A stretch of DNA of 57,128 nucleotides from Candidatus Sericytochromatia bacterium (GCA_035285865.1 JAYKHS010000012.1:1-57128); one strand, 5' to 3'. Counted from the first letter of the stretch, positions 1 through 57,128 are shown. Program-made: numbers and translations. Notes: a model not told the origin generated them from the letters alone.

Positions 1-5443
<5,443 letters not shown>

Positions 5444-5449
<6 letters not shown>

Positions 5450-5487
5450 GTCTGCTATGTTTGTTATATTTGCTTGATTGTCAAGCA
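5444..5487. promoter_or_regulatory. Candidate operator/promoter of hsdMSR and the divergent gene
   Basis: Perfect inverted repeat TGCTTGA-TTG-TCAAGCA (5471-5487) overlapping a minus-strand TTGACA (5484-5479); four degenerate 9-bp direct repeats TGTCATGTC/TGCTATGTT/TGTTATATT/TGCTTGATT (5444-5479). Confidence 0.55.
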
Positions 5488-5535
5488 GAATTTGGCGATG
5501 GGGTACCCCACCGCCTCCGGAATAGGAGAGCAGAC

Positions 5536-6045
5536 ATGAGCGGGAACCGATGGGACACAGCTGGCGTGCCGCACAAGGGGTGGACGTGCGTTGACGTCAT
5601 CGACTTGCGGGCCGATGGCGGGCCGGCGGACGAGACCGACTACGCCACCTGCCAGATGTGCGGCAACGAGAAGATCCGCTACGTCCACGTCATGGAGCAC
5701 CCGGATCTGCACCAGCCCCTCGAAGTTGGCTGCGTCTGCGCGGAGAAGATGAGTGACGACTACGAGGGACCGAAACGGCGTGAGGCTAGGCTGCGCAATC
5801 GGGCAACACGACGGACCCGCTGGCTGCAACGTACCTGGCGCAGGTCGGCCAAAGGCAACAGCTTCCTCAACCTCGAAGGCTACAACCTGGTGGTGTATCC
5901 GACGAAGACGGGGCGCTGGGGTTACAAGATCGGGGATCGATTCGGCCCGAGGACATACCCGACGGCCAATGAAGCCAAGCTGGCGCTGTTCGATGACTTC
6001 TGGATGGCGACTCAGGACGACGAAAGGCTGTGGTCGTCTGACTGA
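5536..6045 (+). CDS. Hypothetical protein with putative Zn-binding motif (CxxC...H...CxC)
   Basis: AGGAG at 5524-5528 before ATG 5536; [19 protein letters not shown]...VGCVCAEKM; divergent from hsdM. Confidence 0.8.
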
Positions 6046-6256
6046 TAAGCGGACGCGGGTTCAATTCCGCAAATGGCAATCGAACTGGCGGCTGATTTCA
6101 GGCACATCGCTGATGCCAACCGGAGGTGGGAACTGGTAGGATTGTTGGCATCAGGGGCTGGATTCCGCACCTTTCCGCAGGAGTTCGCAGCGGTTCTAAG
6201 GCGCTGAGTTACATGGGTTTGGCGCAGGGTTCCACCCCACTGCCGAGAAGGACTGG

Positions 6257-6952
6257 GTGGTGATGGGCGTCTCGGGTCAAGCCCTGCGGGTCTGGGTCCG
6301 CTGGGTGGCGGACGCGGGTATGGCCGAAGAGGTCTTCGAGGTGGCGGCCTCCGATGGCAAGGTGCTGGATGCGGTGTGGGGTCCGGCTGGTGAGGGCGTG
6401 CATCTTGCGCAGCCCGTGAAGGGCGACTGGCCCGGCGGTGCCAGAGCAGGCCTGCATGTCAGCACCGGGGAGAGGTTGTCGGACCTCCTCGTCGCCTTGA
6501 GGCGAGCTGCCGAGGAGGCCCATGGGCGCAGTCTGACCCTGCTGCAGCGCGAGGTCGACGTGACGGAGGCCGAAGCCCTCGTCCGCCAGCGACGCGGCCA
6601 GGACCTGTTCCGCGAGCGCCTTATCCAGGTCTGGGGTGGCCGATGCGCCGTGACGGGGCTGGCCGTGCCCGAACTGCTGCGGGCCAGCCACGCCAAGCCG
6701 TGGAAGGATGCCACGGACGCCGAGCGACTGGATCCCTTCAACGGATTGCTGCTGGCGGCGCATCTGGACGCGGCATTCGACCAGGGGTTGATGGCTGTGG
6801 CCGAGGACGGAGCCCTGTTGTGGTCTCCGGCACTGGGTGATGGCGAACGTGCGTGTCTCGGGATTGCCGATGGCCTGCGGGTGGAGGGGCTGACGCCCCA
6901 GCACCAGAGGTATCTGGCCTACCACCGGGAGCGGTGTTTCAGGGGGGTATGA
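6257..6952 (+). CDS. HNH endonuclease (restriction-type HNH_2-like); true start uncertain, N-terminus possibly damaged
   Basis: C-terminal RRGQDLFRERL...CAVTG...LLRASHAKPW...RLDPFNGLLLAAHLDAAFDQG...YLAYHR is typical of this HNH family. The frame is open back to a TAA at 6197-6199 with no earlier start. Confidence 0.85.
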   Translation: MVMGVSGQALRVWVRWVADAGMAEEVFEVAASDGKVLDAVWGPAGEGVHLAQPVKGDWPGGARAGLHVSTGERLSDLLVALRRAAEEAHGRSLTLLQREVDVTEAEALVRQRRGQDLFRERLIQVWGGRCAVTGLAVPELLRASHAKPWKDATDAERLDPFNGLLLAAHLDAAFDQGLMAVAEDGALLWSPALGDGERACLGIADGLRVEGLTPQHQRYLAYHRERCFRGV

Positions 6953-8883
6953 AGGTGCACGACGCCGACATCGTGGCGCTCGATCTCGCGCTTTCCCGGT
7001 GGGAAAGGGCAGAAGGTGTTCCGGAGTGGCCTTGGGTGGACGTCGAGGCCCTGGGTTCGGGCCATCCGCTGGCGGAGCTGGCGTTGCAGAAGGCGGTGGT
7101 CAGTGGTGTCCGTCGAGATGACTGGGATCACGTGTGGATTCCGGTCACGGCGTTGTCTCCACGCTGGGTCGCAGAGCATCTGATGGAGCAGACAGAGGCC
7201 TGGGACGATCTGGTGGCGCACATCCGACCCATCGCCGACCGGGTGTGTCCCCTGCCGCAAGAGGCTTGGCTGCGGATGCTGGCCTCGAGTTTCTCATTCT
7301 CCTCCGATTGGCAGGAATGTCTTCATGATGCGCTGGTCCATGCACGGGCCAGCTCACTGGACGGGATACGTGACCGACTGCCGATTCAATCGTTCGATGT
7401 CGGCGTCAGGGGACGGCCGACGGCCGAGGCGCTGGAGCTGATCTTGGGGGCGCTGCCCGGATATTCGGTCATCTCCGAGGCGGGCCTGCCGGCTGTGATC
7501 GTCGAGGTGACGCAGGTCTCCGCGGAGACCTGGCGGCAGGCCTTGCAGGACCTTAAGGATGCCAAGCTGGGAGATCGGGACGAGACACCGAGCAAACGAA
7601 GGCTGCTCGAACTCGGTCATCATCGCGATGATCTCGAGGAACTCTGGAACAAGCTACCGGGGCCCGTCCGGCTCGAGCTTCCGACCTGTCCGGATACTGT
7701 ACGGTCCTTGGATTCGACCGTCCCGAGCAAGGTCTTGAGGTCTGTCGAGCCCTATCTCGGTGACCTTGCACGCATTCTGCCGACACTTGGAGAGTCCGGC
7801 GCGTTGCCCCTGATCGGCGGTCAGGAACTGGACTCCTTGACACTACACCGGTATCTCGAGAAGGCACTCCCGACGGCACGCCGGTTTGTTCAAGGCGCAC
7901 TCAAGGACGTCCTCCCCTTCTTCCACAGCTGGTTGAAGCAGGCCGTCCCCGGAGAGTCCGATCGCTTGCTGCTGGTGCTTGCGGAGAAGCTGTCGGGCGA
8001 ACCGACGATGGCCGAGGCGGTCGCCCTGATGCAGATTGCCGCTTTGGTACCTCCCGAAGGGATCAAGGTCCAGAGTCGGGAGCCCGTGCTGGTCTCCGTC
8101 GACGGGCCCGGCCAGTCGTGGCTGGACGAGTGGATCAGCCCCCGAGTCTCGGTGGTCCCCAAAAAGGAAACTTGGGTATCCGTGGATGAGTTCTATCGGG
8201 AAGTCACGCGCGAGGTCTTCCTGCGAAGGCCATTCCACGAAGTCGATCCTTTCTGGTCGCTGTTGGAGGATGTCTTCGTGGATGCAACTGTGACGCCTGA
8301 GATGGGTCGTCTGAAGGTTGATCTCGATGTAAGTCTCCGGCGCCTTGACCACGGAAGACAGACCTTGGTGCAGCGGGGCTACCTGAAGCACTACGAGACA
8401 TTTCGTCTTGCGGGGAATCGCATGGCCGAGATCCTGACCCATCTTGGTGAGGCCATCTCTCTGGTTGACCTGATCGAGGATGTCTGCCGACACGCGAACA
8501 TTCACAAGCCGACCAGCTCCTCCCAAGTGCGCCGGATGGTGGCATGCCTCAAGCTGCATCCCGTGAAGGAAGACCACATCAGTTGTCGGTTGGTCATGCC
8601 GCGACAGTGGCAGATTGTTCGCGTTCATCCGGACGGCCAGCCTGATTCGCTCTGGCTGTGCCCCAAGGACAAGGCGCACAGAAACAAGCGCCGGGAGTGG
8701 CCGGATGATCGCGATCGCATGGAACTTCAGTTGAATTTGTCTCGTTGGCAGGGCATGCCTGGAGCCCCGTCGGGCGGAGCAGTGGATGCACGCGTAGACG
8801 ATCTCTGGCGGCGATCCGTCGAAGCAGCCCGCGCCCTCAGTCCGGTTTCCCTGGATTCGGTTTCCACCCCCATCCGCGGCTGA
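6949..8883 (+). CDS. Hypothetical protein (644 aa, no recognisable domain)
   Basis: ATG 6949 overlaps the HNH stop (ATGA); long ORF with protein-like composition. Confidence 0.75.
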   Translation: MKVHDADIVALDLALSRWERAEGVPEWPWVDVEALGSGHPLAELALQKAVVSGVRRDDWDHVWIPVTALSPRWVAEHLMEQTEAWDDLVAHIRPIADRVCPLPQEAWLRMLASSFSFSSDWQECLHDALVHARASSLDGIRDRLPIQSFDVGVRGRPTAEALELILGALPGYSVISEAGLPAVIVEVTQVSAETWRQALQDLKDAKLGDRDETPSKRRLLELGHHRDDLEELWNKLPGPVRLELPTCPDTVRSLDSTVPSKVLRSVEPYLGDLARILPTLGESGALPLIGGQELDSLTLHRYLEKALPTARRFVQGALKDVLPFFHSWLKQAVPGESDRLLLVLAEKLSGEPTMAEAVALMQIAALVPPEGIKVQSREPVLVSVDGPGQSWLDEWISPRVSVVPKKETWVSVDEFYREVTREVFLRRPFHEVDPFWSLLEDVFVDATVTPEMGRLKVDLDVSLRRLDHGRQTLVQRGYLKHYETFRLAGNRMAEILTHLGEAISLVDLIEDVCRHANIHKPTSSSQVRRMVACLKLHPVKEDHISCRLVMPRQWQIVRVHPDGQPDSLWLCPKDKAHRNKRREWPDDRDRMELQLNLSRWQGMPGAPSGGAVDARVDDLWRRSVEAARALSPVSLDSVSTPIRG

Positions 8884-9051
8884 ACCAGAAGCCGAAGCAT
8901 GGGCGTGGGGCGGCGTGGTGTGTGCGGCTGTGCATGGGTTGTGTCACGGTGGATCGATTGGCGTCTGCTCCGGCGGCGAACCGGACCGTTGCCTGCACTC
9001 CTTTTGCCGCACTGATGGACTTGTCAGCCCCGCCTCGGTGAACGTGGATGG

Positions 9052-9954
9052 ATGCCAGCGAGCCCCCTGCACGAGGTCCTGATCGAGTTGTTGCGGCAAG
9101 TGCCCGACCAGCTCGCTCCGGCTCTGGCGCGGGCGCTTCCCGATCTGGACCCGGCCTTGCCAGTCACCTTGGTGGACGTGTCCGCATCCGAGCCCATCGT
9201 GGTCGAGCGCCGGGCGGACCTTGTCATGCTGATCGGGGAGACGGCCCGGCCTCGGCTGATTGTGGTCGTGGAGATCCAACTGGGCAGGGACAATGACAAG
9301 CTGTACTCGTGGCCGCAGTACGTGGTCGCGATGCGCCAGCGTTGGCGATGCGAGGTCGCGTTGCTCGTGATTGCGCCCGACCCCAAGGTGGCAGCCTGGG
9401 CCCGTAAGCCCATCTGCCTCGACCGGAGGGGCAGTCAGGTCGTACCGCTGGTGCTGGGCAGCGAGGACTTCCCCCGCCCGGACCTCAAGGCCTTGTCCGG
9501 CCATCCCCACGCGACGGTTTTCCACGCCTTGCTGCACTGTCGAGACCGTGGGGATTTGCCCTTGCTGGAGCAGGCGCTGATTGATGTCAAAGCGTTGCCC
9601 AACCCGGAACGGGTGGGCTACTATGAAATCCTGCGGCGTTGTCTCTCCCCGTCGTTTCTTGAGCTTGCGGAGGTGGCGATGAGCATGGAGCAAACGCGGT
9701 TCTACCAGGAGTTGGTCGAGCGCCTGAGGGCCGAAGGCAAGGCCGAGGCTGAGGCCAGGGGCGAACTGCTGGGGCGTCGCTCTCAGGCCCTTAGGGCCAT
9801 CTCCAGGCTGCTGGGCAGGCGCTTGGCCCTCCCCGGCCCTGAGGCATTGGCGAGGATGGAGACTCTGCCGTTGGAGACATTGGAACAGCTCCTTGAGGAC
9901 CTGCTGGAGTTCTCGGGACCGGAAGGCCTCGAGGATTGGTTGTCCCGGCATTGA
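9052..9954 (+). CDS. Rpn-like PD-(D/E)xK nuclease with DUF4351-like C-terminus, copy 1
   Basis: LHE...ERRADLV...VVEIQ (D...ExQ variant typical of Rpn); C-terminal EG..EG coil then LPLETLEQLLEDLLEF...LEDWL. Confidence 0.8.
   Translation: MPASPLHEVLIELLRQVPDQLAPALARALPDLDPALPVTLVDVSASEPIVVERRADLVMLIGETARPRLIVVVEIQLGRDNDKLYSWPQYVVAMRQRWRCEVALLVIAPDPKVAAWARKPICLDRRGSQVVPLVLGSEDFPRPDLKALSGHPHATVFHALLHCRDRGDLPLLEQALIDVKALPNPERVGYYEILRRCLSPSFLELAEVAMSMEQTRFYQELVERLRAEGKAEAEARGELLGRRSQALRAISRLLGRRLALPGPEALARMETLPLETLEQLLEDLLEFSGPEGLEDWLSRH
9679..9954 (+). CDS. Putative internally initiated small protein (RpnS-like antitoxin), 91 aa
   Basis: GGAGGT at 9669-9674 then in-frame ATG at 9679 (second ATG at 9685). 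Confidence 0.6.
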   Translation: MSMEQTRFYQELVERLRAEGKAEAEARGELLGRRSQALRAISRLLGRRLALPGPEALARMETLPLETLEQLLEDLLEFSGPEGLEDWLSRH

Positions 9955-10014
9955 GCTTGGGCGTTCGAGCGCATCCTTCTCGACCGCTTCCCTTGCCCCG
10001 ACAGAATCGCGTGT

Positions 10015-10036
10015 CTCGGTTGCCCGAGTTCCTTTT
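10015..10036 (+). terminator. Possible weak intrinsic terminator between Rpn-like copies (repeated at 11046-11067)
   Basis: CTCGG-TTGC-CCGAG hairpin followed by TTCCTTTT in both spacers; the stem is only 5 bp. Confidence 0.35.
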
Positions 10037-10082
10037 CCCGCACTGATGGATTTGTCAGCCCCGCCTCGGTGAACTTGGATGG

Positions 10083-10985
10083 ATGCCACCGAGCCCCCTG
10101 CACGAGGTCCTGATCGAGTTGTTGCGGCAAGTGCCCGACCAGCTCGCTCCGGCTCTGGCGCGGGCGCTTCCCGATCTGGACCCGACCCTGCCTGTGACCT
10201 TCGTGGACGGTTCGGCCTCCGAGCCCTTGGTGGTGGAGCGCCGGGCGGACCTTGTCATGCGGATCGCGGAGACGGCCCGGCCTCGGCTGATCGTGGTCGT
10301 GGAGATCCAACTGGGCAGGGACAACGACAGGCTGTTCTCGTGGCCTCAATATGTCGTGGCCATGCGCCAGCGTTGGCGATGCGAGGTCGCGTTGCTCGTG
10401 ATCGCGCCCGACCCCAAGGTGGCAGCCTGGACCCGCAAGCCCATCCGCCTCGACCAGCGCGGCAGCCAGATCGTGCCGTTGGTGTTGGGCGGTGAGGACT
10501 TCCCCCGGATGTCGCTGGTGGATCTCGCCGGCCATCCCCACGCGACGGTTTTCCACGCATTGCTGCACTGTCGGGAGCGCGAGGACTTGCCCTTGCTGGA
10601 GCAGGCGCTGAATGATGTCAAAGCGTTGCCCGACCCGGATCGGGTGGGCTACTATGAAATCCTGCGGCGCTGTCTCTCCCCGTCGTTTCTTGAGCTTGCG
10701 GAGGTGGCGATGAGCATGGAGCAAACGCGGTTCTACCAAGAGCTGGTCGAGCGTCTCAAGGCTGAAGGCGAGGCCATTGGCAAAGCCGAGGGCGAGCAGG
10801 TAGGGCGCAAGGCGCAACTGCTCAGAACGGTCACGCGTCAACTTGGCCGACGTGTCGCTCTGCCCGGCCCCGAGGCCTTGGCGATGATGGAAGCCCTGCC
10901 ATTGGAAGCTCTGGAGCAACTGGCAGAGGACCTGCTGGACTTCTCGGGACCGGAATGCCTCGAGGATTGGTTGTCCCGGCATTGA
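10083..10985 (+). CDS. Rpn-like PD-(D/E)xK nuclease with DUF4351-like C-terminus, copy 2
   Basis: Same motifs as copy 1; most divergent in the C-terminal region (GEAIGKAEGEQVGRKAQLLRTVTRQL). Confidence 0.8.
   Translation: MPPSPLHEVLIELLRQVPDQLAPALARALPDLDPTLPVTFVDGSASEPLVVERRADLVMRIAETARPRLIVVVEIQLGRDNDRLFSWPQYVVAMRQRWRCEVALLVIAPDPKVAAWTRKPIRLDQRGSQIVPLVLGGEDFPRMSLVDLAGHPHATVFHALLHCREREDLPLLEQALNDVKALPDPDRVGYYEILRRCLSPSFLELAEVAMSMEQTRFYQELVERLKAEGEAIGKAEGEQVGRKAQLLRTVTRQLGRRVALPGPEALAMMEALPLEALEQLAEDLLDFSGPECLEDWLSRH
10710..10985 (+). CDS. Putative internally initiated small protein (RpnS-like), 91 aa
   Basis: GGAGGT-GGCG-ATG conserved at the equivalent position, in frame. Confidence 0.6.
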   Translation: MSMEQTRFYQELVERLKAEGEAIGKAEGEQVGRKAQLLRTVTRQLGRRVALPGPEALAMMEALPLEALEQLAEDLLDFSGPECLEDWLSRH

Positions 10986-11113
10986 GCTTGGGCGTTCGAG
11001 CGCATCCTTCTCGACCGCTTCCATTGCCCCGACCGAATGGCGTGTCTCGGTTGCCCGAGTTCCTTTTGCCACACTGATGGACCTGTCAGCCCCGCGTCGG
11101 TGAACGTGGAGGC

Positions 11114-12052
11114 ATGGCTCCAAGCCCCCTGCACGAGGTCCTGATCGAGTTGCTGCGGCAAGTGCCGGACCAGCTCGCCCCGGCCTTGGCACGGGTGGTT
11201 CCCGGCCTGGATCCGACCCTGCCTGTCACCTTCGTGGACGCGTCCGCATCCGAGCCCGTCGTGGTGGAGCGCCGGGCGGACCTTGTCATGCTGATCGGGG
11301 AGACGGCCCGGCCTCGGCTGATCGTGATCGTGGAGATCCAACTGGGCAGGGACAACGACAAGCACTACTCATGGCCGCAGTACGTGGTCGCGATGCGGCA
11401 GCGTTGGCGATGCGAGGTCGCGTTGCTCGTCATCGCGCCCGACCCAGAGGTTGCAGCCTGGGCCCGCAAGCCCATCCGCCTAGACTGGCGGGGTAGTCAG
11501 GTCGTGCCGCTGGTGCTGGGCAGCGGGGACTTCCCCCGGATCTCGCTGGCGGACCTCGCCGGCCATCCCCACGCGACGGTTTTCCATGCCTTGCTGCACT
11601 GTCGGGATCGCGGGGATTTGCCCTTGCTGGAGCAAGCGCTGAATGATATCAAAGCGTTGCCCGACCCGGATCGAGTGGGCTACTATGAAGTCCTGCGGAG
11701 GTGTCTCTCCCCGTCGTTTCTCGGTCTTGCGGAGGTGGCGATGAGTCTGGAGCACACGCGGTTCTACCAAGAGTTGGTCGCTCGCCTGAGGGCAGAGGGT
11801 GAAGCCTTGGGCGAGGCGAGGGGCGAAGCTAGGGGCGAGGCTAAGGGCGAGGCCAAGGGCGAGCTTCAGGGCCGTAGATCGCAGGCGCTGCGGGCAATCT
11901 CTCTGCTGTCGGGCAGACGCTTTGGTCTGCCTGGTCCCGAGGCTCTGGCGAAGATGGAGGTGCTGCCGTTGGAGACGTTGGAGCAGCTTCTGGAGGACCT
12001 GCTGGATTTCACCGGACCCGAAGACCTCGAGGCTTGGCTGGCGCGGCACTGA
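11114..12052 (+). CDS. Rpn-like PD-(D/E)xK nuclease with DUF4351-like C-terminus, copy 3
   Basis: Same motifs; 12 aa longer because of GEAR/GEAK tetrapeptide expansion. Confidence 0.8.
   Translation: MAPSPLHEVLIELLRQVPDQLAPALARVVPGLDPTLPVTFVDASASEPVVVERRADLVMLIGETARPRLIVIVEIQLGRDNDKHYSWPQYVVAMRQRWRCEVALLVIAPDPEVAAWARKPIRLDWRGSQVVPLVLGSGDFPRISLADLAGHPHATVFHALLHCRDRGDLPLLEQALNDIKALPDPDRVGYYEVLRRCLSPSFLGLAEVAMSLEHTRFYQELVARLRAEGEALGEARGEARGEAKGEAKGELQGRRSQALRAISLLSGRRFGLPGPEALAKMEVLPLETLEQLLEDLLDFTGPEDLEAWLARH
11741..12052 (+). CDS. Putative internally initiated small protein (RpnS-like), 103 aa
   Basis: GGAGGT (11731-11736)-GGCG-ATG 11741, in frame; conserved although neighbouring codons differ. 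Confidence 0.6.
   Translation: MSLEHTRFYQELVARLRAEGEALGEARGEARGEAKGEAKGELQGRRSQALRAISLLSGRRFGLPGPEALAKMEVLPLETLEQLLEDLLDFTGPEDLEAWLARH
11798..11869 (+). repeat. Imperfect 12-bp coding tandem repeat (GEAL-GEAR-GEAR-GEAK-GEAK-GELQ)
   Basis: ggcgaggcgagg/ggcgaagctagg/ggcgaggctaag/ggcgaggccaag at 11810-11857. Confidence 0.9.
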
Positions 12053-12138
12053 GTCCGGCGAGCCCGGCGGCTCGCTGCACCTCGGGTTGAGGTGGATGCC
12101 GGGGCATCCGTCATGCCCGTCGGGACGGGCGCCAAGGC

Positions 12139-13461
12139 TCAGTTTGCCGCCAATGCCCGGAAGTAGTGCCCGAAGGCCTTCATGCCGCCTTGAGCCATCG
12201 GCCAATCAAAGTTCTCGTTGGGAGCGTGGTAGCCGTGCTCAGGCAGGGACAGGCCCATGAACAGCACCGGGCATGCCCATCGATTGGCCATCCGCACCAC
12301 GGCGCCGATGCTGCCGCCCTCGCGAACGAATGAAGGGGCCTTGCCGAAGGCGTGATGCAGGGCAGCCGCAAGATGCGGCAGTTGCGGCGCATCGGCCGGA
12401 CAGAGGTAGGGCTCCAGCCCCGGTCCCGACACCACCTCCACCTCGGGGTGGTGCACCGCCACGAACTCGCGAACACGTTGCATGGCGCCCTGCGCCGTCA
12501 TGTCCGGTACCAGGCGCATGCTCATCTTGGCCTCGCCCCACGGCGGGACCGCCGACTTCACGCCGGGCCCCTGGTAGCCACCGGCGAGGCCATGCAGCTC
12601 CATCGTGGGCAACGTCCAGAGCTTCTGCGTCACCGTGCGTGGGTCAAGATCGCGCAGGCTGAGGAGGCCGTGGGCCTTGCGGAATCGATCGACGTCGAAG
12701 CCGGCACGCACGAAGTCTTCGAGCGTCGCCTCGTCGGTATGCCGCACGCCGTCGTAGAATCCCGGAATCTTCACCCGGCCCGACTCGGCATCGACCATCG
12801 CCGCGATGAGTTCGGCAAGTTCGAGCAGCGGATTGCGTGCTGCACCGCCGACCAGGCCGGAGTGTGTGTCGTGGCTGGCCGTCCTGAGGTTCAGCGTGAA
12901 CGTCTGCATGCCCCTCAGGCCCAGCGGGCTCGCGGGCACGTCCCGAGAAATCCAGATGGTGTCGGATACCAGAACGGAGTCGAAGGGTCCCGGAATTCCG
13001 GCGAGGGCCTCATCGAAATTGGGACTGCCGATTTCTTCCTCGAACTCCCAGATGAAGTGGATGTCGAGGGGGACGCCCGCCTCGTGGGCCTCGGCTGCCG
13101 CGAAGAGCGCCGCAAGGGCCGGTCCCTTGTCATCGGTGGCACCGCGTCCGTGCCAGGTGTCGCCCACTTCGGTCAGCACGAAGGGGTCCGTGCGCCATTC
13201 CGGTTCATTGGCCGGCTGGACATCCATGTGGTTGTAGATGGCGATGGCCCGGGTGGCGCCCTCGGCCTTGAATACTCCGTGCACCGTCGGCCAGCCGGCC
13301 GTACGCATCACGGTCGCCTGTCCGCCAAGGGCTCTGATGGTTGCAGCCGCCCACTCTGCGCCCTGCTCGATGTCCTTGGCCCTTCCCGGGTCCATGCTCA
13401 CGGTCGGAATCCCGACGCCCTCGGCAAGAAGGCTGCGGAAGCGTTCGCGGTCAACGGTCAT
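12139..13461 (-). CDS. M20 family metallopeptidase (dipeptidase/ArgE-DapE-like)
   Basis: YNHMDVQP, GRGATDDKG, EFEEEIGS, HSG, HAPNE motifs. Confidence 0.93.
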   Translation of the reverse strand: MTVDRERFRSLLAEGVGIPTVSMDPGRAKDIEQGAEWAAATIRALGGQATVMRTAGWPTVHGVFKAEGATRAIAIYNHMDVQPANEPEWRTDPFVLTEVGDTWHGRGATDDKGPALAALFAAAEAHEAGVPLDIHFIWEFEEEIGSPNFDEALAGIPGPFDSVLVSDTIWISRDVPASPLGLRGMQTFTLNLRTASHDTHSGLVGGAARNPLLELAELIAAMVDAESGRVKIPGFYDGVRHTDEATLEDFVRAGFDVDRFRKAHGLLSLRDLDPRTVTQKLWTLPTMELHGLAGGYQGPGVKSAVPPWGEAKMSMRLVPDMTAQGAMQRVREFVAVHHPEVEVVSGPGLEPYLCPADAPQLPHLAAALHHAFGKAPSFVREGGSIGAVVRMANRWACPVLFMGLSLPEHGYHAPNENFDWPMAQGGMKAFGHYFRALAAN

Positions 13462-13520
13462 CGTAGGCTCGTCTGGGTGGTTGGTGGGCTGCGTGTTGGG
13501 CCAGATGGCGGGATTCAGAG

Positions 13521-14234
13521 CTACATGTTGACGAAGGCAAATCCGGGATCGAGAACGAAGTAGCCTTCAGGGAACCACCTCAGGCCTGGCTGCGCCGCGG
13601 CTGCACGGGGGCCCTCGACCCGCAGTTGCTTCATGATCTCTTCGCGGACCTTGCCGCGCAAGTCGCCGCCGAAGAGCCGTGCGAGCAGATCGAAGCCCTG
13701 CACCTGAGCGCCGATCGAAGAGGCCGGCTGATCGATGACGATGGTGCCGTCGCTGCGCGCATAGACCACGAACTCGAAGCGCACGGCAATGCGGTGCCCT
13801 TGTTGCTCGACGACGCCGGAACAGATGACGGCTGGGCCCTCACGCTTGGCCGTAAGCCCCGTGGGCAAGCCCTTGGCACAGTTCTTGAGCACCTCGGCAG
13901 CCACCTGGGTCACGGCCTGATCCCGGAAGGTCTGGCGATCCCTGTCGCCCTTGCCATCGTCCGCAAGGTAGCGGGTGATGATCTGGGCGGCTTCCCGCGG
14001 GTAAGCCTTCTTGACCCAGACCACGAAGGGATTCTTGGAGATGTCTCCGGCGTCGCCTGCGGCGGCGGGTGCAGGAGGCTGCGCGGTGACTGGCAGGCGG
14101 CCTGCCGGTGCCGGCGCTGCAGCAGGGTTTGTCCTGAGAACCGGTTGCGTGGCCGGTGCTTGGCCGCACGCCGTCGCCAACAGGACGAGGGCCCAGGCGA
14201 ACCTGGCCATCGGCGGGTGGGGGTGTGCGGGCAT
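13521..14234 (-). CDS. Hypothetical lipoprotein
   Basis: MARFAWALVLLATAC lipobox-like signal and Pro/Ala linker; the start may be 14210. Confidence 0.7.
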   Translation of the reverse strand: MPAHPHPPMARFAWALVLLATACGQAPATQPVLRTNPAAAPAPAGRLPVTAQPPAPAAAGDAGDISKNPFVVWVKKAYPREAAQIITRYLADDGKGDRDRQTFRDQAVTQVAAEVLKNCAKGLPTGLTAKREGPAVICSGVVEQQGHRIAVRFEFVVYARSDGTIVIDQPASSIGAQVQGFDLLARLFGGDLRGKVREEIMKQLRVEGPRAAAAQPGLRWFPEGYFVLDPGFAFVNM

Positions 14235-14279
14235 CTTGCATGGGTTGTCGGCATTTGCGCCGACTACCTGCCCAAGAGA

Positions 14280-14309
14280 AGGTTAAGAAATGTGTAACGA
14301 AGGGTTAGG
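14280..14309 (-). promoter_or_regulatory. Pho-box-like triple direct repeat (11-bp period)
   Basis: Minus strand CCTAACCC-ttc-GTTACACA-ttt-CTTAACCT upstream of the lipoprotein gene. Confidence 0.45.
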
Positions 14310-15801
14310 CCGTGACGCCCGTGACCACGCCACGGAAACGTGCCGGACTGGAGCCGTGGCTCATTTCAGCCGTCTGTCCGGGTTGACCCTTGCCGCAGTT
14401 GATCACCGACCACAGGTCGAACCAGCGGTTGTCGCAAACGGCATCGCAACTGTTCCAGAACTCGGGTGTGATGCCCTGGTAGTTCGGGTTGCGCAGCAGG
14501 CGTCCCAACTTGCCGTCCTTGATCTCCCACGCGACTTCGCAGCCGAACTGGAAGTTCAGGCGCATCTGGTCGATGGACCAGGACCGATTGGTGTCCATCA
14601 GGATGCCGTCCTTGGTATCCGCGATCAGTTCGTCCAGATCCCAGGTGCCCGGCATCAGGGACAGGTTCGGGATGCGGACGATGGGAATGTTGCTCCATCC
14701 TTCGGCGCGGTTGCAGCCGTTGGAACGACTTTCGCCAATGCGCTCGCAGAGTTCGCGGTTGGTGAAGTAGCCCTGATGGATACCGTCACGCACGATGTGC
14801 CAGCGCTGCGCGGCCACGCCGTCGTCGTCATAACCGGCCGTCGCGAGGCCACCCGGCACGGTCCCGTCCGCCACGAGGTTGACCACCTCGGAACCATAGC
14901 GGAACTTGCCCTGCTTTTCGGTCGTGCAGAAGGAGACACCGGCATAGTTGCTCTCCATGCCAAGGACCCGGTCCAGCTCATTGGGATGCCCCACAGACTC
15001 GTGGATCTGCAGGCAGAGCTGGCCTCCGAGCAGGATGAGGTCGTTGCGGCCACCCGGGCAGGCGGGTGCCGTCAGCAGCGCCACGGCCTCGTCACGGATG
15101 CGGGCGGCATTCTCGACCAGCTTGAGGGCCGGCACGATCTCGTAGCCCATGGTCTTGTGGTGACCGCGGAACGAGGCGGGAAAGGAACGGGTCTGGGCAT
15201 CGCCGTTGCCGACGGCCGTGACCTCGAAGCCGCCGCCGCAACGGGTGATCTCCTGGTCGATGAAGGTGCCTTCGGTCGTCGCGAACCACTGCCGCTCACG
15301 AAGGGCCTCGAGGGTGGATTCCGCCACCACGATTTCGGGACGCTCCCGCAGGATGGCATCCACTTCGCGCAGGTGGGCGATCTTGGTCTCCAGCGGGACC
15401 CGGAAGGGATCGATCTGGTAGGGCGTCTGCCAGCGGTCCTGGACCGGACGTTCGTGGGCGAGGCGTACCGGCTGCTGCCGGACGGTGGCGCTCGCTCGAG
15501 CGACGCGCACGGCCATCCTCGCCGCCTCGACGAGGGCCTCGGTCGTCAGATCCGGTGTGGAAGCAAAGCCCCAGGCACCCTCGGCCAGCACGCGCACGCC
15601 CGTGCCGACATCGTGGCTGCGCTCGAGTTCGCCGATCTGGCCGTTCTTCAGGATGATGCGCTCGCGCATCGTGTGGACGATGCGCACGTCGGCATAGGTC
15701 GCACCGGCGACCTGCGCGGCATTCAGGGCAGCCGTCGCGAGGTCGCGGGCATGCACCACCAACTGGTCGGCGGCCACGGGGGCAAGGGTCGTGGGGGTCA
15801 T
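14305..15801 (-). CDS. tldD: TldD metalloprotease subunit
   Basis: YADVR, GVRVLAEGAWGFAS, HESVGHPNELD (HExxxH), YDDDG, C-terminal NCGKGQPGQ. Confidence 0.93.
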   Translation of the reverse strand: MTPTTLAPVAADQLVVHARDLATAALNAAQVAGATYADVRIVHTMRERIILKNGQIGELERSHDVGTGVRVLAEGAWGFASTPDLTTEALVEAARMAVRVARASATVRQQPVRLAHERPVQDRWQTPYQIDPFRVPLETKIAHLREVDAILRERPEIVVAESTLEALRERQWFATTEGTFIDQEITRCGGGFEVTAVGNGDAQTRSFPASFRGHHKTMGYEIVPALKLVENAARIRDEAVALLTAPACPGGRNDLILLGGQLCLQIHESVGHPNELDRVLGMESNYAGVSFCTTEKQGKFRYGSEVVNLVADGTVPGGLATAGYDDDGVAAQRWHIVRDGIHQGYFTNRELCERIGESRSNGCNRAEGWSNIPIVRIPNLSLMPGTWDLDELIADTKDGILMDTNRSWSIDQMRLNFQFGCEVAWEIKDGKLGRLLRNPNYQGITPEFWNSCDAVCDNRWFDLWSVINCGKGQPGQTAEMSHGSSPARFRGVVTGVTA

Positions 15802-15820
15802 CCTGAGGTCCTTCCTGCGA

Positions 15821-17155
15821 TCAGAAGCCGGCAGGGCTGGAGAAGTGCATGCGCGGCAGGCGCATCGCCGGGGCGAGGGACGTACCCTCCCAGAAGGCCG
15901 CGGCCCACTCCCTGTCTCGGGATAGGGCGTCGATGCTGCCCAACATCTGGATCAGGGAGTCCGTGAAGCGCATGTTCTCGACCGGATAGGCGATCTCGCC
16001 CTTCTCGACCCAGAATGTACCGCTGCGCGTCATGCCGGTGACGGACAGGTCCATGCGATCCACGACATTCAGGTAGTGCAACTGCGTCACGAGCAGGCCC
16101 TTGTCCAGGCCGCGCACGAGGTCTTCGTCCCGGACGACGCCGGGGGAGACGACCAGATGGGAGGCATAGGCTCCGTAGGGATTGGGGGCAGGGCCACCAT
16201 GTCCTGTCGGTGCCACGCCTGCCCTGGCGGCCGTGGCCCGGTCATGGACCAGGCCCGTGAACCGACCGGCGTCGATCAGGGGGACTCGCTGCCGCGGAAC
16301 ACCCTCGTAGTCGAAGGGCAAGCCCGGAACCTCGACGATGTCGTCGACGATGGTCAGCTTGGGGTCGAAGAACTGTTCGCCCATCCTGTCGAGCGCGAAA
16401 TGTCGGCCTTCCAGATAATCGAGGGCATTGAAGGCCATCCACGGGAACATCCGCACGAGGTCGGCCACGGCGGCCGCTTCGAGGACGACCGGATAGTGGC
16501 CTGGCGGCAGCGGCCGGTGGTGCCGGCTGGCCAGCGCCTTGCGCACGGCCCGCTGTGCCACGGCTTCGGCATCGATCAGGTCGGGGTTGCTGACGACCTG
16601 CTTGGCCCAGCCGGAACCGTCGTCCTTGTCTGCCGTGACGGAGTATTCGCAGCGCTGCGTCGTCGCATCCGCGTGCACGCCCCTGCTGTTCAGGATGACG
16701 ACGCGCGTGCGGGTCTGGGCCGAGATGCCCGCCGCCCGGGCACCTGCTTCGAGACAGAGGCGAACCGCAAGACCGGCCTGCGCCGCCCGGTCTTCGGGCG
16801 AGCCGTCTCGCATGCCACGATCCGGTTGCGTGCGGTAGGTCTGCGGTCCCTCGAGCATGGTCATCATGGCCGGATCCGGGTCCTGCAGGGCTGCCAGGCT
16901 CATCGCATCCTCGATCGCCTGACGGATGCCCCGATCATGCAACTGGGTGGTATCCACCCGGGCCTCACGGCCCTGATGCTGGACCCGGATCGAGAGGCTG
17001 CGCACCTGCTTGGCCACATTCTGCGTGATGGCGTTGTCGCCGAAGCGGGTCAGTTCCTCGCGGGAGTCCGTCAGGATGAACTCGGTCGCCTCCGCGGGCG
17101 AGGACGCAAGGGCCGCCTCGAGCGTGGCAGTCAGGTCCGGCGAGGTCACGGGCAT
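15821..17155 (-). CDS. tldE: TldE/PmbA family protein
   Basis: LTRFGDNAITQN, PPGHYPVVLE, FDYEGVP, TGMTRSG, NMRFTDS; no HExxxH; adjacent to tldD; GGAGG precedes ATG 17155. Confidence 0.88.
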   Translation of the reverse strand: MPVTSPDLTATLEAALASSPAEATEFILTDSREELTRFGDNAITQNVAKQVRSLSIRVQHQGREARVDTTQLHDRGIRQAIEDAMSLAALQDPDPAMMTMLEGPQTYRTQPDRGMRDGSPEDRAAQAGLAVRLCLEAGARAAGISAQTRTRVVILNSRGVHADATTQRCEYSVTADKDDGSGWAKQVVSNPDLIDAEAVAQRAVRKALASRHHRPLPPGHYPVVLEAAAVADLVRMFPWMAFNALDYLEGRHFALDRMGEQFFDPKLTIVDDIVEVPGLPFDYEGVPRQRVPLIDAGRFTGLVHDRATAARAGVAPTGHGGPAPNPYGAYASHLVVSPGVVRDEDLVRGLDKGLLVTQLHYLNVVDRMDLSVTGMTRSGTFWVEKGEIAYPVENMRFTDSLIQMLGSIDALSRDREWAAAFWEGTSLAPAMRLPRMHFSSPAGF

Positions 17156-17206
17156 GGAATCGGCCTCCGATGAGCAGGCGTCCATGGTACCGGATCGCGA
17201 CCCGAC

Positions 17207-18142
17207 TCAAGGGGTCGGCGGCCAGAGAAAACTCAGGGCGCGGGGCAGGCGCGCGGCCCAGCAGGCCTCATTGTGGATGCCGGTGGGATCCTCGATCCAG
17301 AGCAGGTCTTCTCCGGCGGTGAAGCCGACCGAGACGAGCAGCTCCTTCATGATGCGGGCATCGCGCAGCAGCCGGGTGCCCGGGCCCGCGCGCATCTCGC
17401 GCCCGCCGAAGTCGAGGTAGACCCGCGAGCCCTTCGGCTGGGTGGCTGCGGCCGCAACGTGGTCGAAGATCGCGCCACGCGCGAACCAGAGCGAGGGCGA
17501 CATCACGAGGGCGCGACCGAAGGCGTCCGGGCGACGGAACAGGGCATAGAGTGCCGTCAGGCCACCCATGGACGATCCGCCGATGCCGGTGTTCGCCGGG
17601 CCCGTCAGCGTCAGGAATCGGTGGTTGATCTCGTCGGCGAGCCCCCCCGCAACCCAGTCGATGAACTTGTCTCCCTCGCCCGTGCAGCCGTAATGGGCAT
17701 CGGGCCAAGGGCTCTGCTCGCTGATGCGGTGGCCTTCGCCGTTGTAGATCCCGACCATGATGCCGGGTGTGAACGCGCCTTCGGCCGTCAGGCGATCGAC
17801 CGTCAGGTCGACCTCCCAGTCACCGGAAAAGGAGGTGTAGGGGTCGAAGAGGTTCTGCCCGTCGAAGAGGTACGTCACCGGATAGCGCGTGCTGCCCTTG
17901 GGGTCATAACCGGGCGGCAGGTAGACCGCCACGGTACGGGTTCGGCCCAGCGAGGGAATCTGCAGCGGGCCAAGCAGCATGAGCCGTCCGCGTCGACGCG
18001 GACGACCCGGCGGGTCCAACTGGACGGTGCGACTGGGAGACTTCAAGGACTGACCTTCGTGGACGTCGGCATCATACCCGGCAGGCATCGGGCATGACGT
18101 GCGCTTTACGATTCCTTGCGAACCGTGTTTTCCTGCAGCCAC
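17207..18142 (-). CDS. Alpha/beta-hydrolase esterase (start uncertain, probably downstream of 18142)
   Basis: VYLPPGY, YLFDGQNLF, GGSSMGG nucleophile elbow, HNEACW. Confidence 0.88.
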   Translation of the reverse strand: MAAGKHGSQGIVKRTSCPMPAGYDADVHEGQSLKSPSRTVQLDPPGRPRRRGRLMLLGPLQIPSLGRTRTVAVYLPPGYDPKGSTRYPVTYLFDGQNLFDPYTSFSGDWEVDLTVDRLTAEGAFTPGIMVGIYNGEGHRISEQSPWPDAHYGCTGEGDKFIDWVAGGLADEINHRFLTLTGPANTGIGGSSMGGLTALYALFRRPDAFGRALVMSPSLWFARGAIFDHVAAAATQPKGSRVYLDFGGREMRAGPGTRLLRDARIMKELLVSVGFTAGEDLLWIEDPTGIHNEACWAARLPRALSFLWPPTP

Positions 18143-18741
18143 GCGACGGCCTCGGCCAACATCGCGTCGAGGGCCTTGCGCTCGCGGTTGAACAGGTGAT
18201 CGGCCCCCGGAATAGCCCAGGTGCGCACGGGCTCCGGCAGTTCACCGAACCACGCCGCGACGTCCGGGGCGAATTCGTCCTCGGTGCCGCAGAGCAGGGC
18301 CCTGGGCTTGCGGCTACGCACCACGGGTTTGGTATCCCAGCCCCGCACGAGGGGAACGCCAACCCCCAGCAGGCCCGTCACGCGCGGGTCGGCATCGCCC
18401 TCGGTCAGGCCGACCACGGAGCCGAACGAGAAGCCACCGACCCAGAGCGGCAGCCCGGGGTATCGGGCCACCATCCAGTCCAGCGCGGCACGGACGTCCT
18501 CGCGCTCGGGGCCACCCCCCCCGTGAGAACCCGTCGATTGGCCGACGCCGCGGAAGTTGAACCGGACGACCGCGATCCCGGCCTTGCGCATGGCGTCCGC
18601 AATCCGGAACACCACGTGGTTGTGCATGGTGCCGCCATGCAGCGGATGAGGGTGGCAGACCACGGCTGCCGTCCGAGCCTCCGGCTGTGGCCAGTGGATG
18701 GCCTCGAGCTGGCCGTGGGGGGCCGGAATCAGCACGTTCAA
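18106..18741 (-). CDS. Alpha/beta-fold hydrolase
   Basis: HPHPLHGGTMHN, RFNFRGVG, GFSFG, GADHLF. Confidence 0.92.
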   Translation of the reverse strand: MNVLIPAPHGQLEAIHWPQPEARTAAVVCHPHPLHGGTMHNHVVFRIADAMRKAGIAVVRFNFRGVGQSTGSHGGGGPEREDVRAALDWMVARYPGLPLWVGGFSFGSVVGLTEGDADPRVTGLLGVGVPLVRGWDTKPVVRSRKPRALLCGTEDEFAPDVAAWFGELPEPVRTWAIPGADHLFNRERKALDAMLAEAVAWLQENTVRKES

Positions 18742-21461
18742 CGGGCTTCGGCCTCGAAGAGGTAGCGCACGTCATCGGCCGTCAGGGACGCGCTGATCGG
18801 GCCCTCGGACAGGACCTCCTGCACCATCTGGCGCTTGCGGGCCTGCAACTGGAGCACCTTTTCCTCGATGGTTCCCCGGGCGATCAGTTTGTAGCTGAAG
18901 ACGTGGCGGGTCTGGCCGATGCGGTGTGCCCGGTCGGTGGCCTGGTCTTCGACGGCGGGATTCCACCAGGGGTCGAAATGCACCACGTAGTCCGCACCTG
19001 TCAGGTTGAGACCCGTGCCGCCCGCCTTGAGGCTGATGAGGAACACCGGGGTCGTGCCCTGGTTGAAGCGTTCGACGCGCTCGAGACGATCCTTGGTCTG
19101 TCCGTCCAGGTACTCGGTGGCCATGCCCAATGCCTCGATGCGCGGACGCAGCAGTTGCAGGACCCGCACGAACTGGGAGAAGACCAGCACGCGATGGCCC
19201 TCCGCGACGGCTTGTTCCAGCAGTTCCAGCAAGGCTTCGACCTTTGCGGACGGAATGTCCTGGACGGCTTCGGTGCCCAGCAGGGCCGGCGCGCAGCAGA
19301 TCTGCCGCAGGCGCAGCAGGGCCTCGAGGATATGCAGGTGGGCACCACCCACGCCCCTGCGTTCGACGGCTTCGAGCACGCCACCCCGCAGCAGTTGCAG
19401 GGTCTGGTCGTACAAGCGGCGTTGGTCCTCGCCCAACTCGCACCACGAGACCATCTCGGTGCGCGGGGGCAGATCCGTCGCGACGTCGCGCTTCAGGCGG
19501 CGGAGGATGTACGGGGCCGTGCGGCGGCGCAGGCGCTCCCAGCGGGTCGTGTCGCCGGTTGCCGCGGCACCGGTGGTGGCTTGGCGGAACTCGCGCTCGC
19601 TGCCGAGCAAGCCCGGCATCAGGAAGTGGAAGAGGCTCCACAACTCAAGGGGATGATTCTCCAGAGGGGTGCCGCTCAGGCACAGGCGATGCCGGGCCTT
19701 CAGGGTCCGCGCCGCCTGCGCCGACTGGGCGTGCGGGTTCTTGATGTTGTGGGCTTCGTCCAGGATCAGGGCATGCCAGGGATGGTCCATCAGGAAGGCC
19801 AGGTCGCGACGCAGCAGGTTGTAGCTGGTGATGACGACGTTGTGCTCGGGAGCCTTGGCGATGAAGGGACGTCTTCCCGGCCCGTGCAGGACCAGCACCT
19901 TCAGCTCAGGAGCGAATCGTTCCAGTTCGCGCTCCCAGTTGTAGATGACCGAGGTCGGGACCACCAGCAGCGTCGGGGCCGTGACGCCCCTCTCGTGCTC
20001 GCGCAGGATCCAGCTGATCGCCTGAATCGTTTTGCCAAGACCCATGTCGTCGGCGAGGATGCCGTGCAGGCCGTGGTCAGAAAGGAATGACAGGAAGTCG
20101 AGCCCGCGACGCTGGTAGGGCCGAAGCTCCCCGGCGAGGCCTGTGGGCACGGCCACCTCGACCAGTTCCTCGCGGTTGACGAGCCGTTCACGGAAGGCCA
20201 GCCACTGCGGATCCGGCTCCGCCTCGTCTGCCGAGGCAAGCAGGTCCTCGACCACCGTCGCGAGGTAGCCCGGAAGGCGACGCGTCAGGGCCGTGCCCGG
20301 TCCCAGACCCCGCTGCTGACGAAGCCACTCCTCGGGCAGGCGCGCGTGCGTCCCATCTCCGAGCCGGACATAGCGGCTACGCCCCTTGAGGGCCTCCAGC
20401 AAGGTCAGTTCGTCCAGCAGCCGATCGCCGAGCATGACGTCCGAGCGGACCTCCAGCCAGTCAATCCCCGTGGAGACGGAGACCCGGACCCGGGTCCGAT
20501 CTTCGGTGACCCGCAGGCGACGCAGGCGCTCGCGTCCGTAGATTTCCCAGCCTTCTCCGATGAGTCTGGCTGCATGGTCCATCAGGAAGTCGAGGGCTTG
20601 ATCGTCCTCGGCCACGAACACGCCGGCCATGCGCGGCTCGAGGCCGGTATCGAGCAGGCGTTCCATCAGGCTCGCCTCGAGTTCGGGCCTGCGCAACCAA
20701 TGGCCCCAGCGCCCGTCGTGCTGGCCCGGGATGGCCTGACGCGGGTCCCCCGGCGAGATGGGCGTCGCCTCCCCGTAGCGGAACGTGAGGCGCGCCACGA
20801 GCCGGTCATCATCCTCGAGGAGCGTCAACCGCGGGACCGGGGCCACCTTGGGGTGGGCGTGCTGCAGGGCTTCCGGCGCTTCTTCGACCGTTTCATCGAC
20901 CGTAAGGGCCTCGGGCATGGGCACGGGTGGTTCACCGCGGCGGACCGGGCGCAACACCCCTTCGATCCACGCCCACAGTTGGTCCTCGGGGCCCAGCAGC
21001 GCACCTGTCGGAATGGGCGTGCCATCCGACTCCTGCAGGCTGGGCAGGTCGTAGACTGCCCGGGCCTGCAGGATGACGGGCAGATCGGGACGGATGTCGC
21101 TGCGGACGAAGTGGCAGCGGGTCAGCCCCTCGACAATGGTCGGCACGAGCGGGTCCGGCACCGGCATGCCGCGAACACGGGCATCGGCGATGGCAGCCTT
21201 GTGCTGGTTGTGAAACGGGACCAGCGACTGAACCAGCGGCTTTTCGTCCTCGGGAATCTGCCAGGCCGAGGGGGGAGCCCAGATCTGCAAGGGACGAACC
21301 TGGCCGGGCATGCCGTCCTCATGCACCCGGGCAAAGTCCACGGCCAGCCACAGGCAATAGGGCCGGACGAAGTAACTCTCCAGCTTGCGGGGCACCGGCC
21401 CGACCAGCAGGGTGTAGACGGCGGTGGAGCTGCCGGGGACGGGAGACTGGCCATTCATCAT
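18738..21461 (-). CDS. SNF2/SWI2-family helicase
   Basis: LRPYQ, ILADDMGLGKT, ILDEAHNIKN, LSGTPLEN, SLKAGGTGLNL, QATDRAHRIGQ. Confidence 0.95.
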   Translation of the reverse strand: MMNGQSPVPGSSTAVYTLLVGPVPRKLESYFVRPYCLWLAVDFARVHEDGMPGQVRPLQIWAPPSAWQIPEDEKPLVQSLVPFHNQHKAAIADARVRGMPVPDPLVPTIVEGLTRCHFVRSDIRPDLPVILQARAVYDLPSLQESDGTPIPTGALLGPEDQLWAWIEGVLRPVRRGEPPVPMPEALTVDETVEEAPEALQHAHPKVAPVPRLTLLEDDDRLVARLTFRYGEATPISPGDPRQAIPGQHDGRWGHWLRRPELEASLMERLLDTGLEPRMAGVFVAEDDQALDFLMDHAARLIGEGWEIYGRERLRRLRVTEDRTRVRVSVSTGIDWLEVRSDVMLGDRLLDELTLLEALKGRSRYVRLGDGTHARLPEEWLRQQRGLGPGTALTRRLPGYLATVVEDLLASADEAEPDPQWLAFRERLVNREELVEVAVPTGLAGELRPYQRRGLDFLSFLSDHGLHGILADDMGLGKTIQAISWILREHERGVTAPTLLVVPTSVIYNWERELERFAPELKVLVLHGPGRRPFIAKAPEHNVVITSYNLLRRDLAFLMDHPWHALILDEAHNIKNPHAQSAQAARTLKARHRLCLSGTPLENHPLELWSLFHFLMPGLLGSEREFRQATTGAAATGDTTRWERLRRRTAPYILRRLKRDVATDLPPRTEMVSWCELGEDQRRLYDQTLQLLRGGVLEAVERRGVGGAHLHILEALLRLRQICCAPALLGTEAVQDIPSAKVEALLELLEQAVAEGHRVLVFSQFVRVLQLLRPRIEALGMATEYLDGQTKDRLERVERFNQGTTPVFLISLKAGGTGLNLTGADYVVHFDPWWNPAVEDQATDRAHRIGQTRHVFSYKLIARGTIEEKVLQLQARKRQMVQEVLSEGPISASLTADDVRYLFEAEAR

Positions 21462-21510
21462 GGGGAGGGTCCATGGTAGCACGCCCACCCTTGCGGTACG
21501 CTGTCAGGCC

Positions 21511-23205
21511 ATGACGGTCCGATACCACCTCGAGGCGACGCAGCCCCACACGCACCGTGCACGCATCCGGATGGAGGTTCCCCCGCATCCGGGACCGATG
21601 ACCCTGGCCATGGCTTCGTGGACCGGAGGGGCCTACAAAGTGGTCGACCACGCCAGGAACGTGCGCGGACTCGAGGTCACGGATGCTTCCGGCCGTCCCG
21701 TCGAAGTCCGGCGTCTCGATTTGCATCGCTGGCGCGTTCCCGATGGCTCGGACGGACTCGTCATCCGCTATGAGGTCTTTCTCGACAAGCTCATGATCCA
21801 TCAGGGCCAGTTGGATGCCGGCCACCTGCATGCGTGCGGACAGGTGCTCTGGCTCGGCATCCCCGAGGTCCGCGGATGGCCCGCCGAGGTACGCATGACC
21901 TTGCCGGACGGCTGGCGCGTGGCGTGGAACCTGCCGCAGCAGGCGGATGCCTGGCTTGCACGGGACTGGGATACCCTCATCGAGGCACCTGTCGAGGCGG
22001 GGCGTTGGCACGAGGAGGCCGAAGCCGAGTCGGGCGGGGTCACGTGGCAAGTGGTCCACCATGACGTGCTCGGACCGGGAAACCCCCGGGTTTCGGCCAT
22101 GTTGCCCGAGTTGGCCGCCACGATGGGGCGCCTCGGTCAGGAGATCGCGGCTATTTTCGGCGAGATGCCGTTCCGTCGCTATCAGGCCATTTTCCACGAG
22201 TGCACGGAGCCGGGCTTCCTGAACGGGCTCGAACATCGGGATGCCATGACGATGCAGGGCCCCCTCGGTCTCGAGGGGGATGCAGAGGGCTTCCTGACCA
22301 TGGTGGCCCATGAGGTTTTTCATGCGTGGAACGGGCGTCGGATGTCTCCCACCGGACTCGAGCGTGGCACCGATTACTGGCGTCCCGGACATACGCACGG
22401 GCTCTGGGTGGTCGAGGGTTGCACGGAGTACTACGCCAGCCTCGTGATGCTGCGGTCCGGACTGATGACCCCGGCCGCCTGGACACGACAGTTGGGTGGG
22501 TTGGTGACGGCGCTGGAAGGTACGCCCGGACGCAAGATCACGACCTTGGCCGAATCGAGCTTCATCACGTGGAACTTCATGGATGACCGTTGGAACGGGG
22601 CCGTGAACTATTACCTCAAGGGCGCTTTGATGGCCTGGGCGCTCGATGTCGAGCTGCGTGAGCGGTCCGCCGACAGGGTGTCGCTGGACGACCTGATGCG
22701 GGCGCTCTGGCAGCAGTTCGGCGATGCACGGCCGTGGGACCCCCCGGCCGTCGAGGCTCTGGCGTGCGCCCTCGTGCCCGGTCTGGAGCCATTCTTTGCC
22801 TTCTGGTTGCACGGGTTCGGAGATCCGGACTGGACGGGCCTGGCGCGTCGTGCCGGCCTCGCCCACAAGGTCCGCAAGGCACCGTGGCTCGGCCTCAGGA
22901 TGGGGGCAGAGGATCGGGTGGCCTCGGTCGAAGCGGGGTCACCTGCGGAGCAGGCCGGCCTGCAGCGGGGTGACAGGCTGTCGATGCCGGACGGCTCTGC
23001 CGTCGGGCCCTCGCTGGCGTCTCGATCGATAGGCGACGACTGGAAGGTACGCTGGGAGCGTCCGCGCGAGGTGGGCGAAGCCATCGTCCGGGTCGCGGAG
23101 CGGCTGGACCACTCCTTCAGGCCGGACGATCGTGCGGAGCGCGTGGCCAAGCGGCGTTTCGCGCGCTGGCAGAGCACCGCCGAGGCGACGTTCGTCAACG
23201 CCTGA
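21511..23205 (+). CDS. M61 glycyl aminopeptidase with C-terminal PDZ domain
   Basis: GLEH, HEVFHAWN, LWVVEGCTEYY, NYYLKG, GSPAEQAGLQRGD. Confidence 0.92.
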   Translation: MTVRYHLEATQPHTHRARIRMEVPPHPGPMTLAMASWTGGAYKVVDHARNVRGLEVTDASGRPVEVRRLDLHRWRVPDGSDGLVIRYEVFLDKLMIHQGQLDAGHLHACGQVLWLGIPEVRGWPAEVRMTLPDGWRVAWNLPQQADAWLARDWDTLIEAPVEAGRWHEEAEAESGGVTWQVVHHDVLGPGNPRVSAMLPELAATMGRLGQEIAAIFGEMPFRRYQAIFHECTEPGFLNGLEHRDAMTMQGPLGLEGDAEGFLTMVAHEVFHAWNGRRMSPTGLERGTDYWRPGHTHGLWVVEGCTEYYASLVMLRSGLMTPAAWTRQLGGLVTALEGTPGRKITTLAESSFITWNFMDDRWNGAVNYYLKGALMAWALDVELRERSADRVSLDDLMRALWQQFGDARPWDPPAVEALACALVPGLEPFFAFWLHGFGDPDWTGLARRAGLAHKVRKAPWLGLRMGAEDRVASVEAGSPAEQAGLQRGDRLSMPDGSAVGPSLASRSIGDDWKVRWERPREVGEAIVRVAERLDHSFRPDDRAERVAKRRFARWQSTAEATFVNA

Positions 23206-23219
23206 GCGAAACCGGCTCG

Positions 23220-24212
23220 TCAGCCCTTGCGCCGCACCCGGACATGGGCCAGTGCCGCAGCTCCGAGCGGGCCCGCATCGTCGCCCAGCGTCGAGGGCAG
23301 GATCCTGGGGCCCTCGGCTCCTGTCCAGCCCCGCAAGCACGCGCCCCGGGCGCGCTCCCGAATCGGGGCCACGAAACCATCGCCCAGTTTCTGGACCAGC
23401 CCGCCTCCGATGACCACCACTTCCGGGTCAAGCAGGTTCAGGATGTTGGTGACGAGGGTACCGAGGTGAACTTGTGCTTCGGCGAGGGCCTCGCGGGCCA
23501 CGTCGTCCCCTTCGAGCAGGGCCTTGCGGATGATGCCGGCCGTGATGCGGCTGCGCCCTTTCTCCGCAAGCAGGCGGGGCACGGCCGATGTCCGCCCGGA
23601 AGCCATCATGGCGCGGATATGCCGTTCGATGGCCGTACGGCTCGCCAGGGCCTCCACGCAGCCGATTCGGCCACATCCGCATGGTTCGCTGGTCGAGGCC
23701 ACGACCATGTGGCCGATCTCGCCGGCAGCACCCGATGCGCCCACGTGCAGGCGTCCCTGCTGGATCAGCCCCCCACCGATGCCGGTTCCGACCCAGATGC
23801 CCACGGCCTGCCGCGCGCCGCGGGCCGCACCGAAGCGGTGCTCCCCCTCGATCGCGACCTGCACGTCGTTGGCCAGCGTGACGGGCACGCGATGGCGCGT
23901 CTCCAGGAGAGCGACCAGAGGGACCTCGCGCCAGCCGAGGTTGACCGCGCGCGTGACCACGCCCCGATCGCGCGCGACGGCGCCCGGAACACCCACGCCG
24001 AGGCCGGCCAGATCCTCCAGCGAACGGTCCGCCTTGGCGGCGCAGGTTTTCAAGAGGTCGGCCAGCAGGTCAAGGATGGCGGACGGATCCTCCTGAGGTG
24101 GGGGCGTGATGCCCTTGGCCCGGGCAAGGATGCGCCCGCGGGGGGTGGCGAGTACCACCGAAAGGCTGGTGCCGCCGATGTCGGCGCCGGCCAGGAACCT
24201 GCGGTCCCCCAC
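23220..24212 (-). CDS. ROK family sugar kinase (glucokinase-like)
   Basis: GADIGGT, GTGIGGG, AGEIGHM, CGCGRIGCVE; GTG start at 24212. Confidence 0.92.
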   Translation of the reverse strand: MGDRRFLAGADIGGTSLSVVLATPRGRILARAKGITPPPQEDPSAILDLLADLLKTCAAKADRSLEDLAGLGVGVPGAVARDRGVVTRAVNLGWREVPLVALLETRHRVPVTLANDVQVAIEGEHRFGAARGARQAVGIWVGTGIGGGLIQQGRLHVGASGAAGEIGHMVVASTSEPCGCGRIGCVEALASRTAIERHIRAMMASGRTSAVPRLLAEKGRSRITAGIIRKALLEGDDVAREALAEAQVHLGTLVTNILNLLDPEVVVIGGGLVQKLGDGFVAPIRERARGACLRGWTGAEGPRILPSTLGDDAGPLGAAALAHVRVRRKG

Positions 24213-24216
24213 GGAA

Positions 24217-25875
<1,659 letters not shown>

Positions 25876-25928
25876 GGGTCCCTCCCCTTCGGATCGGGGG
25901 CATGATACCGCGGAACGGGGTTTCGCCG

Positions 25929-26900
25929 TCAGCGGCCCTTCACGCGGCGGATGGCCGGTCCGAGCAGGGTTGCCGCCCGGTGGAAAGCGGCGTCGGGCAC
26001 GCCTACGGCGCGTTTCGCCAGCACGTCTCGATCCAGCGGATTGGCGATCGTCTGTAGGCGGAGTGCCTCCGTCGTACCGACCCAAGGGGCGAGCGCGAGG
26101 GGCATCGGGGGCACGGGCAGGTCCGAGCCATGCAGGATGCGGTCCCGTACTCCGTCGAGTCGCTTGTCCGTGAGCCATCGGCCGCGCACCAGGCTGGTGA
26201 AGCCCGAACTGTCCCCGAAGGCGTGGTCATGACGCTCGAGGGTCCGCAGGAAGGCCTCGACCCGGTCGGCCCGCGGATGCATGAAGGAGCCTGTCGCACA
26301 ATGCGCGAAGACCACGGGAATGCCACGTTCGAGCAAGGGCGCCAGCAGGACGGGGTCGCCCAGTTCTTGTACGGCGTCGGGGAAGGTGTGCTCGGCGCCG
26401 GCGTGCGAGATGACGGTGAGCTCCAGTTCCGCCAGCAGGTCGATGAAGCGTGCATGCCTGTGCCTGTCGAGCCGGAAGCGCTGCATCGGCGCAAGCCACT
26501 TGAGGGCGACGGCATGGGGGCCCCACCGTTCCAGTTCCTCCACGGCGTCGGCCCGATCCGGATTGATGCTGATGACCGGCAGCAGGCCCGCATGTCCCCG
26601 GCAAGCTTCGATGACTTCCGCGTTCGGAATGACCATCGGGCTGTTGGCGAAGTCGAGCGTGCCGTCGGGATGGTAGGCGCCGTCAAGGGCAAAGAGCGCG
26701 ACTTGGTCGACATGCTCGGCCGAATCGAGCCAGCGCGTCAGGCGGGCGACCCAGGTGCCGGCATCGCGCACGCCATGCCGTGCCAGCATGCGATCGAGCA
26801 CGCGGAACTGCCAGGACCGGCGCATCCGTCTGGAGACGTGGCAGGGGCACCCGGCCCCGCCACGGTCGACCATGTGCACGTGCACGTCGATGCGGCTCAT
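25929..26900 (-). CDS. Amidohydrolase family protein
   Basis: IDVHVH, SINPDR, SHAGAE, AHCA, HGSDLP. Confidence 0.88.
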
Positions 26901-26918
26901 ATGGGTTAGCATGGTGCC

Positions 26919-28295
26919 ATGGATGATGCGGCTGCACGCCTGCGCCCCGGCGATCGGGCCACGGTGCGCGTGGAGCGACTCGTGGCCGGTGGCGAGGGCC
27001 TCGCCAGGGTCGGCGGTCAGGTGGTCTTCGTGCCGGCGAGCGCGCCCGGGGACCTCCTCGAAGGCCATATCCTGACGACCCAGAAGCGTCACGCACGGAT
27101 GCTGGCGGATCGCATCGTCGAGGCGTCGCCGGATCGCGTCGAGCCTTCGTGTTCCGTGGTCGGACGATGCGGCGGCTGCACGTGGCAGCACTTGTCCCCG
27201 GGGGCACAGGCGCGTGCGCGTGAGGATCTGGTCCGCGATGCCTTGGAACGGATCGGCGGGCTGAGGGACCTGACGGTGCAGCCCATCCTCGGCATGACCG
27301 AACCGTGGGCTTATCGGGCCAAGGCCCATTGGGCGCTGGGTGTCGTCGACGGTCGTCTCCGCTTGGGCTGGTTCGCACCGCGCAGCCATGACCTGGTCGT
27401 GCCGGATGCCTGTCTGATCCAGCATCCCGTCCTCGAGACCGTCCGGCACGCGCTCGAGGAGGTGTTGGCCCCGCTCGCCGGAGTGCTGCGCGACGAGCGG
27501 ACCGGACGAGGGTGGCTGCGGTCGGCGTTCGCCCGGGTGGCTGCCGGGACGGGCGAGTTGCTGGTGGGGGTGGTGGGTGCCACGGCCGACTGCCCGGACG
27601 ACGCCGCGTGGGTGGAACGGCTGCGGGCAATCTTGCCCGGCGTGACGACCGTGGTCCTGAACGTGCATCCCGACGACGGCAACAAGTTGCTGGGTGCGCA
27701 GACGGCAGTCCTGGCCGGATCGGGCCGGATCCTGGAAAGCATTGAAGGGCTCTCCTTTTCGCTGGCGGCCACCAGCTTTTTTCAGGTCAATCCGCTGCAG
27801 ACCGCCGTGCTCTTCGAGGTCGTGCGGACGCTCGCCGGTTTGCAGGGCTCGGAGCGGGTCCTCGATGCCTATTGCGGTACCGGGGCGCTCGGTCTGGCGG
27901 TTTCAGGCCGCGCTGCGGACCTCGTCGGCATCGAGGTCGTGCCTTCTGCTGTCGCGGATGCCCGGGACAACGCCGCACGCAATGGCATCGGCCACGCACG
28001 TTTCCTGGAAGGGGCCGTGGAGCGTCTCCTGCCCGGCTTGCTGGAGGGTGGTTGGCGTCCGGATGTCGTGCTGCTGGATCCACCCCGCAAGGGCCTTGAA
28101 CCCTCAGTCATCGGTGTGCTCGCCGAGGCCCGACCGCGCCGTATCGTCTACGTCAGTTGTGAGCCCGCGACGCTCGCGCGTGATGTTGCCGCCTTCACCG
28201 CGGCGGGTTGGGCCGTGACGCACGTGCAGCCGCTCGACATGTTTCCGCAGACGGCCCATGTCGAGACGGTGGTGCGGCTGGACCGGATGGCGTAG
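26919..28295 (+). CDS. rlmD: 23S rRNA (uracil-C5)-methyltransferase RlmD
   Basis: TRAM N-terminus, C...CGGC Fe-S motif, SFFQVN, DAYCGTG, LDPPRKG, YVSC, DMFPQTAHVE. Confidence 0.95.
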   Translation: MDDAAARLRPGDRATVRVERLVAGGEGLARVGGQVVFVPASAPGDLLEGHILTTQKRHARMLADRIVEASPDRVEPSCSVVGRCGGCTWQHLSPGAQARAREDLVRDALERIGGLRDLTVQPILGMTEPWAYRAKAHWALGVVDGRLRLGWFAPRSHDLVVPDACLIQHPVLETVRHALEEVLAPLAGVLRDERTGRGWLRSAFARVAAGTGELLVGVVGATADCPDDAAWVERLRAILPGVTTVVLNVHPDDGNKLLGAQTAVLAGSGRILESIEGLSFSLAATSFFQVNPLQTAVLFEVVRTLAGLQGSERVLDAYCGTGALGLAVSGRAADLVGIEVVPSAVADARDNAARNGIGHARFLEGAVERLLPGLLEGGWRPDVVLLDPPRKGLEPSVIGVLAEARPRRIVYVSCEPATLARDVAAFTAAGWAVTHVQPLDMFPQTAHVETVVRLDRMA

Positions 28296-28324
28296 AGGCT
28301 GGCCAGGACCGACGCGTCCGTGGC

Positions 28325-29710
28325 TTAGTTACCGCCCGGACGGTTGCTCGCCTGAAGGTTGCCCAGCAGGAGCACCACGTCGCGCGTGCCGTCCGCTGTC
28401 GGCAGGATTGCCTGTGCCGGTGCTGCAGCCTGTCCCGTGGCGAGAGCGGGCGCGGGGCTGGTCGGTGCGCCATTCTTGTCCGGCTGGACCTTCGGGTCGG
28501 CTTCCTTCCTGTTTGCTTCCGCCTTGGCCCTCTCCTTGCGGCGCTTCTTGCCTCCGAAGATGCCGGAGAGCGCATCGCCGATGCCTTCACCGACGGCGGC
28601 GATGCCCTTGCCGATGCCCGAGACGACGCCGACCACGGCGCCACCGACCGCTTCGGCTGCCTGGCCGATGCCCTTGGCCACGCCCGTCACGCCGTCTACC
28701 ACGGCTCCGCCGACGACGGATACAACTGCCCCGACGTCCTCGGCAATCTCGGTGAAGCCTTCGCCTACGGACTTGAGGCCCTGGTCGACGCTGCGCTTTG
28801 CCCAGTTGTCCCAGTCCTTGAGCACGGGCATCTCGCGCCCCTCGGGCGCCTTGATGCCGAGGGCCTTGCCGATGGTGTTGAGCGCGAACATGGGCAGTTG
28901 CAGGATAGGGGCCACGGTCGTCTGGAGAATGCCGCGGGGAATCTTGCCGAGCCCCAGGGTCACCTCGGTGCCGACGCCGCCTCCCACGCCGGCAGCGCCA
29001 CCGGCGCCGAAGCCGACCGACAGGTCGCCATCCCGGAATTTCAGGTGTGCCGCCGCGGCACCCGCAGCGCCTGCGATGCCCTGCGCCAGCCCGCGTACCT
29101 GCACGCGGATCAGGCCCAGCAGGGATACGGCGAGCCCGGCTCGGCCCGTGCCCTGCGCGCCTGCCATGCCTTCGGCCGCCCCGCCGAATTCGAAGCCCGG
29201 CAGACCCAGGCTGTCGATGCCCAGCAAGGCGACGCCCGCGGCTCGCGCGCGTGCCCCTGCCTCACCGACCGCATGGACGAAACCGTCGATCGAGAGGAGA
29301 CTGCGGCCGACCTTGGCCTTGCCCTGCGCGCCGCCTTCCACTCGGGCCGTGGCCTGGACTTCGGCTGCACCTGCCGCGACGGCAAGGCCGGGCACGGCAG
29401 CGAGACCGCCAATCAGCCGAACGCCTGCCTCCACGGCTGCATTGGCCCAAGCTTGACCTTCCGCCTCGACCAGCGAGCCCTCGCGTCGTCCGGTCGCCAG
29501 CGCGGAGATGCCGTCATGCCGCCACGCCTCGACGTGGCCGGCAGCCAGGACCACGCCAGGCACGGGCTGTTGCACGGTGCCTTCCGCCTTGCGCCCGGAT
29601 GCGTGGGTGGTTCGCAGTCTTGCCGTTCCCTCGGTGCGCGGGCGCCGGACGGCGTCACGCAGTTGGGCCAGCACGGACGGACCGGCTGCCGGGCGGGGGG
29701 CTGCTTCCAT
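28325..29710 (-). CDS. Hypothetical Gly/Ala/Val-rich protein
   Basis: Long ORF filling the gap between rlmD and the Omp85 gene; amphipathic GV/GIG repeats near the C-terminus. Confidence 0.7.
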   Translation of the reverse strand: MEAAPRPAAGPSVLAQLRDAVRRPRTEGTARLRTTHASGRKAEGTVQQPVPGVVLAAGHVEAWRHDGISALATGRREGSLVEAEGQAWANAAVEAGVRLIGGLAAVPGLAVAAGAAEVQATARVEGGAQGKAKVGRSLLSIDGFVHAVGEAGARARAAGVALLGIDSLGLPGFEFGGAAEGMAGAQGTGRAGLAVSLLGLIRVQVRGLAQGIAGAAGAAAAHLKFRDGDLSVGFGAGGAAGVGGGVGTEVTLGLGKIPRGILQTTVAPILQLPMFALNTIGKALGIKAPEGREMPVLKDWDNWAKRSVDQGLKSVGEGFTEIAEDVGAVVSVVGGAVVDGVTGVAKGIGQAAEAVGGAVVGVVSGIGKGIAAVGEGIGDALSGIFGGKKRRKERAKAEANRKEADPKVQPDKNGAPTSPAPALATGQAAAPAQAILPTADGTRDVVLLLGNLQASNRPGGN

Positions 29711-29818
29711 GCGTCTGTTGTCCCTGACTGCGATTCACTCCCGATAAAGGGAACCTCAAGAATCCATCAAGATTGGCCGAACGCACCGAGGACCTCGAAA
29801 GGTGTAGCATGAGCACCC

Positions 29819-32800
29819 ATGGAAGGAAGCGCCTTGTCCCAGCGCCCGAGGTCCCGCGTCCGTCTGCTGGCGGCTGTTCTTTCCCTTGTCGGTGCGGCGT
29901 GGCTGCCCTCGCCTGCCCTGGCTGCCGACTTCGTCCCGGAGGGCGGCGACTGGCGGACGCTGACGACCCGCCATTTCTGGGTCCACTACCCGAGGGAACT
30001 CCGCGAGGTGGCCCTGAAGGCCGCCCAGTATGCGGAGGAGAGCCACGCCGTCCTCGGACCGCTCTTTCATCGGGAGGAGGATCGGACCCATGTCACCATC
30101 CTCGACACCGAGGACACGACCAACGGTTTTGCGACACCTTACCCGGACTCGTCGCTGACCTTCTGGGTCACGCCCCCCAGTCCCGAGGAGGACTGGTACG
30201 TCGGGCGCTACGACAACTGGCTCAAGATGGTCATCGCCCACGAGTACACGCACGTCCTGCACCTGCGATCGGCGACCGGGCCAGGGCAGATCAACGGTTG
30301 GATCAACGCGTCGATCCTGCGTTTCCTCGTGCCGGAGTTCGCCGTCCTGCTGCAGTTGGACTTCTTGCCCAACTTCCTGAAGGAAGGCCTGGCCGTCTTT
30401 CAGGAGAGTGCGCTCACCGGCGGAGGCCGGGCGCTCGAGGGGCAGTTCGACATGGTGCTGCGACGCCAGTTCCTCGAGGGAGCGCCCTTCAGCATCGACA
30501 AGGCTTCAGGCAACTACGCCCTCGAGTGGGCACCCGGCGGTGCCTTGTACTCGTACGGCACGATCTTCCACAAGTATCTCGCGGCGCGGGGGGGCATCGA
30601 CCAGGCCATCCGCATCAGCGATCGGTTGGGCGAGTTTCCTTGGGGTGGCATCAACCTAGCGTCCGTGCGGGCGACGGGCAAGCCGATGTATGCCCTGTGG
30701 GACGAGGCCGTCGCCTTCTTCCGAAGTCGGTACGAAGCTCAGGTGAAGGCCATCCGCAGTCGTCCCTTGACGACGAGCAGGCCTCTGACGACCACCGGGC
30801 GCAACCATCGCCATCCGCACTGGCTGGATGCGCGTACCCTCCTCTACACCCAGTCCCCGCTGGGCGACGAGGTCGGCGTGGTCCGGCAGGACCTGCAGAC
30901 GGGCCAGACGCGCTTCCTGCTCGCGAAGTCCTCCCGCAAGGACTTCCGGATCGTGCCCGGGGGCAAGAAGCTGGTTTTCTACGGCACGGGCGAGAACACC
31001 CGCCTCACCAACTACATGGACGCCTTCGTCCATGACATGGACGGTGGGGATACGCGACCACTGACCCGCGGCCTGCGCGCCTCCTGTCCTGCCCCGCATC
31101 CCGATGGCCGCACGCTGGTGGTGCTCAATGGGGGCGGACGCAACGACCTGGCCATGCTGGACGCCACCGGCAACCTGCAATGGCGTATCGAGGGGCCGAT
31201 GCTCGGCAGCTTCGCCAGTCCGGTCTGGCACCCGGATGGCAAGCGGGCCGTGGTGGTCCAGTGGCAGGAGGGACGCACCAATCTGGTCTGGCTGGATGCC
31301 GCGACACGCAAACTCACGCCTGTGGTGCCGGATGATGCTGTCCAGATTGCGCCGTGTGTCTCCCCGGACGGCCGCTGGATCGTCTATGCCAGCGATCGCA
31401 CCGGCGTGATGAATCTGCATGCGCTGCGCCTTGCGGACGGAGCGCGCTTCCAGGTCACGAACGTGCTTGGCGGTGCGTTCGACCCTGAAATCTCCCCGGA
31501 CGGCAAGCAACTGGCCTTCGTGGACTACGGGCCAACCGGGTACGACATCCACCTCATGCCGTTCGATCCGGCAACCTTCCTGCCGGAGGCCAAGGGCCGT
31601 GGCGAGGGAGTCTTCCGCAACCTCGAGGGCGATCCCGTGGTGACACGACCCGTTCGACCGGCCAGTGCCGGTGCGACGGGCGATGCCGAAATCGTGCTTT
31701 CCGACCATGCCTACAATCCGCTGCAGTCCTTGCAGCCGCGGCTGGTGTGGCCCTTTGCCTTCTTCGACCACACCACGACGCTCCTGCGGGATCTGCGCCT
31801 GCCGGGCGGTGACCTCGGTGGATTCGGACACTACATGGCCCTGCGCGGCTATGGCGAGGACGCCCTGCGTCGGCACTTCTGGTTTGCCAGCCTTGGTCTG
31901 ACCACTTCGCTGCAGCCCGGCACGCCCGTGACGCCGTTCATCCAGGCGGCCTACCAGACGGATGTCTGGGATCCGACGCTGGCCGTCTCGTACACGCAGG
32001 TTTCCGAACCCTCGCTCATCGTCAACGGGGCGCGGGTCCGCGAGCCTGTGCTCGCGGTCGACGACCAGGGCAGGGTGCTCGCGCAGTACCTGCCCGGCGA
32101 TGCCGTGACCCCCGCCCTGTTTCAGGCGCGCGTCACGCAGAGCCTCGTCGGCAGCGTCCAGTTGCAGCCACCTCCCAACTTCCTCATCAGCCCTTGGCAG
32201 GATGGCGTGACCACCAAACTCGGTCTCGAGTGGAAGCGCATCGGCAGCAGCGTGCTGCTGGCGTCCCAGAGCATCTCCGACGCGCTCCTGATCGAGGGTC
32301 GCGCCACCTCGGTGACGGGACAGACGTTCCCTGTCCTCGTCCCGCAGCAGGTTCCGCCTTCCGACTTCTATGTGGCCCGGGCCAACCTGCTGGGCAACTC
32401 GGCCTTCAGGCCGAACCGACCCATCAGCCTGACGGACGGTGCGCTCTGGAACATCGGCATCGAACGCACCTTGCCGCAACTCACGGTGGCCGGGAACACC
32501 TTCGGCAGCATGCTGGGCTACACCCGGGCCTTTGCGGACTGGCGGCGTTATCTGAGCCTTCCAGGACGCCAGGTCCTCGCCTTCCGCGGTTTCGCCGGGA
32601 CGATTTTCGACGACCGTGAGGCCGTACCTTACGCCCAGAACAACTTCGGCTGGTATGCTGCCGACCTCTCCTCTTCGGTGGTCCAGAACGACGGAACCGG
32701 ACAGGTGCTCATGGGGCGTGCCACCAGCACGGCGCTCTTCGACCTTCAGGATCTGCGCGTCCTGCAGGATTCTCCCGACCGCAAGTTGCCTCTGCGGGGT

Positions 32801-33127
32801 TATGCCGTCGGGCCGAACACTCCTGTGGGTCGTCACGTGGCCTTCGGCTCGCTGGAGTGGCGATTGCCCCTCGGAGAAGTCATGGCCGGGCCGGGTACCG
32901 TTCCGGTGTTTCTAGAGCGGCTATCGCTCGCACCCTTCGTCGACTATGCTCGGGTCTGGACGCTGTTCGCCGAGTCCCAGGACATGTGGGGTGTGGGAGC
33001 CGAGCTGAGGACGCATGTCACGCTGGCGCAGGGTATCCCCTCCCAGTTCCGGGTGGGTTTCGGGCGTGGGCTTCATCCGGTGTTGGGGGGGCAGCAGTTG
33101 ATCTTCGGGGTCGGAGCCAATTTCTGA
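29819..33127 (+). CDS. Exported protein: HExxH metallopeptidase-like domain, TolB/PD40 propeller and Omp85-like beta-barrel
   Basis: Signal peptide, NGFATP...HEYTHVLH...EGLA, SPDG repeats, LRGY motif, EWRLP, GAELR and terminal F. Confidence 0.85.
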   Translation: MEGSALSQRPRSRVRLLAAVLSLVGAAWLPSPALAADFVPEGGDWRTLTTRHFWVHYPRELREVALKAAQYAEESHAVLGPLFHREEDRTHVTILDTEDTTNGFATPYPDSSLTFWVTPPSPEEDWYVGRYDNWLKMVIAHEYTHVLHLRSATGPGQINGWINASILRFLVPEFAVLLQLDFLPNFLKEGLAVFQESALTGGGRALEGQFDMVLRRQFLEGAPFSIDKASGNYALEWAPGGALYSYGTIFHKYLAARGGIDQAIRISDRLGEFPWGGINLASVRATGKPMYALWDEAVAFFRSRYEAQVKAIRSRPLTTSRPLTTTGRNHRHPHWLDARTLLYTQSPLGDEVGVVRQDLQTGQTRFLLAKSSRKDFRIVPGGKKLVFYGTGENTRLTNYMDAFVHDMDGGDTRPLTRGLRASCPAPHPDGRTLVVLNGGGRNDLAMLDATGNLQWRIEGPMLGSFASPVWHPDGKRAVVVQWQEGRTNLVWLDAATRKLTPVVPDDAVQIAPCVSPDGRWIVYASDRTGVMNLHALRLADGARFQVTNVLGGAFDPEISPDGKQLAFVDYGPTGYDIHLMPFDPATFLPEAKGRGEGVFRNLEGDPVVTRPVRPASAGATGDAEIVLSDHAYNPLQSLQPRLVWPFAFFDHTTTLLRDLRLPGGDLGGFGHYMALRGYGEDALRRHFWFASLGLTTSLQPGTPVTPFIQAAYQTDVWDPTLAVSYTQVSEPSLIVNGARVREPVLAVDDQGRVLAQYLPGDAVTPALFQARVTQSLVGSVQLQPPPNFLISPWQDGVTTKLGLEWKRIGSSVLLASQSISDALLIEGRATSVTGQTFPVLVPQQVPPSDFYVARANLLGNSAFRPNRPISLTDGALWNIGIERTLPQLTVAGNTFGSMLGYTRAFADWRRYLSLPGRQVLAFRGFAGTIFDDREAVPYAQNNFGWYAADLSSSVVQNDGTGQVLMGRATSTALFDLQDLRVLQDSPDRKLPLRGYAVGPNTPVGRHVAFGSLEWRLPLGEVMAGPGTVPVFLERLSLAPFVDYARVWTLFAESQDMWGVGAELRTHVTLAQGIPSQFRVGFGRGLHPVLGGQQLIFGVGANF

Positions 33128-33131
33128 CGTT

Positions 33132-33156
33132 GTGTAACGTCCCCCGGCAAGGGTAC
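33132..33156 (+). promoter_or_regulatory. SigB/SigF-type promoter candidate
   Basis: GTGTAA-N13-GGGTAC upstream of the STAS gene; overlaps the palindrome GACGTT-GTGT-AACGTC (33126-33141). Confidence 0.45.
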
Positions 33157-33193
33157 GTTTCCCAAGGCAGTCGTTCATCAAGGAGCACCGTTC

Positions 33194-33538
33194 GTGGCCA
33201 TCACCATTCGCCAGGAGTCCTACGAGACCTTCAATGTCCTCGCCGTGTCCGGGCGCGTCGATCCGGCCGATGTCAACACACTGGAAGGCCGCATCCGCGA
33301 TGCGTTCTCCGGCAATCAGGCCTCGCTGGTCTTCGACTTCAGCGGTCTTGAGTTCATCATCAGCTCCGGGATGGGGCTGTTGCTCGTCGCCCGTAACCTT
33401 GCGGACGAGAAGGGTGGCAAGGTGGTGGCTGCCGGTGTCCGCGAGGATGTCTACCGCGTCTTCGACCTGCTGGACTTCCCTTCCTTCTTCACCTTCTACG
33501 ACACCAAGGACAAGGCGATCGAAGACTTGCTCCGCTAG
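33194..33538 (+). CDS. STAS-domain anti-sigma-factor antagonist (RsbV/SpoIIAA-like)
   Basis: VSGRVD, DFSGLEFIISSGMG with the phosphorylatable Ser; AAGGAG SD. Confidence 0.9.
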   Translation: MAITIRQESYETFNVLAVSGRVDPADVNTLEGRIRDAFSGNQASLVFDFSGLEFIISSGMGLLLVARNLADEKGGKVVAAGVREDVYRVFDLLDFPSFFTFYDTKDKAIEDLLR

Positions 33539-33548
33539 AGCCTGAAGC

Positions 33549-36077
33549 GTGCGCGCGACAACTGCCCAAGCCCTTTCGCTGACCTGCCTGGTGCTGGTCT
33601 GCCTCATTGCTGCGGTGCTCGACATCAGCGTCATCGTCCGGCAGATGGGCTGGTTGGATTCCCGGGGCCATGCCGGCTTCGAAATCACGGAGACCATGGG
33701 CTTGCGCCATTCGGTGCAGACCGACCTCTTGAAGGGGGTACCCAGGGACAAGCAGTTCCTGACGAAGGTCGACGGGGTGGAGGTGAAGCGTCCCTGGGAC
33801 GCTCAGTTGCTGCTTGACGAGGCTGCACCGGGCAGCGAGCACCAGCTGGTGCTCGGGGATGATCCCGAAAGGCCTTACTCCTTGATGGTCACGGTCCGGA
33901 AGTGGACCATGGGGGACGTCGCCAAGGGAGTCCTGCCCTTGCTGGGGCTGTCCGTGTTGTGTGTCGGGGCTGCCGTCGTGACGTACCGACTGGCCCGCAC
34001 CATCGAGGCCGGCGTGGCTTTGCAGATGTTGCTCCTGGGCCTGATGGCCGTGCTGGGCTTGCCGCGTCTCGGCCTGACGGAGGGCAGCAGTCCGGCCACG
34101 TTCTTGCTGGCCTCGGTGCCCTGGGTGGCTGCGGCACTCGGACACCTCGTCCTGGTCTACCCGGCTCCGCCTCGTGTCCTGAAGGACCTCCCGATCGCCC
34201 GTGTCGTGCCCTATCTGGCGGCATTGGTCGTCTCGCTCCTCGCGCTCGGGATGCTGGGCAGTGCCCGCGAGGGCAAGGCCACGGATCTCGTCTGGACCCT
34301 GTCCGTGGTCGGTGTGCTGGTCTGGGGGCCCGTTGTCGCGGGGATGGTCTGGATGGGGCGGTACCTGTACCAGACCTCGCTGGAGTCCAGCCTGCCGGGT
34401 GCGCGCGGTCAGGCGCGCCAGATGCTTCAGGCTCTGGTTTCGGCTGCCCTGCCGCTCGCCACGTTCGGCCTGCTCTCGGTGTTCAGCGAGGCCGGCGGAA
34501 TAGACCTGGGCATGAGTCTGTCCCTTCCCCTGCTGGCCGTCTTCCCGCTGGCCACCGGTGCCGTCATCGCCCGTGTACGCCCCGCGTGGTTGCAGGAGCG
34601 CCTGGAGACGGCCACGGTCATCGTGGCGACGGGAGTGGCCCTGCTGTTGGTCTACGCGCCGGTCGCCGGAGTCGCAGGCTGGCTGGGGCGAGCCCTCGGG
34701 CCGGAACTCGGCTATGACTCCGTCACGGCCCACCTGACAGCCACCCTGCTCGTGGTGCCGGCATGCCCCTGGCTGTTGCAGAAGATGCGCGAGTTGATGG
34801 ACGTTGTGTTCGAGCGCAGGCGTGCCGACACGGCACTCATCACCGACGAGTTCACGATCTCGATACGGAATCTGACCAAGCATGAGCCGCTCTATCAAGC
34901 TCTGCTGGCCCAGTGCGAGAAGGCTTTCCAACCCCGTTACCTGATGGCCTTCACGCGGGAGCCGGGAGATGCTGCCTTGATGCCGCGCCGGGTGCTTGGC
35001 GTCTCCAGTGATCGGGTCAAGCCCTTGCGCCCGGATGAGCCCGGCTTGCCGCGGTACGTCGGCGCCTATTCGCCCAGGGGCATCGAGGCGGGTCGGGGAG
35101 GAGACACCAAGCAGAAGGGTCTCTCGCTGGTCATCCGGCCGGAGCAGGGCAAACCGCCCATTGCCGTCGTCGTGGTCGGGCCGCGGCGGTCCGGTGAACC
35201 GTGGCTGCCCGATGACATCGAATTGCTGGCTCGTCTGGGAGATCAGCTGCAGATCGGCCTGGACCGGATCGGCCTGATCGGCCAAGTGGCAGATCAGGAA
35301 AAGCTGCGGCACGAGATGGAAATTGCCCGGCAGGTCCAGCTGGGCCTGCTGCCCAAGAAGATGCCGGTCGTGGCGGGCGCCGAGGTATTCGGGAGCTCGA
35401 CGCCGGCCCTCGAGGTCGGAGGCGATCTGTACGACGTCGTCGCTTTCGACGACGGTCGGCTTGGCATGCTGATCGGCGACGTCTCGGGCAAGGGGATGCC
35501 TGCGGCGCTTCTGATGACCACGGCTTTGTCGTGCTTCAGGACCTCGGTCAAGTTACATGATTCACCGGCCGAGATGCTGACGCGCATGAACGAAATCATC
35601 TGCGCGAACAAGCCTGCCGAGGGCATGTTCGTGGCCGTATGCTATGCCATCTGGGAGCCTTCCGGGCGCATGCTGCTTGCCAATGGCGGCATGCCGCGCC
35701 CTCTCCAGAACGGGGAGGAAATCGTCGCCAAGGGTCCACCCCTTGGCATGATGAATGGCTACAAGTATCGGGAGCTTGAGGTTTCTCTGAAGGTGGGAGA
35801 TACCTTGCTTTTCTACTCCGATGGTCTCGAGGACATCCACAGTCCCCAGGGAGCGACCTATGGTGTGGACCGTATCTTCGCCAATGCCCGAGGCGCGCGG
35901 GAGGGTGCGGCCGCCTTGCTGCACCAGTTCACGGAAGAGATCACCAACTTCCGTCAAGAGCGCGCGCCCTTCGATGACGTCACGATGGTCACGATGAGAA
36001 TGCTGGCCAAACCGCTCGCGGCTCCCGTGATGCCGCAGGCGGCAACACCCGCAGGCGCTGCGCCCGCCGGCGGTTAG
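33549..36077 (+). CDS. Membrane-bound PP2C/SpoIIE (RsbU-like) phosphatase with GAF-like region
   Basis: Multiple TM segments; ARQVQLGLLP, EVGGDLYD, GDVSGKG, YSDGL, DDVT. Confidence 0.9.
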   Translation: MRATTAQALSLTCLVLVCLIAAVLDISVIVRQMGWLDSRGHAGFEITETMGLRHSVQTDLLKGVPRDKQFLTKVDGVEVKRPWDAQLLLDEAAPGSEHQLVLGDDPERPYSLMVTVRKWTMGDVAKGVLPLLGLSVLCVGAAVVTYRLARTIEAGVALQMLLLGLMAVLGLPRLGLTEGSSPATFLLASVPWVAAALGHLVLVYPAPPRVLKDLPIARVVPYLAALVVSLLALGMLGSAREGKATDLVWTLSVVGVLVWGPVVAGMVWMGRYLYQTSLESSLPGARGQARQMLQALVSAALPLATFGLLSVFSEAGGIDLGMSLSLPLLAVFPLATGAVIARVRPAWLQERLETATVIVATGVALLLVYAPVAGVAGWLGRALGPELGYDSVTAHLTATLLVVPACPWLLQKMRELMDVVFERRRADTALITDEFTISIRNLTKHEPLYQALLAQCEKAFQPRYLMAFTREPGDAALMPRRVLGVSSDRVKPLRPDEPGLPRYVGAYSPRGIEAGRGGDTKQKGLSLVIRPEQGKPPIAVVVVGPRRSGEPWLPDDIELLARLGDQLQIGLDRIGLIGQVADQEKLRHEMEIARQVQLGLLPKKMPVVAGAEVFGSSTPALEVGGDLYDVVAFDDGRLGMLIGDVSGKGMPAALLMTTALSCFRTSVKLHDSPAEMLTRMNEIICANKPAEGMFVAVCYAIWEPSGRMLLANGGMPRPLQNGEEIVAKGPPLGMMNGYKYRELEVSLKVGDTLLFYSDGLEDIHSPQGATYGVDRIFANARGAREGAAALLHQFTEEITNFRQERAPFDDVTMVTMRMLAKPLAAPVMPQAATPAGAAPAGG

Positions 36078-36118
36078 TTTCACGAGGGACGGAGGGGATT
36101 CCCGGGTACAGGTACGCC

Positions 36119-36673
36119 ATGGAGGAACCGTCCCGCGTCCGGAGATCCCGGACCCAACGTGTGGCGACGACCCGCTCGCTCGAGGGTGGGGCGGGTATTC
36201 CGGTTCGGGATCGGCTGCGTGAGCTGATTGCCGCGATTCGGGAGCTGCTTTCCGGCTTGCCGCCCGAGCTCGCTGCCCTGATGGGACCGCTGTTGCAACT
36301 GGCCCAGGGGATGCTGCTGTCCGGTGCGAGCGAGGCCGAAATCCTCCAGATGATCGCCCGCCTCGAGCAGGTCGTGGCTTTGTTGGTGGCCCTCAAGGAC
36401 GCCTTGGGACGTGCCGGCCCCGATGGGCCGCGCCTGCTGGCACGGCTGCTCAGGACCCTGGCGCTGGCTGGCCCGGCCCGTGCCCAGGGTGAGATGGATC
36501 GCATCCTGCGGGCTTTGAGGGACTTGATGCCGCACGGCACCGAGGGGCTGGATCAGATTCTGGCCGAAAGCGGCCCGGAGGCACCGGCGGTGCATGGGCG
36601 GCCTGCCGATGGGGCCGATGCCGTTGCCGGACTCGAAGGGTGGCTGCTTCAGGCCTTTCCGCCCAAGCAATGA
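36119..36673 (+). CDS. Hypothetical helical protein
   Basis: Leu/Ala-rich ORF in the gap between the phosphatase and the convergent subtilase. Confidence 0.55.
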   Translation: MEEPSRVRRSRTQRVATTRSLEGGAGIPVRDRLRELIAAIRELLSGLPPELAALMGPLLQLAQGMLLSGASEAEILQMIARLEQVVALLVALKDALGRAGPDGPRLLARLLRTLALAGPARAQGEMDRILRALRDLMPHGTEGLDQILAESGPEAPAVHGRPADGADAVAGLEGWLLQAFPPKQ

Positions 36674-36709
36674 GCGGGCACCCTGTTGGATGCCCGCTCA
36701 GGGATGGTG

Positions 36710-38005
36710 CTACCGCTGGACGGCGCGCAGGGCGTTGACCCGGCCGTTGCCGAAGTACTCATTGGGCTGGTTGTTCTGGCTAGGCACCTTGTCCGCGGTG
36801 GCTTCGAGGCGGGCCTTGACCTGGGGCACGGCGAGACCGGGCTGGCTGGCACGAATCAGGGCCGTGACGCCGGCAGCGGCGGGGCAAGCCATCGAGGTGC
36901 CGTCCATGCTGGCGTAGTTCTTGGGGAAGCCCCAGTCGCTCATCGCAACCTTGTAGGTGGGCATCGTGGCGAAGATCTTCACGCCGGGGGCCGTCACGCT
37001 GATCCAGGAACCCCACTGGCTGAAGTCCGCGATCCGGTCGTTGTTGTCGGATGCACCGACGGCGATGACGCCGGGGCAGGCCGCGGGGTATGACTTTTCG
37101 TTGGTGCCGTCGTTGCCCATGGCCGCCACAAGCACTGCGCCCTTGCGGATGGCGTAATCCACTGCGTCGTTCATGACCTTGGACTCGCCGGGGCCGCCCA
37201 GCGACAGGCTGATGATGGTGGCACCGTGATCGGCGGCCCAGGTGATGCCCGAAGCAACGGTCTCGTCCGAACCCGACCCGTCGCCGCCGAGGACCTTGAC
37301 CGACATGATCTTCGCGTCAGGGGCGATGCCGGCGATGCCAATCTTGTTGTTGGCGAGGCCCGCCGCGATGCCGGCGCAGTGGGTGCCGTGCCCGAAGTCG
37401 TCCTTGTCGTTGGCGCTGTTGTCGACGGTGTTCCAGCCAGGGACCATGTGGGCCTTCAGGTCAGGGTGCCCGGTATCCACGCCGGTGTCGACGATGGCGA
37501 TCGTCTGGCCCTTGCCGGTGGTGAATCCCCAAGCCTCAGGGGCCTTCACCAGCTGGGGGGCGTACTGCTTGCCGAACAACGCGTCGTTGGGGATGGCCGC
37601 TGCAGTGAAGGAGGGCAGGCCGGCAGCCTCCAGGCCGGGAGCCACGCTCGGCTTCACCAGATTGCGCTGCAGGTTCGGCTGGACGGCGAGGACCGTGCGA
37701 TCCTGACGGAGCGCATTCACGACGGTGTTCACCTGGCTGGGGGCCACACCGACCATCGACCAGCCCAGCTGCGCCATACCGGCGCTGACGGCCATCGGAC
37801 GCAGGGCGACGCTGGTCACGTTGAGCTTGGCGCTGGCACCAGGAGCCCGCTTGACGAGCACCTGAGCCATGCCGCCCTTGGTGAAGAGACGGCCCTGGCT
37901 TGCACCGACGGACAGCGCCTGGGTGGCACCCGTCACCTGAGTGCCGCAGCCCACCACGGTGGCGGCCATCGAGGCGAGGAGCGAAGCAGTGGCGAAGCGG
38001 CGCAT
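36710..38005 (-). CDS. S8 subtilisin-like serine protease, lipoprotein
   Basis: Lipobox VVGC; catalytic DTG, HGTH, GTSMA. Confidence 0.95.
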   Translation of the reverse strand: MRRFATASLLASMAATVVGCGTQVTGATQALSVGASQGRLFTKGGMAQVLVKRAPGASAKLNVTSVALRPMAVSAGMAQLGWSMVGVAPSQVNTVVNALRQDRTVLAVQPNLQRNLVKPSVAPGLEAAGLPSFTAAAIPNDALFGKQYAPQLVKAPEAWGFTTGKGQTIAIVDTGVDTGHPDLKAHMVPGWNTVDNSANDKDDFGHGTHCAGIAAGLANNKIGIAGIAPDAKIMSVKVLGGDGSGSDETVASGITWAADHGATIISLSLGGPGESKVMNDAVDYAIRKGAVLVAAMGNDGTNEKSYPAACPGVIAVGASDNNDRIADFSQWGSWISVTAPGVKIFATMPTYKVAMSDWGFPKNYASMDGTSMACPAAAGVTALIRASQPGLAVPQVKARLEATADKVPSQNNQPNEYFGNGRVNALRAVQR

Positions 38006-38036
38006 CGTGGCGAATCTCCGGACGGGGCGAGTGCTG

Positions 38037-38126
38037 TCGTTAAGTCAGAGTTAACGATAGGGCAAGCCTAGCGCAAGATTGGGTTGTGTTCAAGCCCTGT
38101 AAAGGGCTGTTTAAGGAAGATTTAAC
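38037..38126 (-). promoter_or_regulatory. Two clusters of Pho-box-like 11-bp-period repeats upstream of the subtilase
   Basis: Minus strand GTTAAATC-ttc-CTTAAACA-gcc-CTTTACAG (38126-38097) and GTTAACTC-tga-CTTAACGA (38055-38037). Confidence 0.45.
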
Positions 38127-38191
38127 AATTGCCAGCCCGCCGCCGACAGGTGTTGACGGCAGGGGCCTGAGCTGACAGGCTGGGGGGGCGT

Positions 38192-38285
38192 GGAGGCGAC
38201 AGGGTCCTGGTGGGCCCGGCGGTCTTCAAAACCGTGTCAGGCCTGGAACACCGGGCCGGGTGGGTTCGATTCCCACACGCCTCCG
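38192..38285 (+). tRNA. selC: tRNA-Sec (anticodon TCA)
   Basis: GGAGGCG/CGCCTCC acceptor, 6-bp D stem GGGTCC-TGGT-GGGCCC, anticodon loop CTTCAAA, long variable arm GGCCTGG-AACA-CCGGGCC, T arm GTGGG-TTCGATT-CCCAC; CCA not encoded. Confidence 0.95.
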
Positions 38286-38288
38286 TCG

Positions 38289-38318
38289 TTGACAGCCAGA
38301 GATTCACCTTGGTACCAT
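38289..38318 (+). promoter_or_regulatory. Sigma70 promoter of tRNA-Asp
   Basis: TTGACA (38289-38294)-N18-TACCAT (38313-38318) with extended TG, 12 nt before the tRNA. Confidence 0.7.
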
Positions 38319-38330
38319 GGGAATCCTGCT

Positions 38331-38404
38331 GGGGTTGTAGTTCAGTTGGTTAGAATGCGGCCCTGTCAAGGCCGAGGTCGCGGGTTCGAGCCCCGTCAAC
38401 CCCG
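38331..38404 (+). tRNA. tRNA-Asp (GTC)
   Basis: GGGGTTG/CAACCCC acceptor, CGGCC-CTGTCAA-GGCCG anticodon arm, GGTTCGAG T loop; CCA not encoded. Confidence 0.97.
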
Positions 38405-38415
38405 CTCAGCAGTCC

Positions 38416-38451
38416 GCAAGGGCGGTTCACCGAAAGGTGGGCCGCCCTTGC
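38416..38451. terminator. Strong hairpin between the convergent tRNA and lipoprotein genes
   Basis: GCAAGGGCGGTTCACC-GAAA-GGTGGGCCGCCCTTGC. Confidence 0.75.
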
Positions 38452-38452
38452 C

Positions 38453-38920
38453 TCATGGCAACCGGATCGTCGTGGTCCATCCGGCAGCGCCTGCCGTCAC
38501 ATTGAGCGTCACGCTCGTGCCGGAGGGTGTCCGCTGGTCCGGAAAGCCGTAGAACAGCAGTCCGCCCGATGTCTCGTTGAACGCCTTCAGGGTGGTGGTC
38601 GTGCCGCTTGCGGTCCAGGTTGCCCGTGCACCTGACGCGGGCAAGGGCAACCCGGCGAGGGCCTTGTCGTAGAGGAAGACGTAGCGGACGAGCCGTCCTT
38701 GATTGGTGGCCTCGAGGACTTCAAGCCAGCCGAGTGGCGTGCTGGCGAGGATGCCCTGCCTCGGCCCCACGGCTGGTGCAGCAGTCCCGTTGTCCGGTGG
38801 CGGGGTGGCCGTCCCCCCGTCGACCCGCCGCGGCGGGTCCGGCGCGTCGGGCAACTCCGCGCCGGCGCAGGCCACGGCCATCAGGGCAGTCAGGAGGACC
38901 GGGGCAAGGGGTTTGGCCAT
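38453..38920 (-). CDS. Hypothetical lipoprotein
   Basis: MAKPLAPVLLTALMAVAC lipobox; TTCACA-N17-CATGAT promoter-like sequence just upstream. Confidence 0.65.
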   Translation of the reverse strand: MAKPLAPVLLTALMAVACAGAELPDAPDPPRRVDGGTATPPPDNGTAAPAVGPRQGILASTPLGWLEVLEATNQGRLVRYVFLYDKALAGLPLPASGARATWTASGTTTTLKAFNETSGGLLFYGFPDQRTPSGTSVTLNVTAGAAGWTTTIRLP

Positions 38921-38971
38921 GGCTGCATCATGCCCGCTCTTGAAGATCATGTGAAAGGACATGCTCGGTTC

Positions 38972-39152
38972 GGGACCATGGCCCGAGGATGCCCTCCGGG
39001 GGTGTTCACTTGCAGGTCAATCGAATGCGCTGTCCCAGTCGTCGACACTTCGGCCCCGTGGGGCGACCACCCCACACGGGCGGGCTCCCGGGGGGGCGAC
39101 GGACTGCCGTACGAACGGTGCCCGATCGGCAGTCGGATGTCGCGCCGGTCCC
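38972..39152 (+). ncRNA. Candidate structured RNA (loosely 6S-like); strand uncertain
   Basis: About 180-nt intergenic stretch closed by GGGACC/GGTCCC, with nested stems CCCTCCGGGGG/CTCCCGGGGGG, GTGGGG/CCCCAC and GACTGCCG/CGGCAGTC. Confidence 0.3.
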
Positions 39153-39161
39153 CACGCTGGC

Positions 39162-40337
39162 TCAGCGGCTGGGGTCGTGGCTCTCGTGGATGGGGTGGGG
39201 CCGGTGGGCCGTCGGGGCCGAGGCTTCGGCTGCGTCGGGAAGCGATGAATCCGGGTGTTCGGGGCGCGATTCCTCCACGCAGCCGGGCTCCAAGGTGGTT
39301 GCGTGCCAGAGCGACAGCCCCGCGAGCAGGGCGACCGCCGCTACGGACAGCGGCACGAACATCGCGGCAGGCAAGGCCGGCAGCCAGGGCAGACTCACGG
39401 CCAGCACCAACTGCGCCGCAATCGTCACCGGGTGGTCGGTGCCCAAGTTCGGCCGCGCCGCTCGGGCCAGCAAGCTACCGGTCAGCCAACCGCCAGCCCA
39501 AGTGGACCCGGAGGCCCCGGCCACCGCGAGCATGAGGCCCAGCGCAGCGAGCGTACCCGCCACCGGACGACGTCCCAGCCCGAGCCAGACTTGAGAGACG
39601 CCTGCGGCCATCGCTACCAGCAGGTGCGGTTTGCCCGGGTCGGGACCGACGGTCCAGAAACCTGTCAGTTCGGCAACGGGGCCTGCGAGCATCACGGCGA
39701 GGGCGAGATGGCCCGGATGATCCTCATCGCGGGTGTCTGGCCGGCACGCCATCAGCGCGCCAAGGCACCACATGGGTCCCCACGGGCCTGCGAGGGCCCA
39801 TGACCCGAGGACGAGCCAGCCTGTCAGGCCGGCGGGGAGGCGCAAGAGGACGGCGAGCCATCCTGCGGCAGCCGAGAGGGCCAGAAACAGGGGCTCGCGG
39901 ACGCCGTGGGTCTCCGGGCGGGCTCCGAGCAGCGTGGCAAGGGGCACGGCAAGCCCGAGGGCGACCAGGCGGCCGCTCCGACCTTCCTGCAGGCGTGCGA
40001 GGCTGCCTGCCGCCAGAAGCACGGCGAGGCCTGCCCAACCTCTCGGGCCAAGGCCCGAGTGCGTCGTCAACGCCAGGCAGGCAGCAGCAGCGAGGCCAAT
40101 CTGGCCGACGGCCGACTCCAGACCGCGGCCGCGCAGGGCGGCCGCGACGGCGATGACGGCCACGGCACCAGCCTGCCACGGTCCCTCGAGCACGCCACAT
40201 GCCATCGTTGCCGCGGCAGCGAGCCGACTTCCCGAGCGCCATGAAGCGGAGGCATGGCCCCAGATCGCGGCAACTTCGGAAGCGGCCAGGATCGCAAGGG
40301 CCAGCGCGGGCAGAAGCGCTTGTTCGAGGGGACTCAC
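39162..40337 (-). CDS. Hypothetical multi-pass membrane protein
   Basis: Very hydrophobic Ala/Leu/Gly/Trp-rich ORF; TATGAT 6 nt before the GTG start. Confidence 0.6.
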   Translation of the reverse strand: MSPLEQALLPALALAILAASEVAAIWGHASASWRSGSRLAAAATMACGVLEGPWQAGAVAVIAVAAALRGRGLESAVGQIGLAAAACLALTTHSGLGPRGWAGLAVLLAAGSLARLQEGRSGRLVALGLAVPLATLLGARPETHGVREPLFLALSAAAGWLAVLLRLPAGLTGWLVLGSWALAGPWGPMWCLGALMACRPDTRDEDHPGHLALAVMLAGPVAELTGFWTVGPDPGKPHLLVAMAAGVSQVWLGLGRRPVAGTLAALGLMLAVAGASGSTWAGGWLTGSLLARAARPNLGTDHPVTIAAQLVLAVSLPWLPALPAAMFVPLSVAAVALLAGLSLWHATTLEPGCVEESRPEHPDSSLPDAAEASAPTAHRPHPIHESHDPSR

Positions 40338-40385
40338 GGGCTCATCATACCGATCGGCAGGGGACTCGGGACAGGCTGGATGGCT

Positions 40386-41015
40386 TCACCACGTCAGGCT
40401 CAAGGCTGGCTGGACGTACCAAGGGGACGGCGCGTCGACGCTGCCGGAGATACCGACGGAGAGGCCGATGCGCGGCCCCGGGCCCAGTTGCCACGACAGT
40501 CCGGAACGCCCGCCCGCGAGCAGGCCCGGTGCATCGGCCTGCCGGCGTGCCCAGGTTTCATGCCGCCACTCGGCAACGCCGGCGATCGTGCGATGGCCCA
40601 GGACCACCTGCAGGTCCGGCCGCACGGCTCCGGTCGTGCCGCCGATCCCGGCGTCGAGGGCCCACGGCCCCAGTTGACCGCGCAGCGTGAGGGCCAGTCC
40701 CGGGCCGGACGCACCGGCTCTCTGTTCCACGGCTGCAAGCACGCCCAGCGCGGCATCCCCGACGCGTTTGTCCCAGCGCAGCCACGCCTGTCCCTGACCC
40801 TGCGAACCGTCGGCGCGTGCGCGCAGCGCCAGCCCCCCGAGCGTGTCCTCCGTGACGGCAAGGGCCGCGAGCACGCGCAGGCCGGTGGGGGGCGAGCCCG
40901 TATCCGCCAAGACGACATCGGCCGTCCCGAGGACCTCCACCAAGGACAGGGGGCGGTCGACGGTCGAGAGCCAAGGCGCCCCGGCAAAGCCGCCGGGGAC
41001 GGCGACGAAGGTCAC
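40386..41015 (-). CDS. Hypothetical protein (possibly beta-stranded, terminal W)
   Basis: Starts 5 nt after the acyl-CoA dehydrogenase stop; alternating hydrophobic pattern ending PALSLTW. Confidence 0.5.
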   Translation of the reverse strand: MTFVAVPGGFAGAPWLSTVDRPLSLVEVLGTADVVLADTGSPPTGLRVLAALAVTEDTLGGLALRARADGSQGQGQAWLRWDKRVGDAALGVLAAVEQRAGASGPGLALTLRGQLGPWALDAGIGGTTGAVRPDLQVVLGHRTIAGVAEWRHETWARRQADAPGLLAGGRSGLSWQLGPGPRIGLSVGISGSVDAPSPWYVQPALSLTW

Positions 41016-41019
41016 GTGC

Positions 41020-42165
41020 CTAGCGCGCGGTCAGTTCCGCCCGCGAGATGACCATGCGCTGGACCTCGCTCGTGCCTTCGTAGATCTCGGTAATCTTGGC
41101 GTCGCGCATCAGGCGCTCCACGGGGAACTCGCGAACATAGCCGTAGCCACCGTGCAACTGTACCGCCTGGGTGGTGACGCGCATGGCCGTCTCCGAGGCC
41201 AGCAGCTTGGCCATGGAGGCTGCCTGCGTGTGGTCCTCTCCTCGGTCCTTGAGCACGGCTGCACGGTACATCAGCAGGCGCGCCGCCTCGATGTCGGTCG
41301 CCATGTCGGCCAGCGTGAAGGCGATGGCCTGCTGCTCGGACAGCGGCTTGCCGAACTGGACCCGCTCCTGCGTGTAGCGGGTCGCGGCATCAAGTGCCGC
41401 CTGCGCGATGCCGATGGCCTGGGCCGCGATGCCGATGCGGCCACCATCCAGAGTCCACATCGCGATCTTGAAGCCCTCGCCTTCCTCGCCCAGCCGATTG
41501 GCCACGGGCACGCGGCAGTCCTGGAAGATGAGCTCGTAGGTCGCGGAACCCCGGATGCCCAGCTTGTCCTCCTTCTTGCCGAAGGTGAAGCCCGGCGTGC
41601 CCTTTTCGATGATGAGCGCCGTGATGCCCTTGTGCTTGAGCGCCGGATCCACCGTCACGTAGACGATGTACGTATCGGCGTGATAACCGTTCGTCACCCA
41701 CATCTTGGTGCCGTTGACGACATAGTGGTCGCCATCCCGACGGGCGGCGCACGTCAGGGAGGCGGCGTCCGTCCCGGAGTTGGCCTCGGAGAGGCTGTAG
41801 GCGCCGAGCTTCTCGCCACGATTCAGCGGTGCCAGGAACTGCTGCTTCTGCGCGTCGTTGCCGAAGCGGAAGAGCGGCAGGCCGGCGAGCGACGTCTGGA
41901 CCGAGAAGGTGACGCCGGTCGAGGCGCAGGCCCGGCTGATCTCCTCCATGACGATGACGTAGTCGAGCGTCGTGGCCCCTTGGCCGCCGACTTCCTCGGG
42001 GAAGGGCAGGCCCAGCAGGCCGGCGTCCCGGATGGCCTCGAACTGGCGACGCGGAAACTCCTGGTTGAGGTCCGCGTCCGCGGCGTAGGGGGCGATGTCT
42101 CGTTCCGCGACTTCGCGGGCCATCTCCCTGAGCATCAACTGGTCTTCGGTGAGCTGGAAGTTCAT
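41020..42165 (-). CDS. Acyl-CoA dehydrogenase (short/branched-chain)
   Basis: YSLSEANSGTD, NGTKMWVTNG, KLGIRGS, RVQFGK, QLHGGYGY, IYEGTSEVQR. Confidence 0.96.
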   Translation of the reverse strand: MNFQLTEDQLMLREMAREVAERDIAPYAADADLNQEFPRRQFEAIRDAGLLGLPFPEEVGGQGATTLDYVIVMEEISRACASTGVTFSVQTSLAGLPLFRFGNDAQKQQFLAPLNRGEKLGAYSLSEANSGTDAASLTCAARRDGDHYVVNGTKMWVTNGYHADTYIVYVTVDPALKHKGITALIIEKGTPGFTFGKKEDKLGIRGSATYELIFQDCRVPVANRLGEEGEGFKIAMWTLDGGRIGIAAQAIGIAQAALDAATRYTQERVQFGKPLSEQQAIAFTLADMATDIEAARLLMYRAAVLKDRGEDHTQAASMAKLLASETAMRVTTQAVQLHGGYGYVREFPVERLMRDAKITEIYEGTSEVQRMVISRAELTAR

Positions 42166-42223
42166 GCTTCATCCTAGCACGCGCCTTGCCGGCGACGGCT
42201 GGTGGAGGCGGTAACATGGAGGC

Positions 42224-43180
42224 ATGGCCGGCTTGGGCGTGACTGCGCTCGCGGACCGGGTGGTCGCCGGAGACCCCCGTGCCTGCGCGCGCCTGATCTC
42301 GTGGCTTGAAGATGGTCGTGCGGATGCGGCCGCTGCGCTTGCCGGGCTGCCAGCAGCCAAGGCGCTGCGCGTGGGTGTCACGGGGCCGCCCGGAGCGGGC
42401 AAGAGCACCCTCGTCGATGGTCTCATCCGGGTTCTGCGGGCGCGGGGCCACAAGGTCGGCGTGTTGGCCGTCGATCCCAGCAGTCCGTTCACGGGCGGGG
42501 CCATCCTGGGAGATCGGATCCGCATGCAAGGCCACGCCGGAGATCCGGGCGTGTTCATCCGCAGCATGGGGACGCGCGGGCAGCTCGGCGGCCTGAGCGA
42601 GGCAACGGATGCCGCTTGCCGTGTCCTCGCCGCGGCCGGACACGACGTGGTGCTCGTGGAGACAGTCGGCGTGGGGCAATCCGAGATTGCCGTCCGCGGT
42701 GTGGCGGACCTCGTGTTGCTGGTCCTGCACCCTGAGGCCGGTGATGGCATCCAGGCACTGAAGGCGGGCATCCTCGAGGTGCCGGACCTCTTCGTGGTGA
42801 ACAAGGCGGATCTTCCCGGTGCCCGAGCGACCCGTCAGGCGATCCTCGCGATGCTCGACGAGATGGCCGATCTGGCCGGCCCGGATCGAGGCCTTCCGGC
42901 GGCTGACAAGGTCCTGCTGGTCCAGGCCGCCGAGCCTGACGGCCCCCTGGGCCTCGGGACTCTGGCCGACCTTCTGCTGGGCGCAAGGGAAGGCCAATGG
43001 CAACCGAGGGGGCGCGACGTCAAGTCCTTGGTTCGGGCCATGGTGCTGCGTCGTCTGCAAGAGCACATGGACCGCGTGCCCGCGCCCGAGGATCTCGAGG
43101 CGCCCGAGCAGGCTGCAGGACGCTGGCTCGACGCCATCCTGCGTCACATCCTTGAGACGGGAGAATCCCATGGCGATTGA
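42224..43180 (+). CDS. meaB: MeaB/ArgK GTPase chaperone for B12-dependent mutases
   Basis: [44 protein letters not shown]. Confidence 0.93.
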
Positions 43181-46100
43181 ACACGCGCGGCAGCCCGGCA
43201 AGCCTGCGGCCCTGCAGGCACCGATGCGATTCGTCACGGCTGCCTCCCTCTTCGACGGACATGACGCCTCGATCAACATCATGCGGCGCATTCTTCAGGC
43301 CTCGGGTGCCGAGGTCATCCATCTCGGCCACAACCGCAGCGTGGACGAGATCGTCCGGACTGCCGTGGCCGAGGATGCCGACGCCGTGGCGGTGTCCAGC
43401 TACCAGGGCGGCCACATGGAGTATTTCGCCTACCTGGTGGAGCGCCTTCGGGCCGAAGGCGCCGGCCACGTGCAGGTCTTCGGCGGGGGCGGAGGCGTCA
43501 TCGTGCCGGACGAGATCAGGGCCCTGCACGCGGCCGGTGTCCGCCGGATATTCAGTCCGGATGACGGTCGTGCCCTTGGCCTCCAGGGGATGATCGATCA
43601 CATGCTCGAGGCTGCGGGAGAGGCGGGGCCGCGGCCCTGTCGTCCCGAGGCGCTGGCTGCGGGGGAGCCCCTCGAACTGGCCCGTGCCCTCTCGGTCATC
43701 GAGCGGGGTGAGGACCTCACCTTGCCGCGATCGGACAAACCTTGCGTCGTCGTCGGCTTCACGGGTACCGGCGGTGCCGGCAAGAGCAGCCTTGTCGACG
43801 AGGTAATCCGGAGGTGGCTCGAGACGCAGCCCGGACACCGTGTCGCCATCCTTTCCGTCGATCCCAGCCAGCGCCGCAGCGGCGGGGCACTGCTCGGGGA
43901 TCGCATCCGCATGAACGCCATCCATGACCCCCGGGTGTACATGCGCTCCCTGGCGACTCGTGAGGCGCATGTTGCGGTTTCCGCCGCCCTGCCGCGGGCA
44001 ATCGATCTGCTCCGCGGGGCCGGATTCGACCTGGTCATCGTCGAGACGGCCGGCATCGGGCAGGCGGACAGCCGCATCACCGACCTCGTCGACGTGCCTG
44101 TCTATGTCATGACCAGCGAGTTCGGGGCACCCTCCCAGCTCGAGAAGATCGACATGCTGGCACTGGCCCGCATCGTGGTCCTGAACAAGTGCGACAAGCG
44201 CGGTTCGGAGGACGCCCTGCGTGACGTGCGCAAGCAGGTGCAGCGGCATCGGGGAGCCTTTGACGTGCCGGTCGAGCGGATGCCGGTGTACGGAACCATG
44301 GCCTCCTGGTTCGATGACGAGGGCACGTGGGTGTTCTTCGAGGCGCTTGTCACGGCTGTCCGGGAGGCGGGACTCGAGACCATGCCCGTGCCTCCTCGCG
44401 AGGCCGCCGGCACGGCGCGTGGCCTGCTTCCCGCATCGCGGGTGCGCTATCTCGCCGAGATCGCCGAGACCATCGAGCGGGATGCGCAACGTCACGCGGC
44501 CGACGTCGAGGCCGCCCGTCAGGCCTATGCTGCGTGGACGATGCTGGGGAACACAGGGGTGGCGCGTCCGCCCATGGCCGTGCGCGTCTCGACCGTGCCC
44601 GAGGATCCCCGGCTGGCCGGCCTTGTCGATCACTACCACGAGGCTCTGGACAGGCTGTCCCCCGAGGCGCTGTCCCTGCTGGTCACGTGGCCGGAGACCC
44701 GCTCTGCCTATGCAGCCCCCGAGTTCTCCTACACGGTGCGCGACAAGGTGCTCACGGTTCCCAACCGCACGGAGACGCTATCCGGTCTCTCCCTGCCCAG
44801 GGTCATCGTTCCGCAGTACAGTGACTGGGGTGATGTGTTGACTTGGCAGCATAGAGAGAACGTGCCAGGTAGATATCCTTACACGGCAGGAGTGTTTCCA
44901 TTCAAGCGGGAGGGGGAAGACCCGACCCGCATGTTCGCGGGTGAGGGAACACCCGAGCGAACCAACAAGCGTTTCCATTACCTCTCGTCGGGCCAACCGG
45001 CGACTCGCCTGTCGACGGCATTCGACAGCGTGACGCTGTACGGCGAGGACCCGGCAATGCGCCCGGATATCCACGGCAAGATCGGCAACTCGGGCGTCTC
45101 GATCTGCACGGTCGACGACATGCGCAAGCTCTATGCGGGCTTCGATCTTTGCGAGCCGTCGACGAGCGTCTCCATGACCATCAACGGACCGGCACCGATG
45201 ATCCTGGCGATGTTCCTGGCGGCCGCCGTGTCCCAGCAGGTCGAGCGCCATCTGCTGGAAACGATCGGAGCCGAGGCCGTGGAGGCTCGGATGCAGGCCT
45301 TGTTCGCCGACAAGGAACGCCCTCGTTACGTACTCGACGGTCAGGTGCGGACGGACCTGCTGGGGCTCGCCACGCTGGGGGCAGACCCTCGCGAACTGGT
45401 CGAGCCGGACGTCTTCGCCCGCATTCGCGCGGCGACCCTGCGCGCCGTCCGCGGCACGGTTCAGGCCGACATTCTCAAGGAAGACCAGGCGCAGAACACC
45501 TGCATCTTCAGCACCGAGTTTGCCCTGCGCATGATGGGGGACATCCAGCAGGTCTTCATCTCGAGGGACGTCCGGAACTTCTACAGCGTCTCGATCTCCG
45601 GGTATCACATTGCCGAGGCCGGTGCCAACCCGATCACGCAGCTGGCCTTCACGCTGGCGAATGGCTTCACGTACGTCGAGGCCTATCTTGCACGCGGCAT
45701 GGCGATCGATGACTTCGCCCCCAACCTGAGCTTCTTTTTCTCGAACGGACTGGATCCCGAGTACGCCGTCATCGGACGGGTCGCGCGCCGCATCTGGGCG
45801 CGGGCCATGAAGCTGCGGTACGGGGCCTCCCCGCGCGCGCAGATGCTCAAGTACCACATCCAGACCTCGGGCCGCAGCCTTCACGCACAGGAAATCGACT
45901 TCAACGACATCCGCACCACCTTTCAGGCTGTCTACGCCATTCTGGACAACTGCAACTCGCTCCATACCAACGCCTACGACGAGGCCATCACGACGCCGAC
46001 CGAGGCCTCGGTGCGCCGGGCCATGGCCATTCAGCTGATCATCAACCGGGAGCTGGGGCTGGCGAAGAACCAGAACCCCTGGCAGGGGTCGGCCTACATC

Positions 46101-46547
46101 GAGGCGCTGACGGACCTGGTCGAGCAGGCCGTGCTCCTCGAGTTCGGACGTATTTCCGACCGCGGCGGCGTGCTCGGGGCGATGGAGACGATGTACCAGC
46201 GCGGTCGCATCCAGGAAGAGTCGCTGCACTATGAGCACCTGAAGCACTCGGGCGAGTTGCCCATCATTGGGGTCAACACCTTCCTGAATCCCCACCCGGC
46301 CGATCCCGGCGCCGTCGAACTCATCCGTTCGACCCCGACCGAGAAGCAGCAGCAGATCGACAACCTGGCTGCATTCCGGGCGCGCCACGCCGACCGGGCC
46401 CCCGAAGTGCTCGCCAGTCTGGTGCGGACGGCCCGGTCGGGCGGCAATCTGTTCGAGGAGCTGCTCGAGACGGTGGCCCATTGTTCGCTGGGCCAGATCT
46501 CGGCCACGTTGTACGCTGTCGGCGGCCAGTACCGCCGCTCGATGTAG
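43170..46547 (+). CDS. icmF: Fused isobutyryl-CoA mutase/GTPase IcmF
   Basis: [20 protein letters not shown] (B12 domain), [10 protein letters not shown] (GTPase), [10 protein letters not shown] (Phe specificity position), [13 protein letters not shown]-terminal [11 protein letters not shown] 43170. Confidence 0.96.
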
Positions 46548-46555
46548 GAGGTCCC

Positions 46556-46957
46556 ATGTCCTCGACCTTGCGGGTGCTCATCGGCAAGCCAGGCCTCGAC
46601 GGCCACGATCGCGGGGCCAAGGTCGTCGCGCGTGCGTTGCGGGACGCGGGCATGGAGGTGATCTACACCGGTTTGCACCAGACGCCGGACGAAATCGTGA
46701 CGACGGCCATTCAGGAAGATGTGTCGGTCATCGGCCTGTCCTTGCTGTCGGGCGCGCACATGACGCTGGTGCCGGCCGTGCTCGACCGCCTGCGCGCGCG
46801 CGAGGCAGCGGACATCCGCGTCCTGGTCGGCGGGATCATCCCTCCGGAGGATGCCGAAGAACTCGTTCGCCTGGGTGTGCTCGGCGTGTTCGGTCCCGGT
46901 ACGCCCACGGCGCGTATCGTCGAGGCCGTGCAGGCCGGCGCGGCTGCCGTCTCGTGA
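46556..46957 (+). CDS. Stand-alone cobalamin-binding mutase small subunit
   Basis: KPGLDGHDRGAKVVARALRDAGMEVIY, SLLSGAH, GGIIP; AGGAGG SD. Confidence 0.94.
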   Translation: MSSTLRVLIGKPGLDGHDRGAKVVARALRDAGMEVIYTGLHQTPDEIVTTAIQEDVSVIGLSLLSGAHMTLVPAVLDRLRAREAADIRVLVGGIIPPEDAEELVRLGVLGVFGPGTPTARIVEAVQAGAAAVS

Positions 46958-47313
46958 AGGTCGCCGTCGCCCGCCTGCTGGGGCATCTACCTGCCGCTGC
47001 CTCGCTCAAGGACAAGCGTCGGGTGGTGCGCAGCGTGCTCGATCGGCTGCGCGTGCATCACCACGTGGCTGCTGCCGAGACAGCCGCCCAGGACAAGTGG
47101 CAGCGCATCGAGCTTGGGCTGGCCTATGTCTCGGGCGAGAGCGGACATGCCCGCACGGTGCTCGAAGCTGCCTGTGAGGCGGTGGTCCGGGAGCGTCCTG
47201 ATGTGACGTGGGTGATCGAGGCCCTGGAGGTCATCGACCCACTGGCCCAGGCGCGCTACGAAGGGGCGGCGCCATGGTCCGACGTGCCGGATGCGGACGA
47301 CCGCGAGGACTGA
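46954..47313 (+). CDS. DUF503 (YlxP-like) protein
   Basis: SLKDKRRVVRS...AAAE...QDKWQRIELG; GTGA overlap with the upstream gene. Confidence 0.85.
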   Translation: MKVAVARLLGHLPAAASLKDKRRVVRSVLDRLRVHHHVAAAETAAQDKWQRIELGLAYVSGESGHARTVLEAACEAVVRERPDVTWVIEALEVIDPLAQARYEGAAPWSDVPDADDRED

Positions 47314-47652
47314 ACCAGCCGCCACTTGCCCGGGCGTCCCCGGAGCCGTGGGCGACCGGGATGCGGGGGTAGTCCGCGCCGCAGCACCAGACTGAGCAGC
47401 CAGCGTACCCGGACCGGCAAGTAGGGACGCGCCAGAAGCCAGGCGCGAAGCCAGGACGCCAACCGTGCCGGGCGCAGCTGGCGGTCCGGGAAGCGGATGC
47501 GGGCTGTCGCGCGCAGCCAGACAATCAGGGATGTCGCCTCGTGGGACACGGGATTCTGCTCTGGTTCTCGAACGACGGGCTGGGTTGATGGAAGGAAAGG
47601 ATTGCCTGTTGTGCGGTCACCACACGGGCGTCTTTGACCATTGTAGGGTTAA

Positions 47653-48063
47653 GTGCCCGATTCTTCGCCAGCATTCGGCGAGGCCTTGCGTCGCGAGCGT
47701 GAGGCCCGCGGGTGGAGTCTGCGCGAACTGGCGCGGCATGCCGGGGTTTCCTTCGGTCGCCTGGCCGAACTCGAGCGGGGCCGCGATGCGCACACGGACC
47801 GACCCGTCGCCCCGGGCTATCGGGCCACCGTGAAGATCGCCGCTGCGTTGGGCCAGGACCCCGCGGACTGGCTCGCGCGGGCCGGTCATGCCCCTGGTCC
47901 CGAACTGACGGCAGAGGAGTGGCGCGTCCTGGGCAAGATCAGGCGTCTGCCGGAGGATGAGCGGCGGCAACTGCTGGCCCAATGGGAAGCGGCGCTCGAT
48001 GCGTGGATCGAGCGCCGGGTTTCTCAAGCCGGTAGCGTCCTGGACGTCAGCGAGCCCAGCTGA
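47653..48063 (+). CDS. Xre-family HTH transcriptional regulator
   Basis: FGEALRREREARGWSLRELARHAGVSFGRLAELERG. Confidence 0.85.
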   Translation: MPDSSPAFGEALRREREARGWSLRELARHAGVSFGRLAELERGRDAHTDRPVAPGYRATVKIAAALGQDPADWLARAGHAPGPELTAEEWRVLGKIRRLPEDERRQLLAQWEAALDAWIERRVSQAGSVLDVSEPS

Positions 48064-49429
48064 TCTGCGGCACACCCGCCTGTCCCGTGCGCGGGTCGAC
48101 GGCCTGCCGGATGGCGATGGAGCGACCGGTGCCGGTCTGCACCGTGCGCTCGGCCACGCGGGTACCTGCCAGACCGAGGTCCGGCCCCTTCGCGACGCCC
48201 GGGTTGTCGGCGATGGCAATCGCCAGCTTGGCGATGGGCAGATTCTCCTTCATGAACTGGGGCATCTTCTTGAACGGGGGATCGAAACCATCGCTCCAGC
48301 CGCCGACCTCGATGGTGAAGCCCAGCATGCCCAGCTTGCCGTAGACATAGTCCGTGTCGTCGCCGCTCGTGAAGTACAACTCGCTGCCTTGCTCGGGCTT
48401 GTAGCCGGAAACTTGGCCCATCTTCTTGCCGATGGCCGGCAGGCGATCGTCGGCAGGTGCCTCGTCCGAGTCGTTCCAGGGCCACATCACGAGGTTGCTG
48501 AAGCTGTGCCAGGTGATCAGCATCGTGTGCTTGCGGCTGGTGTAGAGCTTCTGCATGGCCTGGGTCTCAGGCTCCGAGAAGGGGCCGGGCCCACCGTAGG
48601 TCGCTCCGCTGGGCCGGTGGTCCGTCCCGGTCGAGCCCCAGTTGCGGTCATCGTAGTTGCGGTTCAGGTCCACGCCGATGCCGTTGGGAGCCGACCCGCT
48701 GCCGCCGTACTTGGGATTGGCATTCTTCCGCCAGTCCTGACCCTTCTCGGCGCGGACGCGACCATCGGGGTTGACGAACGGCGTCACCCAGATCTCGCGA
48801 TTCTCGACCGCGTAGGTGGCCTCGGCGTCCTTACCGTACTCGGTGACCAGCCAGTTGGCGAGGTTCATCACGATCTCGGCCGTGACGATCTCGCGGGCGT
48901 GGTTCTCGCCCGTGAAGAGCAGGGATGGCTTCTGGCTGCCGTCACCCTTGCCCACGCGCAGCGACAGGATGGGGCGGCCCTCGACGGACTTGCCGAGCTC
49001 TACCAGCGTGCAGCGGTCGGGGAAGCGCTGGGCCAGATCGCGCAGTTCGGCCATCCCCTGATCGTAGGTGCGGTAGCCCTTGTCGAAGGAGTTCATGCCG
49101 TGGATGTTCGGCAGCTTGACGACGGAAAGGCCCCACCTGCGCACCAGCTCCCACGACTCCCGATTCAAGGTGCCGCGCACGCGGCTGACCTTGCCCTCGA
49201 ACTGGGCCGAATGGACCCACAGATCCATCCCGGCCTTGGTCAACTCGAGCAGTTGCGGCTTCGTCGCATTGAACAGGTCGACGGCCACGAGTCCGTCACC
49301 GGCGGCGAAGGCCTGCTGGACCTGAGCGTTGCCGCTGCGCGGGGCCCAGCCCGTCTGGGCCTGGGGAGCGCCGCAGGCGGAGAGCGCCAGCATCGAGGCG
49401 AGTGCGAGGCCCAAGGGGCGTAGGCGCAT
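48047..49429 (-). CDS. M14 zinc carboxypeptidase (carboxypeptidase T-like), lipoprotein
   Basis: Lipobox LSAC; HARE, NPDG, RKN, GVDLNRN, SEPET, HSF, FTIE. Confidence 0.93.
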   Translation of the reverse strand: MRLRPLGLALASMLALSACGAPQAQTGWAPRSGNAQVQQAFAAGDGLVAVDLFNATKPQLLELTKAGMDLWVHSAQFEGKVSRVRGTLNRESWELVRRWGLSVVKLPNIHGMNSFDKGYRTYDQGMAELRDLAQRFPDRCTLVELGKSVEGRPILSLRVGKGDGSQKPSLLFTGENHAREIVTAEIVMNLANWLVTEYGKDAEATYAVENREIWVTPFVNPDGRVRAEKGQDWRKNANPKYGGSGSAPNGIGVDLNRNYDDRNWGSTGTDHRPSGATYGGPGPFSEPETQAMQKLYTSRKHTMLITWHSFSNLVMWPWNDSDEAPADDRLPAIGKKMGQVSGYKPEQGSELYFTSGDDTDYVYGKLGMLGFTIEVGGWSDGFDPPFKKMPQFMKENLPIAKLAIAIADNPGVAKGPDLGLAGTRVAERTVQTGTGRSIAIRQAVDPRTGQAGVPQISWAR

Positions 49430-49482
49430 GGGGTGGTCTCCGGAAAAAGGTATCAAGGGAGGCTGACCCGAGCGTACAAGAA

Positions 49483-49532
49483 TAGTTAAGACGAGGGAAA
49501 GGGGCGGCTAAGGGATTTAACAAAGATTTATC
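49483..49532 (-). promoter_or_regulatory. TTAA-box repeats upstream of the M14 peptidase
   Basis: Minus strand GATAAATC-ttt-GTTAAATC ... CTTAGCCG ... CTTAACTA; GATTTAACAA (49514-49523) is identical to 38119-38128. Confidence 0.4.
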
Positions 49533-50553
49533 AGGACATGGAGAAGAAGCCGCGCTGATCGTCCCATCCCCAATCCCACGCCATCCGTTCGGGCTCCCGA
49601 CGGACGGCCAGCCAGGTGCGCGGCACGGTGGCCGAAACGTGGATGCGTCCGTGTTCCGGGGCTGAGACCCGCAAGGTCGGTACGAGCTGGGCCCATGCCT
49701 CGAGATCCGGGTCGTCCGCCGGAGCCTGTGGGCGAACCAGCATCAGGGGGGCTTCCAGACGCTTCTGAAGGGACCGGATACCGGCCAGCAGCGGCCGAAT
49801 CTCCTGGCCAGCCGAGACGTCCTCGGGCCACGTCAGAAGGAGACCTCCCGGCCCCTCTGGCGGAGCGGCATTCTTGCGTGCCATTCGGGCGTGCCCCACG
49901 ACGACGAGCGCCACGGGCGGCTGGTCGTCGGCGACAAGGCGTTTGGCCAACGATTCTGTCGTGTCCCAGCCTCGAAGCGACACGAGCCTGAGGTTGTCCC
50001 GAACCGGTCGATAGGCCTCGGCCAGTGCGCGGGCGCGCACGAGGTCCAGGCCGGATGTGGAGGCCTTGAGCCGTGCCAGCGTCCGGACCGTGAGTTCGCG
50101 GACGGGGGCGTGGTGGCTGACGAACGTTGCCCGGCGCGTCCGAGCGACGTGTACGGCCAGCTGGTGGGCCACTTCGCCGACGAGGGGCCAAGGGCCTTCC
50201 AGCAAGTAGCACCGCGGCCAAAGGCCGCCCCACGCGCGGTCGAGATCGGGCAGGCCGAATCGCCGGTACTCCGGCAGGGGCGTTCCGGATTCCGGTTCGG
50301 CCTGATGGGCCGGAACCTGTTCCCGGATGAGGACGCTGAAGGGATCCTCGACCCGCGCGTTGAATCGCGTCCGGTCATTCCCGAGCCGACCGGGCGCCTG
50401 TTCCGACGGCGTCTGGGGCGGGGCGAGCGAGCGCTGCTCCGGTTCGCGACTGCGCCAGCGCGGATCCTCGGGTTCAATGCCAAGGTTGTCCCGCCGCGGC
50501 TCCATGGATCGGCCATATTGCGAGCCGGGTTCCTGAAGCGGGTCAAGCCCCAC
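49531..50553 (-). CDS. Degenerate DnaB/RecA-fold-like protein lacking Walker A
   Basis: FGLPDLDRAWGGLWPRCYLLEG...AHQLAVHVA...ATFVSHHAPVRELTVRTLA parallels the DnaB C-terminal domain; no GKT. Confidence 0.55.
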   Translation of the reverse strand: MGLDPLQEPGSQYGRSMEPRRDNLGIEPEDPRWRSREPEQRSLAPPQTPSEQAPGRLGNDRTRFNARVEDPFSVLIREQVPAHQAEPESGTPLPEYRRFGLPDLDRAWGGLWPRCYLLEGPWPLVGEVAHQLAVHVARTRRATFVSHHAPVRELTVRTLARLKASTSGLDLVRARALAEAYRPVRDNLRLVSLRGWDTTESLAKRLVADDQPPVALVVVGHARMARKNAAPPEGPGGLLLTWPEDVSAGQEIRPLLAGIRSLQKRLEAPLMLVRPQAPADDPDLEAWAQLVPTLRVSAPEHGRIHVSATVPRTWLAVRREPERMAWDWGWDDQRGFFSMS

Positions 50554-50562
50554 GGTTCAACT

Positions 50563-50946
50563 TCAGGAGCCGAGGCGGCGCTTGAGGTCCTCGAAGGAGA
50601 GACCGTCTGCCGCCAGGCCACGTGCCACGAAGTCCACCAGTTCCGGCGCGTGTCGACCAAGACGGACCGGGCGCTCGAGGTTTCGCGAGAGGGCCTTCTG
50701 GATCAGGTCGGCAAGGCCGGCGGCATCCCGCACCAGATCGCCTGCCGTGCCGGGGGGGGGCTGGATGCGCGCCATCCGACCCAGTTCGAGGCGATCGGTG
50801 GCCGGCGCACGGCGTTGGCCGGCCGCACGTTCGGGTGCCTGCCCGGACTTGGCGTCCCCTTGAGACAACCGACCCGTATCGGGACGACGACCGGAAATCC
50901 GGGGACCGAACGGGCCGGTAGGACCCGAGCCTTGGATGCCGCTCAT
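50563..50946 (-). CDS. Hypothetical protein (127 aa)
   Basis: GAGGGAGGG SD before ATG 50946; MSGIQGSGP...TDRLELG. Confidence 0.65.
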   Translation of the reverse strand: MSGIQGSGPTGPFGPRISGRRPDTGRLSQGDAKSGQAPERAAGQRRAPATDRLELGRMARIQPPPGTAGDLVRDAAGLADLIQKALSRNLERPVRLGRHAPELVDFVARGLAADGLSFEDLKRRLGS

Positions 50947-51017
50947 GAAACCCTCCCTCGTCAGGAAGTCGCACCCCTCCACCTTGCGCTTGCTGATTTT
51001 AATCGACATTTCATGCA

Positions 51018-52157
51018 TCACCACGCGGCGTTCCGGGCGTCTTCCACCAACGTGCGGACCTTGCCGCGGCCGAGGTCGAGAACGGCGAGATGCGTCCCCT
51101 CCGTGACCTCCTGGCCGAGCAGGTTCGTTTCGAAGAGCACGGAGCTGCCGTACGGGGCGAAGACTGGCCGTCGTGCAAAGGCCCCCTGCGAAAGCTTCAG
51201 GGCCCGGGTGGGCTGCGGTGCCTCCACGGCCATCTCGTAGAGGGTCCACGGGCCATCATGGTTGCTGGCGAAGACGAGCCGGCGTCCGTCCGGACTCCAC
51301 GTAGGTTCAAGGGCATTGAAGCCGCGCAGGAGTACCTGTTCATGGCCGCTGGTAGCCTGGCGGCGCCAGATTTCCCACGTGCGTCCGGTGAAGAGCCTTG
51401 CCCATGCAAGCCAACGGCCATCCCGAGACCATGCTGGATCCTGGTCGGTTCCGGCGCTCACCAGATCGCGGTGCGTCCCGGTGAACGCATCGATGATGCG
51501 GATCTCGCGACGCATCCGGTTGTTCGTCGAGGCTGCCTGCGTCAGGACGAGAGCTCGGCCGTCGGGAACCCAGCGCAACTGGTCCACAGCGTCGCTTATC
51601 GGGCCCAGTGTCCGAAGGGGACGTCCGTCCGCGTGACGGATGAGAATGCGGGTTCCATTGGGGATGCGCTCGAGGCAGGCGAACCGGGTGCGGTCCGGAT
51701 GCCAAGTCGGTGCATCCAACGGATGACCATCCGGAGTGGCCAGCGGGGTGAAGGCCTGCGTCTGGGGATCGACACTCCAGATGCCATCTTGATGCACGCA
51801 CAACACCCTGTCGTCCATGGTCGCCGCATCCGTCGGTCCCAGGAAGACTTCGACGCGTCGGGACTCGCCGCGGTCCAGCCGGATTCCGCGGGCATAACGA
51901 TGGTGTCCCTCGGCCTCGACCGCGATGTCGACGCGTGCCGCCGGGCGTTCGGTCGTGACTCGACCCTCGGCATCCGTCAGAGCCTCGAGCGGTTGGCGCC
52001 CCGTCATCCTGAAGGTCACGCGAGCCCCCTCGAGTGGAGCTTCCGACACGCTGTCCCGGACCTCGATGTCCAGCTGGTTCGGTGGCCCCGAGCCGTCCCG
52101 CAGGCACCCCGCGAGCAGCAGGGGCAGCAGCAGGGGGAGGGAACGCATTGGGCTCAT
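51018..52157 (-). CDS. Lipoprotein with carboxypeptidase-regulatory-like domain and TolB/PD40 propeller
   Basis: LLAGC lipobox, PLEGARV...TDAEG, PTWHPD/PAWSRDG/PTWSPDG repeats. Confidence 0.85.
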   Translation of the reverse strand: MSPMRSLPLLLPLLLAGCLRDGSGPPNQLDIEVRDSVSEAPLEGARVTFRMTGRQPLEALTDAEGRVTTERPAARVDIAVEAEGHHRYARGIRLDRGESRRVEVFLGPTDAATMDDRVLCVHQDGIWSVDPQTQAFTPLATPDGHPLDAPTWHPDRTRFACLERIPNGTRILIRHADGRPLRTLGPISDAVDQLRWVPDGRALVLTQAASTNNRMRREIRIIDAFTGTHRDLVSAGTDQDPAWSRDGRWLAWARLFTGRTWEIWRRQATSGHEQVLLRGFNALEPTWSPDGRRLVFASNHDGPWTLYEMAVEAPQPTRALKLSQGAFARRPVFAPYGSSVLFETNLLGQEVTEGTHLAVLDLGRGKVRTLVEDARNAAW

Positions 52158-53950
52158 GGCAGGGGGAATTCGACGCGCACGGGAGCAACGGGACCCCAGA
52201 GGCGCGACTCACGGGATCGGATGTTCCATCCTGTCGTGGAGACGACATTCAGGTCGGTGCCCGTCACCACGCCGAGGCTGTCCCGACTCATCCGCCCGAG
52301 CGCGAGGGGCGAGCCGGGAATGTCGAGCTTGCGCAGCGTCCTCAGGCCATCGCCCGAGAGGTGGACAAGGCTGGTGCCCCCGGTTGCCGGACGACAAAGC
52401 ACGGCGATGTCGCCGTCGACACCGAGCGTATGGAAGGCGATGACCGGATGCTGCAGGTCGATGACCCGAATCTCCGGTCCGCGGAACCGCGGGTCGGGTC
52501 GGCCGGTCTCGAGGCGGAGCTGCCCGTGTTCCAGCGTCAGGAAGCCACCCTTCCACGGGGTACTGTGCCACGGCCGAAACGGATGGCCCGTCTGGTCCGG
52601 TCGATCGAATCCTGCTCGCCACGCCCCGGAGGCCAAATCAAGATCCGCCACGACCGTCTTGCCGTACCCGACCAGCACGCGATCGGCGACGCGTTCCAGC
52701 ATCAGGTCGAAGCCACCGAGGCTCTCGTTGCGGTAGTTCCGCACTGTTTGAAAGCGCGTCGGGGAGGTCGGGGCCAGATCGATCCAGCGCAGTTCGCCAC
52801 GTGTCGGCAGGTGCACAAGCAGAGCTTGGCGCTCCGGCAGGCGCAACCAGTTCTCGGGCGGTGCGGGCAAGGCGATGCGGCTCTGCAGGCGTGGTTGCCC
52901 CGGCCAGCGCACCTCGATACGGTCCTTGAATGCGGCCAGAAGGGGTGCGCCTACAGGCAGGATGTCTGCTGGCGGGGCGGGAGGCCTTGGCACGGCACGT
53001 CTTGCCCATGCCGGCGATACTCCCCCTGTGCCGAGGACCACGGAAATGGCGATAGCCACAGCCACCGGCCCCGTCATGCGATGCAGGGGGCGTGCGTGGG
53101 CCCACCGATCGTGTATCCAGAGCCAGAGTTCCGGCCGGTCCGCAATCCAGCCTGCGAAGCGGTCCATCATGGCCTGAGCCAGGGCAGCGTCATCCTGCAT
53201 CGGGTCGATCGGCCTTTCGATGGCCAGCAGGTGCGTGTCATCGTGCTGACGCACCATCCGCGCAGGCACCAGTGCTGCGCCGGTACGCCGCGCGAGTTGG
53301 AAGGCACCTGTCGGCACCTGCACTTCATGCCCGAGGAACGTCGCCGTAACCGTGCTGCCCTCCCCGTGCTGGTCGCACACGAGGCCCACGAGGCCGCCTG
53401 CCGCGAGGGTCGCAAGCACCGGCCTCAGCGAGGCGGGACCCACGTTGGAGTGGGCGCGGACGCCTGCATCCTCGTGCAACTCGTCGAAGAGCCGACGGAA
53501 GGCCGGTTGCGTGGGCGGCTGGATCAGGACCGTCATCGGGGCCACGTCTCGCGAGAGCGCCGCAGCAAGTAGTTCCCAGTTGCCGTAGTGGGCCGTGAGG
53601 ATGATGGCTCCCTTGCCGGCTGCAAGTGCCTGGAGCAGATGGTCCTGCCCGTCGAGGCGCACGGCAGAGGCGCACGGCGTGGACCAGAGGGGCATGCGAA
53701 GCAGTTCGACGATGGAGGCGAGCGTTTCCCGGACGGACTGCCGGGCCACGTCACGGATGCGGTGCTCCGGCCAGTCAGGCCAGGCAGCCCGCACGTGACC
53801 GGGCACGAAGTCACCGTGGCCGACCAGGCGTGCCAGGTGCCACAGGCCGTCACCAAGACGCCGACCGGTCGACATGGCGAGGGGCCTCGGCAGGGCGCAG
53901 GCCAGCCGGCGCAGCAGGCGCATCGTGGTGTAGAGCATGACGACGGTCAC
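52154..53950 (-). CDS. Lipid A lauroyl/myristoyl acyltransferase (LpxL/HtrB-like) with long C-terminal extension
   Basis: GKGAIILTAHYGNWE, GLVCDQ, FLG, PELWLWIHDRW, then about 310 extra residues starting with a hydrophobic helix. Confidence 0.85.
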   Translation of the reverse strand: MTVVMLYTTMRLLRRLACALPRPLAMSTGRRLGDGLWHLARLVGHGDFVPGHVRAAWPDWPEHRIRDVARQSVRETLASIVELLRMPLWSTPCASAVRLDGQDHLLQALAAGKGAIILTAHYGNWELLAAALSRDVAPMTVLIQPPTQPAFRRLFDELHEDAGVRAHSNVGPASLRPVLATLAAGGLVGLVCDQHGEGSTVTATFLGHEVQVPTGAFQLARRTGAALVPARMVRQHDDTHLLAIERPIDPMQDDAALAQAMMDRFAGWIADRPELWLWIHDRWAHARPLHRMTGPVAVAIAISVVLGTGGVSPAWARRAVPRPPAPPADILPVGAPLLAAFKDRIEVRWPGQPRLQSRIALPAPPENWLRLPERQALLVHLPTRGELRWIDLAPTSPTRFQTVRNYRNESLGGFDLMLERVADRVLVGYGKTVVADLDLASGAWRAGFDRPDQTGHPFRPWHSTPWKGGFLTLEHGQLRLETGRPDPRFRGPEIRVIDLQHPVIAFHTLGVDGDIAVLCRPATGGTSLVHLSGDGLRTLRKLDIPGSPLALGRMSRDSLGVVTGTDLNVVSTTGWNIRSRESRLWGPVAPVRVEFPLP

Positions 53951-54065
53951 TGCGGAGCCGCCCGGTTCGCGCCAACATGTCGGGCACACAGGGCATCAGG
54001 TCCGCACGAGCCAGTGTACCCCGGCCAAGCGTGCAGGCACGGGCGTGCGGAACTGGAGAACATTC

Positions 54066-57000
54066 ATGCAGCCAGACGCACAGACCCATTACCAGGAAGG
54101 CCTGGCCCATCGCGACCGGGGCTACCATCAGGCGGCCTGCCTCGCTTTCGAGCGCGCCCTGAAGGCCGATCCGGCCGCGGACGACGCGCGCATGGCATTG
54201 GCCTCGACGCTTCATCTCGCCGGCGATGCGGCTGCCGCAGCCGAACAGTACGGTCACCTCACCGCCCGTCGCCCTGACGATGCCAAGTTGGCCTACAACC
54301 ACGGGGTCTCCCTCGCCGCTGCGCACCGCCTCGCCGAGGCCGAACAGGCCTTCGAGCGGGCGCTCAGGCTGGATCCTGTCCTCGCGCCGGCGCTCGAGAG
54401 TCTCTTGTGGGTCCATCACCAGACCGGCCAGAAGCAGGCTGCGCTCGGCGTCCTTCATCGCCTTGTCGTGGCGCGTCCTGAACAGGAAGAGGGTTGGTTC
54501 CAGCTGGCGAGGGCCTACCGCGAGAGCGGCGATGCGGAGCGGGCGCTTGCCACCATTGAAGGCCTGGTGCGCCGGAGGCCGGACCTGCTGCCGGCGAGAC
54601 TGCTTCGGGCCGAGTGGCTGCTGGAGCGTGACCCGGAAGAGGCGTGGGCCGAACTGGAGCGTGTCCGTTCCGTCGATCCCGAATTCCTGGGCGTCCAGGG
54701 GCTGGTCGAGCGGTTGGTCGAGCAGGGGGCGGCCCGCTCGGCTCTTGACGGCGATCTGGCAGGCGAGGCGCGCTGGCTGGAGCGGCTCGTGCCCTACCGC
54801 GCCCGCGATGCCGTCTACCTCGGGCGTCTCGTGGAGGCGGCCGCGCACGCCGGGGACCGCAAGGCCGAGGTGCGTTGGCTCGAGGCGCTTGCGGAGCTGC
54901 GTCCGGACGACGCACCCCTGCAGCAGCGCCTTGCCGATCTCTGCGTCCTGATGGATCTGGTGCCTCGTGCCCTGCCCTACCTCGAGCGTTGTGCCGCAGC
55001 ACGGCCTGATGATGCCGATGCCGCATTGGCCCTGGCCCGGGCAAGGGTGCGCATGGGGCGCCGACTGGAAGCCATAGAGGGTCTCGAGGCCTTCCTCGCG
55101 CGTCAGCCACGGCGCAAGGAAGTCCTGTTTCTGCTTGCCGAGCTCTGCATCGAGGAGGGGCGTCTGGATCGTGCCGAGGCCCTCGCGCGACAGGGGCTCG
55201 CCATCCGTGAGGCTGCCCTTGAAGCAGAACTCATGCTCGTTCGCGTCCATCAGGCCGGCGGCCGTAACGAGGACGCGTGGCAGGCCCTGCAGGCCGTGGC
55301 CGATCACTACCCGGATGCGCCCGAGGTCCGTACGGAGGGTGCTGCGCTCTGCCGCCGATTCGCCCTGCATCCGCCCGAGGGCGGCGACGCCGATGCGGCG
55401 GCGCTGCTCTGGTGGGAACGGTTCCTGGTCTTCCAACCCGATGACGTCCAGGTGCTCGAATTGCTGGCGGGCCTCTACACCCGACGCGGAGCGACGGTCG
55501 AAGCCCAGCGGGTGCTGGAGCGCCTCGTCGTGCTGGCACCGGCGCTTCGGCATTGGTTGGAGCTCGGGACCGTGCAACTCGGTCGCGGACAGGCCGAGGC
55601 CGCACGCCGCAGCCTGGAGCAGGCCCTGGCCGTGGAAGTGCGCCCGGAGGACGCCCTGCTGCGCGCCCAGGCAGCCTTGCAGTTGGCGACGGTCCTGCTT
55701 GACCTTGGCCATCCGCATGATGCGTTGACCATCCTCGAAGCTCATGAGGCAGCCCATGCCGATGCGGCGCTGGCCCGCACGCTGACGGCCCGTGCCCATC
55801 AGGGGCTCTCCGACGAGGCGTCCCGCAAGGGTGACCTCCTCGCCGTCGCCGATCATCTCGAGCGGGTCGTGGCCCTGACGGGCGAGCGGTCGGCCCTGCG
55901 CAGCCTCGCAGCCGCCAGATCGCGTGCCGGAGACCGTCTGGGTGCCGAGGAGGCGTGGCAACGCATCCTCGTGCAGCAGCCCGAAGACCACGAGGCACTC
56001 GGCGCGCTCGGTGATCTGGCCGCCACGGGCGGACGGACGGTCGAGGCGGAGCGGTACTACCGTCAGGTGCTTGCCCTCGAGCCTGACGACGTCACCACGC
56101 TGGGGGCCCTCGCCGATCTGGTCTGGGGTGTCGGGCGCAGGCAGGAGGCCTACCAACTTTACGAGCGCCTCATGGAGCTCGATGCCGATCACGTGCCGGC
56201 CGTACTCGGCTTTGCACGCGATGCCGTGATGTCCGGCCAGCCCCTCGAGGCGTGGGAGTACGCGCGGCGGGTGCTGGCTCGGGATCCGGCCCGCCGCGAG
56301 GCCCACGAGATCGCTTGCACGGCCTTGCGCCGGCTGGCCTCGGAGCAGGAACCCGAAGCCGCGATCGTGTGGTGGCAGCGCCTTGTCGTCCTCGAGCCCG
56401 AAGATCCGTCCGTGCGACGGGGCCTCTGGGAAGCCTATGCCCGGATCGGAGCGCAGTCCGAGGCCGTCGAGGCCGCGACCGCCTGGCTCGCGCTGGATCC
56501 CGGCGCCGGAGAGGCCGCGCTCTTCCTCGCCGAACGCTTCCGGCGCTCGGGCGACCTTGCCACGGCGCGCGAGCGTCTTGCGGCTGCCGTGGGCGGGGGC
56601 GATCATCGCGTCTCCGTCGCGCTGGGCCTGATTGATCTGGAGCTCGGTGCAGTGCCTGCGGCACGCGAACGTCTCGAGGCCCTGTACCGCGAGCTTCCCG
56701 AAGAGGATGCCGTGCGCCTCGCGCTGGTTCGCGCACGCATCCTTGCCGGGGACGGTGCGGCGGCGTGGCAGTTGTTGGAGGCGGATCGCGACGAGGACGG
56801 CGAGGCGCGTGCGCTGGCGCTCGATGCCGCGGTGGCGGCGGCCGAATCCGCACAGTCGGTCGGTGACGCGGTCGGTGCGCTCGATTGGTGGCGCAAGGCC
56901 CAGCGTCTGGCTCCCGACGACGTGGCGCTGCAACGCCGTCTGATGCAGTTCCATCGTTCGGCCGGACAGTTGGAAGACGCCGCGCAGGCGGCGCGTGCCC

Positions 57001-57128
57001 TGCTGGTCGCGCAGCCCGGGGATGTCGAGGCTGCCCTGTACCTCGGCAAGTATCTGGCCTCTCGTGGCCAGCACGACGAAGCGCTGAACATCCTGTCTCC
57101 CGTCGCCCATGAGCCATCGGCAGCGTGG
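54066..57128 (+). CDS. Large TPR-repeat protein (runs off the right edge)
   Basis: Manually translated; absent from the ORF track because it has no stop. GGAG SD, MQPDAQTHYQEGLAHRDRG...AFERALKADP...LAYNHGVSLAAAHRLAEAEQAFERALRLDP, with repeated TPR-like units throughout. Confidence 0.88.
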   Translation, partial: MQPDAQTHYQEGLAHRDRGYHQAACLAFERALKADPAADDARMALASTLHLAGDAAAAAEQYGHLTARRPDDAKLAYNHGVSLAAAHRLAEAEQAFERALRLDPVLAPALESLLWVHHQTGQKQAALGVLHRLVVARPEQEEGWFQLARAYRESGDAERALATIEGLVRRRPDLLPARLLRAEWLLERDPEEAWAELERVRSVDPEFLGVQGLVERLVEQGAARSALDGDLAGEARWLERLVPYRARDAVYLGRLVEAAAHAGDRKAEVRWLEALAELRPDDAPLQQRLADLCVLMDLVPRALPYLERCAAARPDDADAALALARARVRMGRRLEAIEGLEAFLARQPRRKEVLFLLAELCIEEGRLDRAEALARQGLAIREAALEAELMLVRVHQAGGRNEDAWQALQAVADHYPDAPEVRTEGAALCRRFALHPPEGGDADAAALLWWERFLVFQPDDVQVLELLAGLYTRRGATVEAQRVLERLVVLAPALRHWLELGTVQLGRGQAEAARRSLEQALAVEVRPEDALLRAQAALQLATVLLDLGHPHDALTILEAHEAAHADAALARTLTARAHQGLSDEASRKGDLLAVADHLERVVALTGERSALRSLAAARSRAGDRLGAEEAWQRILVQQPEDHEALGALGDLAATGGRTVEAERYYRQVLALEPDDVTTLGALADLVWGVGRRQEAYQLYERLMELDADHVPAVLGFARDAVMSGQPLEAWEYARRVLARDPARREAHEIACTALRRLASEQEPEAAIVWWQRLVVLEPEDPSVRRGLWEAYARIGAQSEAVEAATAWLALDPGAGEAALFLAERFRRSGDLATARERLAAAVGGGDHRVSVALGLIDLELGAVPAARERLEALYRELPEEDAVRLALVRARILAGDGAAAWQLLEADRDEDGEARALALDAAVAAAESAQSVGDAVGALDWWRKAQRLAPDDVALQRRLMQFHRSAGQLEDAAQAARALLVAQPGDVEAALYLGKYLASRGQHDEALNILSPVAHEPSAAW

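Follow-up and report, generated by a model that had tools for sequence, protein, structure and literature searches.

The rpn genes of Escherichia coli were described as gene-within-gene toxin-antitoxin systems with anti-phage activity, in which RpnL is paired with RpnS (Zhong et al., 2023; PMC10400941). RpnS blocked RpnL in every pair tested (RpnA, RpnB, RpnC, and RpnP2), and the Met of E. coli RpnA in K240-E241-x-x-M244 is an experimentally proven internal start (PMC10400941). The 4-aa repeats of Rpn start 8–20 residues past the internal Met, and variation in repeat length sets cognate inhibition. The same study equated DUF4351 with RpnS, which is annotated as DUF4351 in some species, found RpnS to be related to HTH motifs by HHpred, cited Cas10d/Cas11d as a complementary gene-within-gene pair, and argued against transposition of Rpn (PMC10400941). 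Together with a commentary, it reported that the internal start is conserved outside E. coli and that rpn genes occur in tandem arrays, and proposed that paralogs avoid cross-inhibition. These points, like the equation of DUF4351 with RpnS, are already published for Rpn.

We analyzed a stretch of 57,128 nt from a Candidatus Sericytochromatia bacterium (GCA_035285865.1 JAYKHS010000012.1:1-57128), here called the window. Positions 9052–12052 hold an array of three tandem ORFs on the + strand, with starts spaced 1031 nt apart (Table 1). An earlier note on this DNA had inferred a divergent subfamily that follows the RpnL/RpnS logic, and the sequence comparisons below support this reading. We consider it probable that each array gene encodes a nuclease-fold long protein (L) and a nested small protein (S), and that S binds the long helix of L and keeps the nuclease inactive.

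Array, neighborhood, and protein domains

Compared with copy 1, the array paralogs showed 85% amino acid identity, and D56...E74-x-Q76 was found in all three copies. The array originated by tandem duplication of the 1031-nt unit. A second array lies on contig 32 of the genome, at the contig end. The sole DUF4351-like fragment elsewhere in the genome, a 63-aa frame on contig 3, was treated as a remnant because it lacks a start codon. The organism is known from metagenomes only, and in the probable source run the Logan contigs are short unitigs that do not span the array.

The array had been placed in a defence island. This holds for the upstream side, where a type I restriction-modification system and an HNH gene are found; the genes downstream are housekeeping peptidases. 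In the flanks of 55 homologue loci, 15 of 108 ORFs (14 loci) matched PADLOC models at E ≤ 1e-5, a raw count with no background control; the matches include IetS, PDC-S27, a type IV REase, a TIR protein, and a GajB-like helicase.

Table 1. Features of the array and of its upstream neighborhood (window coordinates)
Feature	Position	Strand	Details
Type I restriction-modification genes	1..5449	-	hsdR (cut by window end), hsdS, hsdM with N-terminal HTH
ORF with HNH_2 endonuclease domain	6257..6952	+
Copy 1, L form	9052..9954	+	300 aa; PD-(D/E)XK N-domain (modeled), helical middle, DUF4351 tail
Copy 1, internal Shine-Dalgarno (SD)	9669..9675	+	GGAGGTG; GGAGG 5 nt from ATG 9679
Copy 1, predicted nested small ORF (S form)	9679..9954	+	91 aa; DUF4351 E 1.2e-9, piece alone
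Spacer 1-2	9955..10082	+	128 nt; 91% identity with spacer 2-3; short hairpin and T-run 10015-10028
Copy 2, full-length ORF	10083..10985	+	300 aa; R in place of near-invariant K83
Copy 2, internal SD	10700..10706	+	GGAGGTG
Copy 2, predicted nested small ORF	10710..10985	+	91 aa
Spacer 2-3	10986..11113	+	128 nt; hairpin and T-run 11046-11059
Copy 3, full-length ORF	11114..12052	+	312 aa
Copy 3, internal SD	11731..11737	+	GGAGGTG
Copy 3, predicted nested small ORF	11741..12052	+	103 aa
12-nt tandem repeat in copy 3	11809..11863	+	4.6 units; encodes 4-aa repeats; three units more than copies 1 and 2

The AF2 model of the full-length protein had a pLDDT of 82.7. Its residues 6–136 aligned with the NucS nuclease 2vld_B (Z 9.2, rmsd 2.8, 102 aligned residues; VIA-align), and other restriction enzymes, McrC, and Can2 aligned to the same domain at Z 5.7–7.2. 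Among 148 cluster representatives, D56 and E74 were present in 148 and Q76 in 147. In the model, then, the N-terminal domain has the PD-(D/E)XK nuclease fold with D56, E74, and Q76 as catalytic residues, which agrees with the nuclease-like D...ExQ domain that the earlier note had recognized. Position 83 is K in 146 of the 148 representatives and R in array copy 2, so the nuclease of this copy may be altered. The tail, described before as DUF4351-like, matches DUF4351 (PF14261) at residues 241–297 (E 1e-8 to 2e-10; 35–41 bits vs. a curated cut-off of 25) and was modeled as a long helix (212–257) and three short helices.

The search with PF04754 (Transposase_31/YhgA-like) gave no match at E ≤ 1 in the three paralogs and 27 family members, whereas the E. 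coli Rpn proteins match this model at E 1e-87 to 1e-91. TIGR01784 matched none of the three paralogs; 20 of 86 family members reached E ≤ 0.1 (best 4.2e-4), values that are sub-threshold by judgement and not by a curated cut-off. Since its N-domain fails both models, the family represents a divergent, large, and unnamed clade, which comprises 1,864 clusters (50% identity) at E ≤ 1e-30. Comparison with E. coli Rpn by hhalign was colinear and weak, with probabilities of 19% (E 1.3e-3) and 28% (E 6e-4). In the latter alignment (86 members vs. RpnA/B/C/E), LE-x-LM corresponds to KE-x-LM, D56 to D63, and E74-x-Q76 to E82-x-Q84. PADLOC gave no match for the array proteins. In the PDB, Foldseek had no match at E ≤ 0.001, and the family profile matched no sequence. 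RpnA-S (7th0) was not among the listed VIA matches for the tail, a result compatible with a likeness between them.

The predicted internal start and its conservation in homologues

Each array ORF contains GGAGGTGGCG (9669–9678, 10700–10709, and 11731–11740), followed directly by an in-frame ATG (9679, 10710, and 11741) that is codon 210 in every copy. The claim that GGAGGT-GGCG-ATG lies in frame at the same codon of the three paralogs was thus correct, and the nested ORFs have the lengths reported for them (91, 91, and 103 aa). The 16S rRNA 3' end, taken from a genome of the same genus, is ...GGATCACCTCCTTTCT, and its predicted pairing with the internal site is −14.4 kcal/mol. For the full-length starts, the best pairing within 30 nt upstream is −7.8 in copies 1 and 2 and −9.3 in copy 3, where the site is just 1 nt from the ATG. 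The internal SD is therefore stronger than those at the full-length starts of copies 1 and 2, as the note had stated. A pairing of −11 is reached by 0.47% of sampled coding 10-mers. With a weak SD at the start of L and a strong one at the start of S, an excess of antitoxin would be favored.

The motif is rare in this genome, yet not unique: GGAGGT occurs 4–9 nt 5' of 26 of 13,132 in-frame internal ATGs, in 25 of 1,909 genes of a crude gene set, and 4 of these 25 genes are the Rpn-like paralogs. The three array copies count as one event because the motif is shared by descent, so that the evidential weight lies in conservation across other genomes. A sigma-70-like promoter scan of 8700–12300 found no sites (0.2 in shuffles) and is uninformative about an internal promoter. 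No RNA run was listed for the locus. When 81 nt round each internal start were folded, the MFE structure paired the SD with an upstream CUCUCC, and no special RNA structure was detected (z-scores 0.39, 1.44, and 0.01).

Conservation of the SD and Met across homologues, proposed earlier as a check, was found in both sets of relatives. For the close family, six genomes that share the genus or order supplied 27 distinct copies (36%–100% amino acid identity). The codon aligned with M210 is ATG and the −3 codon is GAG in all 27 copies; the SD is GGAGGT, CGAGGT, or AGAGGT, and the (G)GAGG core is present in 27/27. The residues around the site vary (AEVAM, PEVAM, PEADM, LEVDM, PEVKM, and PEVQM). The distant family is represented by 57 copies, which belong to Actinomycetota, Myxococcota, and other groups and in which the codon aligned with M210 is ATG in 48, GTG in 4, and another codon in 5. 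Leu at −4 is encoded by CTG (28) or TTG (20) and never by CTC or CTT, that is, G-ending in 48/48 against a gene background of 57.6%; all 49 Glu residues at −3 are encoded by GAG (background 75%); and codon −2, which encodes A, E, G, or D, begins with G in 48/57 (background 46%). Leu at −1, which served as a control, resembles the background (CTC 12, CTT 4, CTG 17, TTG 4, and CTA 1). These statistics overstate significance because related sequences were treated as independent. In the Actinomycetota group, the median predicted anti-SD pairing at the site is −9.3, and ranking by energy is not discriminating there, as most genes hold several equal or stronger places. This conservation at the nucleotide level and the matching position of the proven RpnA site (K240-E241-x-x-M244) make internal initiation probable.

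In Nocardia concava (locus L105), a full gene (1501–2364) is followed immediately by a 109-aa ORF (2365–2694) that begins at the homologous Met. The array of the window contains no such free-standing small gene. Database small proteins that start at this Met (P0185–P0188, P0192, and P0194) were not counted as free-standing; several derive from contig edges or a broken copy.

An alternative is that each gene makes one protein, in which E207 and M210 serve the fold or function of the full-length form and the string that resembles an SD arises incidentally from encoding Glu-Val/Ala in a genome with 67% G+C. Several observations point this way. GGAGG lies 4–9 nt before in-frame internal ATGs 106 times in the crude gene set, and the ORF of copy 3 has two further GGAGGTG, at 11697 and 11956, so coding can produce the heptamer. 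Among the 148 cluster representatives, position 210 is M in 118, V in 19, and L in 7 (position 207 is E in 137), an exchange that would suit a hydrophobic site. However, a demand on the protein leaves unexplained why synonymous sites are fixed in the SD-forming state and the neighboring control Leu is not, why the −2 residue can be A, E, G, or D and yet its codon retains a first-base G, and why Val at the start position is GTG in 4/4. The Nocardia gene begins exactly at the homologous Met, initiation has been proven at the equivalent Met of E. coli RpnA (PMC10400941), and M210 lies where the model has its lowest confidence and the chain is probably flexible (blocks 201–240, pLDDT 55–68), at the beginning of the long helix. 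We therefore regard the one-protein explanation as unlikely.

The L-S complex model and divergence between the copies

Under the L/S reading, an S form of 91–103 aa would be initiated from GGAGGTG-N3-ATG at codon 210, separately from L. The complex model of L with S scored 0.74 and the best of three controls 0.42, a difference that possibly reflects likeness to the solved RpnA-S dimer (7th0). Of 157 solved complexes, 116 attain the mark for this score, as do 2 of 215 mismatched pairs, a calibration that is only rough since the alignment was our own. Three runs shared at least 98% of contacts, with a partner pLDDT of at least 87. The modeled interface consists of residues ~221–257 of both chains, in register, so that the predicted contact of S is with the corresponding long helix of L. 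This segment coincides with the hypervariable helix segment; the variable part of the tail, mentioned in the earlier note, is thus the long helix that the model places at the L-S interface. By analogy with RpnS and RpnL of E. coli, S would keep the L nuclease inactive; L would be a toxic DNA endonuclease, phage infection would release it from S, the system would protect against phage, and the copies would not cross-react.

The complex model shows binding and is silent on inhibition, which would also suit a small protein that is made yet is no antitoxin: a partner or regulator, such as a DNA-recognition subunit or an HTH-like autorepressor, comparable to the Cas11d produced inside cas10d. Zhong et al. 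(PMC10400941) discuss both the HHpred link between RpnS and HTH motifs and the Cas10d/Cas11d pair, and the segment just past the Met (Y215, S219, and F221) is well conserved in the family, which suggests a function of its own. Nevertheless, S blocked L in RpnA, RpnB, RpnC, and RpnP2 alike (PMC10400941), and the repeat-length variation that sets cognate inhibition in Rpn is also seen here. Such a role seems improbable to us, and we keep the antitoxin reading of S.

The 4-aa repeats of the array proteins begin at A227, 17 residues past M210. Repeat number varies: a contig of run X2 has a 12-nt deletion at 11828, a contig of run X4 has a 12-nt insertion at 10783–10789, and near-identical proteins differ by two units (P0192 vs. 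P0194, and P0186 vs. P0188). Among the copies, identity is ~90% across the nuclease part and at the internal start, whereas the helix-1/repeat segment (aa ~221–255) has 50%–57% nucleotide identity; the break between the two regimes sits at the 12-nt repeats. Correspondingly, dS between copies is 0.2–0.4 in the nuclease part, spacer, and internal start, and 0.9–1.8 in the helix. The dN/dS of the S part is 0.11–0.15, so positive selection is not seen over the segment as a whole. As the helix-1/repeat segment has diverged between the copies, each L would have its own matching S. More tentatively, the repeats could act as a recombination joint that swaps S/helix cassettes, and the array could be a bank of non-cross-reacting toxin-antitoxin modules with a nested start selected at the RNA level across Sericytochromatia, Actinomycetota, and Myxococcota; we hold this wider picture possible, with some doubt.

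The position of the SD-like sequence at the domain boundary would also fit a translational pause for stepwise folding of the two domains, with the ATG irrelevant, but this leaves both the ATG or GTG at a fixed distance of 5–6 nt and the free-standing gene unexplained, and we give it very little credence. We find it hardly credible that these are transposase-like genes of mobile elements, clustered and in decay, without a role in the cell: relatives bear source names such as "predicted transposase," many copies lie at the ends of contigs, and in-frame stops occur in one relative, but the three ORFs are intact (dN/dS 0.1–0.45) with catalytic residues retained, the direct repeats found there consist of the duplicated 1031-nt unit and of short tandem repeats (9–24 nt), and Zhong et al. 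(PMC10400941) argue against Rpn transposition.

Meaning of the probable nested start and comparison with known systems

If each array gene does encode L and a nested S, the RpnL/RpnS principle would extend to a divergent clade that has no name in Pfam, NCBIfam, or PADLOC and is abundant in Actinomycetota, Myxococcota, and non-photosynthetic relatives of cyanobacteria. A second CDS would then be due in the annotation of each such gene. The synonymous-codon signature (a fixed SD-forming third base at −4, the codon GAG at −3, and at −2 a codon that begins with G; the neighboring Leu is the internal control) could serve as a cheap finder of nested starts without ribosome profiling. The array itself would be a natural test set for cognate specificity, with one nuclease scaffold and three interface helices.

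The closest described systems are E. coli RpnA-E and RpnP2, which like the array proteins have ~290–300 aa and an N-terminal PD-(D/E)XK domain with H-(D/E) close to the N-terminus, then D, then E-x-Q. In RpnA and in the array, the SD has as its core a GAG codon for Glu, which precedes the Met by three codons (K240-E241-S-L-M244 vs. A-E207-V-A-M210). Both have a small helical C-terminal module with a long first helix and a variable number of 4-aa/12-nt repeats, and both form tandem duplication arrays with defence genes nearby. The free-standing small gene rpnE-ypaA (RpnE-Ss), downstream of rpn, is mirrored by that of N. concava. In contrast to E. coli Rpn, the array N-domain has no PF04754 match, and the array tail is a DUF4351, which the four E. 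coli tails tested are not. The array S is longer, with 91–103 aa and 17 residues before the repeats, against 49 aa for RpnA-S, and the array is known from sequence only.

Cyanobacterial DUF2887-DUF4351 proteins (PF11103 and PF14261) share phylum, length, and C-terminal module with the array protein. Their similarity to the window protein starts at query residue ~207–213, that is, at M210, and several have E-V-E-x-M with GGAGGT 5' of the ATG (seen by eye, uncounted). They differ in the N-domain family: PF11103 (DUF2887), carried by the weak relatives P0030–P0035, had no match at E ≤ 1 for the array proteins. The Cas10d/Cas11d pair of type I-D CRISPR is alike in that the C-terminal product of an internal start binds the complex that holds the long form. 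Unlike RpnS, Cas11d is an activating partner and no inhibitor, and its fold is unrelated.

The candidate internal start and the divergence of the tandem copies

The three Rpn-like genes lie head to tail with a start-to-start spacing of exactly 1031 nt, and the copy 1 protein shares 85% identity with each of the other two. In all three, GGAGGTGGCG stands immediately 5' of an in-frame ATG at codon 210 (M210; positions 9679, 10710, and 11741 in copies 1, 2, and 3), from which nested frames of 91, 91, and 103 aa run. The coordinates, frame, and product sizes of the earlier note all proved correct. Because the copies share the motif by descent, it counts as one event within the window.

Features of the array and its upstream flank
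Feature	Positions	Strand	Size	Remark
Copy 1 ORF	9052-9954	+	300 aa	
Copy 2 ORF	10083-10985	+	300 aa	
Copy 3 ORF	11114-12052	+	312 aa	
12-nt tandem array	11809-11863		4.6 units	in copy 3
HNH_2-domain ORF	6257-6952	+		overlaps the 676-aa ORF
676-aa ORF	6853-8883	+	676 aa	lies, with the HNH_2 ORF, between the array and the type I R-M genes

The genome has a G+C content of 66.9%, and its background set comprised 1,909 genes from crude codon-usage calls. In this set GGAGGT was found 4-9 nt 5' of 26 of the 13,132 in-frame internal ATGs. These fall in 25 genes, and the Rpn-like family of the window accounts for four of those genes. GGAGG occurred within 20 nt 5' of 164 of 1,906 crude starts (8.6%) versus 114 of 5,727 internal controls (2.0%); the organism therefore uses Shine-Dalgarno (SD)-led initiation. 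The assembly contains no 16S gene. With the 16S 3' end of a same-genus genome, GGATCACCTCCTTTCT, the internal site has a predicted pairing energy of -14.4 kcal/mol, whereas just 0.47% of the coding 10-mers that were sampled reach -11. No other place in copy 1 or 2, or in the 30 nt 5' of their starts, pairs as strongly, the best predicted value in those 30 nt being -7.8; the internal SD is thus stronger than those of the full-length starts, as the earlier note had it for these copies. Copy 3 has two additional GGAGGTG motifs in its ORF. About 58 nt 5' of each start are kept in the three units, copy 1 included (8995-9051, 10026-10082, and 11057-11113). They include TTGTCA, roughly 33 nt 5' of the ATG, but lack a convincing -10 box; conceivably the promoter lies very near the start, or the full-length protein (L) has a leaderless mRNA.

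Nucleotide identity between copies was 89-90% over nt 1-660, and copies 1 and 2 are identical across the internal start. It was 67-77% over nt 661-903 overall and 50-57% at nt 690-760 (aa ~230-253). The array spacers are 91% identical, each with a short hairpin and a T-run, and the front half, spacers, and internal start look homogenised between copies. Among copies 1-3, dS was 0.19-0.37 up to codon 209 and 0.9-1.8 beyond M210. In the part encoding the predicted nested product (S), dN/dS was 0.11-0.15. The variable tail is therefore of older or foreign origin and subject to purifying selection, and is not evolving fast. The copy 3 repeat has three more units than those of copies 1 and 2. Relative to the window, 12 nt are missing at 11828 in a contig from another sample, and a contig from a third sample carries a 12-nt insertion at 10783-10789. 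Almost identical proteins in the database differ in repeat number, by two units.

A contig of sequencing run X3, from another freshwater sample, joins 9876 to 11992, with 17 other letters at the joint, and skips 2115 nt of the array; this suggests fewer copies or a chimeric copy in related strains. The window's own genome has at least one further full copy, 74% identical (contig 32, 16698-17633, minus strand), adjoined by a second, cut copy at the contig end (17764-18165, minus strand), and another cut copy at the end of contig 14 (2-652, minus strand). Many copies of close relatives also lie at contig ends, arrays breaking assemblies, so copy numbers are underestimates. On contig 3 (35120-35260, plus strand; 521-661 of locus L055), a 63-aa frame resembling residues 252-298 (DUF4351) has no start codon and is probably a gene remnant.

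Conservation of the candidate internal start

Close relatives were found in the same genus and order only (Candidatus Sericytochromatia by source names). The earlier note had proposed conservation of the SD and Met across homologues as a check on internal initiation, and both were retained: the aligned start codon was ATG and the codon at -3 GAG in 27 of 27 distinct close-family copies (36-100% identity), which keep the SD core despite differing flanking residues. A second, far larger branch (71 loci) occurs in Actinomycetota, Myxococcota, and others, with strains of Actinoallomurus, Nocardia, and Amycolatopsis among the actinomycetotal carriers; in 57 of its copies, the aligned codon was ATG in 48, GTG in four, and another in five.

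The codons before the start carry a footprint in these 57 copies. Leu at -4 is encoded by CTG (28) or TTG (20), never by CTC or CTT, and 42% of the remaining Leu codons of the same genes lack a final G. Glu at -3 is always GAG (49/49, versus 75% in the background), and the -2 residue may be the chemically unlike A, E, G, or D, its codon beginning with G in 48 of 57 (background 46%). Leu at -1, adjacent to the start, follows ordinary usage (21 of 38 G-ending). Naive binomial values of ~3e-12 and ~9e-7 are too extreme, since the sequences share ancestry. Even so, repeated switching between CTG and TTG, with the final G never lost, shows a site that has undergone mutation followed by filtering.

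Searching 1.84 billion representatives with a profile gave 15,948 clusters with E <= 1e-3; at the stricter E <= 1e-30 there were 1,864. Among 148 of the best cluster representatives, position 210 was M in 118, V in 19, and L in 7, and E207 was present in 137. Nocardia concava has a full-length gene followed directly by a 109-aa ORF that begins at the homologous Met. One same-genus copy (L011; genome G001, contig 9, 131148-132068) has two in-frame stops (TGA and TAG) in its nuclease part and a tail frame that is open from the internal Met, and could represent a naturally occurring "S-only" remnant.

Domains, complex model, and neighbourhood

The Pfam match in the window's array proteins was to DUF4351 only (residues 241-297), and NCBIfam and PADLOC gave none. 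An AlphaFold2 model from a 27-row alignment (pTM 0.66, pLDDT 82.7) shows an N-domain of alpha/beta type, a middle part made of helices, a long helix at 212-257, and then three short helices; confidence is low in residues 201-240 (pLDDT 55-68). Foldseek alone found no significant match for it. VIA-align placed residues 6-136 among PD-(D/E)XK nucleases, with NucS (2vld_B) first (Z 9.2, rmsd 2.8, 102 aligned) and AF1548, SdaI, R.BspD6I, BsaWI, McrC, FokI, and Can2 at Z 5.7-7.2. The search of both domains thus recovered the DUF4351 tail and a PD-(D/E)XK N-domain, the latter unmatched by Pfam or NCBIfam in the window proteins. All 148 representatives have D56 and E74, 147 have Q76, and 146 have K83, which follows E74-x-Q76 and is a candidate for the catalytic lysine. 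Codon 83 of copy 2 (10329-10331) is Arg, and Lys in copies 1 and 3; the copy 2 nuclease may be altered or inactive. The xAEG repeats gave spurious FliH (flagellar assembly) matches in 20 of 86 members in the NCBIfam scan, a likely source of mis-annotation.

Full-length copy 2 modelled with its own residues 210-300 scored 0.74, versus 0.42 for the best control; the mark for this score was reached by 116 of 157 solved pairs and 2 of 215 mismatched pairs. Contact agreement between runs was at least 98% and partner pLDDT at least 87. The modelled interface packs residues ~221-257 of both chains in register, and these residues make up the hypervariable segment. Likeness to 7th0, the solved RpnA-S dimer, may have contributed to the score. 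Residues 212-226, the first 15 after the internal Met and N-terminal to the variable repeats, are strongly conserved in the wider family (Y215 99/148, S219 120/148, F221 101/148), and in the complex model they contact helices 185-193 of L.

The "defence island" of the earlier note is half right: a type I R-M system (hsdR, hsdS, and hsdM with HTH), the HNH_2 ORF, and the 676-aa ORF lie upstream, and M20 peptidase and TldD/PmbA genes downstream. The 676-aa ORF had no Pfam or PADLOC match, and with the HNH_2 ORF it may form a further defence gene pair. HsdM (3614-5449, minus strand) carries at its N-terminus, in residues 11-66, an HTH_3/HTH_31 domain; such a fusion is unusual and resembles a control protein. 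A PADLOC scan of 108 flank ORFs (of 129 listed) at 55 homologue loci gave matches at E <= 1e-5 for 15 ORFs at 14 loci, a raw count uncorrected for background; they include IetS, PDC-S27, a type IV restriction enzyme, a TIR protein, and a GajB-like helicase.

Relation to known Rpn systems

Profile-profile alignments with E. coli RpnA, B, C, and E were colinear over 237-265 columns, at a probability of just 19-28%. They pair D56 with D63 and E74-x-Q76 with E82-x-Q84, and a deeper alignment also pairs LE-x-LM with KE-x-LM. TIGR01784 (Rpn family) matched 20 of 86 members (best E 4.2e-4), matches that are sub-threshold by our estimate and not by a reading of the curated cut-off. The clade thus resembles Rpn in its architecture and order of motifs, yet falls outside the curated membership models.

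Zhong et al. (2023; PMC10400941) describe a toxic RpnL nuclease that is specifically blocked by RpnS, and abolished the RpnA internal start with K240R+E241D+M244L. RpnA has a Glu three codons before its internal Met, exactly the spacing of the window copies. The 4-aa repeats of Rpn lie in the first long helix and begin 8-20 residues past the Met, a range that includes the 17 residues past M210 seen here; their number varies between strains and determines cognate recognition (PMC10400941). A commentary (PMC10400984) suggests that repeat variation averts inhibition in trans between paralogs. Zhong et al. also report DUF4351 as the RpnS annotation in some species, possible free-standing small copies, an origin of rpn arrays by tandem duplication, and clustering of rpn genes with defence genes (PMC10400941).

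Internal initiation, with S binding and inhibiting L, is the best-supported reading and probably correct. A role in phage defence, suggested by homology and partial context, is a weaker proposal. The gene-within-gene principle, its breadth, DUF4351 as RpnS, the repeats, and the arrays were already known. The new elements are modest: a divergent clade of very large size that obeys the Rpn rule and has no name in Pfam, NCBIfam, or PADLOC; a putative nested start that shows in this clade as a synonymous-codon footprint; and a sharp boundary in the array between the homogenised nuclease and start region and the divergent interface helices.
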